A DNA stretch of 64,000 nucleotides, from assembly GCA_038496445.1 (NCBI GenBank), contig JALMLS010000122.1:62001-126000 (forward strand). Reading direction: 5' to 3'. Of this stretch, positions 1 through 64,000 are shown one piece after another. The position numbers and the translations under genes were made by a program. Below the pieces are notes generated by a model, which did not search any database, was not told the DNA's origin, and was given only the letters and a program-made list of their open reading frames with translations. Numbering within the stretch: position 1 is the first letter of the stretch; each line of letters begins with the position of its first letter. Origin of the DNA: Trichosphaerium sp. ATCC 40318 (Eukaryota; Protista; Tubulinea).

Positions 1-209
1 ACTCCTTGAGTGGTATGACACCTTCATCAGTTACTGAAGTGCCACAGAGGTGGATATTATGAACGCCATGTAATAAGAGAAAGACAGGTTTGACAAGCGT
101 TAAACCGCGATTTGGTTGTTTGACGTAAGATGTGCGTTATTATCTCTGTAGGTAGCCGCAGTAGACGTGTACTGGTGGCGATTTTACAACGTTTTGAGGA
201 AGAAAGCAT
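1..209 (-). pseudogene. F-box/LRR family relic (frameshifted, internal deletion; runs off window start)
   Basis: MLSSSKRCKIATSTRLLRLPTEIITHILRQTTKSRFNACQTC is nearly identical to the N-terminus of 63032-63799. It is joined, out of frame, directly to an LRR unit (HGVHNIHLCGTSVTDEGVIPLK). Confidence 0.85.
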
Positions 210-409
210 ACTGCTATTTGTCTTAAACCGGCTGTGATGGACTAGCAACGTATATAGCTTAAACACTGTGAATTAAGATCAAGGATTTACGTCACGTGAT
301 ATAGCGTAATACAAAGAAAAGTAGTTTAAGAACATAGAAACTGTTTTGCTAATTAATTCAACAAAAGTTTTATTTGAAGAACTTCACTAGCAACCTTTCT
401 TTCTACGCT

Positions 410-2270
410 CTATTTTTTTGCAATACCTCCCTTTTTCATTGGCATGTATCTAAATAATCGTAAGTACAAAATAATGGCAAGAAATTTTAAGGCCAAAGCA
501 AACAAGTTTTTTTCTTTCAAAAAAGTAAGTACTTTTTGGCTTCGTGGAGTTGTCTTTCCAACCTAAAACAATGTAACGTAAGAACCAGTCACTAACGGAA
601 AAAAAGGCAAATAACGTACCACCACACATTTCCTTTGCCAGGACCAGCATGTTTCTTCGCTTCTTCCAAAGCAGCCTTGAAAAACGATTAGAATTTACCT
701 TCGATTATCTGCATCTTACCTCAGCTTCGGCATATTTTCTTTGACATTCGTCAAGAGACGAGTCAGCGGCCTCACGTGCTACAGCGGCGGCCTCAGCAGC
801 AGCTTCAGCCTCAGCACGGGCAGAAGCAGCATCTGCTGCATCTTTCACAGCGGCAGCATGGTCTTTGTCAGCTTCTTCACGTTGACATTTTGCAGCAGCG
901 TGAGACTCGTCTGCTTCCTTTTGTGCCTTTTCTACGGAATGTTATTTAGAAAAAAAAAAGACAAACTCTTTGCGGGTACCTGCTTTACGGGTTGCTGCTT
1001 CAGTGGTGATTTTAGCAGTGCGAAGAGGAAGTGGATCCTCTGAAATAAAAAGTAAGAATTGTTGAAGAAAAGCAAATTTTTTGGGTTTTATGTTCACGTG
1101 CTAACCTGCAAGATGTTGAGCGAGTTCAGCCTTTGCTTTGTTTCGTGTAACTACACCTCCTTCTTCACTCTGAAATTATTAATATTGGTACAGAGGGATA
1201 AAACGACGTGGTACCTTTTTCTTCAAAAGCTCAGTTTTGTCACTGTATGCCTTTTCTAGTGCGTGGAGATCAGCAAGGGCTGCTCTGAGTTCATCAGCAG
1301 CAGCTTTAGCTTCTGCGGCCTTTGACGACGCAACGTCTTCCTTTGCCTACCACGTTGTCAATAAAAAGGATGTCACTCTCTTTTTTCGAAGTACCTTTGC
1401 TTCAATGGCTGACTTTTCAGCAGCTTCTTTCGATATCTTAGCAGCTTCATCTCTTGCTTTTGCTTCTCTAGCAGTTGAAGAAGCTTCATTATCAGCCTTG
1501 CGAGCTGAATCAGCGGCAGAAATGGCCTCTTTAAGAGCGGCTTGAACGCTTTCCAACAACTCTGCGCATTTCTTGACTTCTTCCGCATCACCCTTATAAA
1601 TGATTAATTCATAACGCCTCTTTACGCTAAAGCGAAGATATCTAAATAATCTCACCTGAGGTTTGGACAAGAAGTCGTTAATACGCTTTCCAAATTTCCA
1701 TAAGCAATACTCTAATAGAGCGATACGCTTATTGAAATCAAGATCAGTTTCCTTAAGTTGAACTCTAAAGACACGTGATTAAATAAAAAAAAAACAACCG
1801 TAAAGAAAAAGTAAAAAACATACCTCATTTCTTTCACTGTTTTTGTTTCAGCAATAGCCTCCAAGAAGCGATGAGCTCCAAACTATTTTGAGAAATCAAA
1901 AAAAACAAGCTATAAACAACTGTAGATGCTAGTACTTCATCAAGATCGCATCCTTCTTCTGCTTTATCCAAATCCAACTCAACGAACTAATAGTTACTAT
2001 TAGAGATCAAATCGCTCCCAAAACACAATACGTACCTTTGCGCACCAGTTCCATACATCCTCAGCTCTATCTATTACCAAAAAGTTAGTGCTGAGTTTTA
2101 GTTGTTAAAACTATGTTTAAACGCTTACCACCAGCTTCGTCCCAGTAGGCGTTTAAGAATCTAGCGAAAAGCTGTTAGCAGTTACAAGGATTTATAGAAC
2201 AGTGTATTTACGCCTTAGCTTGCTCGGAATACTTCTTTGATGCGAAATCTGACCACTTGTAATGTTCCAT
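410..2270 (-). CDS. ABP34-family calcium-regulated actin-bundling protein with long Ala-rich coiled coil (multi-exon)
   Basis: Spliced product has YSEQAKAFLNAYW, EGCDLDE, EF-hand-like DLDFNKRIALLEY and C-terminal GNVWWLERQLHEAKKYMPMKKGG. These match Dictyostelium 34-kDa bundler motifs (FLNAYW, EGNDLD, AIWWMNRDLEE). Confidence 0.85.
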
Positions 2271-2805
2271 TTGTGAGGAGTAGTGTTTTATGGACAAGGG
2301 TCAATGTGAATGTGATTGATCAAGTTGACGTAAAGTGATCATGTATAATTGAACAAAGCGTTGTTTTTTGGCGCTTGCTTGGTAACACAAGGTCACGTGC
2401 ATACATTAATTGCAAATTCTCTATTGTTTCACGCAGATTTGTCACCACAACAACGTTGAGTACTTGTTTTCGATATACATGAAGTCCATTTGCTCAACAC
2501 AGCGTTTTGAAGAAGTCAATAGTTGTCAAGTTTCTTTTGCCTGTATTTTCCGTATCTGGTTGCTTATTTTTGTTTTGCTATCCGCAAAAGGCTTATCCAG
2601 TTACATTATCGCTCGACAACATATGAAAAATTCAGATTGCGGATAGTTTACTCAAAAAAACTGACTACAACACCAATTTAGCAAAAATCTTCTCACCCAA
2701 CATCAAAAGCCAAAAAACTCGCCGGAAAACTGATATTTTAATTTACGTAAATCTGCTAGTACAAACCTCGACAAAGTACGCTTACTATACGGCAATACAC
2801 GCGAA

Positions 2806-5800
2806 ATGAGCTCGTACGGGTACGTAATTTCCGTTTTGTAACCAAAAAAAACCGTTTGAAGCATTCCATAGTTGTTTAACCATAAACAAGCGGTTGGCGC
2901 GATGACAGACCTTATAACGGTAGAAGAGAAAACCAAAGCAACGGAAGAGGTCGTGGGCATCGTGGTAGCTCCAACAGGCGCTATAACAACGAAAACTATA
3001 ATAGATACAATAACAGGCACTCAAACGAAAGAAGCAACTACAATCAAGGTAGTACAGAATTTTTTTTATTTTATATTGTTAATTAGCATTTAATACGGTA
3101 TACTACGCCAGTCTAACCAATGAGGTTGTGTTTTTGATGAGTTGTACAAAAGTAGGAAAATACAAACTAAACAGTCCTTAGGCAATTCATCCTACGATCA
3201 AGACCGATACTCAAACCGTGGTGGGAGCAATAATTACTATCGAAATGACCGTTCAAACTATGACAGAGATACAAGGAGTGATCACAGACGAGATTACAGA
3301 TCAAATCAGAGTGAGCATAATAATCAACGTTATCAAGATAGAGGTGGACGTTATGGAGGTTATAATAGTCGAGATAGAGGTAATAAACGACGTGGTAGAG
3401 GTAACGGAGATACAGAAGGGTACAGGTATTAATATCAAGCATGAGGCTTACCAACGAATGCATTGACATGCTTTTTTTTCTTTCATATCAAAATCCAGAA
3501 AATGGAATACTCACAAGGTTAGTTATGGTAATCGTGATCAACGTGATCCTTGGTCAAACTCATCAAACTTACGTAATGGTTTGAGAAAAGATGGTCAATC
3601 CCAGAGGCCATTACCTAGGAACGTGAGTCTACAGGATTGTTTTTGAAACTACTTTTAAAGGTGATTTTAGGTGACACATGTTGTTCCTTCAAATCCACGC
3701 AGAAGAGATAAGGTTGAGTCAGCTGGTGAGCGTGGTGAAGTTCTAAAATTAAGGTTACATGATGGTCTTATAAGAAGTAAAAAGGAGCCAAAGAGAGTGC
3801 TAACCTTTGATCTACGTGATGTAGCTAAAGGAAGCGAAAACCTTAGGTTATGTTATTTTTGTATTCTGAACGAATCGCAACTAACGCTTCGCTATAGGAA
3901 AGGAGACTTGGTTACTTTTGATGTGGTCCGTTCTTATTCAGAATTACGTGCTATCAATGTCTCTCTTGAGGCAACCATGTCTTTCTTGGGTAGTAGCAAA
4001 AAGACAGAGAAGGTGGAACCGAAGAAAGAGCCAGAACCTAGTTTACCAGATTTTGACATGATGCCGAGTTATTTGCGTCCAAAGACAAAGAAAACTCAAG
4101 CGACTTTGCCAGTACGGGTGTAACATTAGTATTATAGCCTATCTAAGCTTGCTTCTTTCCCAATTAAGGTTGTTGCTTCAAAAAAATCTGAAAAGAAGAG
4201 CTCTCCGCGCTCACACGTGCCTCTTACAGGCTCGAACGCAAGACGGTACTTAAATATTCTCTGCAACTTAACTTCGGATTTTCTTCGTTGCTGCGTAATT
4301 ATTTGTAACGTTTCTCATTTATTGTACTAGATATATGGGTGTTGTAAAGAATATGAGAGGAGCAGTTGGGTTTATCGCACCAGAAGATATTTCTGCTCAT
4401 CCTAAAATGACAAACTCATTGCTTTTCCCTATGCGCCAAGTACTTGGCAATGTTTCTCTTCAAAAAGGAGATAAAGTATCATTTAATGTTGTACCAGATC
4501 CCAAAGACCCTGAAAAGATTATTGCATCCCAAGTGAAGCAACTCAGTAACAACGCAGCTGATTATGAAGGAAATTTGGTAAGAGAAGGTCATACTAATAT
4601 TCTTTGAGAGCTCACGAAACTACACAATAATATTGATTGTCAACTCCCTCTTACATGTTTGCCTATAGGCCCAAGGGCTTGACTTCACTGATAAACGAGT
4701 TATAAAAAGATTTTTGGGTAAATTCATTAATGGTGATGTCACAGATCTTTTAGTTCATCGTGAGCAACTACAAGACTTAGTAAACATGAAAGGTAAAGAA
4801 GCTACATTTCACTGAATGTCGTAAAAAACCATTTCCTTACACTCTTGTAGAACTACCATTCTCAGTAACGCCGCTCTTATTAAGTGTAATAGCTCACAAT
4901 GAGCTTGTTTCAAATCCAAGAGCTGACGCTCTATACAGAAACGTCTTAACTTCAAACTTTGTTAAGAACCCACATAATCTTAATAGTTTTATACTCAAAC
5001 TTGTAAATACACACTCACCAACACCAGACCAAGTACGATACAATCCCTTACGTATTTATTATTTCGCTGCTTGCCTTGTCAAGTTATGTAGACAATGGCT
5101 TTTACTTTATTGATCTTGTCATAACACAAGTTTTTTTAGATTCAGAGTTTTAATCACATTTTGACACTCATTGAAAATTTATGCGAAAGGTTCCCTTCAA
5201 ACCTTCATAATTTACCTCTTGAACAATTAGCTATTGTTCCTGATACTTTGGATAAGTTTGGAGCAAATATAAAGAGTAAAGTAGAGGGCATACTGCAGTT
5301 CCGTGATAGGCTTAACAAAGCAACATATAAGGCCCAAAAAGAAAGTTCACAAGTACAAACAACTCTTGATGAAGGTGACTTTAGAACGATGGATATTTTC
5401 CCAACACTCGAAGAAATACTTTCTGACACATCAAGAAATCTCTCAGAGAGGGCACGTGATATTTTTCTTTCGTAGAAGACTTATCTAACCAATCGTTAGG
5501 TGAAAAGAAATGTTACTCGAGGAAAATGGAAGAATGTTATGGAGTATCTTGATACACATTTTCGCCTTCTTCGGGAAGATTGCATTGCTTCTATACGCCA
5601 AGGTATACGTGCATACAAACAACAAAAGATAGACGAGTACGTGGGTTTGAGGAGCTGATTTTAAATTGAAAAACAAGCACGACTAGTTACATTAACTCTA
5701 CATTAGATTTGAAATTCAAGTCTACACTGATGTTACCATGGTTGGTCTTATGTGCTCACATAATGGTATTGTATATCGAATACACTTCAATACAGATTCT

Positions 5801-8800
5801 TCTATTGATTGGAAGCGAACAAACAGGCTAATGTATGGTATGTACTTGCTTGCGAACAAGACGAACTTTTTTTGTAAACAATGTATTTAGGTTCATTGCT
5901 TTGCATTAGCCCTGATGGATTTGATACCTTATTGTGGGCTACTGTAGTTAACAACGATACACAGCTTCTTGAGAACAAACACCAAGTCGACATAAGATTC
6001 TCAGGTACAACAACCGATAAATACACTTTTTGTTAACTTTTCTTTTGTATAGATGGGCTTGAAACTGCTTTTGATCCTAATGTGACATACACTGTCGTAG
6101 AGTCTGTATCAACATACTTTGAAGCATACAAGCATGTTTTACAGGCTCTACAGAATATTGACATTCGTACTTTTCCATTCCAAGATCATATAATTGACTG
6201 CAAAGAAACAGTCAGGCATGTTCTAATCTCATATTATTTTTTTCTTATTTTTTTCTTCAGTACACCAAAATACTTGAGGGAGGGTAAGGCGAATTACGAA
6301 TTCACAACAGTTTTTGAAAATGGAGGTACAATGTCCTTGAATGTATTGCGCCCTTGGCCAAATACCATTAGAACGACAATGGATGATAGTCAGGTACCTT
6401 TATTTGCACCTTGATAAATTCTCACCAATAATCATTAGTTAACCTCTCTACGGTGTGCACTTACAAAAGAGCTATCGGTTATACAAGGACCGCCTGGGAC
6501 TGGTAAAACATTTGTAGGCCTAAAGGTCATGCGTAGTTTATTGGAGAACGACAGTCATCGGCCACATGCGCCGATGTTAATTATTTGTTATACTAATCAT
6601 GCCCTTGATCAATTTCTTGAAGGTATCGTATTTCTGTCGCTTACATCTTGATTTTAAGTGATTCAATAGGTATATTGGAGTTTGAAGAAAGTGTTGTAAG
6701 AATAGGTGGTAGATCAAAGAGCGAAAAGCTTGCCGAAAAGAATTTAAAGGTTTGCCAAAAAAACTCATTAATATTTTTACAGAAGTAAAACTGAGTTAGT
6801 TTCTCATGACAAAAAGTAATTGTGGTAAAGAACATTACCGTCAAAGAAAGAAAATATATGAGAGAATGGGATCTCTAGAAGAAGAGATAACAGAATTATT
6901 TGAGAACCTATCAGACATGTACATACCTCACGAGGAGTTTGATAAGGTAAGCATACCTTATTCATTCAAAAAAATTCAACTCACATGTTCATTTCAAGGT
7001 TGCTCAGAGCCATCAAGTAGTAAGTTTATTTTCACGTGGAGGTCAACCTGAAGTTGTAATTGATAAATGGCTTGGCATGCTTCCAGATGAGATACAAGTA
7101 TGTCTGCTTTGTTTAAAAAACCGTCCTTTGTTTCAAAACATCGAGTTTTACTCAGTAGTTATATCTTATCATCATTAACATACCTTGAAGCTACCTTCAG
7201 ATGATTCAAATTCCTCACAGCAATTTAATAAGGAATCAAACTCGAATCAACCTACAAAACAGGCAGCAAAACCATCATCAGCAGAATTCGATGAAGAAGA
7301 CTTACAAAGAATGAGAAACGATAGAATGATCGATATTGATGATAAAAAAGCTTCTACAATGCTTGAACTTGATTCTAAATCTTTTAAAGCTCTTGCAGAA
7401 GATGTACCAGACAGTTTAAAACATACTGAGGACGTTTGGAACATATCTCGCAAAGATCGCGCCAAGTTGTATTTTTATTGGCTTCATGAATATCGTGAAC
7501 TACTACAACGTAAATTAGCTTTGCTAAGTAAAAAATACGATCAAACAACAAAACAGAGACAGCTACTAGTTGAACAACAGCAGGTACAAACCATCAAAAG
7601 TACTATTAATTTTATCCGAAAAAACTGAGAATTCTGTTTTGGTGTCACGTTTTACTAGTTTGTTTAAGTAATTGTTTCTTCTAGATCGCTGTATTACAAG
7701 AAGCCAAGGTTATTGGTATGACCACAACTGGTGTAGCAAAATTCCAGAGGCTTGTACAAGGTAAACGCTAAACCATTTCCAACAGTATGTTAATGACCTC
7801 ACTGTTTTTAGCTCTGGGAACTTGTGTTATTATAGTAGAAGAAGCAGCTGAAGTTCTAGAAGCTCACATAGTTACAGCTCTTTCTCCTGCATGCCAACAC
7901 TTAATACTAGTACGTGTTTACACCTCATCTCCTAAACCTTTTGTTGTTGTGGTGTTTTTACTTATGTTGAACTAGATTGGAGATCACGAACAGTTAAGAC
8001 CTGGTACAAACGTGTATGATCTCTCTAGACGTTATGACCTAGATGTATCATTGTTTGAGAGGTTGGTGAACAATAACGTTGAACATACTACTCTTGGAAG
8101 ACAACGTCGTATGAGGCCTGAAGTATCGCAACTTTTAAAGCCTATTTATCCTCATCTGACAAATCATCCTTATGTTGAATCATACCCAAGTGTAAGTTTC
8201 CAAACTTATTCCTACAACATGATATTATTCTTTGCAACCAACAGTTTTTCTTTAAGTTGTGAGGCTTGATCCACAGATATTTTTCACAATTCAATTCAAC
8301 TAATTTCAATTTTGACCTCTTTCTAGATCAAGGGCGTTTCAGAAAATGTTTACTTTATTACTCACAACCAACACGAGTCTGGAGATCCAAAAGGAACTTC
8401 AAAGGTGATCTATTATCAGTAATACAAAACCATATACTAATTGTTTTACAACTTAGTGCAATACTCACGAAGCAAAATTTTTGGCTAGACTTACTCGCTA
8501 TTTAATATACCAAGGCTATAAGCCAGAGCAGGTAACTCAAAATAAAATACCCACAAGCTTATATGATGTCTAGATAACAGTACTTACAGCTTATGCTGGT
8601 CAAACAAGGCTACTCCGAACAGAACTCAAGTACGATTCTCTCAGTTTGCCAAAAAACACTTTCCAATACTTGACATTGTATCTGACCTCCTCAACTTATA
8701 AAATAGATCCATTGCATCTTTATTACTCTAAATAATGGATCTTTTTCTATCTATTTTTATTGTCGATAACACTAGTATTAGAGCAATGGAAATACCTGAT

Positions 8801-9866
8801 GTTTATGTAACTTCTGTTGATAACTACCAAGGTGAAGAGAATGATATTATTCTTTTGTCTCTTGTTAGGTCAAACAAGAAGGGTATCATTGGGTTCTTGA
8901 GTGCTAGTAACCGTCTATGCGTTGCTTTATCACGTGCTAGGGAAGGTATGTATGTTATTGGAGATGGAGAAATGCTTCAACAGTTCAATAAGCTATGGGG
9001 AACAATTGTATCAATATTAAAAAAAGTACGAAAAAAGAAAGAACGTTTCACGTGTTTCAACGCTATCTTGGCTTATCAGTTTTTAATTTAGGATAATAAA
9101 TATGGGAGATGTCTTACACTCAAATGTCAAAAACATCCAGAGACCATGACAAAAGTATCTTGTGCCTCAGACTTTGAAGTATGATTTTTTTTCTTCTTTT
9201 TTCTTTGTTTTGACTTTCTTCTTTTAGAATGTAAAGGATGGTGGTTGTTCTCTAAAATGTGCAGCAACCCTCGATTGTGGTCATGTTTGTTCATTATTTT
9301 GTCATCCAGTACCTCACTCTGAAGTATTATGTCATAAACCTTGCCAACGCTCTTGTGAAGTTTGTAAAGCTCCTTGCCCAAGACGTTGTCATGAATGCAC
9401 TGAAGGTGTACGTATAACTCTACATCATACTTCTTATTTCGGCTTCATGCATTTTGCTGTGATTTGTAACATATTAATGGGTCTATAGTGCGGAGAGTGT
9501 GAAGCTTTGGTAGAAAAGACTTTGCCTTGTGGTCACGTTAATAGTGTTTTGTGTTCAGAAGAAGATTTGGAGGCAGTGAAGTGTAGCATAAACTTAAAAA
9601 TAACCTTTAAGGATTGCGGTCACACAACCACAATGAGATGTGGTACAAAATCACCTAAAAAGTGTAACGAGCAAGTATTAGTGAGAGATGTATGTATTTC
9701 TAAATTGATTCAAATAACACTTTTACAGCAAGCGTTGTATTTTCGTCTTTTACTCACATTTTCATAGGGCATTGTTATGGAATATACACCTTGTTGGTTA
9801 GCACAGAAGAATGCAAGGAAAAAAGCTAACGCATTGAAAGCAATAGCAGTTCATAATGATGAATAA
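2806..9866 (+). CDS. ZNFX1: ZNFX1-like UPF1/SF1 RNA helicase with R/G/N/Y-rich N-terminus, two cold-shock domains and a short NF-X1-type zinc-finger tail (many exons)
   Basis: Motifs YLDTHFRLLRED, FEAYKHVL, IQGPPGTGKT, CYTNHALDQFL, IVEEAAEVLEAH, IGDHEQLRP, SLFERL, VDNYQGEEND, NRLCVALSRA, and Cys/His fingers (LDCGH, LPCGH, DCGH). CSD-like exons at ~3730-3960 and ~4332-4535. Confidence 0.9.
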
Positions 9867-9922
9867 AAAATTTGTTAACCATTTTTCTTGTAAATTTTTT
9901 TAGCGCTCATCAACAACTTGCT

Positions 9923-10052
9923 TGCAGCTGCACATCTCCGTCTCAGCATCATGAGACATCTTGAGAGCATATCAGTTGCAACACCATGTTAGAATCCACT
10001 TAAACATTCCGCCTTGCAGCAAAAGCAGAATTAAAGCCCTGGGTTGAAAACT
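9923..10052 (+). ncRNA. Candidate box H/ACA snoRNA
   Basis: Hairpin 9923-9980 with an internal loop, then ACACCA (ANANNA, 9981-9986) 14 nt after the upper stem. A second, weaker hairpin (9993-10045) is followed by AAA, an ACA variant. Intergenic. Confidence 0.35.
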
Positions 10053-10129
10053 CGCTAAAAATATACTTAAACCTCTTTTCATTAATAGTTGTAACACTTC
10101 AAGAACAGTTAAGTAACAATACCTTACAA

Positions 10130-10868
10130 ATGATATCTACAACGAAACACATTCAAGTATTATTGATTGTTCTCGCTTTAACGGCAATCATCTCTATTAA
10201 AGGAGCAAGACCAGATCCTCCACCAGGGACAACACAACAATGTGGTGGTGTGGATAAATTAGAATTTAATGCAATAATTAACACATCAAAAGAAAAGCCA
10301 GAAAAATCGATTGTAACACTACAGCACAATATGAAAGACAGTGGTTTTCTTTCTTATATTATATACTTTAATGGGAACAAGATAGCTAATGGAACATTTA
10401 ATGTTGACGAAAAAGATAGTTGCAAGTATGTAGAAACAAGCAAACTAAACATTGACATTAGTGAGAAAATAAAGCAAAATTGGGCTGACAACGGAGATAA
10501 GTACATATCCCTCCATATAAATTCTCATTCTTTGGCAGATCCAGGCCAGTATTGCTCCGGTGTCTATGTCAGTTGTGTCGCTTTTAATGCGGCATTTATA
10601 CCAGTAGTAGCTCCTGCAACAACAACGTCACCTACAACTACAGCTCCTACAACAACTACATCACCTCCAACCACAGCATCGCCTACTACACAAACAGGCA
10701 CCAACAACGCAGGCACCTACAACAGCTCCTCCTACAATTCAGTATAAAACTCCTGTTTGGGTAATACCTATTGTTGTTGTCCTGGGAGTATTACTTGTCA
10801 TCCTTGTTGCAGCACTTGGCGTAGCTCTTTTCAAGTTATTCGGGAGATCAAAGTACACAATTGTTTAA
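10130..10868 (+). CDS. Intronless signal-peptide surface protein with Thr/Pro stalk; TM anchor lies in the +1 frame (frameshift at ~10694)
   Basis: Signal peptide, Cys-containing ectodomain and PTT repeats; the ORF stops at 10747. The +1 frame from 10695 reads QAPTTQAPTTAPPTIQYKTPVWVIPIVVVLGVLLVILVAALGVALFKLFGRSKYTIV*. Confidence 0.75.
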
Positions 10869-11150
10869 TAAACGTGTTTCTTAAAAAAGTGTTTTCAATT
10901 TCGAAATAGCTCAAAGTTGTTCATATTCTATAAATTCTATAATGGTTTACAATACAGTCGCCCGTAAGTACGTTGGTTACATGTACAATGTGGCAATTCT
11001 CCACCTTGACGTGTAAATGTGATTCAATCCGTTGAAGTATGCCTTAACTTATCAATAGAAAACAACTTAAACTCAAGCTTAATCGTTAGAGAACGCTTCT
11101 TGAGAGTTCTATAGTGTATTTCTATACGCAATAACTAACGATAAATACTA

Positions 11151-14100
11151 ATGGCACTATTTGGAGTCTCTAGAATGCTTATGCAGGGCATAAGCACCCA
11201 AACTTTCTACATAGATGACGTAAAGAAAGATTTCGATATCAGCGACGAAGAAGAGTTTATAGAAGGTACGTAACTCTCCTACACCAATGCGGAAATGAAT
11301 CAAAACATTGAACGAGATCACGTGACCACTTTTAAGCGCGTAAAACGGTAGCTTGTCGCGTGTTAATCCCTTTTTTTTTTCTACAACAGAATTCGCTTGT
11401 ACTTTATGGCGTCATGGACTTGGTGATGTTACTGGCTCATTTTTATTGTTTGTGAACCATTGTATCTTCTATGGACGCGTAGGCGGTGCTTTACCAATAC
11501 AAGTACGTTAAAAACCACTTCAGCGCTGTTGGCACGTGAAGTGAAGAGTTTTTTGGGGGTTTTTGCGGGATTGTATTCTAAATCCTTTTCTAGGTGTGTA
11601 TCGCTTTGGGTGAGATAGATGAAATCACCAAGGGCACAACATTGTTTGGTTCACCTACTGTTATGAATATAAATGTCGTTTGTGGATACGTGGTACAGTA
11701 ACAAACTATTGTGATTGTATTAAAGTGAGGTAACACGTGCTCTTTAGTATAAGTTCTGCTTTAGTGGTGGAAAAAGAAATAATGCACATGACGTTTTGTA
11801 CGTTTTAGTTCCTACTTCTATTTGTTTTTTGGATGCTCTTCACGTGCGCTTATGATTTGTACAAAAGAGAATTTCTTTGGAAGCGTGAGTGCGGAGATGA
11901 AGAAGCAATAAAGGCAGATCTTCATGTAGAAATAGGAAGAAACCTGGTACAAGCCATCAAACAAGTTCGAAAAAAATTAACTCTTCAATAATAGCATCCA
12001 AAACATCAACCTGAACTACAAAGACACTTTCATGGTCAAGTTGGTCGTACTGAAGTTGTTTTACACAGTAAGTAGTATGGTAAACTAAGGCATTAGTATA
12101 AATGTTGCGCAGGCTTTAGAAGTGCGATGCAGAGTACTGTTTTAAGAAGTGGAAGGTTATATGTCACACAACATAATATTTGTTTCAATTGTTCCATTCC
12201 TCTATTGAAAGTATCGGTATGCTCACATAAGAATATCACTGTGTTCTTATTTTATCCGAATAGGAAGTCATCAAACTGAGAGATATTACTAGAATAGAAA
12301 AAGGCAATACAAGTGTCAGAATACTGACGAAAACTAAAAAAGAGGTTGGCATACCTCTTTTTTTTTTTTTGCTTTGTTTCGTACTTAGCGACAGCCTATT
12401 AATTAATTTCAGGGATATTACTTCTCTATGATGGGTAACAGAGATGCTGCGTTCTTTCAACTACGACGTGTTTGGTTGAAAGCGATGGTAGCTAACTAGG
12501 AATTTAATACAAAGCTTAAGCTGTTTTTTTTTTTAAGCATTTGGTCGCTCTTTCTGACTAGTCTTCGTTAGGTTAATGTATTCCCGCCACCAAAATATCC
12601 TGGAGGTATACTTGTAATATTGACACTGTGTATTAATTGTCTACTTAGCTAGAGAAGCTGAGCTGGTTCAGTTGTGGAAGCAATTTTCAAAACTTGATAC
12701 AGAATCTAGTGGGATGGTTTCAAGAGAAAACTTTGTTAAACGAATATCAGATGTTGTACATGACGACTTTATGGTGAGTTTATTATAACCAATCGAGCGT
12801 CCTTTGAATAAAGTATCACCATATCCGTTGGTGGAAGGAAATTTGAACACTGAACTTCTTTCAAACTAACTTTTTTTGATTTAGGCTGACGCTCTGTTTA
12901 ACGCCTTTGATAAAGATAATAACAACACAATAGAGTTTTCAGAGTTTCTTCGTGGTATGCGTGTCATGAATAAAGGAAATGCTATACAGAAACTAGAACG
13001 TGCGTCTCAAAAAAAAATTCTCAAAACTAACAATAAAACCAACAAAGTCTCGTTCATGATGTATGATGAGAACAACGATAGTTTCATCACTGTATCTGAT
13101 TTGATTCGAGTGCATACGAGACTTGATACAGAAAAAAACGGCACGTGCTGTTTATAAAAATCACGTGAATACGTGTGTATGCATGAATAAAAGAATGCTA
13201 AGTTTGCTTTGATAGGTGCCATTGAAGCAAAAATGTATGATGCGTTTGCAAAGATTGCATCAGATGGAAGCAAAAAAGTTAACCAAGAGACATTCACAAA
13301 AGGTTTCTAAACATCCTGTGTTAGTACACAAACCTCGCTGATAATATACTAGGTGTTGTAGATAACCCTGATGTCCAAGAAGCGCTCGGACTAACAGATG
13401 TATTAAAACCTGGATCCGCTTTATCTCAGAAGACAGGTGTTATTGCATTAGAACCTGGTATAAAGAAAACAATTCTACTTGGTATCGAAAAAGCTGTTCA
13501 AAGAGCACAAACTTTTTCAACAGCGAAACCTGTTGACTTTGAAGCTGAGAGTGAAGGCATTCAAACAAAATTCGAATGGTACTTGTTTTTATTCATAGCC
13601 AACAACTTTAAGGGCCTTTCCATAATACAGTTTTATACTTACAGCAGTTAATTAGTAGTTCTGAAACTTATGCAATAACAGATTGGGCTCCTAGACTATT
13701 CAGGAGTACGGATTTTTCTTTCAGACGAAAATTTTTGTTTTACAAACTTGGGGTTTTTTGATCTCGTTTGATAGGAATCCGAGAACAATTTGGTGTAACA
13801 GATGAGCTTTATTTAAAATCACTTGGACATCAACAGCTTGCTAAAAATGTACTTTGTGGCGCATGGACCCTCTTGAAAGGTAGTGCTACTTCAGGCAGAT
13901 CAGGGTACGCGGTGTAAATACCTATCAAGGAAAACAAAGATTTCTAGTCAGTCTTGATTAATTGCTGTTTATAGGGCGTTTTTCTTGAGGTCTTTTGATT
14001 CTCAGTTCCTTATAAAGTCATGTTCTCCTGCAGAATACACATTCCTTCAAGAAATACTTCCAGAGTACTACAAGGTATTTAAAATATCACAATTTCCTTG

Positions 14101-14980
14101 CAAACCATCTCAATCAATTTCTTTTTAGCATTTAAAAACAAACCCAGATACTCTCATTGCACGGTTCTATCAGTTAGCTATCCTCAAGGAGCCGAGTGGT
14201 AAAGACCTATACTTTGTTGTAATGGAAAATATTCTTCCAAATGGTAAAGTAGAGGCTCTATATGATCTGAAGGGATCTACTGTTGGAAGATCTACTCCAG
14301 CCGCAAACAGGTATTCTGATTTTTTTCTCAACATATGCAGAAGTTATTTGACTTTTGTTGTAGGAAACCCGGTATGGCTCTTAAAGACTTGGATTTTATG
14401 TCTTCAAAAGCGGCTGTTAAAGTATCACCTGATATTAAACAAGCGTTGTACGCCCAAATAGAAAAAGATGCTTCTTTTCTTGCAAAACAAAATATTATTG
14501 ATTACTCTATGCTTCTTGGAATAAGCATGAAACGAAGTACGTAGCCGTATTAGCCTGCTGAAAATTCTTCAATTCAAACGAATGATTGATAGTAATTTTT
14601 TTTACTTACTATGGCACATAGAGAACGTTGTTGAACTGTCACCAGCAGAACTGAGGTTTGTTCTTTTTTTCATTAATAGAAAAACGAAAAACCGATTTAC
14701 TCATGATTAGGCGTTCTAAGAGTGTTTACAAGAGAGTTGGCGGAGGCCTAGAGTCAACAGATGGGAAAGAAGTTTACTACTTTGGCATCATTGATATCTT
14801 AATACCTTGGGGATTCGCTAAAAAGTCAGAACATGCTCTAAAGGCAATTGTCTACGATAAGGTAATTAATAAGTCACGTGCAATCCTCTCATTTATTTTT
14901 AGGACGGAATAAGTGTAACAGAACCTAGTGTGTACAAAGGCAGGTTTGTAGAGTTCATGACAAAGACTGTATTCAAGTAA
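11151..14980 (+). CDS. Phosphatidylinositol-phosphate kinase (PIP5K family) with two GRAM domains and an NCS/calcineurin-B-like EF-hand module
   Basis: GRAM-like FACTLW...GSFLLFVNHCIF and SGRLYVTQHNICF. EF-hands DTESSGMVS, DKDNNNTIEFSEF, DENNDSFIT. PIPK motifs SGRSGAFF, FLIKS, VVMENI, YDLKGSTVGR, LKDLDF, IIDYSMLLG, YFGIIDIL, YKGRF. Confidence 0.9.
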
Positions 14981-15302
14981 AAACAACTTTTACTTAACGT
15001 CTAGTTCGTTTAGTTTTAGACACTAAATCCTTCCATGTTTTATTCAGCGAACTTATGAACTTCTATTGTATGGGAGGTGCTATCATTAGGCCTACAATGA
15101 TGGCCTTTCATAACGATACGCAAGTCAACTCATGAGTCAAAATCATTTACACAATAGTTATACATTACCGAATCTCTTCGTAGTACCAGGAAAGGTAATG
15201 GAAACAAAGATGGCGGGCCGAAAAGGTCTACTTTCTATCGTTTTGTTCGTAAAAAAGATTGACATGCGAAACAAAAATGACATTATATATGACCCCTAAC
15301 TT

Positions 15303-15817
15303 CTACTGAGCATGTTCTTTTCCTTCTGGAACCTTAGTTGTATGCTCTTCTTTATCATCCTCTGATGATGGCTCTTCACTGTACACTGAAGAAAACCTTG
15401 ACGCTTATTTTAGTAATCGTTTGGTTAAAGAATTGTACAATTGGCTTAAAAAACGTCTCAGTAGCGTACCATAACATTGATACCATCAAACACGCTGCCA
15501 AACCGAGAAAAATAAAGATATGTACAGATTCTGATGTAGAAAAGTTTGAATTATCTGACAGCAAGCCCTTGTAGCGATGTTAGACATTTTTACGGCGATT
15601 ACGACGTACGAAATACACTAAGGATGCCACAAACCCAATAACACTGAATAACGCTACAACAATCACCACTGTAATAGCTAGAGGAAAGCTACCAGACTCA
15701 AGGATACTCTTACATGCGGATTGTTACAATTTGTACATAAAATGATTAAAACGTGCTTACACCGACTATGGCCTCTAGAAAACCTCGGTTTTTATCTTTT
15801 TTTGTAGTTGTGGCCAT
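15303..15817 (-). CDS. PKR1: PKR1-like ER V-ATPase assembly factor (4 exons)
   Basis: Spliced: GFLEAIVGSILESGSFP, TM, VHIFIFLGLAACLMVSMLWF, acidic tail. This resembles yeast Pkr1 (FFVRLWESVFEPGTSP...IHFYAL...VIWF). Confidence 0.7.
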
Positions 15818-15928
15818 TCTAATAAGTTTCAGGAATATTTTGTCGCTTATTTTCGCCATAAGGCATACAATGTGCAAAAATAGTCTGTATTGCAGGCGTT
15901 GGTAGACCAGTTAAATTAGATTAGGCGT

Positions 15929-18900
15929 ATGGCAGAGCCTCTACCTGTAAGAGAGGACAAACGTAAAAAAAAGCAAGCAAAGTCTAAAGGTATGTATAAA
16001 CGGTGATGCCATAGAGCAGTAGACGCTAAAACGGACACTTTGATCTTGTTACTCCGCAATTTTTAGCATAATTCATTGTTTGTCTTATTTACATGTTTCT
16101 AGGCGGCTCCCCACAGTTCAACATCAGTCTAAAAGGTAAATTCCAAAATACAACGTAAAACTCATGTAAGGAAGGTTTGTCACCAAAGGACAAGCGGAGG
16201 AGGGAAGCAAAGAGCAAAAAAAGCCAGCGGGATGAACGCTTAATAAGCTCACGAAGTGAATCTAACCTATAGTACGCTTGTCAAGCCCGCCGTTGTGCGA
16301 CTAGATACAATGAATCTTTACCAACTAATGTCATTTCAGCAAGCGGAGAGTGGTTAAGGCGCCGCAAATAAAGCATCAGCGATCTAAATCGGCAACATTT
16401 AACGGTTCTTCGCGATTACGAGCTAAAGGTCGCACATCGTCAAAAGGAGAACCAAAATCAGCGCGTGGTGCGTAGGGTTTTGTTCTACTTGAGTTTTGCG
16501 CTGATCATCAAGCTGTTTTCTTTTTGGTGAATTACTAACATTTGTTTGTAAAGAGGAAAGTACTCGTGTCAAGCCGAAGAAAAAAGCTAAGATCGGTTCA
16601 CCTTATAATGCACAACACAACCTTCATGTTCGTAAAGGAGAGAAAGGTCTAGAAGGATTACCACCTGTGTGGGTCACAATTTTAAAGGCAAGGTTTTAAA
16701 CCTTTTTTTATTTTTTTTTCTCATCGCCATGTACCTTTTTATGACTTTTTTTACTTTGGTGTTTTTTAATGAAAGTTGGATTAATTATTCAATAGGGTCT
16801 GGGTTACTCTGATGATCAAATATCTGAGAATTCAGAAGAAATTAGAGATGTCATTAATTTTCAGGATACAAGAAACTTACGTGCTTCTTCTTCGTCCACA
16901 GCGTCTCTACCGGAGTCATCTCCTAAACAAAATAATATTCTATGTACGCAAATATTTATAACTTCCTTCTGGGTGGTAGTCAAAAGAAGGCAGCCAAATC
17001 AATTTAGAAAATATAAGTTTGCATAAGGTGGAAAGAAAACGTTTCTAAATAACTATATAGGGAATCACATTGATAGTATGTGCTTGGATCCAAAAGATTT
17101 ATATACAATGGACACCGTCATAGGTATGTAGAAAAACTTGAAGTATTTACAATGATATGCACAAAGCTCTAAAGTCTCGTAATTTTCTACCATTTTCTCG
17201 GTATTGAATTATAATTTTCCTGGATATTGTATTCTGCGCATTGCGAATACTCGGCATTAACGTGCAAAATATCATCAACTTGTAAGACAACGTACAAGAA
17301 ATGTACAGTGAGGTTTTCGCCAAAGTAACTGGTTTTTGATTGTTTTTTTTTTGTGGTCAACTACTGTCATTGTTTCGTTCTAACAACTGTTTATGTAATA
17401 GGTGAGGGCTCTGAAGGTGTTATATATAGCGGTAAAGATCGTATATCAAACAAAGAAGTTGCTATTAAAAGCATGAATCTTAAAGAAAATGAGCTTGATC
17501 GTACAGCTCAAGAACTTCATATTATGAAGACGTGCAACCATGAAAATATTGTAGAATTTTATAGAGCATATTATTGGGATGGTAGGCTATATATTATACT
17601 TGAATATATGGATGGTGGTAGCCTTGCTCATTTACTTCAATATCATAAGAAATTTCCTTTTTTAGAGCGTCAAATACAGTTTGTATGCTTTAATGTTCTT
17701 AATGGATTACGTTATTTACATAAACATCATCGTATGCATAGAGATATAAAGAGCGATAATGTTCTTTTAAATACTAAAGGTGCTGTGAAAATCGGAGATT
17801 TCGGTTTTTGTGCACAGTTAACTGAAGTTCAACAAAAAAGGAATACAGGAAGTGGAACACCTTACTGGGTACGGCAATATTGTTTTTTATAAAATCTTTA
17901 TTTATTCTTTTCAATATCCCTGATTATTGATTTTAGATGGCACCAGAGAGTAAGTGTAGAACGACAACGACATTAGTTTTCTTTTTTTTTCAGGCTGTTT
18001 TTTTTTTTGACATTTTGATTTTTTTGTGGCTTCTGTTTGTCGTCTTGGTGGTAAAATAGAAATATTGATTACTCATATACATGTAGTTATACGTGGTAAG
18101 AAGTACGGAACCAAAATTGATATTTGGAGTCTTGGTAAGGCTAGCTTTTTTTTTTTGTTGTAAAGTTTCTAATCTTGTTTTTTTCAATAGGTATACTCTT
18201 GATGGAGATGGCTGAGGGTTTACCTCCTTATTTTGACATGGCAGAGTTTGATGCTCTGTTGTATATTAGAAAACATGGCGCACCAGAACTAAAACAGCCA
18301 TCACAATGGTCAGATGCTTTCAAGGTACGAGAAACTTGTATTTACTAGTTTTATTTCAGTTTTCCAAGTTTACTACATTCTGGCATTCTATGCGCTTTGT
18401 GTTAGATATCATTCTTTCAGTTTCTTTGTATTTGTATTTAACACGTTTTTCTTGAAGGGGTTTTTAGCATTGTGTATAACAAAGAATCCTGCTTCACGTG
18501 GTACTAGTAGTGAACTATTACAACATCGTTGGATGACTGTGCAGGCTCTAGATGCCAATCAAAGGCGTATTGTACCTATAATAGATGCTATAAAAGCACA
18601 TAAGGAGAATGAAGTCATAGCACTAAAAGCTAGAGCGGTACGCCATTTTTTTTGATTGAATCAAATTCTCAAAAAAAATTCTTGAAAAAAAAAGGTAACC
18701 AACAATTCTACTCTTGTGCTCTCTCTTGAAGTAACACAAACCAATTATTTTACAACAATAGAGTAATACCAAGCGTGTTGCTTTGTGCAAATTCTTTTAA
18801 GTAATGTAGCCAAACAGGGGTTTTTTGAAATCCTTTAAAAAAAAATTCAGAAATATAGTATCGCTAAGATGACTTTTAGGCTCAGCATCTTGTTGATATT

Positions 18901-19026
18901 GGTATAAACATAGCTGCATCAAAAAAAGATAATAATTCCTCACCTAAATCACGTAGTGGTAACTCAAGAGGAAAGAAACGAGATCACCATCATCATAAAA
19001 AAGTAACAATAGCAGATGAATCCTAA
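15929..19026 (+). CDS. PAK/STE20-family kinase with CRIB domain and basic N-terminus
   Basis: CRIB KIGSPYNAQHNLHV...GLEGLPPVW. Kinase motifs GEGSEG, VAIK, HRDIKSDN, DFGFCAQL, GTPYWMAPE (MAPE in a 13-nt micro-exon), DIWSLG, EMAEGLPPY. Confidence 0.92.
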
Positions 19027-19402
19027 AGATGCACAAAAATTACTAGTATCCTTGTGAATAAAAACACTAGTGGAGAAGGTGGCATTGGCTTGTGTTTTGA
19101 AGCTTTCTTTTAACTTAAGAGCAATGAATCCTATTCAACCAAATTTTCACTGTTCCAATATGAGCACGCGAAAAACGGACCAGTTTTCTCTTGCTTGGTC
19201 AGACAAACAATAAGAAAACTCGCTATTTTTAGCTAGGTCAACTGTATACTAAATTTGTAATAAAGTTTGACCTTCACGTGAATGCAGAAACTATTATGTG
19301 TACGCAACAAGCTCCTAGATTTTTTTTTTACACTTGGTGTACCGAGGACGAACATATACGTTCACACTTCCTTTGACTTTTTATTGTTCGTGGTGTCGCA
19401 AT

Positions 19403-22400
19403 ATGCAACGACCAGAAGCGGATAGCACTGCAAAGTCTACAAAACCAGGTTTTAGCGCGCTATGGGCTCGTTTAAACCACGCAGCCCCACATACAACTTT
19501 TGGTACAATAAACTATCTTCGTCTTTCTGTACGCACCCTGTGCACCTTCTAAGGTGAATGTAATATACTTACATGTTGTTTAGCGTAATATTACTACTGT
19601 AAGTGTAGTAATTGCCTTGGGAGCCTTTTCCATCACGTTTTCCTCCTATTTAAACTATTTCAAAACCAACCAGTGTACAAACTTCTCCCAAGTGTTCACT
19701 GTACGTTGTTATCTACAAGTTTAGCTTATACACACGGACAACTGACGTTTAAGACTGAATAACGGTTTTGTTATTTAACGTTAAGCTCTTGATTAACACG
19801 CTAAATTACATAGCGCTAGTTTCGAGTCAGTTCCAGTCAGAAGGCTTTGCCATGAAGCAATGCAATATTAATTTAACGCTCTGGGCTACTTGATAAACAC
19901 TACACCGATCAGTAGCAAGCACTTGACATTCCTGACTACCAAGCATATGAAGTACTCCATAATAATCTCATAATGTTACCTGTCAGTGTTCACAACCTAT
20001 CTCGAAAGATTAGGTATTTTATACTCTTACCACGTAAAAGTGTGCACGTGTTTATGTTTGAGAATGGCTTGATTTTCGTGGTAGTTACTGAGCATGAAAG
20101 ATATTAATGACAAAAATAGAGATGAATATTAATGTATTTATGGATGGTTGTGAAGACTGACAGGTAACCCTTTGAGATTATGGCTTACTTTATATGCTTG
20201 GTAAGCAGAAATATGTCAATTGCTTGCTACCGATCGCGAGTGGTCTTTTATCAAGTCGAGCATTAAATTCATTTGCGTTACTTCATGTCAAAGCCTTCTG
20301 AATCTGGAACTGAATCGAAACTAGCGCTATGTAATTTAGCGTTATTTCGCCTCAAAAGCCCAACTATTCTCCGTCAATTCCTCGATGTCATCTAACAATT
20401 CTAACATACCTTCTTTTTATATAGAGTGTGTCTTGGTTTGCACCATTTTATTTAGAGCGAATAATTCAAAATTTTTGTGTCGGTTTTTATTATGGTAGTC
20501 TAATATTACTATTTGTGCAATTATTTAGAGACAGGTATGTTTTTATTTGGCAAGTAGCCATTCTCTCATATCTTTCTAGACAACAACCATTGTTTAATAT
20601 TAGTAAGTATACATATGAAAAACATATCACAGTATTTCTTGAAACAGCATAAAGGTAAAGTTGCTGAACAACTTGCAAAGAGTTATTCAAAATATGGAAA
20701 AGTTTATGGTGTCTGTACCTTTATATGACAATAAGAAAAATTGTTTGATACCAACAACAGGCAGAAAGTGTTGTAATGAAGCTTATATAACGTTTGAATC
20801 AACAGAAGGAGTGAGTGCTGTTTATCAAAAACAGTATTACAAAAAGTGTTGTAAACACCAAGAAAGGTATGTCCAATCCTTTAAAAGAATCTTTCTTAAC
20901 TTGCACGACTATTACTGACTCCTTATTGATAGAAGAGTAAGGGCTGAAGTACCACAGGTACCAGAAGCAATCGATATGGACAAATGGTCTGTCCAGACTT
21001 CATTCTATCGAAGGGGTTTTAGTATGAACTTTGGGGTTTTTTTTTTACTTGTTTTGTTTGTTGAACTTGGAATTAACACTGGATAATAGTGGTAGTAGTG
21101 ATGGCTGTAATACTTGGCCTTATCTTAGGAAGTTCTGCTGTTATTTGTTTGAGATACACTGTGAGCCTTATCACTGACAATTCAGCCAGTGTTTTGTTAG
21201 TTTAATGAGCGTTTTCCTTGTTTCTATTATTGAAAGCATTCTACGTGATTTATCAACCTGTATGTTGGTCACATGACTCACTTACCTTAAAACAACCGCA
21301 ATTCTCATTCATGAATGATATCTAAATTGTTTTCTAGATATCACAGACAAGTTAATTTGTCACTCTAACCGTTCTTTCAAGGTACTGTTGTGTTTTTTTT
21401 GTGGTGTCAAACTTTTTGCTATTTCAGCATATTGACACCAAGGATAACATATTTCAAGAGTTTCTGTGATATTAATGGTATAATTGTAGCAAATCAATAT
21501 AGTTTCTAATTACCAGATAATACGAACAATTCTAGTAATTGTTGTAATCACGTATTGCTTTTCATCAGTAGTACAAATGCAAAACGACTTTAGAGATAGG
21601 GAGCTATTTTTGGTTGAAAGTACAGAACAAGAATTTTCACGTATTACTGGACTAGCTTATACCGATGCCACTCAATTCTTGGTAAAACTTAACACCTTGA
21701 ACTATTTATAGCGTTTTTGCGACTTGCTCAACTTTTTTCTTAATTTATTCTTATTTCTTTTAGATTTTATTCTCAGCAATGTCAATATTTATTGAGAATT
21801 TTGCTGAGCTTGTGAGACCCAAAAAACATTTAATGGAATACTTTGGTTTATGGTACGTCTTCTAACACCTGATAAAGATCACAAAAGTGCCTTTAAGTCT
21901 GATTTTGTTGTTAAGTGTCAAAGATGAACCAGAGTTTCCTCTTGGAAGCAGATATGGTAGCCTAGCTGCTGATAGCATACCAATGGTGTTAGCAGTTAAA
22001 ATAAGCTTTGCAATATTTATATTTACAGGGATAAGTTGTGCCTGTCGGTACCTTAGAGACAAATACCTTGGTACACCTTTGTTTGCAAGTTTTTTTTGCA
22101 ACTTGCTTTTTTTTGGGACTCTGTGAAAACAAACAGCTTTGTAATTAAAGTCAATACTAATTGGTAACTTTTAAGTGCCAAACAGATACAAAACAAGGAG
22201 TAAAATGCCATTTAAACTTGATTTTGTTTCACACACGGCAGTTTTGTTAATGAAGTCAAGATAAAGAAAAGTTTATCCTCAATAAGCTAGCTTAACTAAC
22301 ATTGTTTTAATAGGCTCGATTCAAAGCCAGAAATGCCTGACATGGTGTTAACGATTTTGCCCTTTATTACAGTAATAGCAGCGCTCATTTGTGAGAAAAA

Positions 22401-22683
22401 TAAGCAGTCAATGAGAAAAAATCAACCTTCATTGGGATCTATTTTTATTGGTTTCTATCCTTCTAGCAGAACATATCTTGGACCCAACATAACTTTTGAA
22501 AAAGCAATTGGTATGCCCGAATGTGGAACAAATGTTTGTACGTTTAAACAAAACACAAAGACTTTAGTCCCTTTTTACAGCTATTAACTCCCATTTTCAG
22601 ACTGTGAGTATTACATATCCTTATCACATGGACTGCACTTAACTGAAATCTACAAGTCGGAAGCAACAAATGCAAGCAAGTAA
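19403..22683 (+). CDS. OSCA/TMEM63 (CSC1)-like multi-pass membrane channel, divergent; some exon boundaries uncertain
   Basis: N-terminal TM segments, cytosolic region with VPLYD...AYITFES and PQVPEAID (compare AFVTF and APEPxDI), further TMs, and PEFPLGSRY. Confidence 0.55.
19798..20342. repeat. Long imperfect inverted repeat (arms 19798-19997 and 20146-20342) inside a ~0.7-kb intron
   Basis: The outer 28 bp are perfectly complementary (acgctaaattacatagcgctagtttcga). Pairing continues for ~200 bp with mismatches and small bulges, and there is an extra stem in the loop. Confidence 0.95.
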
Positions 22684-22852
22684 ATAGCTCTGTTCTCTAA
22701 ATTGAAATAGGCTACATGTCCTTTTGTACCACGAAAAATACATATCTGAGGCATAGTCACTTTTAGCTGACCCAACGTTTTGTTGTTTACAATGAAGGAG
22801 TAGGTCAAAAGCAATCATTCATGTTTATTTACACAAAAAAAAAATCTCTATT

Positions 22853-24823
22853 CTATGAAGTGTCCATTTTATCCTCACCGTCCTCTGTCTTCCCTTCTTT
22901 TTCCTTCTTTACATATGCAATAACTGCCTTCAAGAAAGCTGCGGTACCGACACTTGATCCAAGGTCAATATTAGTAGTATCAATACCAAAGGAGCGTAAG
23001 ATGGAAGGTCCTTCCTGAGATAAAAGAGTGAGTACAACACACGAACAAAATCAAAAAACTTTTCACAGCAAAAAAAAAAAAAGGTACTCTTTGTAGACAA
23101 AGTCGTGAAGTCACGTGACATCAAGTCTTCAACAAGTAAAGTAAAAAATAAAACTGTTTCTATGATGCTAAAGCAATCATTCATACCGATAAAGTAAGGA
23201 AAGCAAGCGACTAATAAACAAAAAAGCAAACAGAAAAAGAAAAACAAAGATGAGTCGATATCGACTCTCTTTACAAAAAGATCTTATTCAAACGTACTTG
23301 CTGGCAAGCAGCTGATAACATATCAGCAGCTTGACGGAACTGAGGCGTTCTCAGAGTAGCTTCAAGAACACCAGGAGTCTCACGATCTTGTTCAGGTAAT
23401 AGTGCCTTAAGGTTAGCTTGGATCTCTGGATCATTTAATGCTCCGGATTTAATAATAGCCTCAGCATCGAAAACATTACCCAACGAAGGTCCTGTAAAAG
23501 AAATCTCATCAGAAAACAGAAAAAAAAAAAAAATAGGACATTCGTCATTCCTTGCTTCACTCACCTTGTTGGCCCTGTACTTGTGGTCCAAGGGTTTTAA
23601 GGATATTTTCCAAGTCCATAGCTTGAATCTAATAGGTATTGGGTAAGAACAGAAGCTCAAGAGCAACAGTAACTACAAAAAGAGGCAAAAAAAAAACGAT
23701 TTCCTAAAAAGAACGTACTGGCTCTGGCTGCGCTTGTTCTGGGGTTGCAGCTGCTTCTTCTGTTTCTGCTGCTGCCGCTGCAGCAGGAGAGCTAGTAGTA
23801 TCACTTGGTGCATCTCCTCCTTCTGCTGCTGCTCCGCCGATACCTGCTCGTCTCAGAAAACGCTGACGTTGTGTTTGAGTAAACATACCTACGAAGAAAC
23901 GAGTTAATACAACAGGTAAACGCGAACGAAGCGCTTATGACTTTCTACAAAAATACTGAGCGCAAGGCGCTCCCTTTTGCTCAAAAGCGATTATAAACGA
24001 ACACCAAAGTACTAGTAAAGCACTAGAAGGGTTTTTAGTGGTTTTAACGTACCGAAGTTTCCAGCAAACATTTGCAAGAGTGCGTTCTGGTCAAGACCTT
24101 CTAAACCAGCTGCTGGAGATGGTTCTGGTTGAGGTGGCTCATTCATGTACTTGTTAATCTTAGTGCAGTACTCTTCGTCCTTATCTTCTTTGGCTTCCTT
24201 TTTAGAGCGTGTTAGTAGCGTTTAGGAGGCATGTAAAGCGCTATTGGAAGCAGCTGTTACTGTTTGGTTTTTTTTAACTGACAACGTCTACATAAACGCA
24301 AGAGAAGCTTTTGATGCTGTAGAATCGAACAGTAGCGAAAGATATGCGTTCTAAAAGGGTGACGTACTTGTAACCAGAAAAAGAGCTTCTTGTCGCTGCT
24401 CTTGAACTCTAGGAGGTACACGCGACCAGTTTTACATTCTTTTACACGACGAAAGTGAGCGTCGTCTGGAAATATAATCAGATCCTGATTAGGTTAGCCT
24501 ATTGATTACAAAGGAGATAGGATATGGTATAGCGTACTGTTTGGGCGACACCTGTCGCTCTCTCTTTCCAAATGAAATGAATAAGATTATCTGCGGACTA
24601 GATAGCGTCAGCGCAACAAAATAATCAGTTTAATACCAATTTTAATTGAACAAGCCCTTTTCTTTTGTCTGGGCGAACCCAACGTGTTTTGGCATCTTTA
24701 TGCATTAACCCCGCTTTAAATTCAACAAGGACAGACTTATCCTAACAAATATCGATTAATAACGGTCGTATTGCTTTAACTTACGCCTTGTTGAGCCTGG
24801 GGAGCAAAGAGGTTCATAGACAT
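22853..24823 (-). CDS. RPN13: Proteasome ubiquitin receptor Rpn13/ADRM1
   Basis: Pru domain LVEFKAG...PDKRKGLV...LIHFIWKER...DLIIFPDDA...TGRVYLLEF...FFWLQE, and C-terminal DEUBAD-like LRTPQFRQA. Confidence 0.93.
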
Positions 24824-24938
24824 CTTTGTTGTTTTTGTTTACGAAAATTTAGTCGAGCCTTGAGTATTTTACTCTGTTTGACTTTGGTCGGCAACTTCAC
24901 AGTGTAACCGTTTGTGATTAAAAGCAATATAACAGGCA

Positions 24939-25581
24939 ATGCAAGCTTTGTATATTCTCGCGCTAGTTATTTTATGCAATTGTCTCGCTGTAGAGAGTGT
25001 ATTTCCAAAACTATACTGTCAAACAAACGACTGTGTTCGTATTGGCGTTGTAGGGTACTCCGGAAAGCGATTTAACGAAACAAAAGCGATTTCGTATCTA
25101 GAGCAAGGATTTACAAGAGTAACAGTGCGTCAAGTAACTCCATCATACTACTAATGCGTCACTCGAAGAATACTATGCCTTCAAAAGAGTACATCATTGT
25201 CAGTGGGTACACAAATATAGGAGTACCAAAGTTAGCGTACCAAATTGCTCTTGAAAAGGCTTGGTCTACAGTAGGTGTTGCTTGTCCAAAAGCAACGAAG
25301 TATGACACATTCCCTTGTAATACTACTGTTATTACAGGACATGATTGGGGAGATGAGAGTCTGGTACGAACCTCCGTTGTGGACAGAGTGTTGTCCTATT
25401 TTTATGACAGGATTTTTTTTTCTACTTTTGTTGATTGTCTTTGTAGATGTTCTTGTCAACTATAGATATACTCGTTCGTGTAGGTGGCGGTTCTCAAACA
25501 GTTAAAGAAACATCTATTGCTGAAGCTAACGGTATACCCACTATACAATATGATCTTGGTACCTTACCACCAATGTTCTAA
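24939..25581 (+). CDS. Secreted SLOG/LOG-like Rossmann-fold protein (3 exons)
   Basis: Signal peptide, then RIGVVGYS, IVSGYTNIGVPKLAYQIA, TVGVA, WGDESLMFLSTIDILVRVGGGSQTVKE...AEANGIP, which follows the SLOG-superfamily motif order. Confidence 0.7.
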
Positions 25582-25894
25582 TTTAGCAACTTGCACATTT
25601 TACAAAGGCAAGCAGCTACACGCTGTTTTAGGCCTTAGAACGTCTGAAATAAACTATGAATGAAATTATGCGTTGTGTATAAATATTGGTAGCGTGATGT
25701 TGGTGGGTTAGAGTGGAGTAAAAGCTTACGGCTTAAAGAGCTATAGTTCCCAAAAACGCAAGTATTGCGTCTCATCCTAATGTTTGTCCTGAGCCAAGAT
25801 GAGATAACTCTGACAAGTGAAATGGAAATATGATATTTTAATGACTGTATAGGATGCGCTAGCTCACTTTACATTACAATTTATCATGCCACGT

Positions 25895-26650
25895 TCAAGG
25901 CTTTCTGTAGATCATATGGCCAGGACGATGTTCACAGTACAGCACTTCAATATTATCGGCAACATACTTGCAGTGACCTTTTAATTTACCACTTTCAAAC
26001 CAACTTTTGTATTCTCCGTGCCTCTTACCATTAGAGAAATAAAGTTGATATTTCAATTGACCACTATTATACCACCCTTTGTATTCACCTTCTTTTTTAC
26101 CATTCACACAAAAGTAATGCTCTTGTAGATAACCAGTTATTCTCCAAGTCTTGCATTCACCTTCTCGTTTGCCATCAACGTAATACCAAGCCTCCTCTAA
26201 CTGTCCGTTGCTATACCACCCTTTGTACTCGCCATGTATCACTCCCTTAGAGTACACATGATGCTCGCATATTTGACCATTCTTATACCAGTACTTGTAA
26301 TCTCCGTCGTACATGCCGTCTACAAAATTACACTGACTGCTTATTTGCCCGTCTTCATAATATTGTTTGTGTTCTCCATGGTTTACACCATTTCTCCAAT
26401 TACTTTGACGAAGAACTATGTTATTCGCCAAAGCAGTCTGTTTCCACAAACCGTGTTTGTTCATCTTGTCGTCAAACCTTGAAGTCGTCGCTGTGTATTT
26501 GGACAGAAGAGGCCATAATCTATACACTTCTACATCCAGATCAGCGATATCTAGATGTAATTCAACAGGAAGGTCAAAAAGGTGGCGACAATCTAGTTTT
26601 GCAATTGCTTTCGGTTCTAAGGGTAATTTACGTCTCACGTTGCTTGCCAT
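25895..26650 (-). CDS. Intronless F-box-like plus MORN-variant (MORN_2) repeat protein, giant-virus-like
   Basis: LFDLPVELHLDI (F-box-like start), then about six 24-aa G.YK.WY.NGQL....Y..GK.. repeats. First ATG at 26650. Confidence 0.85.
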   Translation of the reverse strand: MASNVRRKLPLEPKAIAKLDCRHLFDLPVELHLDIADLDVEVYRLWPLLSKYTATTSRFDDKMNKHGLWKQTALANNIVLRQSNWRNGVNHGEHKQYYEDGQISSQCNFVDGMYDGDYKYWYKNGQICEHHVYSKGVIHGEYKGWYSNGQLEEAWYYVDGKREGECKTWRITGYLQEHYFCVNGKKEGEYKGWYNSGQLKYQLYFSNGKRHGEYKSWFESGKLKGHCKYVADNIEVLYCEHRPGHMIYRKP

Positions 26651-27619
26651 TTGGTACTTTTGAAAAAAGAATTCAATCAAGCCAATTATTTGACCAGTTG
26701 ATTGATCTTGATAGTTTTCAGTGAAAATCAGACCACTGGTTAAGATTTAAGGCGTTTTCTGTACATCAGCAAGCCTCATTTTCACTAGCTTGAGTTATTA
26801 TAAAATAGGAGCCATACCACTTAAAAACCAATGTGTGAATTAAAATCACTTGGAATCGAACAACGACTGAAAGAAAAAAACTCGAAGTTAAATTTTACTT
26901 TCATTAAAACTTGACGGTACTTCTTCCTTTTGTCTGAGTCAGTACTAATTCGACATTTGATATATTACACTTGTCATTCATATTGGAAGAACGCTACTTG
27001 AGAGCAACAAAAGATGCTTTACGGACTAAGAAAAAATTCGAAACAATAAAAAAAGCCCAAACGTTTTTTAGTAACTATAACAACCACAACCACATTGCCA
27101 ATAACGCTTCTAATAACTTCAGAATTGCTACCTAGTATTGGAACAACCATCTGACGTTATGACAAGATTTAGCTTGTTTCCAACAACTTAAACAAACATG
27201 AATACTAATAAACAAACTACAATCATGTGTACCTGAAGAAGACTTGCTCCTCTGCAATTATCTTTTTTGAACTTTAGGCAATTTTCTTACTTGTTAGACG
27301 TTGGTTTGGGTGAAAGAACCAAAATTATCTTCCTATTTAGGTAAGTATAGTGCGTAATACACGTGCTCAAATCATTTATTTTCTTCCAAACATACTTGTA
27401 GGTGTCCTACAACTTCAAAGGTAAAGCGAGAATGTGCTACAACTGCTCCAAATAGCATTTTTGTGCACAATTGCCAGTACGTTTTTATAAAGAAAAATCA
27501 GTGAACTTACTTTTGTTAGGGCCTAGCTTTACGTATACATACTGATGCAAGGGGTGTTACAAAAAGGGTTCAAATAGCTACATATTTAGTTAGTACTTAA
27601 TGCTACAAAATCAGTATCT

Positions 27620-27900
27620 TTTCAATACTTTGACTCCTTACTCTGCTACTTCAGTATTAAATACGCGAATTGTATGAACCTCAAAAGAGCTTTAACACCT
27701 TCATCAGTTACTGAAGTATAACAGAGGTGAATAATATGAACACCAGCAAGTGCTTTAATACCTTCATCTGTTATATTCTTACACTATTGAGGCGTACGTC
27801 GAAGGCTTTAATACCTTTGTCAGTAACTGAAGAGTTATAAATGTAAATAGTTTGTACTCAGGAGAGGCAATGAAATGGCATGTTTGACAAGCTATATCGA
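27620..27900 (-). pseudogene. F-box/LRR family relic
   Basis: Minus strand reads IACQTCHFIAS / VQTIYIYNSSVTDKGIKAF / CKNITDEGIKALAGVHIIHLCYTSVTDEGVKAL / VHTIRVFNTEVAE*GVKVLK, with frameshifts and a stop. Confidence 0.85.
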
Positions 27901-28483
27901 GCATCTCAAGCCGTCCAGAATCTACCAAACACACGGGTCTAGTAGGCTTGAGCGCCATATTTTAAAGCATATCTGAGCTTTTGGGGTTAACACAAAAGGC
28001 TAGTTCTTCGTTCAAAGACACCAGGGCACTGTTTGTAAACCCAAAAAAATCCTTTTTATTATGTGACAAGATTCATACAAGTTTTTTTTTTTTTGTTTGG
28101 GTTTTTTTTCTTTTCAAGTACGAGTCGTTTTCTTCGACTAGTTTTGCATCAAACACAAGAAAAAAATAAGATTGATGCAACATTCATTGTTGTTGTAAAA
28201 CTAGAATATATTAGAATCGAATACATAGTGAGGAGAGAACATCAAAAGTAAAAAAAAAATCCAAAAAAAGAGAAAAAAAAGGCAGTTCGTTCCAATTTGT
28301 TGGATTTTTGGCTCCCAGCAAGGCTTTGTTTTGAAGTTTTGTACTTAGGTAGCTGTATTAAACTCCAACACAAAAAGAACAAACAATACTCCAACAATAT
28401 TTTATGACTGAGGCTAAATATGAAAAGGAAAAAAAATCTGAACGTACTTTTTTGTTTTTTATTTTTTTTGTTTTCCTTCTCTT

Positions 28484-31400
28484 TTATTGCAATGGGACAA
28501 AGTATCTACCATTAGGTGAACGCACTGGCTGTGGTTTCTTATAAGGATCACGTTGTGGAGATCCTATACCACCAGCTCTAGGTGGAGCTAAAATCAAAAG
28601 TCAGTCTCAGCAGCGATACAATAAAAACAAGCTTGCTACTTGTCTGGATTTCAAACAATGACTTAAAACTCCATCTAGGTTTATGACAAAACAGTCATAT
28701 AACCATTAACACCAACGATCATATCAGAGTAAATGATCAAAGGTGGTGGAGCAAGGGAACAAACGGTGTGGTGATGATAGAAATGTTATTTTGTTGAATG
28801 CAAAAAAAAAAAGTACTTACGGCTCCTGTGCCTCCTAGCGGCAGTTCTATTTTGAACCTTATTCCTCCTTGCTTTCATACAATTATTTTCAACTAGTGAC
28901 ATACCACAAAGCATCAAAAGGAAAATTCCTCCAACTACACAAGGAGAAAAGTTAGTATCCATGGATAGGTATTGAAAAGTTCAAGAAAAAATCTTTGCTC
29001 ATCAAACAAAACTATCACGTGGTTTTTTGATAAAATAATATGTTTATAATATAATAAACATAAGCGTGGATTTAATAATAACTTAGTTTCGAAGATACAG
29101 GTAGAAGAAACGAGAGTTCTTGCAACAAAAAAAGATAAAAAAACAAGAAAGAGTACTTACCAATAGTAAAAGATATCGCAAAGTATCCACTGCTTTCTTT
29201 CTCTGGAGGTGCCGAATAAGATACATGACCACTTGGGTTACCCGGGAATCTAGGTGTTGGCTTGCTACCATCAACCCTGTAGTGAACATGAACAGTATCC
29301 TAAAAAAAAGTCAGTTTGTTACAACCTTCTGTTGGAAAAAAAGAAGAAATTGCTCATTACCGCTAGGTTATTATCAGGATCTATGAGTTGTATAGGAACA
29401 CTCTCAAAGTTGGTTTCATCAGGATTAAGTACTGTTACAACAAGTATATAACGTGACGCATTAAGAGGATCAGAAGCTTTTCCAAATTCTGGATTTTCTT
29501 TCAATCGAGCATGAATCCTAGCGTCCTTCGCCATAACATAAACTGATGGTCCTCCATATACATTTATACTATAAGTACGTGCAAGAGGAGACATTTTGAT
29601 CTTAAAAATTGAGTAAGAATTACACGTTAAGCGTGACTTGTCAACAACAACAAAAAGAACGAAAAAAAGGAGAAAAACGAAAAAAAGTCACATTGACGAG
29701 AGTACAAAGAGTACGTACACTTCGGAGAGAAGGCATGAGACTTTGCACAGTATTTGGAACATCAATAGTTGTAGTATTTGAAATTTTTAATTCTCCTTTA
29801 CCACCATTGTCTGTAACTTCAACTTTAAGTTCGAAAGTTGTATCATAAACATTAGCAATCTGAAAAAAAAGAGTTAGCCACGAGACTCAGCACAAAAAAA
29901 AAAGTATCAGCAGTAAGCACTACTACACGCCAGATTATTTTAAAACACTAAATTGGTCAGCTGTGGTACCTGGTTCTCAAATTCTAATCTACAAAAGTAA
30001 TGTGCACGTAATCCAGAACTTAAATCTGTATACTCTTTGATAGATATTTCAAGTTTTGATTTATCACCAAGCTTACAATCAAACTTGATATTATTCTTTA
30101 TATTGTTTGAATCAAAAATCTCATCTCCAGTAGCTGTCTCGAACTTTATAGGTACAAGCAAAGCATGTGGGTCTACTTCACCTCCCTGTACTATAGTCTG
30201 GGCTTCTCTATCTATAAGTATACGTGCGACTTTATCAACAATAACCACAGCAAAAGTGTAAACGCTGGAATTATGGAAAATATGTGTTCTGCCAACTCCC
30301 TTTGCAGTAGCTGCGCCAGTGTTTGGGTTAACCCTAAATACACATATAAGAATTGATTAAAAAATTACAACCAGACAGACAAGTCTTGTCCAAGCCAGTA
30401 TAAAACGAAGAAAATAAAGTACAAAAACAAGAAAAGCCAAACACAAAAAATTTTCTGAACTGATAGGTTTCTCAGAACGCTTGTAAAACATTATGTTGAA
30501 AAGGCGTTTTCTTCAGAATCAAGCATAACACCAAAGTTAATTTTGTAAATATCATAGCGTGAGGCATGTTTCAATTCAAGAAAAAACGTGAAAGAAAAAA
30601 AATACTTACTCGAGCAAGTCTGGATCTGAGCTCGACCATGGTCCTTTGAATACACTCTTATCATATTTGAATGTAGTCTTTGGTGTTATTTTACCATTGA
30701 CATGAACAACAGCAAATGAAGGACTCAAGGAATTTGATACATGAAGCTTTACGTAAGTAGAGTAAGAACGTGAAGCATGACCTCTTGTATGTTGTGTATT
30801 ATCAAACTCCTCAGTAGATCCATGAGGCCATACCATAGCCTTTAATGTAATATTTCCAGCACGAATACCCTTAACAACAAGGTTGACACAGTCATGGCGG
30901 GAACCTTAATCAACATTAGAACACGGAAGCCGAGAAAGAGTTTGATGAAAATTTTCTGGGAAAATGTTTGTGCTTCGGGCTGACCCTTTCAGGTCTCAAC
31001 AAGGAATCACTAGACGTACCGTTACTATAGTCAAGACGCCAAGAAATCAGTTCAGGCGAATCAGTTGATACCTCAAGAGCAACATTGTCGAGAGTTGTGA
31101 ATTCTCTACCAAGATCATCACGTACTCTAACTCTAAAATGTTGTTCTGCACCAACAGGTAGCTTTCAAAAAAAATTAGCATTTAAAATAGTGTAATAAAC
31201 TAAACACATCAAACAGAAGACAAGAAAAAAAGAAAAGTGAGCAACAACAAAACACGTGATGATAAGTAATTAACAAAAAACTCCGATGCTTAAAGTGTTT
31301 TGCATTAGTAAACGTACGAAAGAAAATACAGGTGGTAGAGGGTCCAAGTGAACACTACCGACCATAGCAGCATTTACGGTAACAATAAAGTCTTGAGAAG

Positions 31401-34400
31401 GTGTCACAGTGTTTTCAACACGAACATATCCTTTAGGGGTATAAAGTAAGAAATCCAAAAGAAAACACTTTTTTTTTTTTTGCTTGTACCTCTTCCAGAA
31501 CGTATTGCCGTGATTTCTCCTATTGAGTCAACTCTGATGACATCAGATGCTTTACCATTATAACCACCAAGCTCCATGTAACGATCATTGAACTAAACGA
31601 AAGTCATAAAACTGACAGGAAGGGAAAAACAGCTTCTGCCTAAAAAAGCAACTGACTTTAAATAAACGTTGTACATACACTTCCTTCGCTAGTAGTACGA
31701 AGCTTGTATTTAGCTCCAGGTACCATAACAATCATACTATTACAAGCACAATCATCTGTTTTAAGAGCAAACTCCTGAAGAGTAGTAAAAGAAGATGTAG
31801 CTTCAAGTTGTGTTGTTCCAGCAAAAGCTTTTCCTGTAGGGTCGAATACAGAGACCTGAATAGTAGCTCTACCAGCTTCCGCACCTAGTATTCATGTATA
31901 AGCATACCACTTAAAGATATCGTAATATAATAGTACCTTTGACGACAATAGCAGGAGCATACTGTGGAGACAAAGTAACATTAGCTTGGTTAAATATGGA
32001 CATCAAACCAAGAATGTTAGGATGAGATATACTCCATTGGAACTCAAGTGGTATACCAGCCCATGCGAGTGGTGTTTCACCATCCTCTCCCTTTATAAAA
32101 AGAATTAATTATTGTGACTCTACTCCACGCTATAGCTAAGAAACAACGTACTTCAACGTGAATGGTTTGACTTCTTCTTGATAAAATTGTATTTGTCCAA
32201 GTACGTATCATTAAGCCTTCCAGTTTCTTTACAGTGATCTTAACAGCGGCTTTGCCTATCTCAAGAGCTTGTCCAGTAATAGGTTCATATGTAGTCATTG
32301 TGACGTATGCTGTTGTATGACCGACCTTTGTAGCAGATACTACACCATTAACCTTATTGATACTTGCAATATCTTCATGGTCAACATCCCACTCAACCTA
32401 AATACGCATAAGAATATTCATCCAGAACTTTAGTAATGAACTGAAGGAAATCTCATGAACGAAACAACAGCACTTCGGAAAACCAGAAAAAAGGCGTACA
32501 TCACGTGTTGGTGGACCACCCTTGTAGGTGAGTTGAAACTTAGCTCCTGGAAGTAGCACAAGGCTTCTTTGCACAACTTCCAATGGTTCAAAAACATGAA
32601 TCTAAGCAAGAGTAAGAATGAAGCAAAAAAAAAAAAATGCAAAAAGATTTCTAGCGAAGAATGGTTTCGATCCATTGACCTTTGGGTTATGGGCCCAACA
32701 CGCTCCCTGCTGCGCCACTTCGCTTTTTACGTTGTAATAAGAAGGAAATAAAATGTAGTCTTTCAAAATTATTCTAAAGACTACGATTGACTAGTTTTTG
32801 AGCTTAGACTGTATTCATTTCGTACTGGTTTTGGGTCAGATGCCACAGTATTACCATTATGGGTAATAAGGGTTGCTGAAATACGGACTGTACCAACAGA
32901 GACACCTCTAACGTAGAATTGGCTTTTCTCAGTCTTATCACGCCTAATGGATGCACCATTGCTATCAAGGGTGATGTCCACGCGAACGTATTTGTATTGA
33001 TCCTATAAACGAAGTTACAAATCGATTACAATTTAAAAAAAACGTCATGTTTCTCGTTCATCTGTAAAAGGACGTTAAGCTATCGTACCACTCTGAATAC
33101 TGATCCTTCGCTATCCAGAATTTGTACTTTCAACGGTATTTCATTACCGAGCTGTACAATGGTAGTAGATGTGAGAATTAAATCTGAAAAAAATAACGTT
33201 AACTTTGCTGTCTAACAATGCACCAGTACCAGATACATGGGAAACCAAAATACGAGTTTCTGAAATATCAGTACCACCCAAGCACATATCACGAACAGAA
33301 ACCTATAAAGAAGATCAGAACTTACTCTTCAAGTTCAACAAAGAAAACAAGAAAAAACAGTTTACCTTAACAACTCCAGGTGCTTGTGGTATGAGTGTAA
33401 CTCTACCATTTCGCTCAGGAGTAACCTTAGCAATCTCTGTAGAATTTACAGAGAAGCTAAATTCTCCACTACCACCTGCCAACCTCAATAAAGCTTGATT
33501 CTTTGGGTGCAAAATGAGAGAAAGAGCAGGTGGCATAAGTTTGACAATTGGATGCAAATAAATACGATAAACGTTTTGTATAGGAACAGAAAATCGTTTG
33601 GCCACTGTTGGAATAACACGCATTGCATCTTCAGTATAACCAGAAGCAGTAATAGTCAAATCAACAGTTCCTAGAGCAGAGTTTTAGAAAAAAAAAATAC
33701 GAGAATGGAATACATACCTTCAAAGTCCGCAAAGTCAACATAACGTGCAGGCTGTCCAATCTCTTCAGGCGGACCTTCAAGGAAATTTGCGACAGTCTAA
33801 AATCCATTAAGATCAGGGCAATATAAACAAGCTGCTTTGTACATTGTTAGATGCTGTCCAAGTTAAATCTAGTGAAGTAAAGTTTGTAAAACGATGACCT
33901 TCCTCATCATATGCTGTAACGTTAAATACAAGTAAACCATCATTTCTAAGATCGTATTGTTCAGGAAGACCTCCTTTAGACTCTTCCAAGTGATTCAAAA
34001 TAGCTATAAGAGCACATAAGCTCAAAGATCCTTCAAAAAAAAATAAAAATCGATTGCTTACTTTCAGCACATGTAGGAGGAATATTAGCCAACGCTGTTT
34101 CTAGAAGAGTAGCTTCAAGATGGTGGAGTGTTGGGTATAATAATAGGTTCTTTGGAGTATGGCAAGAGATATAAAAGCTTAACTCAGCATCAGCTGGGAA
34201 CCTATTATCATCACTCTCACTATTGGAATAAACCAATTTCGCCAACTAAAAAAAATTAGTAAGATCTCAAAGTTTAAAGTGTCAACGATTAAACAGCACG
34301 AGTTGTTAGTTTTGTTGAAAAGTGAGCGTGCTAGTACTTACTTGGTCTGTTTCTTCCAAACAGGTAATAAGGTATGTCCTCAAATTACCTCTCACAACAC

Positions 34401-37400
34401 GTTTTTGTGCAAGAATTGAGTTACCATCTTGAACTTCAAGTTTATGCTTAAACAAAGAAGGATCACGCCTCCACGGAGTAGGTCCACCAACAACTGTAAC
34501 TAACGCGCTACTTCCCAAAGTGAGTAAGTATAGAGGTAGTTCCTTTCTATATTTGCCATGTTCAGGTACCTAATACAACTTAGAAAAGAAGACAAAGAAC
34601 AAAGAGATTTTAATGCTTCGTTTTAAGTGCCCAAAAGAAACTTACGTATCGCTGAAGAACTCTCTCTAATGGTGGGTCAATTAGCCTCATTTGTTGATAT
34701 GCAGCAATTATAACGTTTTTAACAGGCAATGTGCTATAACGAAGTAATACTTCAGTAGCACCATCTTTCAATCCAGCGAATTGTTGAGAAGCACAAATAT
34801 TGCCTTCATAATCTTGTAGAACGTAATCCTATAACTCAAATCAGAACAAATAATCATGTAGTAGTATTATACTCTACGTTCTATGGGTTCTCAGGACAGA
34901 AACCCGCTCAATAAACGTAAAATGTCAAAAAGAAAAAAAAAATACCTTTGGTACAGGCTCCATTCTGAAAAGCTCAGAGTGTTGTAAATCCCATCCAAGA
35001 CGCAAGTTACCACAGCTGTCAAAGACATTACCCTTCTTATCATAAATGATAACGTGTAATACTAAATTTTCTCCAATGAGAACTTCACGCGCTCCAGAAA
35101 GAAAGTCCATTCCTGTAGGAGAACTAACCAAAATCTAAAGAAAAAATTAAGATGAAAGAAAAAACAAAGCCCAAGACAAGCACATACCTCAACAATAGCT
35201 ACGTTTTGAGGCGCAAGTTGATCTTCTACAAATACTACGGTGGTTCCTCTAGCATGACCAGTAACAGTACCAACATTATCAACCTGTAAAAGCAACAATA
35301 TAAGTAACCTTACTTTGGTTTTTTTTTTGTTGAAAACAAAAGTTTTTCAAAAACCGTACCTGAGCGATTGTAGTATCATTTGAGGTCCATTCATAAAGAG
35401 TAGATCCACCGCTGACTTGGATATCATAGCTATGTCGAACACCAGAATCAAAAGGTAATGAGATTGTACGATTCGGTTTAACAACAAGTGGAGTTGTAAT
35501 TTGTACTGTATGAGCATATAAACTTAATCCCTCAACGATTGACCTCGAAAGTGGATATTGCTTATTTCTGCGCGTGTTCTAAACGAAAAAGTAAATAAGC
35601 CATTAATCACTTTCTTAGACATTATAAAAACAATGGGAATGTATATTTCAAAAATAGCGCGACCAAGAAGAACTTATGGTCAGTGAAAAGTGGTCACCAA
35701 AAAAAAAAATAATTGAAAGCTGTTTGAAAACTCTCAACTACGGAGTGTTTTCTCGGTTTAGATTGTTTTGTAAGTAATTTCAACTCGTATGTGAGGGACG
35801 TACACGCATCTCTATAAAATTAACATCAATCTCAGGGAATCCAGCCTTGAGTGCAGTGACTGTAATAGTATCTTGATTTGCATTTGTATCCAAAAATGTA
35901 AAATACTCTTCAGGCAAGTTCCAATGGAAATGCAAGTCCTATTTTAAAAAAATAACGTTAATAAACCGTTAGTTGTAAAATAAAATTCAAGGTGTTCGTT
36001 GAACCCAATGAAACGTAGAAGAAACTTCTTTATGATTTTTGGTTTTTTTGATTTTTTTTCCTTTGTACGGTACCTTAGTGTGGTATAATCTGTTGTCCTC
36101 TTTATCAAACGCATTGATTTTAATAGTATAGTCTCTTCCAGAAATCATTAGCTTAACAGAACCCTTTTCCCATGTGTCATCATCCTTCAAAATAAAGTTA
36201 AAAAAAAATACAAACGTTTATAATTTTCACAAATCACTCACTGCTGGATAGAAGTCCAAAGTGATATACTCTGGGATAACTACAACAATCTCAGCGTGTA
36301 CAGTGCTTTCTTCCAAATCAATATCTGCATAACTAAGCAAAAAAAACATGTTAGAATCCAAAACAAATGTATAATGGCATTCGAAAAAACACTCACGTAA
36401 CACAAACACTGAACTTTCCAAGCTCTTGACCAATAACTGAAACCATACCAGCATGTGTAACTTTACCATATCCAGGAGCGGTTACTTCACCGTCATTGAT
36501 ACGTGTGAACCAAGTGTATCTTACAGTAGGCAAAGGAATAGCTAAAAGACAAGTAAGCACGATTGAGCAAAATTTTTTATTGGTTTGTTTTTCGCTGAAA
36601 CAAAAAGGGAGAAAGCTGATAACCTCGTGTTAAAAAACAAACGTACGTTTGATTTTACCAGCCTCCAATAGATCAAGTTCGTATTGAATATCAGAAACAG
36701 GACATACATATATCATGTATGAAGGTTTAAGTTGAATAGGCTCAATTACGGATAACTTAGTTATAGCGACAGCAATCATATTATAACGGTCGGAAACAAG
36801 TGATGCAGATACTGTTACACGTCCAGGTGTAATACCACGAACGAGAATAGAATCAGCTTTCTTTCCCTAAGGCACAAAGTCAAAAAAAAAAAAATCATTT
36901 TGTTGGAAAAAATTTTCTCATTTAAAACTTTTATGACATACACTGCTTTCCATGCGCAAAACGACATTTGTAGTATCAACACCAGAGTCTCTCCATGGCA
37001 CAAATTGTAAAACAGGTGTACCTTGCGCGAATATAAGTAAGACAAAACCAAAAAACTGCAAAAAAAAGTTGTTCGTTTATCCAATAAAAAAAAAAAAAGA
37101 GTTTGGCGTACCTGGTGTTGAAACAAGTACATCTTCAATATTCCATTTAAATTCAAGCCCTGATACGCTTGAAAACCTATTATCTACAAAGAAGGACACA
37201 ATGAGTCATCACAAACAACAAGAAACGAAAAAAAAAAACCAATCAAAACAGCCAAATAACTTGTTTATAATTCATTAATGGGTTCCGTAATTACCTTCAG
37301 TACCCTTAAAGACTTTTTTTTTGATGTCAAAGGAAGAAAAACCAAAAAATTTGGTTCAAAAAGCGTTTGAAGCGGGATTTCTGTTTTTTAAAGTTCAAAT

Positions 37401-38048
37401 TAATCGTATTTGGCGCGTTTGAAATACATACCAAGGTTATCGAATGCTAGTATATCAAGTGTTTCGACAGCATCTCTGTAAATAGTTTTTGTTGTGGTGA
37501 GTATCTGGATCTTTTCTATATGGTCCAAGTATACTTCCATTTGCATTGTGCGGCCGTTTTGACCGCGAGCTTCGCCGATTAACCATGAAGAGTCGCGAGT
37601 AAGCTCTTCGTGGATACTGGCCGCTCTGGCGCTGCAAGAAACTATGATTGTGCGGCCGCAGGTGTCTCTTTCGTCAACTTTAATTAATTCTGGTTTGGTG
37701 GCATGCCTTGGTCAAATTTAGCTCCATATAATACAGCTGCGCAACGTTTGCGCGTTTGTGACGTAATACTGATAATCAAGAAAAGTTTTCTATACGGCAA
37801 GGATACGCTCTGTACGCCATTTGGGTGCCGTAGAGGGAATTTTAACGAAACAGAAAGAAAAATACTTGCTCGTTCATTGCTTGTTCATTTACGTACCAAT
37901 CAAAGCAGCCATTGTCTGCAGCTAGTGTATGTTGTACGGCAGAGTTGTATGGTAGCAACAGCATAGACTCAGAAACTGTGATATCATCCTGAAAGCAGAG
38001 AACCACGCCTACCAAAAGGCACAATACTATGGTATGCGAAGTGATCAT
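28484..38048 (-). CDS. NUP210: Nuclear pore membrane glycoprotein gp210 (many exons)
   Basis: Signal peptide, then LLLPY...LAADNGCFDW, serial Ig-like modules (VSGGSTLYEWTSND, VVGGPTPW, LAGGSGEFSF, YKGGPP), a single C-terminal TM and a short basic tail. Confidence 0.9.
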
Positions 38049-38167
38049 TCTGACATGCCACAGTAGTTCGCGCCAAGATAATCGTTCTGACTCAAAATTG
38101 ACCTAACTTAACGCGCAAAAAATGCCCTGTGTGAACCGCTTACATATGCAGTTCAGCGATAATACAC

Positions 38168-39884
38168 ATGGAGAAGTATTTTGTAAACGACAATGTTCAA
38201 TTGTGTGAAAATGACACATTAGGGCGGTACATACTTGCTGACAAAGGTACTGTTAGTGTTTAATCGCGCCAGAGCTTATTTTGTTCAGATTTCGCTGTTG
38301 GGGATACAATTTTCACCGACAACTCATTGGTTTGCGTAAACAGCTTCCATGATATTGATAAAAAGAGATTTGATGCAGTAGAGCAAATTTCAAAGACAAC
38401 AGGTGTTCCTGTACGTCAACACTCTGACATCTCCGAGCTAAATGCGTCATAGCTTGGTCATATATTCCTACTGCTTGAATATATTGATCAAACTGAAAAA
38501 AACCCGCAGTTAGAGGAGCAAATATTGCTTTTGCGTGATTTTAGTAAAAAACCAGCTTACAAAGACACTGTGGAGTTGCTAATTTCAAAGGTTCACAAAA
38601 CGCACACACCACAAAAATCTGACACGTTTTAGCTATCTCTAGACAAAACACCAGAACAACTACGCACGTTGATAACGGTTCTTGGAATATTCGCTTCAAA
38701 TGGGTATAGTGTCGTTTCGTTAAAATGACCTCAACTTTTTTTTTTGGCAGATTGTCTTTTTTTTTGTGCTCCGATGTTTTGCTTGCTCGGTGTTACTTTA
38801 TATAAGCTTACATTAGAATTAGATATCGGACCAGAAGTGGTGGAGCAGGCACTTGTCTAAAAATGCCAATGATACAACATAGTTGTTGGCCTAACGCTGG
38901 ATTTATAACAGTTGGAGACGAGGTAAGTTTTTTGTAAGTTAAATGATTTACTAAGAAGCTATAGGTTCAAATCTTTGCAATAAGCCCAATTAAGAAAGGA
39001 GAGAATGTGGCTATATCATACTTGCGACCAAATATGCCTAGAGCAGCTCGTAAAAAATACCTAAACTACAGATACCAGTACGTGCTTTTTTATATCAAGT
39101 CACGTGATTGTTACATTTCTTCTTTTATTTGTTGGTCTAAACCTATTTTTAGGTTCGTTTGCAAATGTAAATTATGCTCAATGCCTTATGATGCGTTGCG
39201 ACCAGCCATATGTATTCTGGTGCGTTACGAGTACTGTCGTGTTGTTTGGCTCACATAAAGTAACAGTGTGATGGAGGCACTGCCTATCCTCATAAAGATG
39301 TCTGGAGATGCCTTCAATGTAATAATGTGATCGAAGGACCTAAAGCAGATGAATTGAATGCTCTAGAAACGAATTTGAAAGCTTTACCAAAGCATAGACG
39401 TGACATAAATAAGATGGTATGACTTGCTTTTTATCATATTTCCTTTTCGATTTTGAAGACTAATAAGAAGTTGCTTTACAGCTTAAGACATTCACTGTTG
39501 GTCATTACCTTGTATTGGAAACACTTAAAGAAAAATATGATATTTTAAAGCGTCGCTTGACAATCCAGCCAGAGCTTTGCCTAGATTACGCTCAAGTAAG
39601 TTAGCCTTTTCTACTTTTATCTCAATGAATATAATTATGGCGTGCTTGACTTTGGAGCTAATAATATTTTTAGAAACTTCTTGAAGGTAGTTTAAATACA
39701 TCATCTCCACACAGCCAACATGCTACAGACTACAAGCGTGTTCAAGGTATAATTTTTTGTGTTTTTTTTGGCATGTTGCAAACTCAGAGTTGCTAATTTT
39801 TCACTTGTAGCTGCACTGTACGATATTCTAGATGAACCAAATAAGGTTCAAGAAGTTATGAGCACTATTATAACACGTGATTAA
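38168..39884 (+). CDS. SMYD-type SET-domain methyltransferase
   Basis: GRYILADKDFAVGDTIF, IQHSCWPN, AISPIKKGENVAISYL, RKKYL..RYQFVCKCKLC post-SET, further CxxC motifs. Confidence 0.85.
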
Positions 39885-40178
39885 CTCTTAAGTTAATCAC
39901 ACCTTTGCCAAGACGGACAACACATCACTGTAACAATAAAAAAACCAAAATTTAAAACACCAAACATCTTCGTATTGGGGTCAGTTGCATATCAATATCT
40001 ACGACACTCCAAAAATTTTACCACTTGTAGATGAACCAAAGACTAGCTTGTTTTTAGCTCGTGATTGTTCATCACGAAAGCTGTTTTTTTTTTTTTTTGT
40101 TTTTAACTATTAGTGCTTTGTACAAATGTACACTATTTACAATTTCTTTGTTTGAAGAACTATTTCTTTTTCACGTGA

Positions 40179-43100
40179 TTAATGAGTCTCACTTTGTGTC
40201 TCTATATCTGTATGTTTTTCTCGGATACCATATTCTAAAAAAACACAATAAGCATACTATTCAAGCACAGGTAAAGGTAACAACGTACTTTTTGTGACAG
40301 TTTTTTCAACAAGTTCGCCTGCTCTTCTTTTTTTGTTTGCGAACCAAATTCCAACTCCTATCAACACTGCTACAATAAGACCTCCAATAATGATACCAAT
40401 CAAGAACTAAAAGTACACAGTAAGCATTTGCAAGGAGAAAAAATGAATGAGACTTACCAAATATGACTTCTTATTGTCTGCTAACTCCGCCAAAGGTGCT
40501 AGAGTTGGAGGATCAGAGTCATCATCATCGTCGTAAAATGGAGGCAATGTAGTAGGCGGCAAAGTAGTTGGTGGCATGGTAGTAGGTGGTAGAGTCGTAG
40601 GTGGTAAGGTTGTTGGTGGCTCAGTTGTCGGTGGCAGAGTTGTAGGAGTTAATGTCGTTGGTGGCTCCGTTGTCGGTGGCTCCGTTGTTGGGGCAACAGG
40701 TGCAGGGGTGGGTGGTCTTGTAGTTGAAGTAGGAGGAATTACACAAAAGCCTCCGCCAGCAATTATAGGATTTGTACAACGGCAAGATTCATCACAAAAA
40801 AAAGTGCCATCACATGTTTCTGTTTCAGGATCCCAAATGCCATTTCCACAATCTATTTGTTTAAAGGTAAGGCAAAGGTCTTACGAAAAAGGAGATACTG
40901 AATAGAAGATAAATACGTACTGTCAACTACTGTAACATTGAACTCTACCAAGTGGACTATAGGTTTAAGCGTAGGATCTGCTGGGAAACTTATCTCTGAT
41001 CTGACTATTCCCCCAGAAACATAGTAACTGACATTAACCCTCATTTCGAACTGGAAGGCTGCAGGCTTTGGAGTGAAGTCATGTGTTCCAATCAATCCAC
41101 CAAATAAGATAGTTGAATCAATTACAAATTCGCTGTCTGACTCATAAGCAAGTGTAACAAAGAACGCTTGTTTTCTGTCAAATATTTGACGTTCAGTAAT
41201 TAATTCTGAATCTTCGAATGTCTCTACTGTTGTTTGAATAGCACCGCTTCCAGCTATTTAATATTAACATCAGAGTAGGTAAAAAGTAATTTGAAGAAAA
41301 AAAAAAGAGCACGTGCGCACCTGGATGACCATGAATTAAAAAGACTTTTCCAAACCCATCATTTTCATCACACAATACAACACTTTCAAAAGCTCGATCA
41401 AGAAAATTTCCCGTTTCAAGGCACGTGAAAGGTGATGAATGTGTTATACGTTGTATTTTAGAGAATTCAACGTCATTTACATCAATGACACCAAAAGATT
41501 CGAATATTTCACCGTATACAACATATGCTACTCCTTCTTCTTTTGATGCAATGACAATATCAATAATAGTATCACCGTTAAAGTCAAGAGAGTCAACCAT
41601 ATGTGTGGTATTGCTTTCTCTGTTTTTAATATAAAAGCCAAATCCTGTAGGTTCTATCAAGTTTATCTCACGTGTTAAAAAGTCTGAGCTACTTTCGATA
41701 CCATAAACATCTCCTGAGAATAAAGTAAGAATTATGTTTAATAAGAAACTACAAAATTGTTACTCCTTGATTGTTGTGGCATACCTTGACCACTTGATAT
41801 CACTAGTATATTTTTGGAAGGAAATGGAACTTGTTTGTGTGTACCAAAAGTACCAAACCTATGTCCTGGATAGAGACCCTCCATTATGCGACCACGTTGT
41901 ACTGTTGGGCTAGCAGGCGAAAACAGTGTATCGGATTGAACTTCCAAAGGTCCTGGTTTGGATGTTACAATAACACATCGTCCAGTATCATTATTCCAAG
42001 TAGGATCGCATATGCCAACAGCATTAATACCATTATCTAAAGGTGTTCCTGATATACGAATGTTAGAACTCAACAACGAAGAAAGCAAAGTTGAAGAAAA
42101 GTATGACATCAGAAAATAAAATATGATTTACCTGCTTCAAAAGTGTAGTTTCCAAACAATGATATACGTGTACTAAATTCATCACATATATTTAATGACT
42201 GATCCCCAGGTGTTTCGTATATGTCTTTCAAACCTTCTGTGAGGACAATAGCGCCAGATTGATCTGACAGTGCAATTTCGAAAGTATCAGATCCACCAAA
42301 GTCAAAAGCTACTAATGTATCCCCGATATTTTCGTTTGAAGACCCAGTACCAGTATTACAATAAAAAGCGCTTTTGGCACTAGTGAGATTTTGCCCAAAG
42401 ACGAGAACCTATTCGTAAGAGTGAGCAAAAGAACAAACGAATTTCTTTGACTTGTGGGAGGATTTACAAAAAACCGGTGTGTTAGCGTACTTCTTGATCC
42501 AGAGCAATCATAAGCTCCATATTAAAATCAGAACCAATATCTATCGTTGCCAACTACGCAAAAAGAATAAGAAGATTGAAAATAAAATCCATAAAAAAAA
42601 ATGGTTCTTGATTGACTTGTGCTTTAATGACAAACAACGTACTGCTTTTCCGAAATTGGTATGAGGATTTGTTTCGTTACCATACACGCTATGAATATGT
42701 GTTGCGTTTGGTCCAAAAAAATCGTATGTTACTGCAGGCATGCCTATTTGTTTTGTTAATCCATCTGAAATCATTCTTTTATTTCTTATCTCTGTAGGAC
42801 GTACCAACGTAGTTTGAGAAATCTTCTATTAGGTATGCGTTACCTTGATTTACGCCGTCAGGTACTGTAGGATGACCTATTATCAAACCATCTACAAAAC
42901 AATCAATCACAACGTAGCTTTGATAGACGTTGTGGTTCTAAGAGAACACATACAAATGCCTTACCTGTGACTCCATCACGGAGATGATTGTAGCGAACCA
43001 ATGAAGCTCCAAATCGTGGGAACGCTTTACCTTGAAAATATTGCCCATTGTACCCGTTCAATTCAGCAGTATCAATGTCATACGCTATAGTTGGAGTTAG

Positions 43101-43285
43101 ACAAATACGAAGCAAAACTTGGTAGATTTGTTAAAACAATTTCGTTGCAGCCGTTAATGGCTGATTACGCGTTGCTTTGTAGTCGTAACACTGTACAATA
43201 GAACGTTTAACGTACCATAAGAGAGTGTGGTAAGAACAGCCACAGTAAATAAACAGTTATAAATAATCCCTTTCTTGTCAAGCAT
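40179..43285 (-). CDS. FG-GAP/integrin-alpha-like beta-propeller receptor with Cys-rich module, Pro/Thr stalk and TM
   Basis: Signal peptide; RFGASL, FGKAV, IGDTLVAFDFGG, HRFGT, DFNGDTIIDIVIAS...AYVVYG, GKVFLIHG; CGNGIWDPETETCD; (PTTxP)n; TM FLIGIIIGGLIVAVLIGVGIWF; KKRR. Confidence 0.8.
40542..40695 (-). repeat. 15-bp coding tandem repeat (PPTTL/PPTTE mucin stalk)
   Basis: About nine degenerate 15-nt units such as ggtggctccgttgtc. Confidence 0.85.
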
Positions 43286-43676
43286 TGCTTCTATCGTTTG
43301 TTTTGATGAGTTTTGATGAGTGAGGTAGAGTGAAGTAGAGTGAAATATTGCAAGATTGAAAACAAGTTATCACGCATGTTATCGGTATAAATGGTACAGC
43401 ATAAAGCGGAATAGAGTAAAAACGTAAAATTAGAGCGCAAAGAAGAAATACAGCCATCTTCTGTAGCTGGTTTTCTGTCTTTGTACAGATTATTTTCATA
43501 AATCGCCAAACTTGGAAGTTCGAAGTGAAATTTGAGGATTAAAACCAGCTCCATTAGCTCTTTTTTGTTTCGCTTTATAATAGCCTTAAATGTGTTGTTA
43601 ATCGACGATAATAACTAGCAGACAAGCAAAACGATTCAAAAAATTCACAAACCACTACACTCTGTTTGAGGGCAAA

Positions 43677-44069
43677 TTAGACAATACTGAGCTTTTAGAC
43701 ATACCAACAGAGATATTAGTTGAGTTTGTGGACCGTTCATCTCAATTTTTCGTTTCTCAAAGCTGTAAACGTTTATCAGACGTCATTCACAATCATGTTG
43801 TGTTAGCTGGTGCAAGCAATATAGGTTTATCTTTAACAACCGTCACTGAAAAAATTCCGGCGTTGGTTGGAGTTAAGAATATAATCCCTTCCTGTTGTAA
43901 GAAAGTCACAATATCATGTATGAAATTGCAGGTGTACACAGCATTAATCTGTCATGTGCAGTCACTGGTAACTCTTTTGATAGTATTGCAGGTATACATA
44001 CATTTTTATCGTGTTTCGTTCGCATCTTTTGGGCAAACACCTGAAGGTACACCGTCGCTATTAGTGTAA
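43677..44069 (+). pseudogene. F-box/LRR family relic, more diverged
   Basis: LDNTELLDIPTEILVEFVDRSSQFFVSQSCKRLSDVIHN (F-box), then VLAGASNIGLSLTTVT, LVGVKNI, and after a frameshift IAGVHSINLSCAVT...IAGIHT. Confidence 0.75.
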
Positions 44070-44305
44070 AGCTTACCGTGAAATGACATTCCTAATACTA
44101 CTTATATAGGTTTGTATGCTTGCTCACAACTACAGAAGGCGCCTCGTTTGAAGCAACGTTCAAAGTACTCGCGCTTGTAAAGAATAAAAACCGTTAACGG
44201 TTCTTCAAAAATCGTTCAACACTTTTTGTACCCAGAATTTAGTGCTATTGACAGCGGACACAAGTCCGCTTGTTTCTTTCAACACCTCGTACTAAACCGG
44301 GTGCG

Positions 44306-45351
44306 ATGGAAGCAGAAGAGCATGGTAATACAGGTACATCACAAACAAACACAATCATTACATCTAACGCCGCGTAAGAGCTACCCCCTGAGGTGTGGGA
44401 CTCGATACTGTCATATTTAAAGAATATTGGTGATTTTAGAGCGTTTGCGTCTTCGTCACGAGAATTTAACGCTTTGGTGGATGCATCAGCCCGTAAACCA
44501 TCTGTCTACGCCCATCTCATAATACACAACTCAATTAAATACGACCACGTGAAAAAACTTGAACAATACTTACCGCTCTACAACCCTCATTTAGACGGCT
44601 TTGACAGAGATGGTGGAAAGATTTATGGCTCCTGGAAGCTCGTGTTCAAACCTCCTGGTGGGAAAGAGCTTATGCTTCAAATCAAAAACACTGATACGCT
44701 CAAAGATCTTCGGGAACAAATGTGTCTTAAAGTTGGTGCAACAGATTTGGTGCTTATATGGGGAAGTACAAAACTTGCAGTAGGGTCAACATATCGTCTT
44801 GGCGAGATAACAGACGATACTACAATGGGACAGCTGAACCCTGGTGTTAGAGATGGATATCCGCCAATATTTTACATCGTTAGAAAATACTCACCTCGGT
44901 CTAAAGAAATGAAAGAAAACCAAGGCAAGCAGTTTTTTACCCTATTTTTATTCTTTTCTTTGTTTTTTTTTCCATATTCGGTCAAATCATTGTCGTCTTT
45001 GTCTTCTAGCGTGACACGTAATTGTACAAATCTCCTCATTTTATTAAAGTTACATGATATACATTTACACTCCATTTATTTATCTTGTTTTTTCTATTAA
45101 TGTCATGTGCAGCGTTCAAAATATGGTCAAATCAACCTAGCAGACGAAAAAAATATTGGAGGTTTACAGCACAACAATACTTACTATCAAAGGCTGTAAA
45201 TTGTAACAGCCCTGGCGCTGCTAAGCTATTGATTAATAGTAACAAATTAACGGACGAGGAAGCAAAGGAAATTTTGAAGCATGGACATATACGCAGATGG
45301 TTAAAAAGACACAGAATTAACAGACATGGCAACTCTCTAGACGCCATGTAA
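44306..45351 (+). CDS. F-box plus ubiquitin-like domain protein (3 exons)
   Basis: Spliced MEAEEHGNTELPPEVWDSILSYL...FASSSREFNALV (F-box). WKLVFKPPGGKELMLQIKNTDTLKDLREQM...LVLIWGSTKL...DDTTMGQL is UBL-like. Second intron is GC-AG, 44925-45112. Confidence 0.75.
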
Positions 45352-46139
45352 ATAGCAAGCGTCCTTTTTGTAACCTTGCCGTTAACTCAACTTATTCAAA
45401 AAAATTGCTCATGCAACCTCTCGACCTCCTACTCATGCTTAAGAAAACTTACGCAATTTGAAAATATTACAACGCCTAGTGTCTCTAGCGCAGCCCTTGA
45501 TGTTGTTGTTTATTACACCTCTATTCTGTTAAGTATGATTACTTGAACTGTTGCTGAAACTGGGCACATCGCTAACCAAATACAATTTTTTTTTGTAGAG
45601 TACTCAGTGTTTCCCCTTGAAGACATACATGTCTTCGAATTACCAAGCCATGTACACCCTTATACGAATGTACAACAGTAACACTTACAATATTCCAACT
45701 GATTTGTTGTGAATTATGCTGACGAAATGAGCTATTTGGTAAAGTTTGAATGTCATAAAATGAATGCTGATCACGTGACTTGGTAGTAAGTGTCTTTACC
45801 GATAGTGCTCAGATCTTGCTAAGGTTAGCTGTGATACAATATACAATCAACCTTTGGAGCATTCTACAATTGTGGTAAAAATGGTTGCCTTCAGTACAAC
45901 CTCCAAAACACTTGCAAGCTACATTCGAATCATACACCTAAGTGCGTCGTAGATGAATTAAAAGTGTTCAGAAATCTGTAATACCAGTCATTGAACAAGA
46001 AGGACTTAGTACGTTATACAAAGCAATGCAAGAGATCAATTTTATAATCTTAAACTGTATTACATGCTCATAAAAGTATTTACACAACCCTAAGTGACAA
46101 CACTACAAAGACAAATATTTATACTTGTTAAATACTTTG

Positions 46140-47700
46140 ACATTGCAGTGAGCGTAGATAGTTAATCTCTTCTATCGTTGTACTAAGAAGGCTAAGGCGA
46201 GGAAGGTTTCAGTTTATCATCGAGAGCTATTTTATTTATCTTACACTAGCATCTTCTAGATCAACAATGTTATTAACAGTTGCATCATTTCCCGCCTTTG
46301 TACTGGGAACTTTATGATTTTTTTCGACTGAGTGTATTATGAATATGGCGAAGCCTACAATTATACACATAACACAGAATAATGATGCTATTCCAATAAT
46401 TAGAGGAGTTGATAATGTGATTCCTATTGAGAAAAATTGTTAACTATGCCGACAAAAAGGTACTAACTTACCACTACACTTTGAATTATTGTCTGTAGGA
46501 TAATTTATATGTTCATCTTGATTTGTACTAACTGCTCGTTGTGTATATTCGTCGGTTTTGTTTTGACAGCTTGCTAGCGTTATATAGCATGTGATAAAGT
46601 ATGAAATCATGGTAAAAGTATTGGAGGACGACGTTCTTGTCATTGTGTTGTATTTATCTTTTGACACTTTTTTGAAGAAAAAAGGTAGGAGTCTTGAATC
46701 ACAATTACCAGAAACAATAATGCTATTGAGAATTTTACGAGGTATCGTATCAACATAACTTAGCTCGTTCTAGACTGTCACCACTAAGTTTATTTGAAGG
46801 AAAAAACACGTGGCGTTGATTAAATCGCTTCAGGAAAGTATGTCGTGTCAATTGTTTTGTTCTCTGAAATGGAGTCCGACCAGAGAAATTATATTACTTG
46901 CACGGTAGTTTGTATCTACCTTCAAATACGCTGCATTCTTGATACCAAGAAGACTGCCACGTCAGTATTGTGCCAACAGTTCAGCGAAAGAGTAATAGTC
47001 TTAAAAACACTGTTTGGGTTTTTTTGGTAACGAAAAGAGTCTTGGTATGAGCCCTCTTGCCATTAAGGAACGTGACTGTGCCCTGCGATAATATGCCTGC
47101 TATAATAATTACTCAAAAATATATGTACCAGCATGTTAGGATAAGCAGAAACTCGTATTGGTCTATTCGCTGGCCATCAACGTACCCCTACCACGGACAT
47201 GATATAGTATGAATGCGCTACTACGTATACACTTCAAGTATTTCTTTCGTATGCATAAAAAGGTTGTTGTGATAAGATGCTTCATGACGTTGTAATACAG
47301 ATTTTTGAACTTCTGATTTTTCCTCGTTGCTGCCTGTTAGCACCAATGTTAGCCTCAAAAAAGTCTAACGGGATAGATTCCGGTGTTAAAAATATCTACA
47401 CAGTTTGCAATGGTCCTACAAGCATCGGTTACACCTCTACAAACGATCAGGTTGTTGTGCAATGAAAAGCAACTTTTACATTTCCTCTCTTTTTGCCTGG
47501 TTGGCGCTTATAAATCTACGAAAAAAGATGTACGGCATTACACTCAGAGAGCCCAGAGTTCCGTTTAAGTGCTTTCTGGCTTAATGTCGGAGAAAAGTAC
47601 CCACACCTTTCAACCATCGCTTCTGTTGAGGTATTTGAGTAGCATAGGTAACAATAGTGGTACGTCAGTGTACATAAAGTTCAAATTTTATTAAAAACAA
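46140..47700 (-). pseudogene. Possible degraded single-pass surface-protein gene
   Basis: One clear TM exon (PLIIGIASLFCVMCIIVGFAIFII, ~46250-46425) with splice-like ends. Upstream frames are broken by stops and shifts. Boundaries approximate. Confidence 0.3.
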
Positions 47701-47857
47701 TCTAATACGCACGTAAACAACATCAAAGACGCTTTGAGTACTAGTTGTAATATTTTTTGACGGTTTACAAAAAAAACCAGTTGTTTGAGGTTTGACATCT
47801 CTAAAACTACGTTTTATAGAACTACACGATATTATTTTAACGCATTACGCTATTTAG

Positions 47858-49292
47858 ATGTTAACAGAACACGATGAAGAAGACCCAAATGTGGTTTTGG
47901 ATGACGGTTTAAAATTGCTCACATTGCCAGCATTCAATGGCTATAAGTTCTTGTTTGCTCCTATAATATTATTTGGATTCCTAGCTATGATATTATCCGC
48001 TGTTTGTTACGTACGGAAAAAGAAAAATTAATCACGTGGGGAGGCGATTTTGAGCACAGACTTGAATCAAAGAGAAAAACAATATCTCTACCTGCAGTTT
48101 TACTTCATCGAGTGATTGATGTTTCTTTTCGAAGGCTTTTAACGAATGTTAGGTTGCTTTGAGTCCTATGAGATTGATAATATGTCTTTCTTCATGGGCT
48201 ATTTGTTTTGGTGTTGGAGGCTTCTTTGTAGTACGACTTTGGTCGTGTTTTTTTTTTATACTTCAGCAATAACTTTTTAATGCTTTATTTAGTTTCGATA
48301 CACATTCACACTTACATCAGTTGTTATACACAATGATGGCAACATAGCATTCGATTTTGTTAAATTTAGAGGACAAAACGTTATTGAAAAGGACACAGTT
48401 GTACGTGGTTTTTCTTGTTTGCACTTTTTTTTGCAACAACCGAAAAGAGTTCTTGTTTTGGTTAAGGTTGAATTCCATCTTACGATTAAAACGTTGTAAC
48501 TACCTGATAAGGGAATTATAAAGTTTCTATCACAGTTAAAATCTACCCTACCTGATAAGCATTTGACAAAAACCAGTAAACCTATGGAACTACAAAAAAC
48601 ACATTTCCAAAGACTTTCCTCCTTTATTAATACAGGTTTTGTAGATGTTGAGTATGGATAAATTCAATCAACCTGTATTTCATATATACGAGAAACATAC
48701 TCTTATACGTTGGTCACGTACAGACGTTTTTGATGAGAATTTGGATCATTTAAAGAGTATTATTTCAGAGGATGTTTTCTTACAAAATAGAGCTTTTTTT
48801 AAAACAAAGCAAGCACCTTACTTTATTAAAATAATACTTGATAAAATTGATATAAAGAAACCTGATACAAAAGAAGAGGCTATTGAACACCTTAATGAAT
48901 TGAAAACGAAAGTAGAGGATATTTATAAAACCGCGTTTGACATGTACGATCCTGAACTTGTGTTCTTACTTTTTTCTCCTTCGCCATTTTGCTCTTTCTA
49001 CTTTTGATCTCCCATAGCGTCAAAGTGTTTACAGTTACCATCAGAGTATATCCGTACTTATACTGTTGATATGGTTTCACAGGTTGAACCTGAACCTTGG
49101 AAAGAAAAAACTTTTGGCGAAGCTTTTTTAACCTTTCTGTTTTGTTGACTTTTTTTTGTTTCTAGTGATGTAGATCTTGAAGTAAACGACCATACACAAA
49201 TATCAACAGGCGAACAAGTCCTAAATAATTTAAAAAGACAAGGTGATACACTAAAAGAAGACGATGAAGCCAATACTCCATTCTTGGATTAG
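47858..49292 (+). CDS. Hypothetical membrane protein with two N-terminal TM helices
   Basis: Spliceable exons: MLTEHDEED...FLFAPIILFGFLAMILSAVCY / LIICLSSWAICFGVGGFF, a helical exon at 48645-48960 and an acidic tail. One junction unresolved. Confidence 0.6.
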
Positions 49293-49489
49293 AAGGAAAG
49301 TTTGATTGGATATCCATACTTTTTTTTGTAAAAACACTGCAATGTATCATCAATTATTTAACAATAAATAACAAACAACACTTTTTATTGTAGCTATTAA
49401 CCTTCAATTTACATACTCGAGTTGTTTGTTTGAAAAAAAAAACATGCGTCTTGATATTCCAACCAAAGAAATTCCTGAGGTACGTTGTT

Positions 49490-50785
49490 TTACATACACA
49501 TTCTTATACGATGTTTTTTGTTTATAACTTCCTGTACATCATTCAAATATTTGATTCCCTTATCTGTTATCCCAGAACAAAAAGATATGTTGATACTGTG
49601 TACACCACACGCCAAGGCTTTCAAGCAATCATCTGTTACACTTGTACCTGATAAATTAATAGTATGCACACCAGCCAAAGGCTTAATACCATCATCTGTT
49701 AGGTCAGAAAGATTGTATAAGTCAATAGTGTGAACGCCAACTAATGTCTTAACACTGTCATTTGTCAAATTGTAGCAATAGCCAAGGTTAATAGAATGTA
49801 CTCCAATCAGTGCTTTTATGCTTTCATCCAACACCATTGTATGACTGATATCAATAGTGTGAACTCCAGCTAACTCTTTAATACCTGCATCTGTAATTTT
49901 TAGACAGCCACTTAAGGCTATGTTATGAACACCAGCCAACGCTTTAAGCCCTTCATCTGTTACTTTTGTGTTACTGATACTGATAGTATGAACACCAGCC
50001 AACTCTTTAATACCAACATCTGAAACGTGTTCACAATTGCTTAAGTTAATCGTATGAATTCCAGCAAATGCTTTAACCTCTTCATCACGTATATAAGTAA
50101 AACTGACGTCAAGGTTATGAACACCAACCAATGCCGTAAAGCCATGCCAAATGTTTTGACAGTTCTTTAAGCTAATAGTATGAGCGCCAGCCAACGCTTT
50201 AAGCCCTTCAGCTGTCACCTCTGTACATTGCATATTGATATTATGAGCACCTGCCAACGCCTTAAGACCTTCAGCTGTCATCAAATTATTGTACCCAATG
50301 TTAATGGTGTGTACGCCTTTTAACGCTTTGAGTCCTTCATCCGTCAGTTTGGTAGCACTAACATCGATCGTATGAACACCAGACAATGTCTTAAGGCCTT
50401 CAGCTGTCACTTTAGTACTTCCTAGAATAATAGTATGAATAGAACCTGATAATTCTTTAATGCATTCGTCTGTAACTTCAGTATTGTAACCATCAATATA
50501 AAACGCTTCTTTTAGATACTTAAAGTCCGTAGGCTTCAGATTGCACTTCAAATGGACTTCGAATTTTTGTATAAGCGAGGGACATGACTTAAATATCTCC
50601 GCAAGATTTTCTCTGCTGCTAATTTTAATAACACGTTTTTTATAGCTGTATAAGCTTGCGAATAGAGAGCATGTTTCACGTAAAGGCTGTATACATGTGC
50701 TACTGATGAAATTGAATACAAAAACCCACATCTCAATTGGTAGGCATGGTATATCATCAGCAATACGATTAGATCCTTTATCCAT
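49490..50785 (-). CDS. Intronless F-box plus LRR protein (about 13-14 repeats of 22-23 aa)
   Basis: LPIEMWVFVFNFI...LRETCSLF (F-box), then repeats of GVHTIxLSxTxVTDEGLKALA. Confidence 0.92.
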   Translation of the reverse strand: MDKGSNRIADDIPCLPIEMWVFVFNFISSTCIQPLRETCSLFASLYSYKKRVIKISSRENLAEIFKSCPSLIQKFEVHLKCNLKPTDFKYLKEAFYIDGYNTEVTDECIKELSGSIHTIILGSTKVTAEGLKTLSGVHTIDVSATKLTDEGLKALKGVHTINIGYNNLMTAEGLKALAGAHNINMQCTEVTAEGLKALAGAHTISLKNCQNIWHGFTALVGVHNLDVSFTYIRDEEVKAFAGIHTINLSNCEHVSDVGIKELAGVHTISISNTKVTDEGLKALAGVHNIALSGCLKITDAGIKELAGVHTIDISHTMVLDESIKALIGVHSINLGYCYNLTNDSVKTLVGVHTIDLYNLSDLTDDGIKPLAGVHTINLSGTSVTDDCLKALACGVHSINISFCSGITDKGIKYLNDVQEVINKKHRIRMCM

Positions 50786-51360
50786 GTTTGTTAATAACGT
50801 TTAACGTGCTCTTATTATCGTAGGATCAAGTATCGTTTGGAAATACGATAAAAAGTCAATTTGTGGTCAGATATATTTTGTGTTTTACTATACTGTTAGG
50901 GTGTAATATTACCAACTTCATTTGTTTTAACAGCAAGCAAACTGTTTACCTAAAAATAGTACTTTCTGGTTGATGTGTTTTTCGGCTAAATCCACGCACA
51001 AGACTCTCGTTTTGTGGATTGTATTTATGAACTGATGAAACGTAGTTCAAACAATATCATGTAACTAACGTAACATTTTCTAGAAAGACTCATATAGAGT
51101 ATCGCTTTCAACAAACTGGTCTTGTCTTTACCATTCTCAGAATATTCTTTGCTCACGGTGAAAAATTGTGTCTGTCCTTTACATTTGGAACACAACGTGA
51201 GAAAATGTTGCTGCAGTGAAACTTATAAAGAATACTCAAGAGCTTTTAAAAGAGAACTAGATATTCAAATAATGATAAACACAAAAATTGCTTACGGTGA
51301 TGGCAAAAAACAACATCGTAGGTTCTACACTAGTTCATTTTTATTACACCAATGAATTTT

Positions 51361-53743
51361 TTACAATAGAAGCATTGACAATAATACAGTAAGAACAGCA
51401 ACACCAACATGCGAAGCAGAACTTGGTGCTATTGGCGTAACAGGTGCTACAGGCTCAACAGGTGCAAGAGTTGAAGCTTCAGTTGGTGCTGAAGTAGTTG
51501 GAGCTACTGGAGCAGTTGGTGTTTGATCAACATCAGACTCTAAAGCTTCTTCATTTACAGTTGCTGAAGGATCCCACTCGAATGTTTCGCAATCTTCTCC
51601 ATCTACAAGTTGAGCTATAACACGTATTTGTTTCATGCCAACTTCTTTAGGTTGACGGTTTGTGACGTTAGCGTTGATCTTTGAAATGACCTTCAAAACA
51701 ACAGCCACTTCTTTTTCTTCGTCATCCCAAGTAGTACATGTTCCTGTTTTCTTAGCTCTGAAGATAGCACCACAACCACAAGTAATGCGATTGAAATCAG
51801 TGTTATCTGGGTCATCCTCTAGAGCACCAAAGTCACCACTGCAGCGGAGATGGAGGGAGATTACACGTCTATAACAAAGTAAGAATAAACTCCTTAAAAA
51901 CACTAGGCTTTCCAAAAAAACGGTCACGTACGTGGTGTTCTTAGTTTTTCTGACACATTGTGACAAAGCTAAAACGCTTTCAATACCAGCGCCAAGAGGA
52001 GATTCATCAGCGGAATCCATAGAATCTGCGGTAGCAGCTTTTTGTCTGAAAGACATACTGCACCCATCATCGAAAGACATTCTTTGGACTATTGTTGCAA
52101 CTCCAGGTCCATTTCCGTCATTTCCAGTAGTGTCATTAGCATCAGTAGAACCTTCTCCAAGGTCGATTGAATCTTCTCCTTCGCCATCAGTGACCATGTT
52201 GCGAGAATTCAAACAAACATCTGGATCATCAATATTTTCTTCAAGGCAATCTGAAACTCTATCGAAAACCATTTCGAATGTAGTCTTTGAAGCATTCTTA
52301 CATTTTGCGAAAGCACATCTTACAAAAGGTGCTCTGGCTGTCGTTCCATTATTTTCTTTGACAGTAGATACACACTGGCATGTTGTCAGTTCAAAGAAAA
52401 AAAAGACAAAAAAAACCGATAGTTGTGCACAATAACTTCAACGTACGTTTGCGACGTCCTCATCTGGGAAATCGATAGGTCTTCGCACTGCAGTGGTAAC
52501 TACTCTTCCGTCTAATTCTTCTTCTACATCAACATCACCAGGACGTGTTACGTTGCATACTTTATCAAGCGCAACAAGTTTTGATCTGCTTTCATTTCTG
52601 AGACTTGTGCTGTCGTTTCCAGAATTGGCACGTGTACAAAAGTTAATGTAACGTCTTCCAGCTTTACGTAGGGCAAGACAAGGAGCTGAGCAAGTCTAAA
52701 GAGTATAAGAGAACGGCAAAGGTAAGTAAAACAAGATACGTACGTTGTTCTCCAAAGCGCTCTTGCAAACATTGAACAAACCAGCGATTCGCTGTCTTAG
52801 TTCGCCACATCTTTGAACTTTGTTACAAACCTCTTTACGTTTTTGAACAAGAGGCTTAAACCTCTTCATGGTATCAAGAACAGCACTACGATGAATACAG
52901 AATCTTGCAACATTAGCTAGAGCCTTTAATCCAAAATCACATCTATCATTGCATGCTCCTTCGAGGATATTGCTACGAATGAAACAATTTGTTACAACGC
53001 TATCTGCAAGTTCCTTGAATCTATCAAATAGGGAACCTGGACATTTACGGTCTTTTGGAGGAGGTGAGCTAAGAACAAGTGAGTTCAAGAGAACAATCAT
53101 AGAACAAGAAAACAAGACGGTAAAACTTCAGTTTGGAACGTACCATTGCTGTCTCAAGAAACCGATAACACGTTGTACATCGATGTTCGATCCATTCATA
53201 CTTTCGTTTCTTACTGCGTTATCTAGACGAGCATCTTTGATACAAAACGCAATAGCACGTGATCTGTTTTTGTATGCAATTGCGCATTCTGATGTATTAT
53301 CACATGCTCCAGGGATACGTCCTTCATCGATTGTAAAGTTATCTCTGGTTACAGCACGTTTCATAACTTCGTTACTGAATTCACTTGGTGTACGAGAAGG
53401 GAGATCGATCATGTCATCCTCCTTGGCCTTAAAAGGAAAGTAAGAACAAATAAAGAAAGTGTTTAAAAGAGCTTGGCGTACTGGGCGTGTTGCGTTATTT
53501 ATTTTATCCAAGACTGGTTGGCATTTACGTAGGATAGCGCTAAAGTCCACTTTAGAGCAATCAAACTCGTCTTCTTCAACTGCTGAAGAGAGTACTATAG
53601 TTGCAAAGTTAGATTCAAATTCGATGCACTATAGTGTGCGAACAACAAAAAGGTTCTTTCCGAGTGACCACAAAAGTACGACAGTTGTATCATCATAATA
53701 ACTTACCTATAAAGCACGAAAGTAATATGAGCAAGAGCTTCAT
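51361..53743 (-). CDS. Cys-rich, probably GPI-anchored surface protein (multi-exon)
   Basis: MKLLLILLSCFIVLS signal peptide, regularly spaced Cys, a Pro/Thr/Ala stalk, and C-terminal SSASHVGVAVLTVLLSMLLL* (GPI signal pattern). Confidence 0.8.
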
Positions 53744-54875
53744 CTTTGGTTTAGATTTGATTTTTTTGTATAAAACTAAAATTGATAAAAATAAACATCT
53801 CAACCCCGCTGTTTTCGGCCGATTAACCAAAAAAAAACTCGTGCCGCATTGTTTACGAAAATTGTCCACAGTGCACTAAAATACGTTACTTACAAGGAGA
53901 TACTTTGGCGAAACATGGAGAACGAAGGGTAAAAAATTGCGGCCAAAAAGTCGGCAATGCAACTTGCATTCTTGGTTTTCTACCAAGTTTCCTCCTAAAA
54001 AGAAAACTCACTAATCAAACAACAACTGCAGAGCGTATTTTACTTAATACTGAAATAAAACTACATTGCTAAAAATGGAAAAAAAAAACCACAATTCGTC
54101 AATGATGTTTCTTTTTTCGAGTGATATGTTCGTTCATGTCTACAAAAAACTTGTCTATTCTGTAATGAACACTTCGACACTAAAGAATTTCTGGTTGAAC
54201 CGAAAAGGCATCTGTTTAGAACGACACCAGAAGCTCACCTCTGGTAACGCCAAAGTCAATACTCCAAGCAACTAGATGTTTTGCTCCAAGATGACTACTG
54301 CTCTACATTCTTGGTAGGATAGATTAGTACATAAACAGTCTAGAGTTGCTCCAAATTGCAATCCTCTTATGTTGCGGCAACCACGCAAATGACAAAAAGG
54401 TGTGAAGAAAGGGACAGAACAAAACAAATCCATATGCCAATAAAACATGTACAAATGAAACGACGAATATCTACTTTATCCGCTGAGCAAGTCCTAGTAA
54501 CTTTTGGCCAGAGGACACCCATGTAAAACTAGTAAGCGTTCAGTTGCACTAGAAACACGTGCAACATTTGTTAAAACTGGAAAATTGTGTTTTTTGTTGC
54601 CATGGAGCTTATCAACAGCCAAAAGATACCGCAACACGTTGAAATTTATGAAAATGGAGCTCCATACTATCTAATAGCCATAAATCAGACAAATTGACCA
54701 AAACGGCGCTTCAGCTTCTAGTCTCACGTGGCAGAATCTTCTGCGTATAGGTGGGGCGCCGTAGAGGTCTACCATGGATGTCAGTCTGCTTTTTTATTAT
54801 TTTCAAAACAAAAAGAGTCAATTCAGAGATTATCAAAACAAAGTTACGTGACCACCGCTCAGAGGTGAATGCTCT

Positions 54876-57760
54876 ATGGCAAACACAGACCAGTTCGCGT
54901 ATGACCCAAACGATTTATACGAGGACATCGTTAAACAACAGCCAGAATACCTCAATCAGTCTGGAAACACGTTACAATACGACCCTCAGGAATTTCAAGA
55001 AGGTGGCCTTTTTGACGAGGGACAACCATTAGGCGATCTAGCGTATGATGTCTCAACGCCTGCGTACCCTTCAAGTATACAAGGTACTGATCAGCTTATT
55101 GGCGCTGATGCAGGGACTTATGGCCAAGAGCCTTTCTATAACCAACCGCTCACCTATGGACAACCTATGGGGCACCAACAACAACAAATACACCAAACTC
55201 AGCCTCAAACACAGCCTTTTGGGCAAAACAACTTTCAACAACAAGTGCAAACGCCAACGAAAGTGATAAAAACAGTACCAACGAACAATGCAATGTTACC
55301 TGCAAAGCAAGCGGAGGTTGTAATGTTTCCGTTTAACACTACTGGTGATCTTGATGGCAAAGCAATTTACACAGAAGTACAGCCGGAAACAGCAATTGTA
55401 GCGCCTCAAGTGTCTCAGTTATTATCACAGAAGCGCTATCAAATTGAACGATACATTATAACGGCCCTTACACAAATGAAGGTTTCTATCGCGCAACTAA
55501 CTACCCCTGTGCCTGTAGCACATTACCAAGGATTATGCGCCAGACAAACACAACTACAGAATGAAATACAAAGGCTAAAAGTAGAAATACAAGCTCTGGA
55601 GGAGAAATTCCTTCTAGACCCTCCGTACGTTATTGTTTTTACCGATTACCAAAACTAGAACTGACACAAACGCACGCAGAAATTTTAAACTTCTATTACG
55701 GCTTAAATCAAGTCTATTGCTTCATGACGCTCAATTACAACTATATATGCACGAATTGAATCAATTAACCGGAAATGATCAATTTTGCAGGTACCGTATT
55801 GTTTTAAACGTAAAACCTGTCTAATATTATTATTTATTAGCGTATTGGCGTCTTTGTTTATTGTAGACCAACCATTTCCATGTACAGTGAAAAAGGGCAA
55901 ACCAGTAGGACCAATAGAATTACATTTGCTCACGGGCGCACGAACGCGTCTAGAGATTGTAACACCATGCACAGCAGAACTTCTTCAAGGTACGTAAACC
56001 AAAAAACCTCGCGAGCGTTTTCAAAGTACAATCAACTCTATGGCCTTGTTATTGAACATGACGCTATTATTGCGCTCTTGCTGTTGGAATTAAGCATTAT
56101 TAATAATGTTTACAAAGGATCCAACCTCAGACAACGACGAGGGAAGAAGACAGAGATGAATCATATATCAGAGAACTTTGTAAACAATGTAGCGCGATTT
56201 ACAAGGCTGGTGAGTCCTTACTCTCTTTTTTTTTTCTTTTCCCGTTTCAAAGAAGCCAAAACGTTGGTTTTCTCATCTTGATTTTCGTTTTGACTTGTTG
56301 TATAGACGTTTACAAATGGTTCAAATATGAATACAGTCAATATAAAGTTTAGAGTAACAGTTAAGGCTATTGTAAATGGTAGAGAGATGAATCAAAGCTT
56401 GGTATGACAAAACTTGCACATAAAAAAAAAAGCGCCAGCACGAAATTTCTTGTTAGGTATTTTAGCTTATTCTGGCGTAGGAGAGTAGTATGAGTAAACC
56501 AGTCATTGTTTTGACGCATAATGATCAGTATCATGTTGCAGTTGGAACTCTCTTGGGTCTTCAAATGTTCAAGGGAATAAATGGTAGAAAAAAAAGCAAG
56601 ACTGATCCTCGTTATTAATGTTTTGGTTTAGGTCCAAAGTTGGAAATTCCTTTGAACCAATTTTGTAACTACTTACAATGTGCATATATGGAAGCAACGC
56701 AGCAAGCATCTGATAGAAATCTTCGACCTCTATGGCGGTCAGATTTACAGTATTTGTATGTCTTTGAATGATTGTTTTTGTTTTCGATTTGAAGCTTCTT
56801 TTATTTATTCCTATTTGTCTTTTCTTACAATATATAGGTGTGCAACTCGGTTGAATAAGGATCTAGAGAATACAGCCGCTTGTATTATCCGTGAGGAATT
56901 TATTGAATTTTGGAGTTGGTTTGGTCCTTTTCTTCAAAAACTTCGATACCAGAAGCATTTACAACCTATGTGGCTTCAAGGCTATGTATGGGGATTGCTT
57001 ACAAAGGCACGGATAAAGTTTGAAACGATTTTACATTAGACTGTTGTGACTTTATTCATTTTCTTCTAATTGTTGTTTTTAGAGTGAAGCAGAGTGTTTA
57101 TTGTTAGATCAGCCTATGGGATCTTTTCTTGTTCGTTTTTCTGATAGTAGAAAAGGTGGTATTGCAGTAGCATATCGATGGGGGTACGTGCTGATGTTTT
57201 TTTTTTTTTGATTTTTTTTTTTTTGTTGAAATGCCAACTGCTATCATGAGGGCTACCATGCCGCTTGTATTGATGGATTGTCAAATTTTTTGCAGATCTT
57301 TTTTTGATCGTTTTTAGGGAAAGTGGTAAAAAAGCAGTAAGGCACTATATGCTACGACCGTCGGACACATCAGAAGGACAGACTTTTCCAGAATTTCTTA
57401 AAAACTCATCGACGTTTGTGCGGTTAATTCAAATACAACATAAGCGAGGTTACAAACAAGCACTTCTACGTAATAAAGATAATGCATTGATAAGGTGGTA
57501 TAGAAAAAAGCAGGATGAAGTGAGCATCTCTGGTACGTAATAGTGAAAGCGTTCTCTTAGCTTTTTTATTCTTTTGAGTTGTGTTTTTACTGATATTTTC
57601 TTTCAAGGCTATGACAGGGAGCTTCTAGCGCTTGAAACACGGGTGAAGGGTATAGCATTTCATACACCACCTACTTCTCCAGATACGACTACTGGTATGG
57701 TGAGTAGTTGTTTGAACTTTTCTTTTACTGACTTTTTTTTTTGCTTTAGATGTAATGTGA
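54876..57760 (+). CDS. STAT: Amoebozoan-type STAT transcription factor
   Basis: Q-rich N-terminus, coiled coil, DQPFPCTVKKGK...LLTGAR, FWSWFG...KLRYQKHL, SH2 GSFLVRFSDS...VRHY...TFPEFL...KDNAL, tail SGYD. Colinear with Dictyostelium STATa motifs. Confidence 0.93.
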
Positions 57761-58003
57761 TGTTTGTTTTTTTAAAGAACGACGTTTATGAAACATACCA
57801 GTTTGTGTGGTTTTTTTTGAAAAAAGGTTGTAAATTTCTTTTGTACATAGCAAAAAACAACAACAGGAAGAAAAAGCAAAAAAGAAAAAAAAAAGAAGAA
57901 AATAAATCAAAAAGTTTTTCATTCAAACTTTTATTTGTACAAATTACTAGCACATAAACTAGAAGTTAAAAAGTGGTCAGCTAAGGGAAAAGAGCCAGTA
58001 TGT

Positions 58004-58140
58004 TTATGCTATTGACATCAGTTACACTTCAGTAACTGCTGAAGGCGTCAAAAAGCTTGTGGGAGCAAAGACAATTTTTGTTTATGACAGTTATAAAAAC
58101 AATGTTGCTAAACTTTAAAGGGGACTACAGTGTACACTGG
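58004..58140 (+). pseudogene. C-terminal fragment of F-box/LRR family
   Basis: YAIDISYTSVTAEGVKKLVGAKTI and, frameshifted, KGTTVYT. These match the C-terminus of 63032-63799 (SITDVGIKVLVGA...NGTCVYTF). Confidence 0.75.
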
Positions 58141-58291
58141 CTACTTTTAAGCATAAAATACAAATACTACAACAAAGAATGACAAGAGGAGCGAAATGAA
58201 GTAACACGTGATTGTAGTAACAATTACAATTATTTATTATTTTAGAAGACTGAGGTAATCTTTTGTAACAACAAGAACCCAAAAACAGTAT

Positions 58292-58940
58292 TCAATGTTC
58301 TGGTCTAGTATTCTCAATAAGTATAACTTCTGGCTCTTTGTTGTTTTCTGTCCAATCAGGCTCAGAAATCTTGTTTATTTTTTGTATTTTGCTTCGCAAT
58401 CTATTGACTTCTACTTCTAGAGCTTCTGCTTTTCTTTTTCTTCCTCTTTCAATTTCTAGTTCCGTCTCTAGCTCTACAATACGTGCTGCCATCTTTTTCA
58501 TTACTGTAGTTACTAATGCCTAATGGTACGGGTGAGAAAAATGGTCTAGAAGTAGAACAAAATCCACCGTTTAAAAGATTGCGGTTTTCGTTTTTTTGTA
58601 GAGTTGTCCGTTTGGCTTTAAAAAACCTTTTGCATCGTCCATAAGCGCAGACCGTATCCATCGCAGAGTTTGCTAGTTATTTAAAGCCGAAAAGAAACAA
58701 AACAAGATAAAAACCTAGCTGAGGTACTTTTTAGTTCGTTTTCTGTCCATTCGCGCCGGCCGAACCCATCGCAGAGAAAAAACAAACCGTTGGTACCAAA
58801 ACTGCTTTTATACGTACTTCTAATGGTTCTAAAGCCTTATCGAACGCGGGATTAACTTCTGAAGCGTATTTCTTCAAGATTTTGTCCGCTTTCTTCGCTT
58901 GCGACACGCCTCTCCCTCGCGGTGAGTTTTGGGTAGCCAT
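58292..58940 (-). CDS. Hypothetical small basic coiled-coil protein (splicing of middle exon unresolved)
   Basis: First exon MATQNSPRGRG...ALEPLE followed by a GTACGT donor; last exon coiled coil IVELETELEIERGRKRKAEALEVEVNRL. Confidence 0.5.
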
Positions 58941-59335
58941 AGCACCGTTCTTGTTTTAAAAGGCTGGTAAAATGAGCAAACGGCGGACTTAACGTATAAT
59001 ATCACTTCTACTTCGTTTTTCTTGCTTAATGGTGCAAAATCTAGCTGTGTTGCGCATAATTTTTCGAACTTTTCTTACAGACTTAAACCTGGCTGTGATA
59101 GCACTGACTTAATTGGTAAAGTGCCAAAAAAAAAAGTGTCACCAAGTACTACCAAGGAGGATGACACAACCAATGTTAGAACTATTGGTACGGAATGATT
59201 TGTATTTTTTATTCCGAATAAAATTGAATAGTGTTCAACACATTTACTGCTGTAACATCTTTAGTCAAATGAGAAGCAACAGCTTTGCTAGTGGCTGAGG
59301 AAATACTTTTCAACCTAGGTAAATAATAAGGCTTA

Positions 59336-60579
59336 TTCTATAGCCAAGACTTCTTGAGGTTAAAGAAAAAGACGGATTGCAAACAAGGAAATAAAACCAA
59401 AAATTCGCCTTGTTGTGATCTCCTTGTGAAACCTAAGCTGGGTGTTTTAGGACGTACATTTGTCGCTGTGTGTCTGATAAAGAACTTAAAGGTCCATTTG
59501 GTGCGGTAGGACTGCAAATAGATTGAAAAGCTGCATTGATTTCTTGTTCGATTGTTCCTACCATCTCAACTTTAGCTTTTGTAATTGCATCCTAGAAAAA
59601 CCAATGCTTAGAATAACATAATGATCAATACTAGTCATACTATTAAAGCAACGAGTGTATGTCCAATATGATCTGGAGAGCTACGTCGTGGTGGTAAGGA
59701 CAAAATGCAACAAAAAGCGAAAAAAAAGTGATAAAAATTTCAAACGACAACGCACGTGACAGGCTCTGATACACATTTTTCTAGTTCAGAGCATAGAGAA
59801 ATTATATTATTAAGGATTGACATACGTAATAAATGATCTACATACGATGAGTACTTGGAATAAAAAAAAAGTGAAAATAAAAAAACATAGAATGACAATT
59901 GACAAGTTTTTGCTTACCATCATGACCATTTCCTTTAAATTTTTTACCACATACACGTTTCCCTGTCCTAGGGAATAGTGATGCTAGACCAGATTTCTCT
60001 ACACAGGCCTTTGGTATATTAATAAGTCACATTGAAGTAGATCGTGATTTCTATTGCTAATTTCCAGCGTACTTTCAAAGGTTTTGTATTTAATTTGCTT
60101 CCCAAGCGTTTTATTAATGTATAAGAAGGAACACGCAATGGATCTGTTATTCTTTGTTAGTAACCAAAAGCAATCAATATGTTTATGGTCTACAGCCATT
60201 TTACACGCGTTTCATACCTTTGACGAACTCCTCTTCGCGGTTTAAGCCTTTTAAAAATTTTCTCTAATAAAAAGCGTTAAATTATTACTGTAGCACATAC
60301 TTACGTATCTGACATCCTTTGAGAGCATGCCAGCGTACAGAGTACACTGTGTCATTAATTTTATAGCATTGTGGCTTTTAGAAAGATACAAGGGTTCTCC
60401 CAAGCGCACTGTCAAGCCTACAATGCTGTTTCACTAAAACAACTTTTAACTGAGATAGTCGTACATCCTGGTTGCGAATTGCTGTTTATTGTCACCAATG
60501 GAGGACCATTCATTGTGTAAAGCACTTGCCACAACAGAACAAGGCGCTTAATAGCAAAACGAGTCTCACTTAGCTCCAT
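59336..60579 (-). CDS. Hypothetical protein (multi-exon; termini uncertain)
   Basis: Six internal exons join in frame with GT-AG sites (…MLSKDVRY/RKFLKGLNREEEFVK/DPLRVP…/ACVEKSG…/VLIVCRSFIT/SPDHIG…/DAITKAK…). No family recognised. Confidence 0.5.
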
Positions 60580-60617
60580 GAGTACAATAATTCTGTAAAG
60601 ACCACTCCTACGCGTCT

Positions 60618-62875
60618 ATGGCATCAGTAACGGTATGCTTTATTAAACGTCAAACTCAGCGATACTAATTATCACAGACGTGCTTGGTAGCGTTCATTGC
60701 AATATTTATCGCATTGGTATACGTCGCACTGTATACTGACGAAGAAGCAAACAAATCCACTCCTTTGACGCCTATTATCATCAAGCCATCATCAAACTTG
60801 GATGAATACGCCATTAACCGACGCCCTGTTGTTTTACGTAACAGCCTAGTTAAGAAATGGAGTGCGTTAGATTTGTGGTCTCTAGAATACTTGAAACAAA
60901 GGCTTCCGACAACGGTACGCATTGCATGTCACTTTTGACACCCCAATTTCTGGAATGAAGTAAAATAATCAACTGTTACAGATAAAAAAAGTAAAAGTTA
61001 GTGAACAGCGATTTTTTGCTAACTATGCAACTCAAAAAGATCATCCTATCCGTGGTATTATTTACGAGTGTCTTGTGTATACAAACATTAATTATTTAAG
61101 GGTATGATGATCCAGTGACACCTGTAAAATACGATGGAGAATTTGAGCTGGATTCCTTTGTTGATGATGATTTATACAGGTCATTTGTTCGCGTATTTTG
61201 CACTATGAGCTACTAACACATAACTCAGATATACCACACATCCTCTTAGATCGATATCACCATCATTAGAGGTTTGTTATTTAGCGTAGGGTTTCGTAAT
61301 CAAAGTTTGTTTTTTTAATACTTTTATCAAGGTTGATGTGATGCCTGCTGGAGGGTTGTTTTCAAGTGCTTGTGGATCATCAACACGAAAAGCGAGGATG
61401 CTTATAATAAGCTCATCTGTACGCTTTGATTGTCGTTCGTCGTGATTGTTGTTATCCTGTCTAAGAACCTCAAACAAAGGGAGTAGTTACAACACCACAT
61501 TATGATTTGGCAGAGAATTTTTTTGTACAAATTGTCGGTGTTAAAAATATCAAGCTTTGGCCTCCTTCTTTTGCTGAAAAATTCCACGTGTTCCCTGCTT
61601 TACATCCACATCATAGACAAGGGCAGATATATAATCTAAAAAACGTCAACAAAACCTTGTTTCCGGAATTTAAAGGTACTTGGTATTGTTGTATCCAATA
61701 TCTTTCTCATTTAATGCAGATGAAGCTCCATTCATAGCAAGGCTTTTACCAGGAGATATACTATTCATACCACCACACTGGGTATGTTCCAACCTTATTT
61801 AGGACTCAACGTTTACAGAGGCTGTACAAGGCGTTTCAACATTTGCGTTTCATTTTTCTTCTCTATCACGTGATATCTGTTGTGTTTTTTTCTAATGACC
61901 TATTATCAAGGTACATGAAGTTGAAACTAAAACGTTCTCAGTATCTTTATCGCACACGTGTGAAAGTGAAGGTACATTTTCATAGTGTATTCTTCTTTTT
62001 ATGGCCTTTTTGCTTGTACAAAGCTTATGTCTCAAACGTTTTCTTTTACAGTAACTTTTTGTACCTGTACCATAAGCCCTACCTAGCTCACCTTCATAAC
62101 TAATCTGAAATGTTTGATATAGAGTACAGAATCTTTGAAAAATCGTTTGTATCATTACCTTTGAGTGGTATAAGTGATTCAGTAAAGCAACAAGTAATTG
62201 CTACATATCTATTTGCATTGATTGAAAGAGGTATTGTCAATGCTCTTCTAAGCTTTGTTACCCTTTTGTGTAACTTTGCTTTATTGCTTTAAACTCATTG
62301 CATGTAGTTGTTGGTGAGGGTTCTTCAAGTAATTTCTTTGGGCATCTCTACAACCAACGTTATGCGCCTCTATTTGGAGAAAATCCAGGCAAAAGGTAAA
62401 AGTGGTTACAGTTTTTCTTTGTTGGTTTTTTGGTCAAATACTACTTGTGTTTAAATACCAACAACTTGATTCAATACCACACATAATATAGTGTGTTTTA
62501 TTCTGTATAATTGACCTCAGTCACAGTGTAAAGTGCTGTTGTTTTAGCATACTTTTTCTGGAGTGTTTTTATGTTTTTTTTCGTTTGGCTAACAAGTTGC
62601 TTATAAATACTCGTGTAGGTCTATTGCACTTTTATCTATGGAAGATATTAAACACCTACATAGTGCTATTGAAACACACAAATCACTATGGGAGCATGTT
62701 AATACAGACATTAGAAAGTATGTGCACAACTGTTTGTTTTTGTTACTGTTCTATTTCATTAACTTTTTTCAGTACTTTGCTTGGTATCTATGTTGAAAAA
62801 ATATCTTTATGGGCATGTAATGATGAATGGGAAGATGTACCACTGTTCATTGCATCTCTATCACGTGTAAACTAG
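60618..62875 (+). CDS. JmjC (cupin-like 8) 2OG/Fe(II) oxygenase with N-terminal signal anchor
   Basis: RPVVLRNSLVKKWSALDLWSLEYL, TTPHYDLAENFFVQIVGVK..KLWPP, LLPGDILFIPPHW.HEVET (HxD...H triad). Confidence 0.9.
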
Positions 62876-63031
62876 ACAACAAAAATAAAAAAAAACCATC
62901 CTAATTTAATTACCTGCAGTACTTCAATTGACGAATGATTGTTTTATTGTCTTTATCTTCTTTGCAAGTTATACAGCTATTACATACTATTACGTGTTGA
63001 ATATAGGACGCCCAATACTTAGTACTCTTGG

Positions 63032-63799
63032 CTAAAAGGTATACACGCAAGTCCCATTCAAAATTGTAAACCATTCCCCTGTAACATTAGTGGTATGTGC
63101 ATAAATAGTGTATGTTGGTGCACCAACAAGTACTTTTATGCCTACATCAGTTATTGAAGTGTTATTAAGGCTTATGGTATGAACTCTGGTGAGTGCTTTA
63201 AGACCTTCATCAGTAACTGAAGTGTGATCAAGGTAAATCTCATTAACTCCAGCAAGTGCTTTAATACCTTCGTTGGTTACTGCAGTATTGCTGAGGTATA
63301 TAGCATGAACCCCTTTAAGTGCTTTAATACCTTCATCAGTTACCAAAGTGCTGCAGAGGCCAATAGTATGAACTCCAGCAAGTGCTTTAACACCTTCATC
63401 AGTTACTGAAGTGTTAGCAAGGTGAATCTCATGAACTCCAGCAAGTGCTTTAACACCTTCATCTGTCACTGTAGTATTAGAAAGGTAAATCGTGTGAACA
63501 CCAGCAAATAGTTTGATAATGTTATCGTCGAAACGACGTCCTTTAAACGTGATTTTTGTGTATTTAAGAATACCAGCATATTTCGCAGCTGATTTTGCCT
63601 GAACTGGTGTATTAATTGTAATGGCGTGATATCCAATAATATCGTGAATGATAGAAGCAAACAAATAACAAGTCTGACAAGCTGCAAATCGTGATTTGGT
63701 CGTTTGACGCAAGATGTGCGCTAACATCTCTGTAGGTAGCTGTAACAAACTCGTACTGGTGGTGTCAATTTTAGAACGTTTTGAGGTGGAAAGCATCAT
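63032..63799 (-). CDS. Intronless F-box plus LRR protein with near-perfect 66-bp repeats
   Basis: LLQLPTEMLAHIL...CQTC (F-box), then six 22-aa units GVHxIxLxxTxVTDEGxKALx. Confidence 0.92.
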   Translation of the reverse strand: MMLSTSKRSKIDTTSTSLLQLPTEMLAHILRQTTKSRFAACQTCYLFASIIHDIIGYHAITINTPVQAKSAAKYAGILKYTKITFKGRRFDDNIIKLFAGVHTIYLSNTTVTDEGVKALAGVHEIHLANTSVTDEGVKALAGVHTIGLCSTLVTDEGIKALKGVHAIYLSNTAVTNEGIKALAGVNEIYLDHTSVTDEGLKALTRVHTISLNNTSITDVGIKVLVGAPTYTIYAHTTNVTGEWFTILNGTCVYTF

Positions 63800-63856
63800 G
63801 TGGTAATTTCAAAGCGATTTCTGTTAAGTTTTTGTAGTTTTAATTAACTATTGTAG

Positions 63857-64000
63857 ACGGCAGTCAAGTTATTAATAACTATCAAGTCAACCTGCACTTT
63901 TCTTGCTGAACAAAACGTCTTAACTGAACATTATTGCGTAATTGCAAAGTCTGGTCAAAGTAAATAATAATTAATAATCTATTGATAACTTGACTGCTGT
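63857..64000. repeat. 21-bp inverted repeat bounding ~144 bp (may extend beyond the window)
   Basis: acggcagtcaagttattaata (63857-63877) versus tattgataacttgactgctgt (63980-64000), 19/21 complementary. Confidence 0.7.

Follow-up and report, generated by a model that had tools for sequence, protein, structure and literature searches.

The locus lies in a 64-kb window (by which we mean the whole stretch of DNA that was analysed), where a protein-kinase gene at 17353-18655 on the forward strand (Pkinase, E = 8e-45 for its first exon in Pfam) is followed by the gene that hosts the foldback described here. Between its introns of 68 and 137 nt, the kinase gene carries a micro-exon of 13 nt (17937-17949) that encodes MAPE. 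It may be noted that GTACG, in place of GTAAG or GTATG, forms the 5′ splice site in 2 of the 4 kinase introns and also in the introns of the host gene that start at 19529 and 19701. On the other side lies a gene for an Rpn13/ADRM1-like proteasome receptor; its 3′ part (22856-23666, complementary strand; RPN13_C, E = 1.4e-10) runs toward the 3′ end of the host gene and bounds the latter to about 19280-22700. The features that concern us are as follows.

19584-19700, forward strand: upstream exon in frame 0, ending in phase 0 (...NFSQVFT), hydrophobic and membrane-protein-like.
19701-20424, forward strand: inferred GT-AG intron of 724 nt (179 nt without the foldback), delimited from reading frames and splice signals.
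19798-19997: left arm of the inverted repeat, about 200 bp, GC 0.405, its outermost 28 bp pairing perfectly with the right end.
19998-20145: central region or loop, 148 nt, GC 0.30, in which the palindrome continues in strongly degraded form, with large indels.
20028-20083: inner loop stem of 11 bp, TACCACG (20028-20034) with CGTGGTA (20077-20083) and AAAA (20036-20039) with TTTT (20073-20076).
20146-20342: right arm of the inverted repeat, 197 bp, GC 0.396.
20392-20396 and 20401-20405, forward strand: two branch-point-like CTAAC motifs, 29 and 20 nt before the 3′ splice site, from reading of the sequence.
20425-20602, forward strand: downstream exon, internal, starting in phase 0 (SVSWFAPFYLE...).

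Elsewhere in the window there is a family of F-box and leucine-rich-repeat genes (Pfam LRR_6 and F-box-like) with members at 49490-50785 and 63032-63799 on the complementary strand, at about 27685-27780 and at 8-178, so that at least 4 paralogues or fragments are spread across the window. The family is built of 63-nt (21-aa) repeat units with the motif '...AGVHTI...', and there is 80% identity between its F-box ends at 84-178 and 63668-63762. A single-exon gene at 25895-26650 on the complementary strand encodes a MORN-2 repeat protein (PF07661 in its relatives), the best relatives of which, only about 40% identical, come from the MMETSP marine protist transcriptomes and from JGI. The sole Rfam or ARAGORN match in the window is a tRNA-Met (CAT) gene at 32652-32724 on the complementary strand. 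Between 51361 and 53550, where the GC content is slightly higher (0.39-0.40), there are long ORFs on opposite strands that overlap one another, namely 51361-52272 (-) with 51932-52435 (+), and 52696-53115 (-) with 52949-53443 (+) and 53128-53550 (-); no Pfam domain was found in ORF 51364-52272 (-), one of this set. By exact look-up none of six full ORFs of the window is present in a collection of 15 billion proteins, and because of this the source organism appears to be poorly sampled.

The first-pass annotation had placed the foldback inside an intron of about 0.7 kb, and the logic of the sequence supports this, since splice signals are present and open frames run in phase 0 on both sides. 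The 5′ splice site reads GTACGT (19701-19706) and the intron ends in TATAG (20420-20424) with a pyrimidine run upstream, the repeat beginning 97 nt after the former and ending 82 nt before the 3′ splice site. We take the downstream exon as internal because its 75-codon open frame has no ATG. Also within the exon 3′ of the hairpin there is a 45-nt segment at 20535-20579 (GTATGT...CTAG) which keeps the frame whether it is spliced or retained, and it is possibly an optional micro-intron. On delimiting the neighbouring introns by hand from frames and splice signals, we obtained 68, 137, 56 and 133 nt for the adjacent kinase gene and 55, 80 and 66 nt for the other introns of the host gene. All seven thus fall within 55-137 nt, in agreement with the earlier statement that the intron with the foldback is the longest and that local introns are mostly below 150 nt; it is 5-13 times the length of these neighbours.

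The identity given earlier to the host gene, "OSCA-like", was not confirmed by the searches, which took exons singly and covered Pfam, PDB chains and a large phmmer library. No match to the RSN1_TM, PHM7_cyt or RSN1_7TM profiles was seen in exon-by-exon Pfam searches, none to the solved OSCA/TMEM63 chains in five single-exon searches of PDB, and no OSCA/TMEM63/CSC1 relative of the exon 20425-20649 in a phmmer search of 1.84 billion representatives, where the matches to this exon were two repetitive proteins of no known family that are apparently spurious. By eye, some of the exon translations resemble OSCA/TMEM63 motifs.

The foldback itself, reported earlier as a structure of about 545 nt at 19798-20342, was confirmed at these coordinates. 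An inverted-repeat scan gave collinear arm blocks running from the outermost pair, 19798-19836 with 20304-20342 (39 nt, 97% complementary), to the innermost pair, 19962-19997 with 20146-20181. On comparing the hairpin to the window by BLAST, positions 1-200 were aligned with 545-349 at 82% over 206 columns (E = 1.7e-49). A global alignment of the arms only contains 170 matches, 21 mismatches and 8 indel events (15 gap columns), that is, 85% identity per site. These counts fit the earlier description of arms of about 200 bp with a perfect base of 28 bp followed by frequent small mismatches and bulges. The termini of the arms are their best-kept part, with 97% over 39 nt as against 73-87% further inward, and a perfect base of 28 bp has P of about 0.012 under uniform decay. 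Palindromy persists in degraded form nearly to the centre of the foldback, with about 60% residual similarity and many indels.

RNA folding gave a minimum free energy of -270.9 kcal/mol for the forward strand and -262.2 kcal/mol for the complementary strand, where shuffled sequences average -124 and -116 (z = -25 and -24, respectively) and 0 of 100 shuffles fold as well. The minimum free energy structures contain 173 arm-arm pairs, of which 4 (forward) or 6 (complementary) are G:U, and the uninterrupted helices of the stem measure 28, 18, 13, 13, 10 and 10 bp. The extra stem in the loop that had been pointed out before (taccacg-aaaa/ttttcgtggta) is part of this fold; its centre is about 11 nt from that of the large repeat, and it is probably the remnant of the original palindrome tip. 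When the whole intron is folded, the stem is not extended toward the splice sites and the flanks stay unpaired, so the hairpin is a discrete module and a longer stem reaching the splice sites was rejected.

The differences between the arms comprise 9 transitions and 12 transversions besides the 8 indel events. A stem selected as RNA on one strand is expected to build up G:U pairs on that strand. The mismatches compatible with G:U number 3 in the sense and 6 in the antisense direction in the arms, and 7 and 7 overall, which upholds the earlier observation that such changes occur on both strands and leave the strand undecided. At the DNA level the complementarity is symmetric, with no signature specific to an RNA strand, and therefore these differences give no positive sign of constraint at the RNA level; they look like neutral decay. 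RIP-type mutation was also considered and rejected, as transitions do not dominate.

The search for copies agrees with what had been read from the window before, in that no second copy was found there of the hairpin, of its terminal 22-mer (allowing up to 3 mismatches) or of the intron flanks, for which blastn gave no significant parent sequence in the window either. The foldback is the sole long inverted repeat in the 64 kb, the other pairs being low-complexity A/T matches. Exact scans of the terminal 22-mer in metagenome and prokaryote-genome collections, of an inner 23-mer in the metagenome collection and of a terminal 21-mer in viral contigs gave zero matches, in collections that barely sample eukaryotic genomes. 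The earlier claim that the foldback holds no ORF also stands, as the longest frame is 44 aa from a start codon and 63 aa from stop to stop; no Pfam domain was found in six open frames that span it (37-63 aa each), and a word search of the protein collection with the 63-codon frame gave no match.

The ends of the foldback were then read against what is usual for small foldback or MITE elements. Two features of this class are present, namely terminal inverted repeats (39 nt at 97% complementarity with 28 bp perfect) and a small, non-coding unit (545 bp, longest frame 63 codons). Dispersed copies, which are also usual for the class, were not seen within the 64 kb, where the foldback is single. 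A further feature, a flanking target-site duplication (TSD), is absent, as had been noted before: there is no clean TSD of 4-12 bp, and a search at the ends and up to 12 bp around them gave neither an exact TSD (4 bp or longer) nor a near-exact one (7 bp or longer). An offset TA or TTA would be the only possible TSDs, and these are at chance level in AT-rich DNA, while candidates of 8-9 bp, counted by hand from the flanks, match at only 4 of 8 and 3 of 9 positions. Tandem subrepeats were not found in the arms, and an arm structure of the Drosophila FB type was rejected on this ground.

Our preferred reading, held at about even confidence, is that the foldback is a decayed non-coding palindromic segment of DNA, of the foldback or long-TIR MITE type, that was inserted in an ordinary intron of about 179 nt. 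Several lines of evidence taken together favour such an insertion, namely the symmetry and neutral look of the arm differences, the composition and the size of the intron. The arms have a GC content of 0.40 and no A/T run of 6 or more, where about 2.3 such runs per 545 nt would be expected from the average of the window. The GC content of nearby introns is 0.22-0.30 in 4 of the 5 measured and 0.40 in the fifth, and because the arms differ in composition from those 4 local introns, the foldback does not look intron-derived. As for size, removal of the unit would leave an intron of 179 nt, near to the local 55-137 nt, and this also seems to favour insertion. The missing coding capacity and Rfam family, and the fact that the hairpin is a discrete module whose stem stops short of the intron flanks, point the same way. 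The good preservation of the termini is as would be expected if transposase binding had constrained the ends within a family, though the perfect 28-bp base could also reflect a constraint on the base of an RNA stem. That the foldback was once mobile is something that we infer from the sequence. Against insertion, a clean TSD is missing, though a decay of 6-9% per side should leave a TSD of 8-9 bp recognisable, there is no second copy in the 64 kb, and none was met in the metagenome, prokaryote-genome and viral collections, which hardly sample this organism.

If the unit was inserted, it would have arrived whole in the intron of a gene for a multi-pass membrane protein, and by folding onto itself in the pre-mRNA it would leave the intron open to splicing. 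Counting from the 5′ splice site at 19701 to the A of the nearer CTAAC (20404), there are 703 nt in linear form and 97 + 62 = 159 nt in folded form; thus, with the stem closed, the spliceosome would see a distance between 5′ splice site and branch point of 159 nt in place of 703 nt. Where introns measure 55-137 nt, a self-collapsing insert would be much more readily tolerated than one unable to fold, and this would be why the insertion has persisted. The hairpin would then be a tolerated passenger, and any dicing of the stem into siRNAs would be a by-product and not a selected function.

Among known systems, the nearest to such an insertion are foldback elements and long-TIR MITEs, such as Tm1 of the Mutator/Foldback family in root-knot nematodes (PMC3169594) and plant MITEs (PMC5172404). 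Like these, the foldback is below 800 bp, non-coding, made up nearly entirely of two long inverted arms with the termini best conserved, and placed inside a gene. It differs from them in having no recognisable TSD, arms free of tandem subrepeats, a single copy in the window and no terminal motif that we could assign to a superfamily. With introner elements and the SOS splicing of DNA transposons (PMC12779559) it shares the tie between inverted-repeat transposons and removal from mRNA. However, an introner spans the intron and supplies its splice sites, whereas here the foldback ends 97 and 82 nt inside the splice sites and so does not supply them, the flanks being unique and unpaired. Also, Tc1 copies inserted in introns did not undergo SOS splicing in that study (PMC12779559).

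An immobile palindrome formed in situ remains a serious rival to insertion, and one that we rate as possible but unlikely. Here an inverted duplication, for example by template switching in replication, would have produced a palindrome that has since decayed, with its centre eroding fastest. The missing TSD and the single copy in the window are both on its side, as is the palindromy that runs nearly to the centre, where the inner stem, the similarity of about 60% and the many indels are typical of palindromes stabilised by central deletions. But it needs an ancestral intron of about 500 nt in a neighbourhood where introns are 55-137 nt long, and arms with a GC content of 0.40 and no homopolymer runs are unlike 4 of the 5 local introns measured.

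A further rival takes the foldback as a functional intron-hosted hpRNA or proto-miRNA, the stem of which is freed from the pre-mRNA or from the intron once spliced out and is diced to siRNAs or miRNAs of about 21 nt that regulate targets in trans; we consider it rather improbable. The label of miRNA precursor that was first put on the hairpin is not supported, as 545 nt is unusually long, no Rfam family matches and no signature of an RNA strand is present. Amoebozoan pre-miRNAs are mostly 75-125 nt and those above 200 nt are called unusual (PMC11014262), and a hairpin of 545 nt, being 4-7 times this usual size, thus falls outside the precursor size typical of miRNAs and counts against the small-RNA reading as a whole. 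In Rfam the best match was MIR1886 with 17.4 bits against a gathering score of 62 (E = 2.2). Given its 545 nt, it would class as an hpRNA and not as a miRNA precursor, and the extended duplex from a long inverted repeat that marks hpRNAs is present here (173 arm-arm pairs, z of about -25). An imperfect duplex of about 200 bp in a pre-mRNA would be a physically plausible Dicer substrate of the hpRNA type.

The small-RNA reading draws on the long and stable stem with uninterrupted helices of up to 28 bp, on a base that is better kept than the rest of the stem and, if the intron model is right, on the transcription of the hairpin within a gene. Precedents also exist. Intronic miRNAs are known in Amoebozoa, as are rare hairpins of more than 200 nt, of which only two have been found among amoebozoan pre-miRNAs and interpreted as newly evolved, that is, as young miRNAs (PMC11014262). 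Hairpins derived from TEs or from inverted duplications are known sources of siRNAs and young miRNAs (PMC3086885, PMC10317233). On the opposite side, besides the length and the missing Rfam match, the strands show no asymmetry, and neither G:U pairs nor transitions are in excess. Nor did blastn and tblastn of the hairpin find any homology of the arms to a target gene in the 64-kb window, at the DNA or protein level, and the only arm-complementary sequence there is a 24-nt match with 3 mismatches. This is the stretch at 59896-59919, which matches hairpin positions 402-425 in the right arm at 21 of 24 nt (blastn E = 0.03); it lies apparently within an intron of a gene on the complementary strand, beside a GTAAGC 5′ splice site, and we dismissed it as a target site and attribute the match to chance.

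The same balance is seen on comparison with known small-RNA loci. The hpRNA loci of Drosophila that make endo-siRNAs (PMC10317233) are likewise inverted repeats of several hundred nucleotides with an imperfect duplex of about 200 bp, but they are defined by their siRNAs and by homology to a target gene, whereas the present case is known from its sequence and has nothing target-like in the window. With the miRNA precursors of amoebozoans and plants, including TE-derived MIR genes (PMC11014262, PMC3086885), the foldback shares the hairpin shape, and some of these are also intronic; young miRNAs can moreover derive from long, near-perfect foldbacks (PMC11014262, PMC3086885). It differs from these precursors in the length and the absence of an Rfam family, as given above, and shows no sign of one precise duplex.

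That the stem exists in order to join the 5′ splice site and the branch point, as a selected splicing aid of the zipper-stem type, is very unlikely in our estimate. As geometry, the earlier suggestion of a structure that brings the splice sites together is sound, since the folded distance of 159 nt is close to the 55-137 nt of local introns where the linear one is 703 nt, and such stems are documented in long yeast introns (PMC2536676, PMC12350175). Intramolecular pairing cuts the effective distance between 5′ splice site and branch point in those introns also, but the yeast zipper stems are short and pair native segments of the intron, whereas here we have a self-contained module of 545 nt that neutralises its own length. 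The stem offsets only the length that it adds, and the intron without it is 179 nt and needs no aid. Because of this, a splicing role explains why the foldback is tolerated and not its origin or function. Finally, an assembly artefact such as a chimeric palindromic read is hardly credible: palindromes can come from long-read or amplification chimeras, but the arms differ by 21 substitutions and 8 indels, and the unit lies internally between stretches of unique, collinear exon sequence whose reading phase is consistent.

If the foldback is only a decayed palindromic insertion, as we prefer to read it, it would be an ordinary genomic feature of modest value, serving as an example of how a genome with very short introns can tolerate a large, self-folding intronic insertion. 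The more consequential proposal is that it is a young intron-hosted hpRNA or proto-miRNA locus, co-expressed with a membrane-protein host and giving siRNAs that act in trans, in a protist without close protein relatives in public databases; to this full form we assign only a small probability. If small RNAs are produced, the locus would show, as few others do, how a hairpin small-RNA locus is born, in a eukaryote that has been little sampled, and if the proposal is true, it would capture the step from a palindromic insertion to a regulatory small-RNA gene outside plants and animals.
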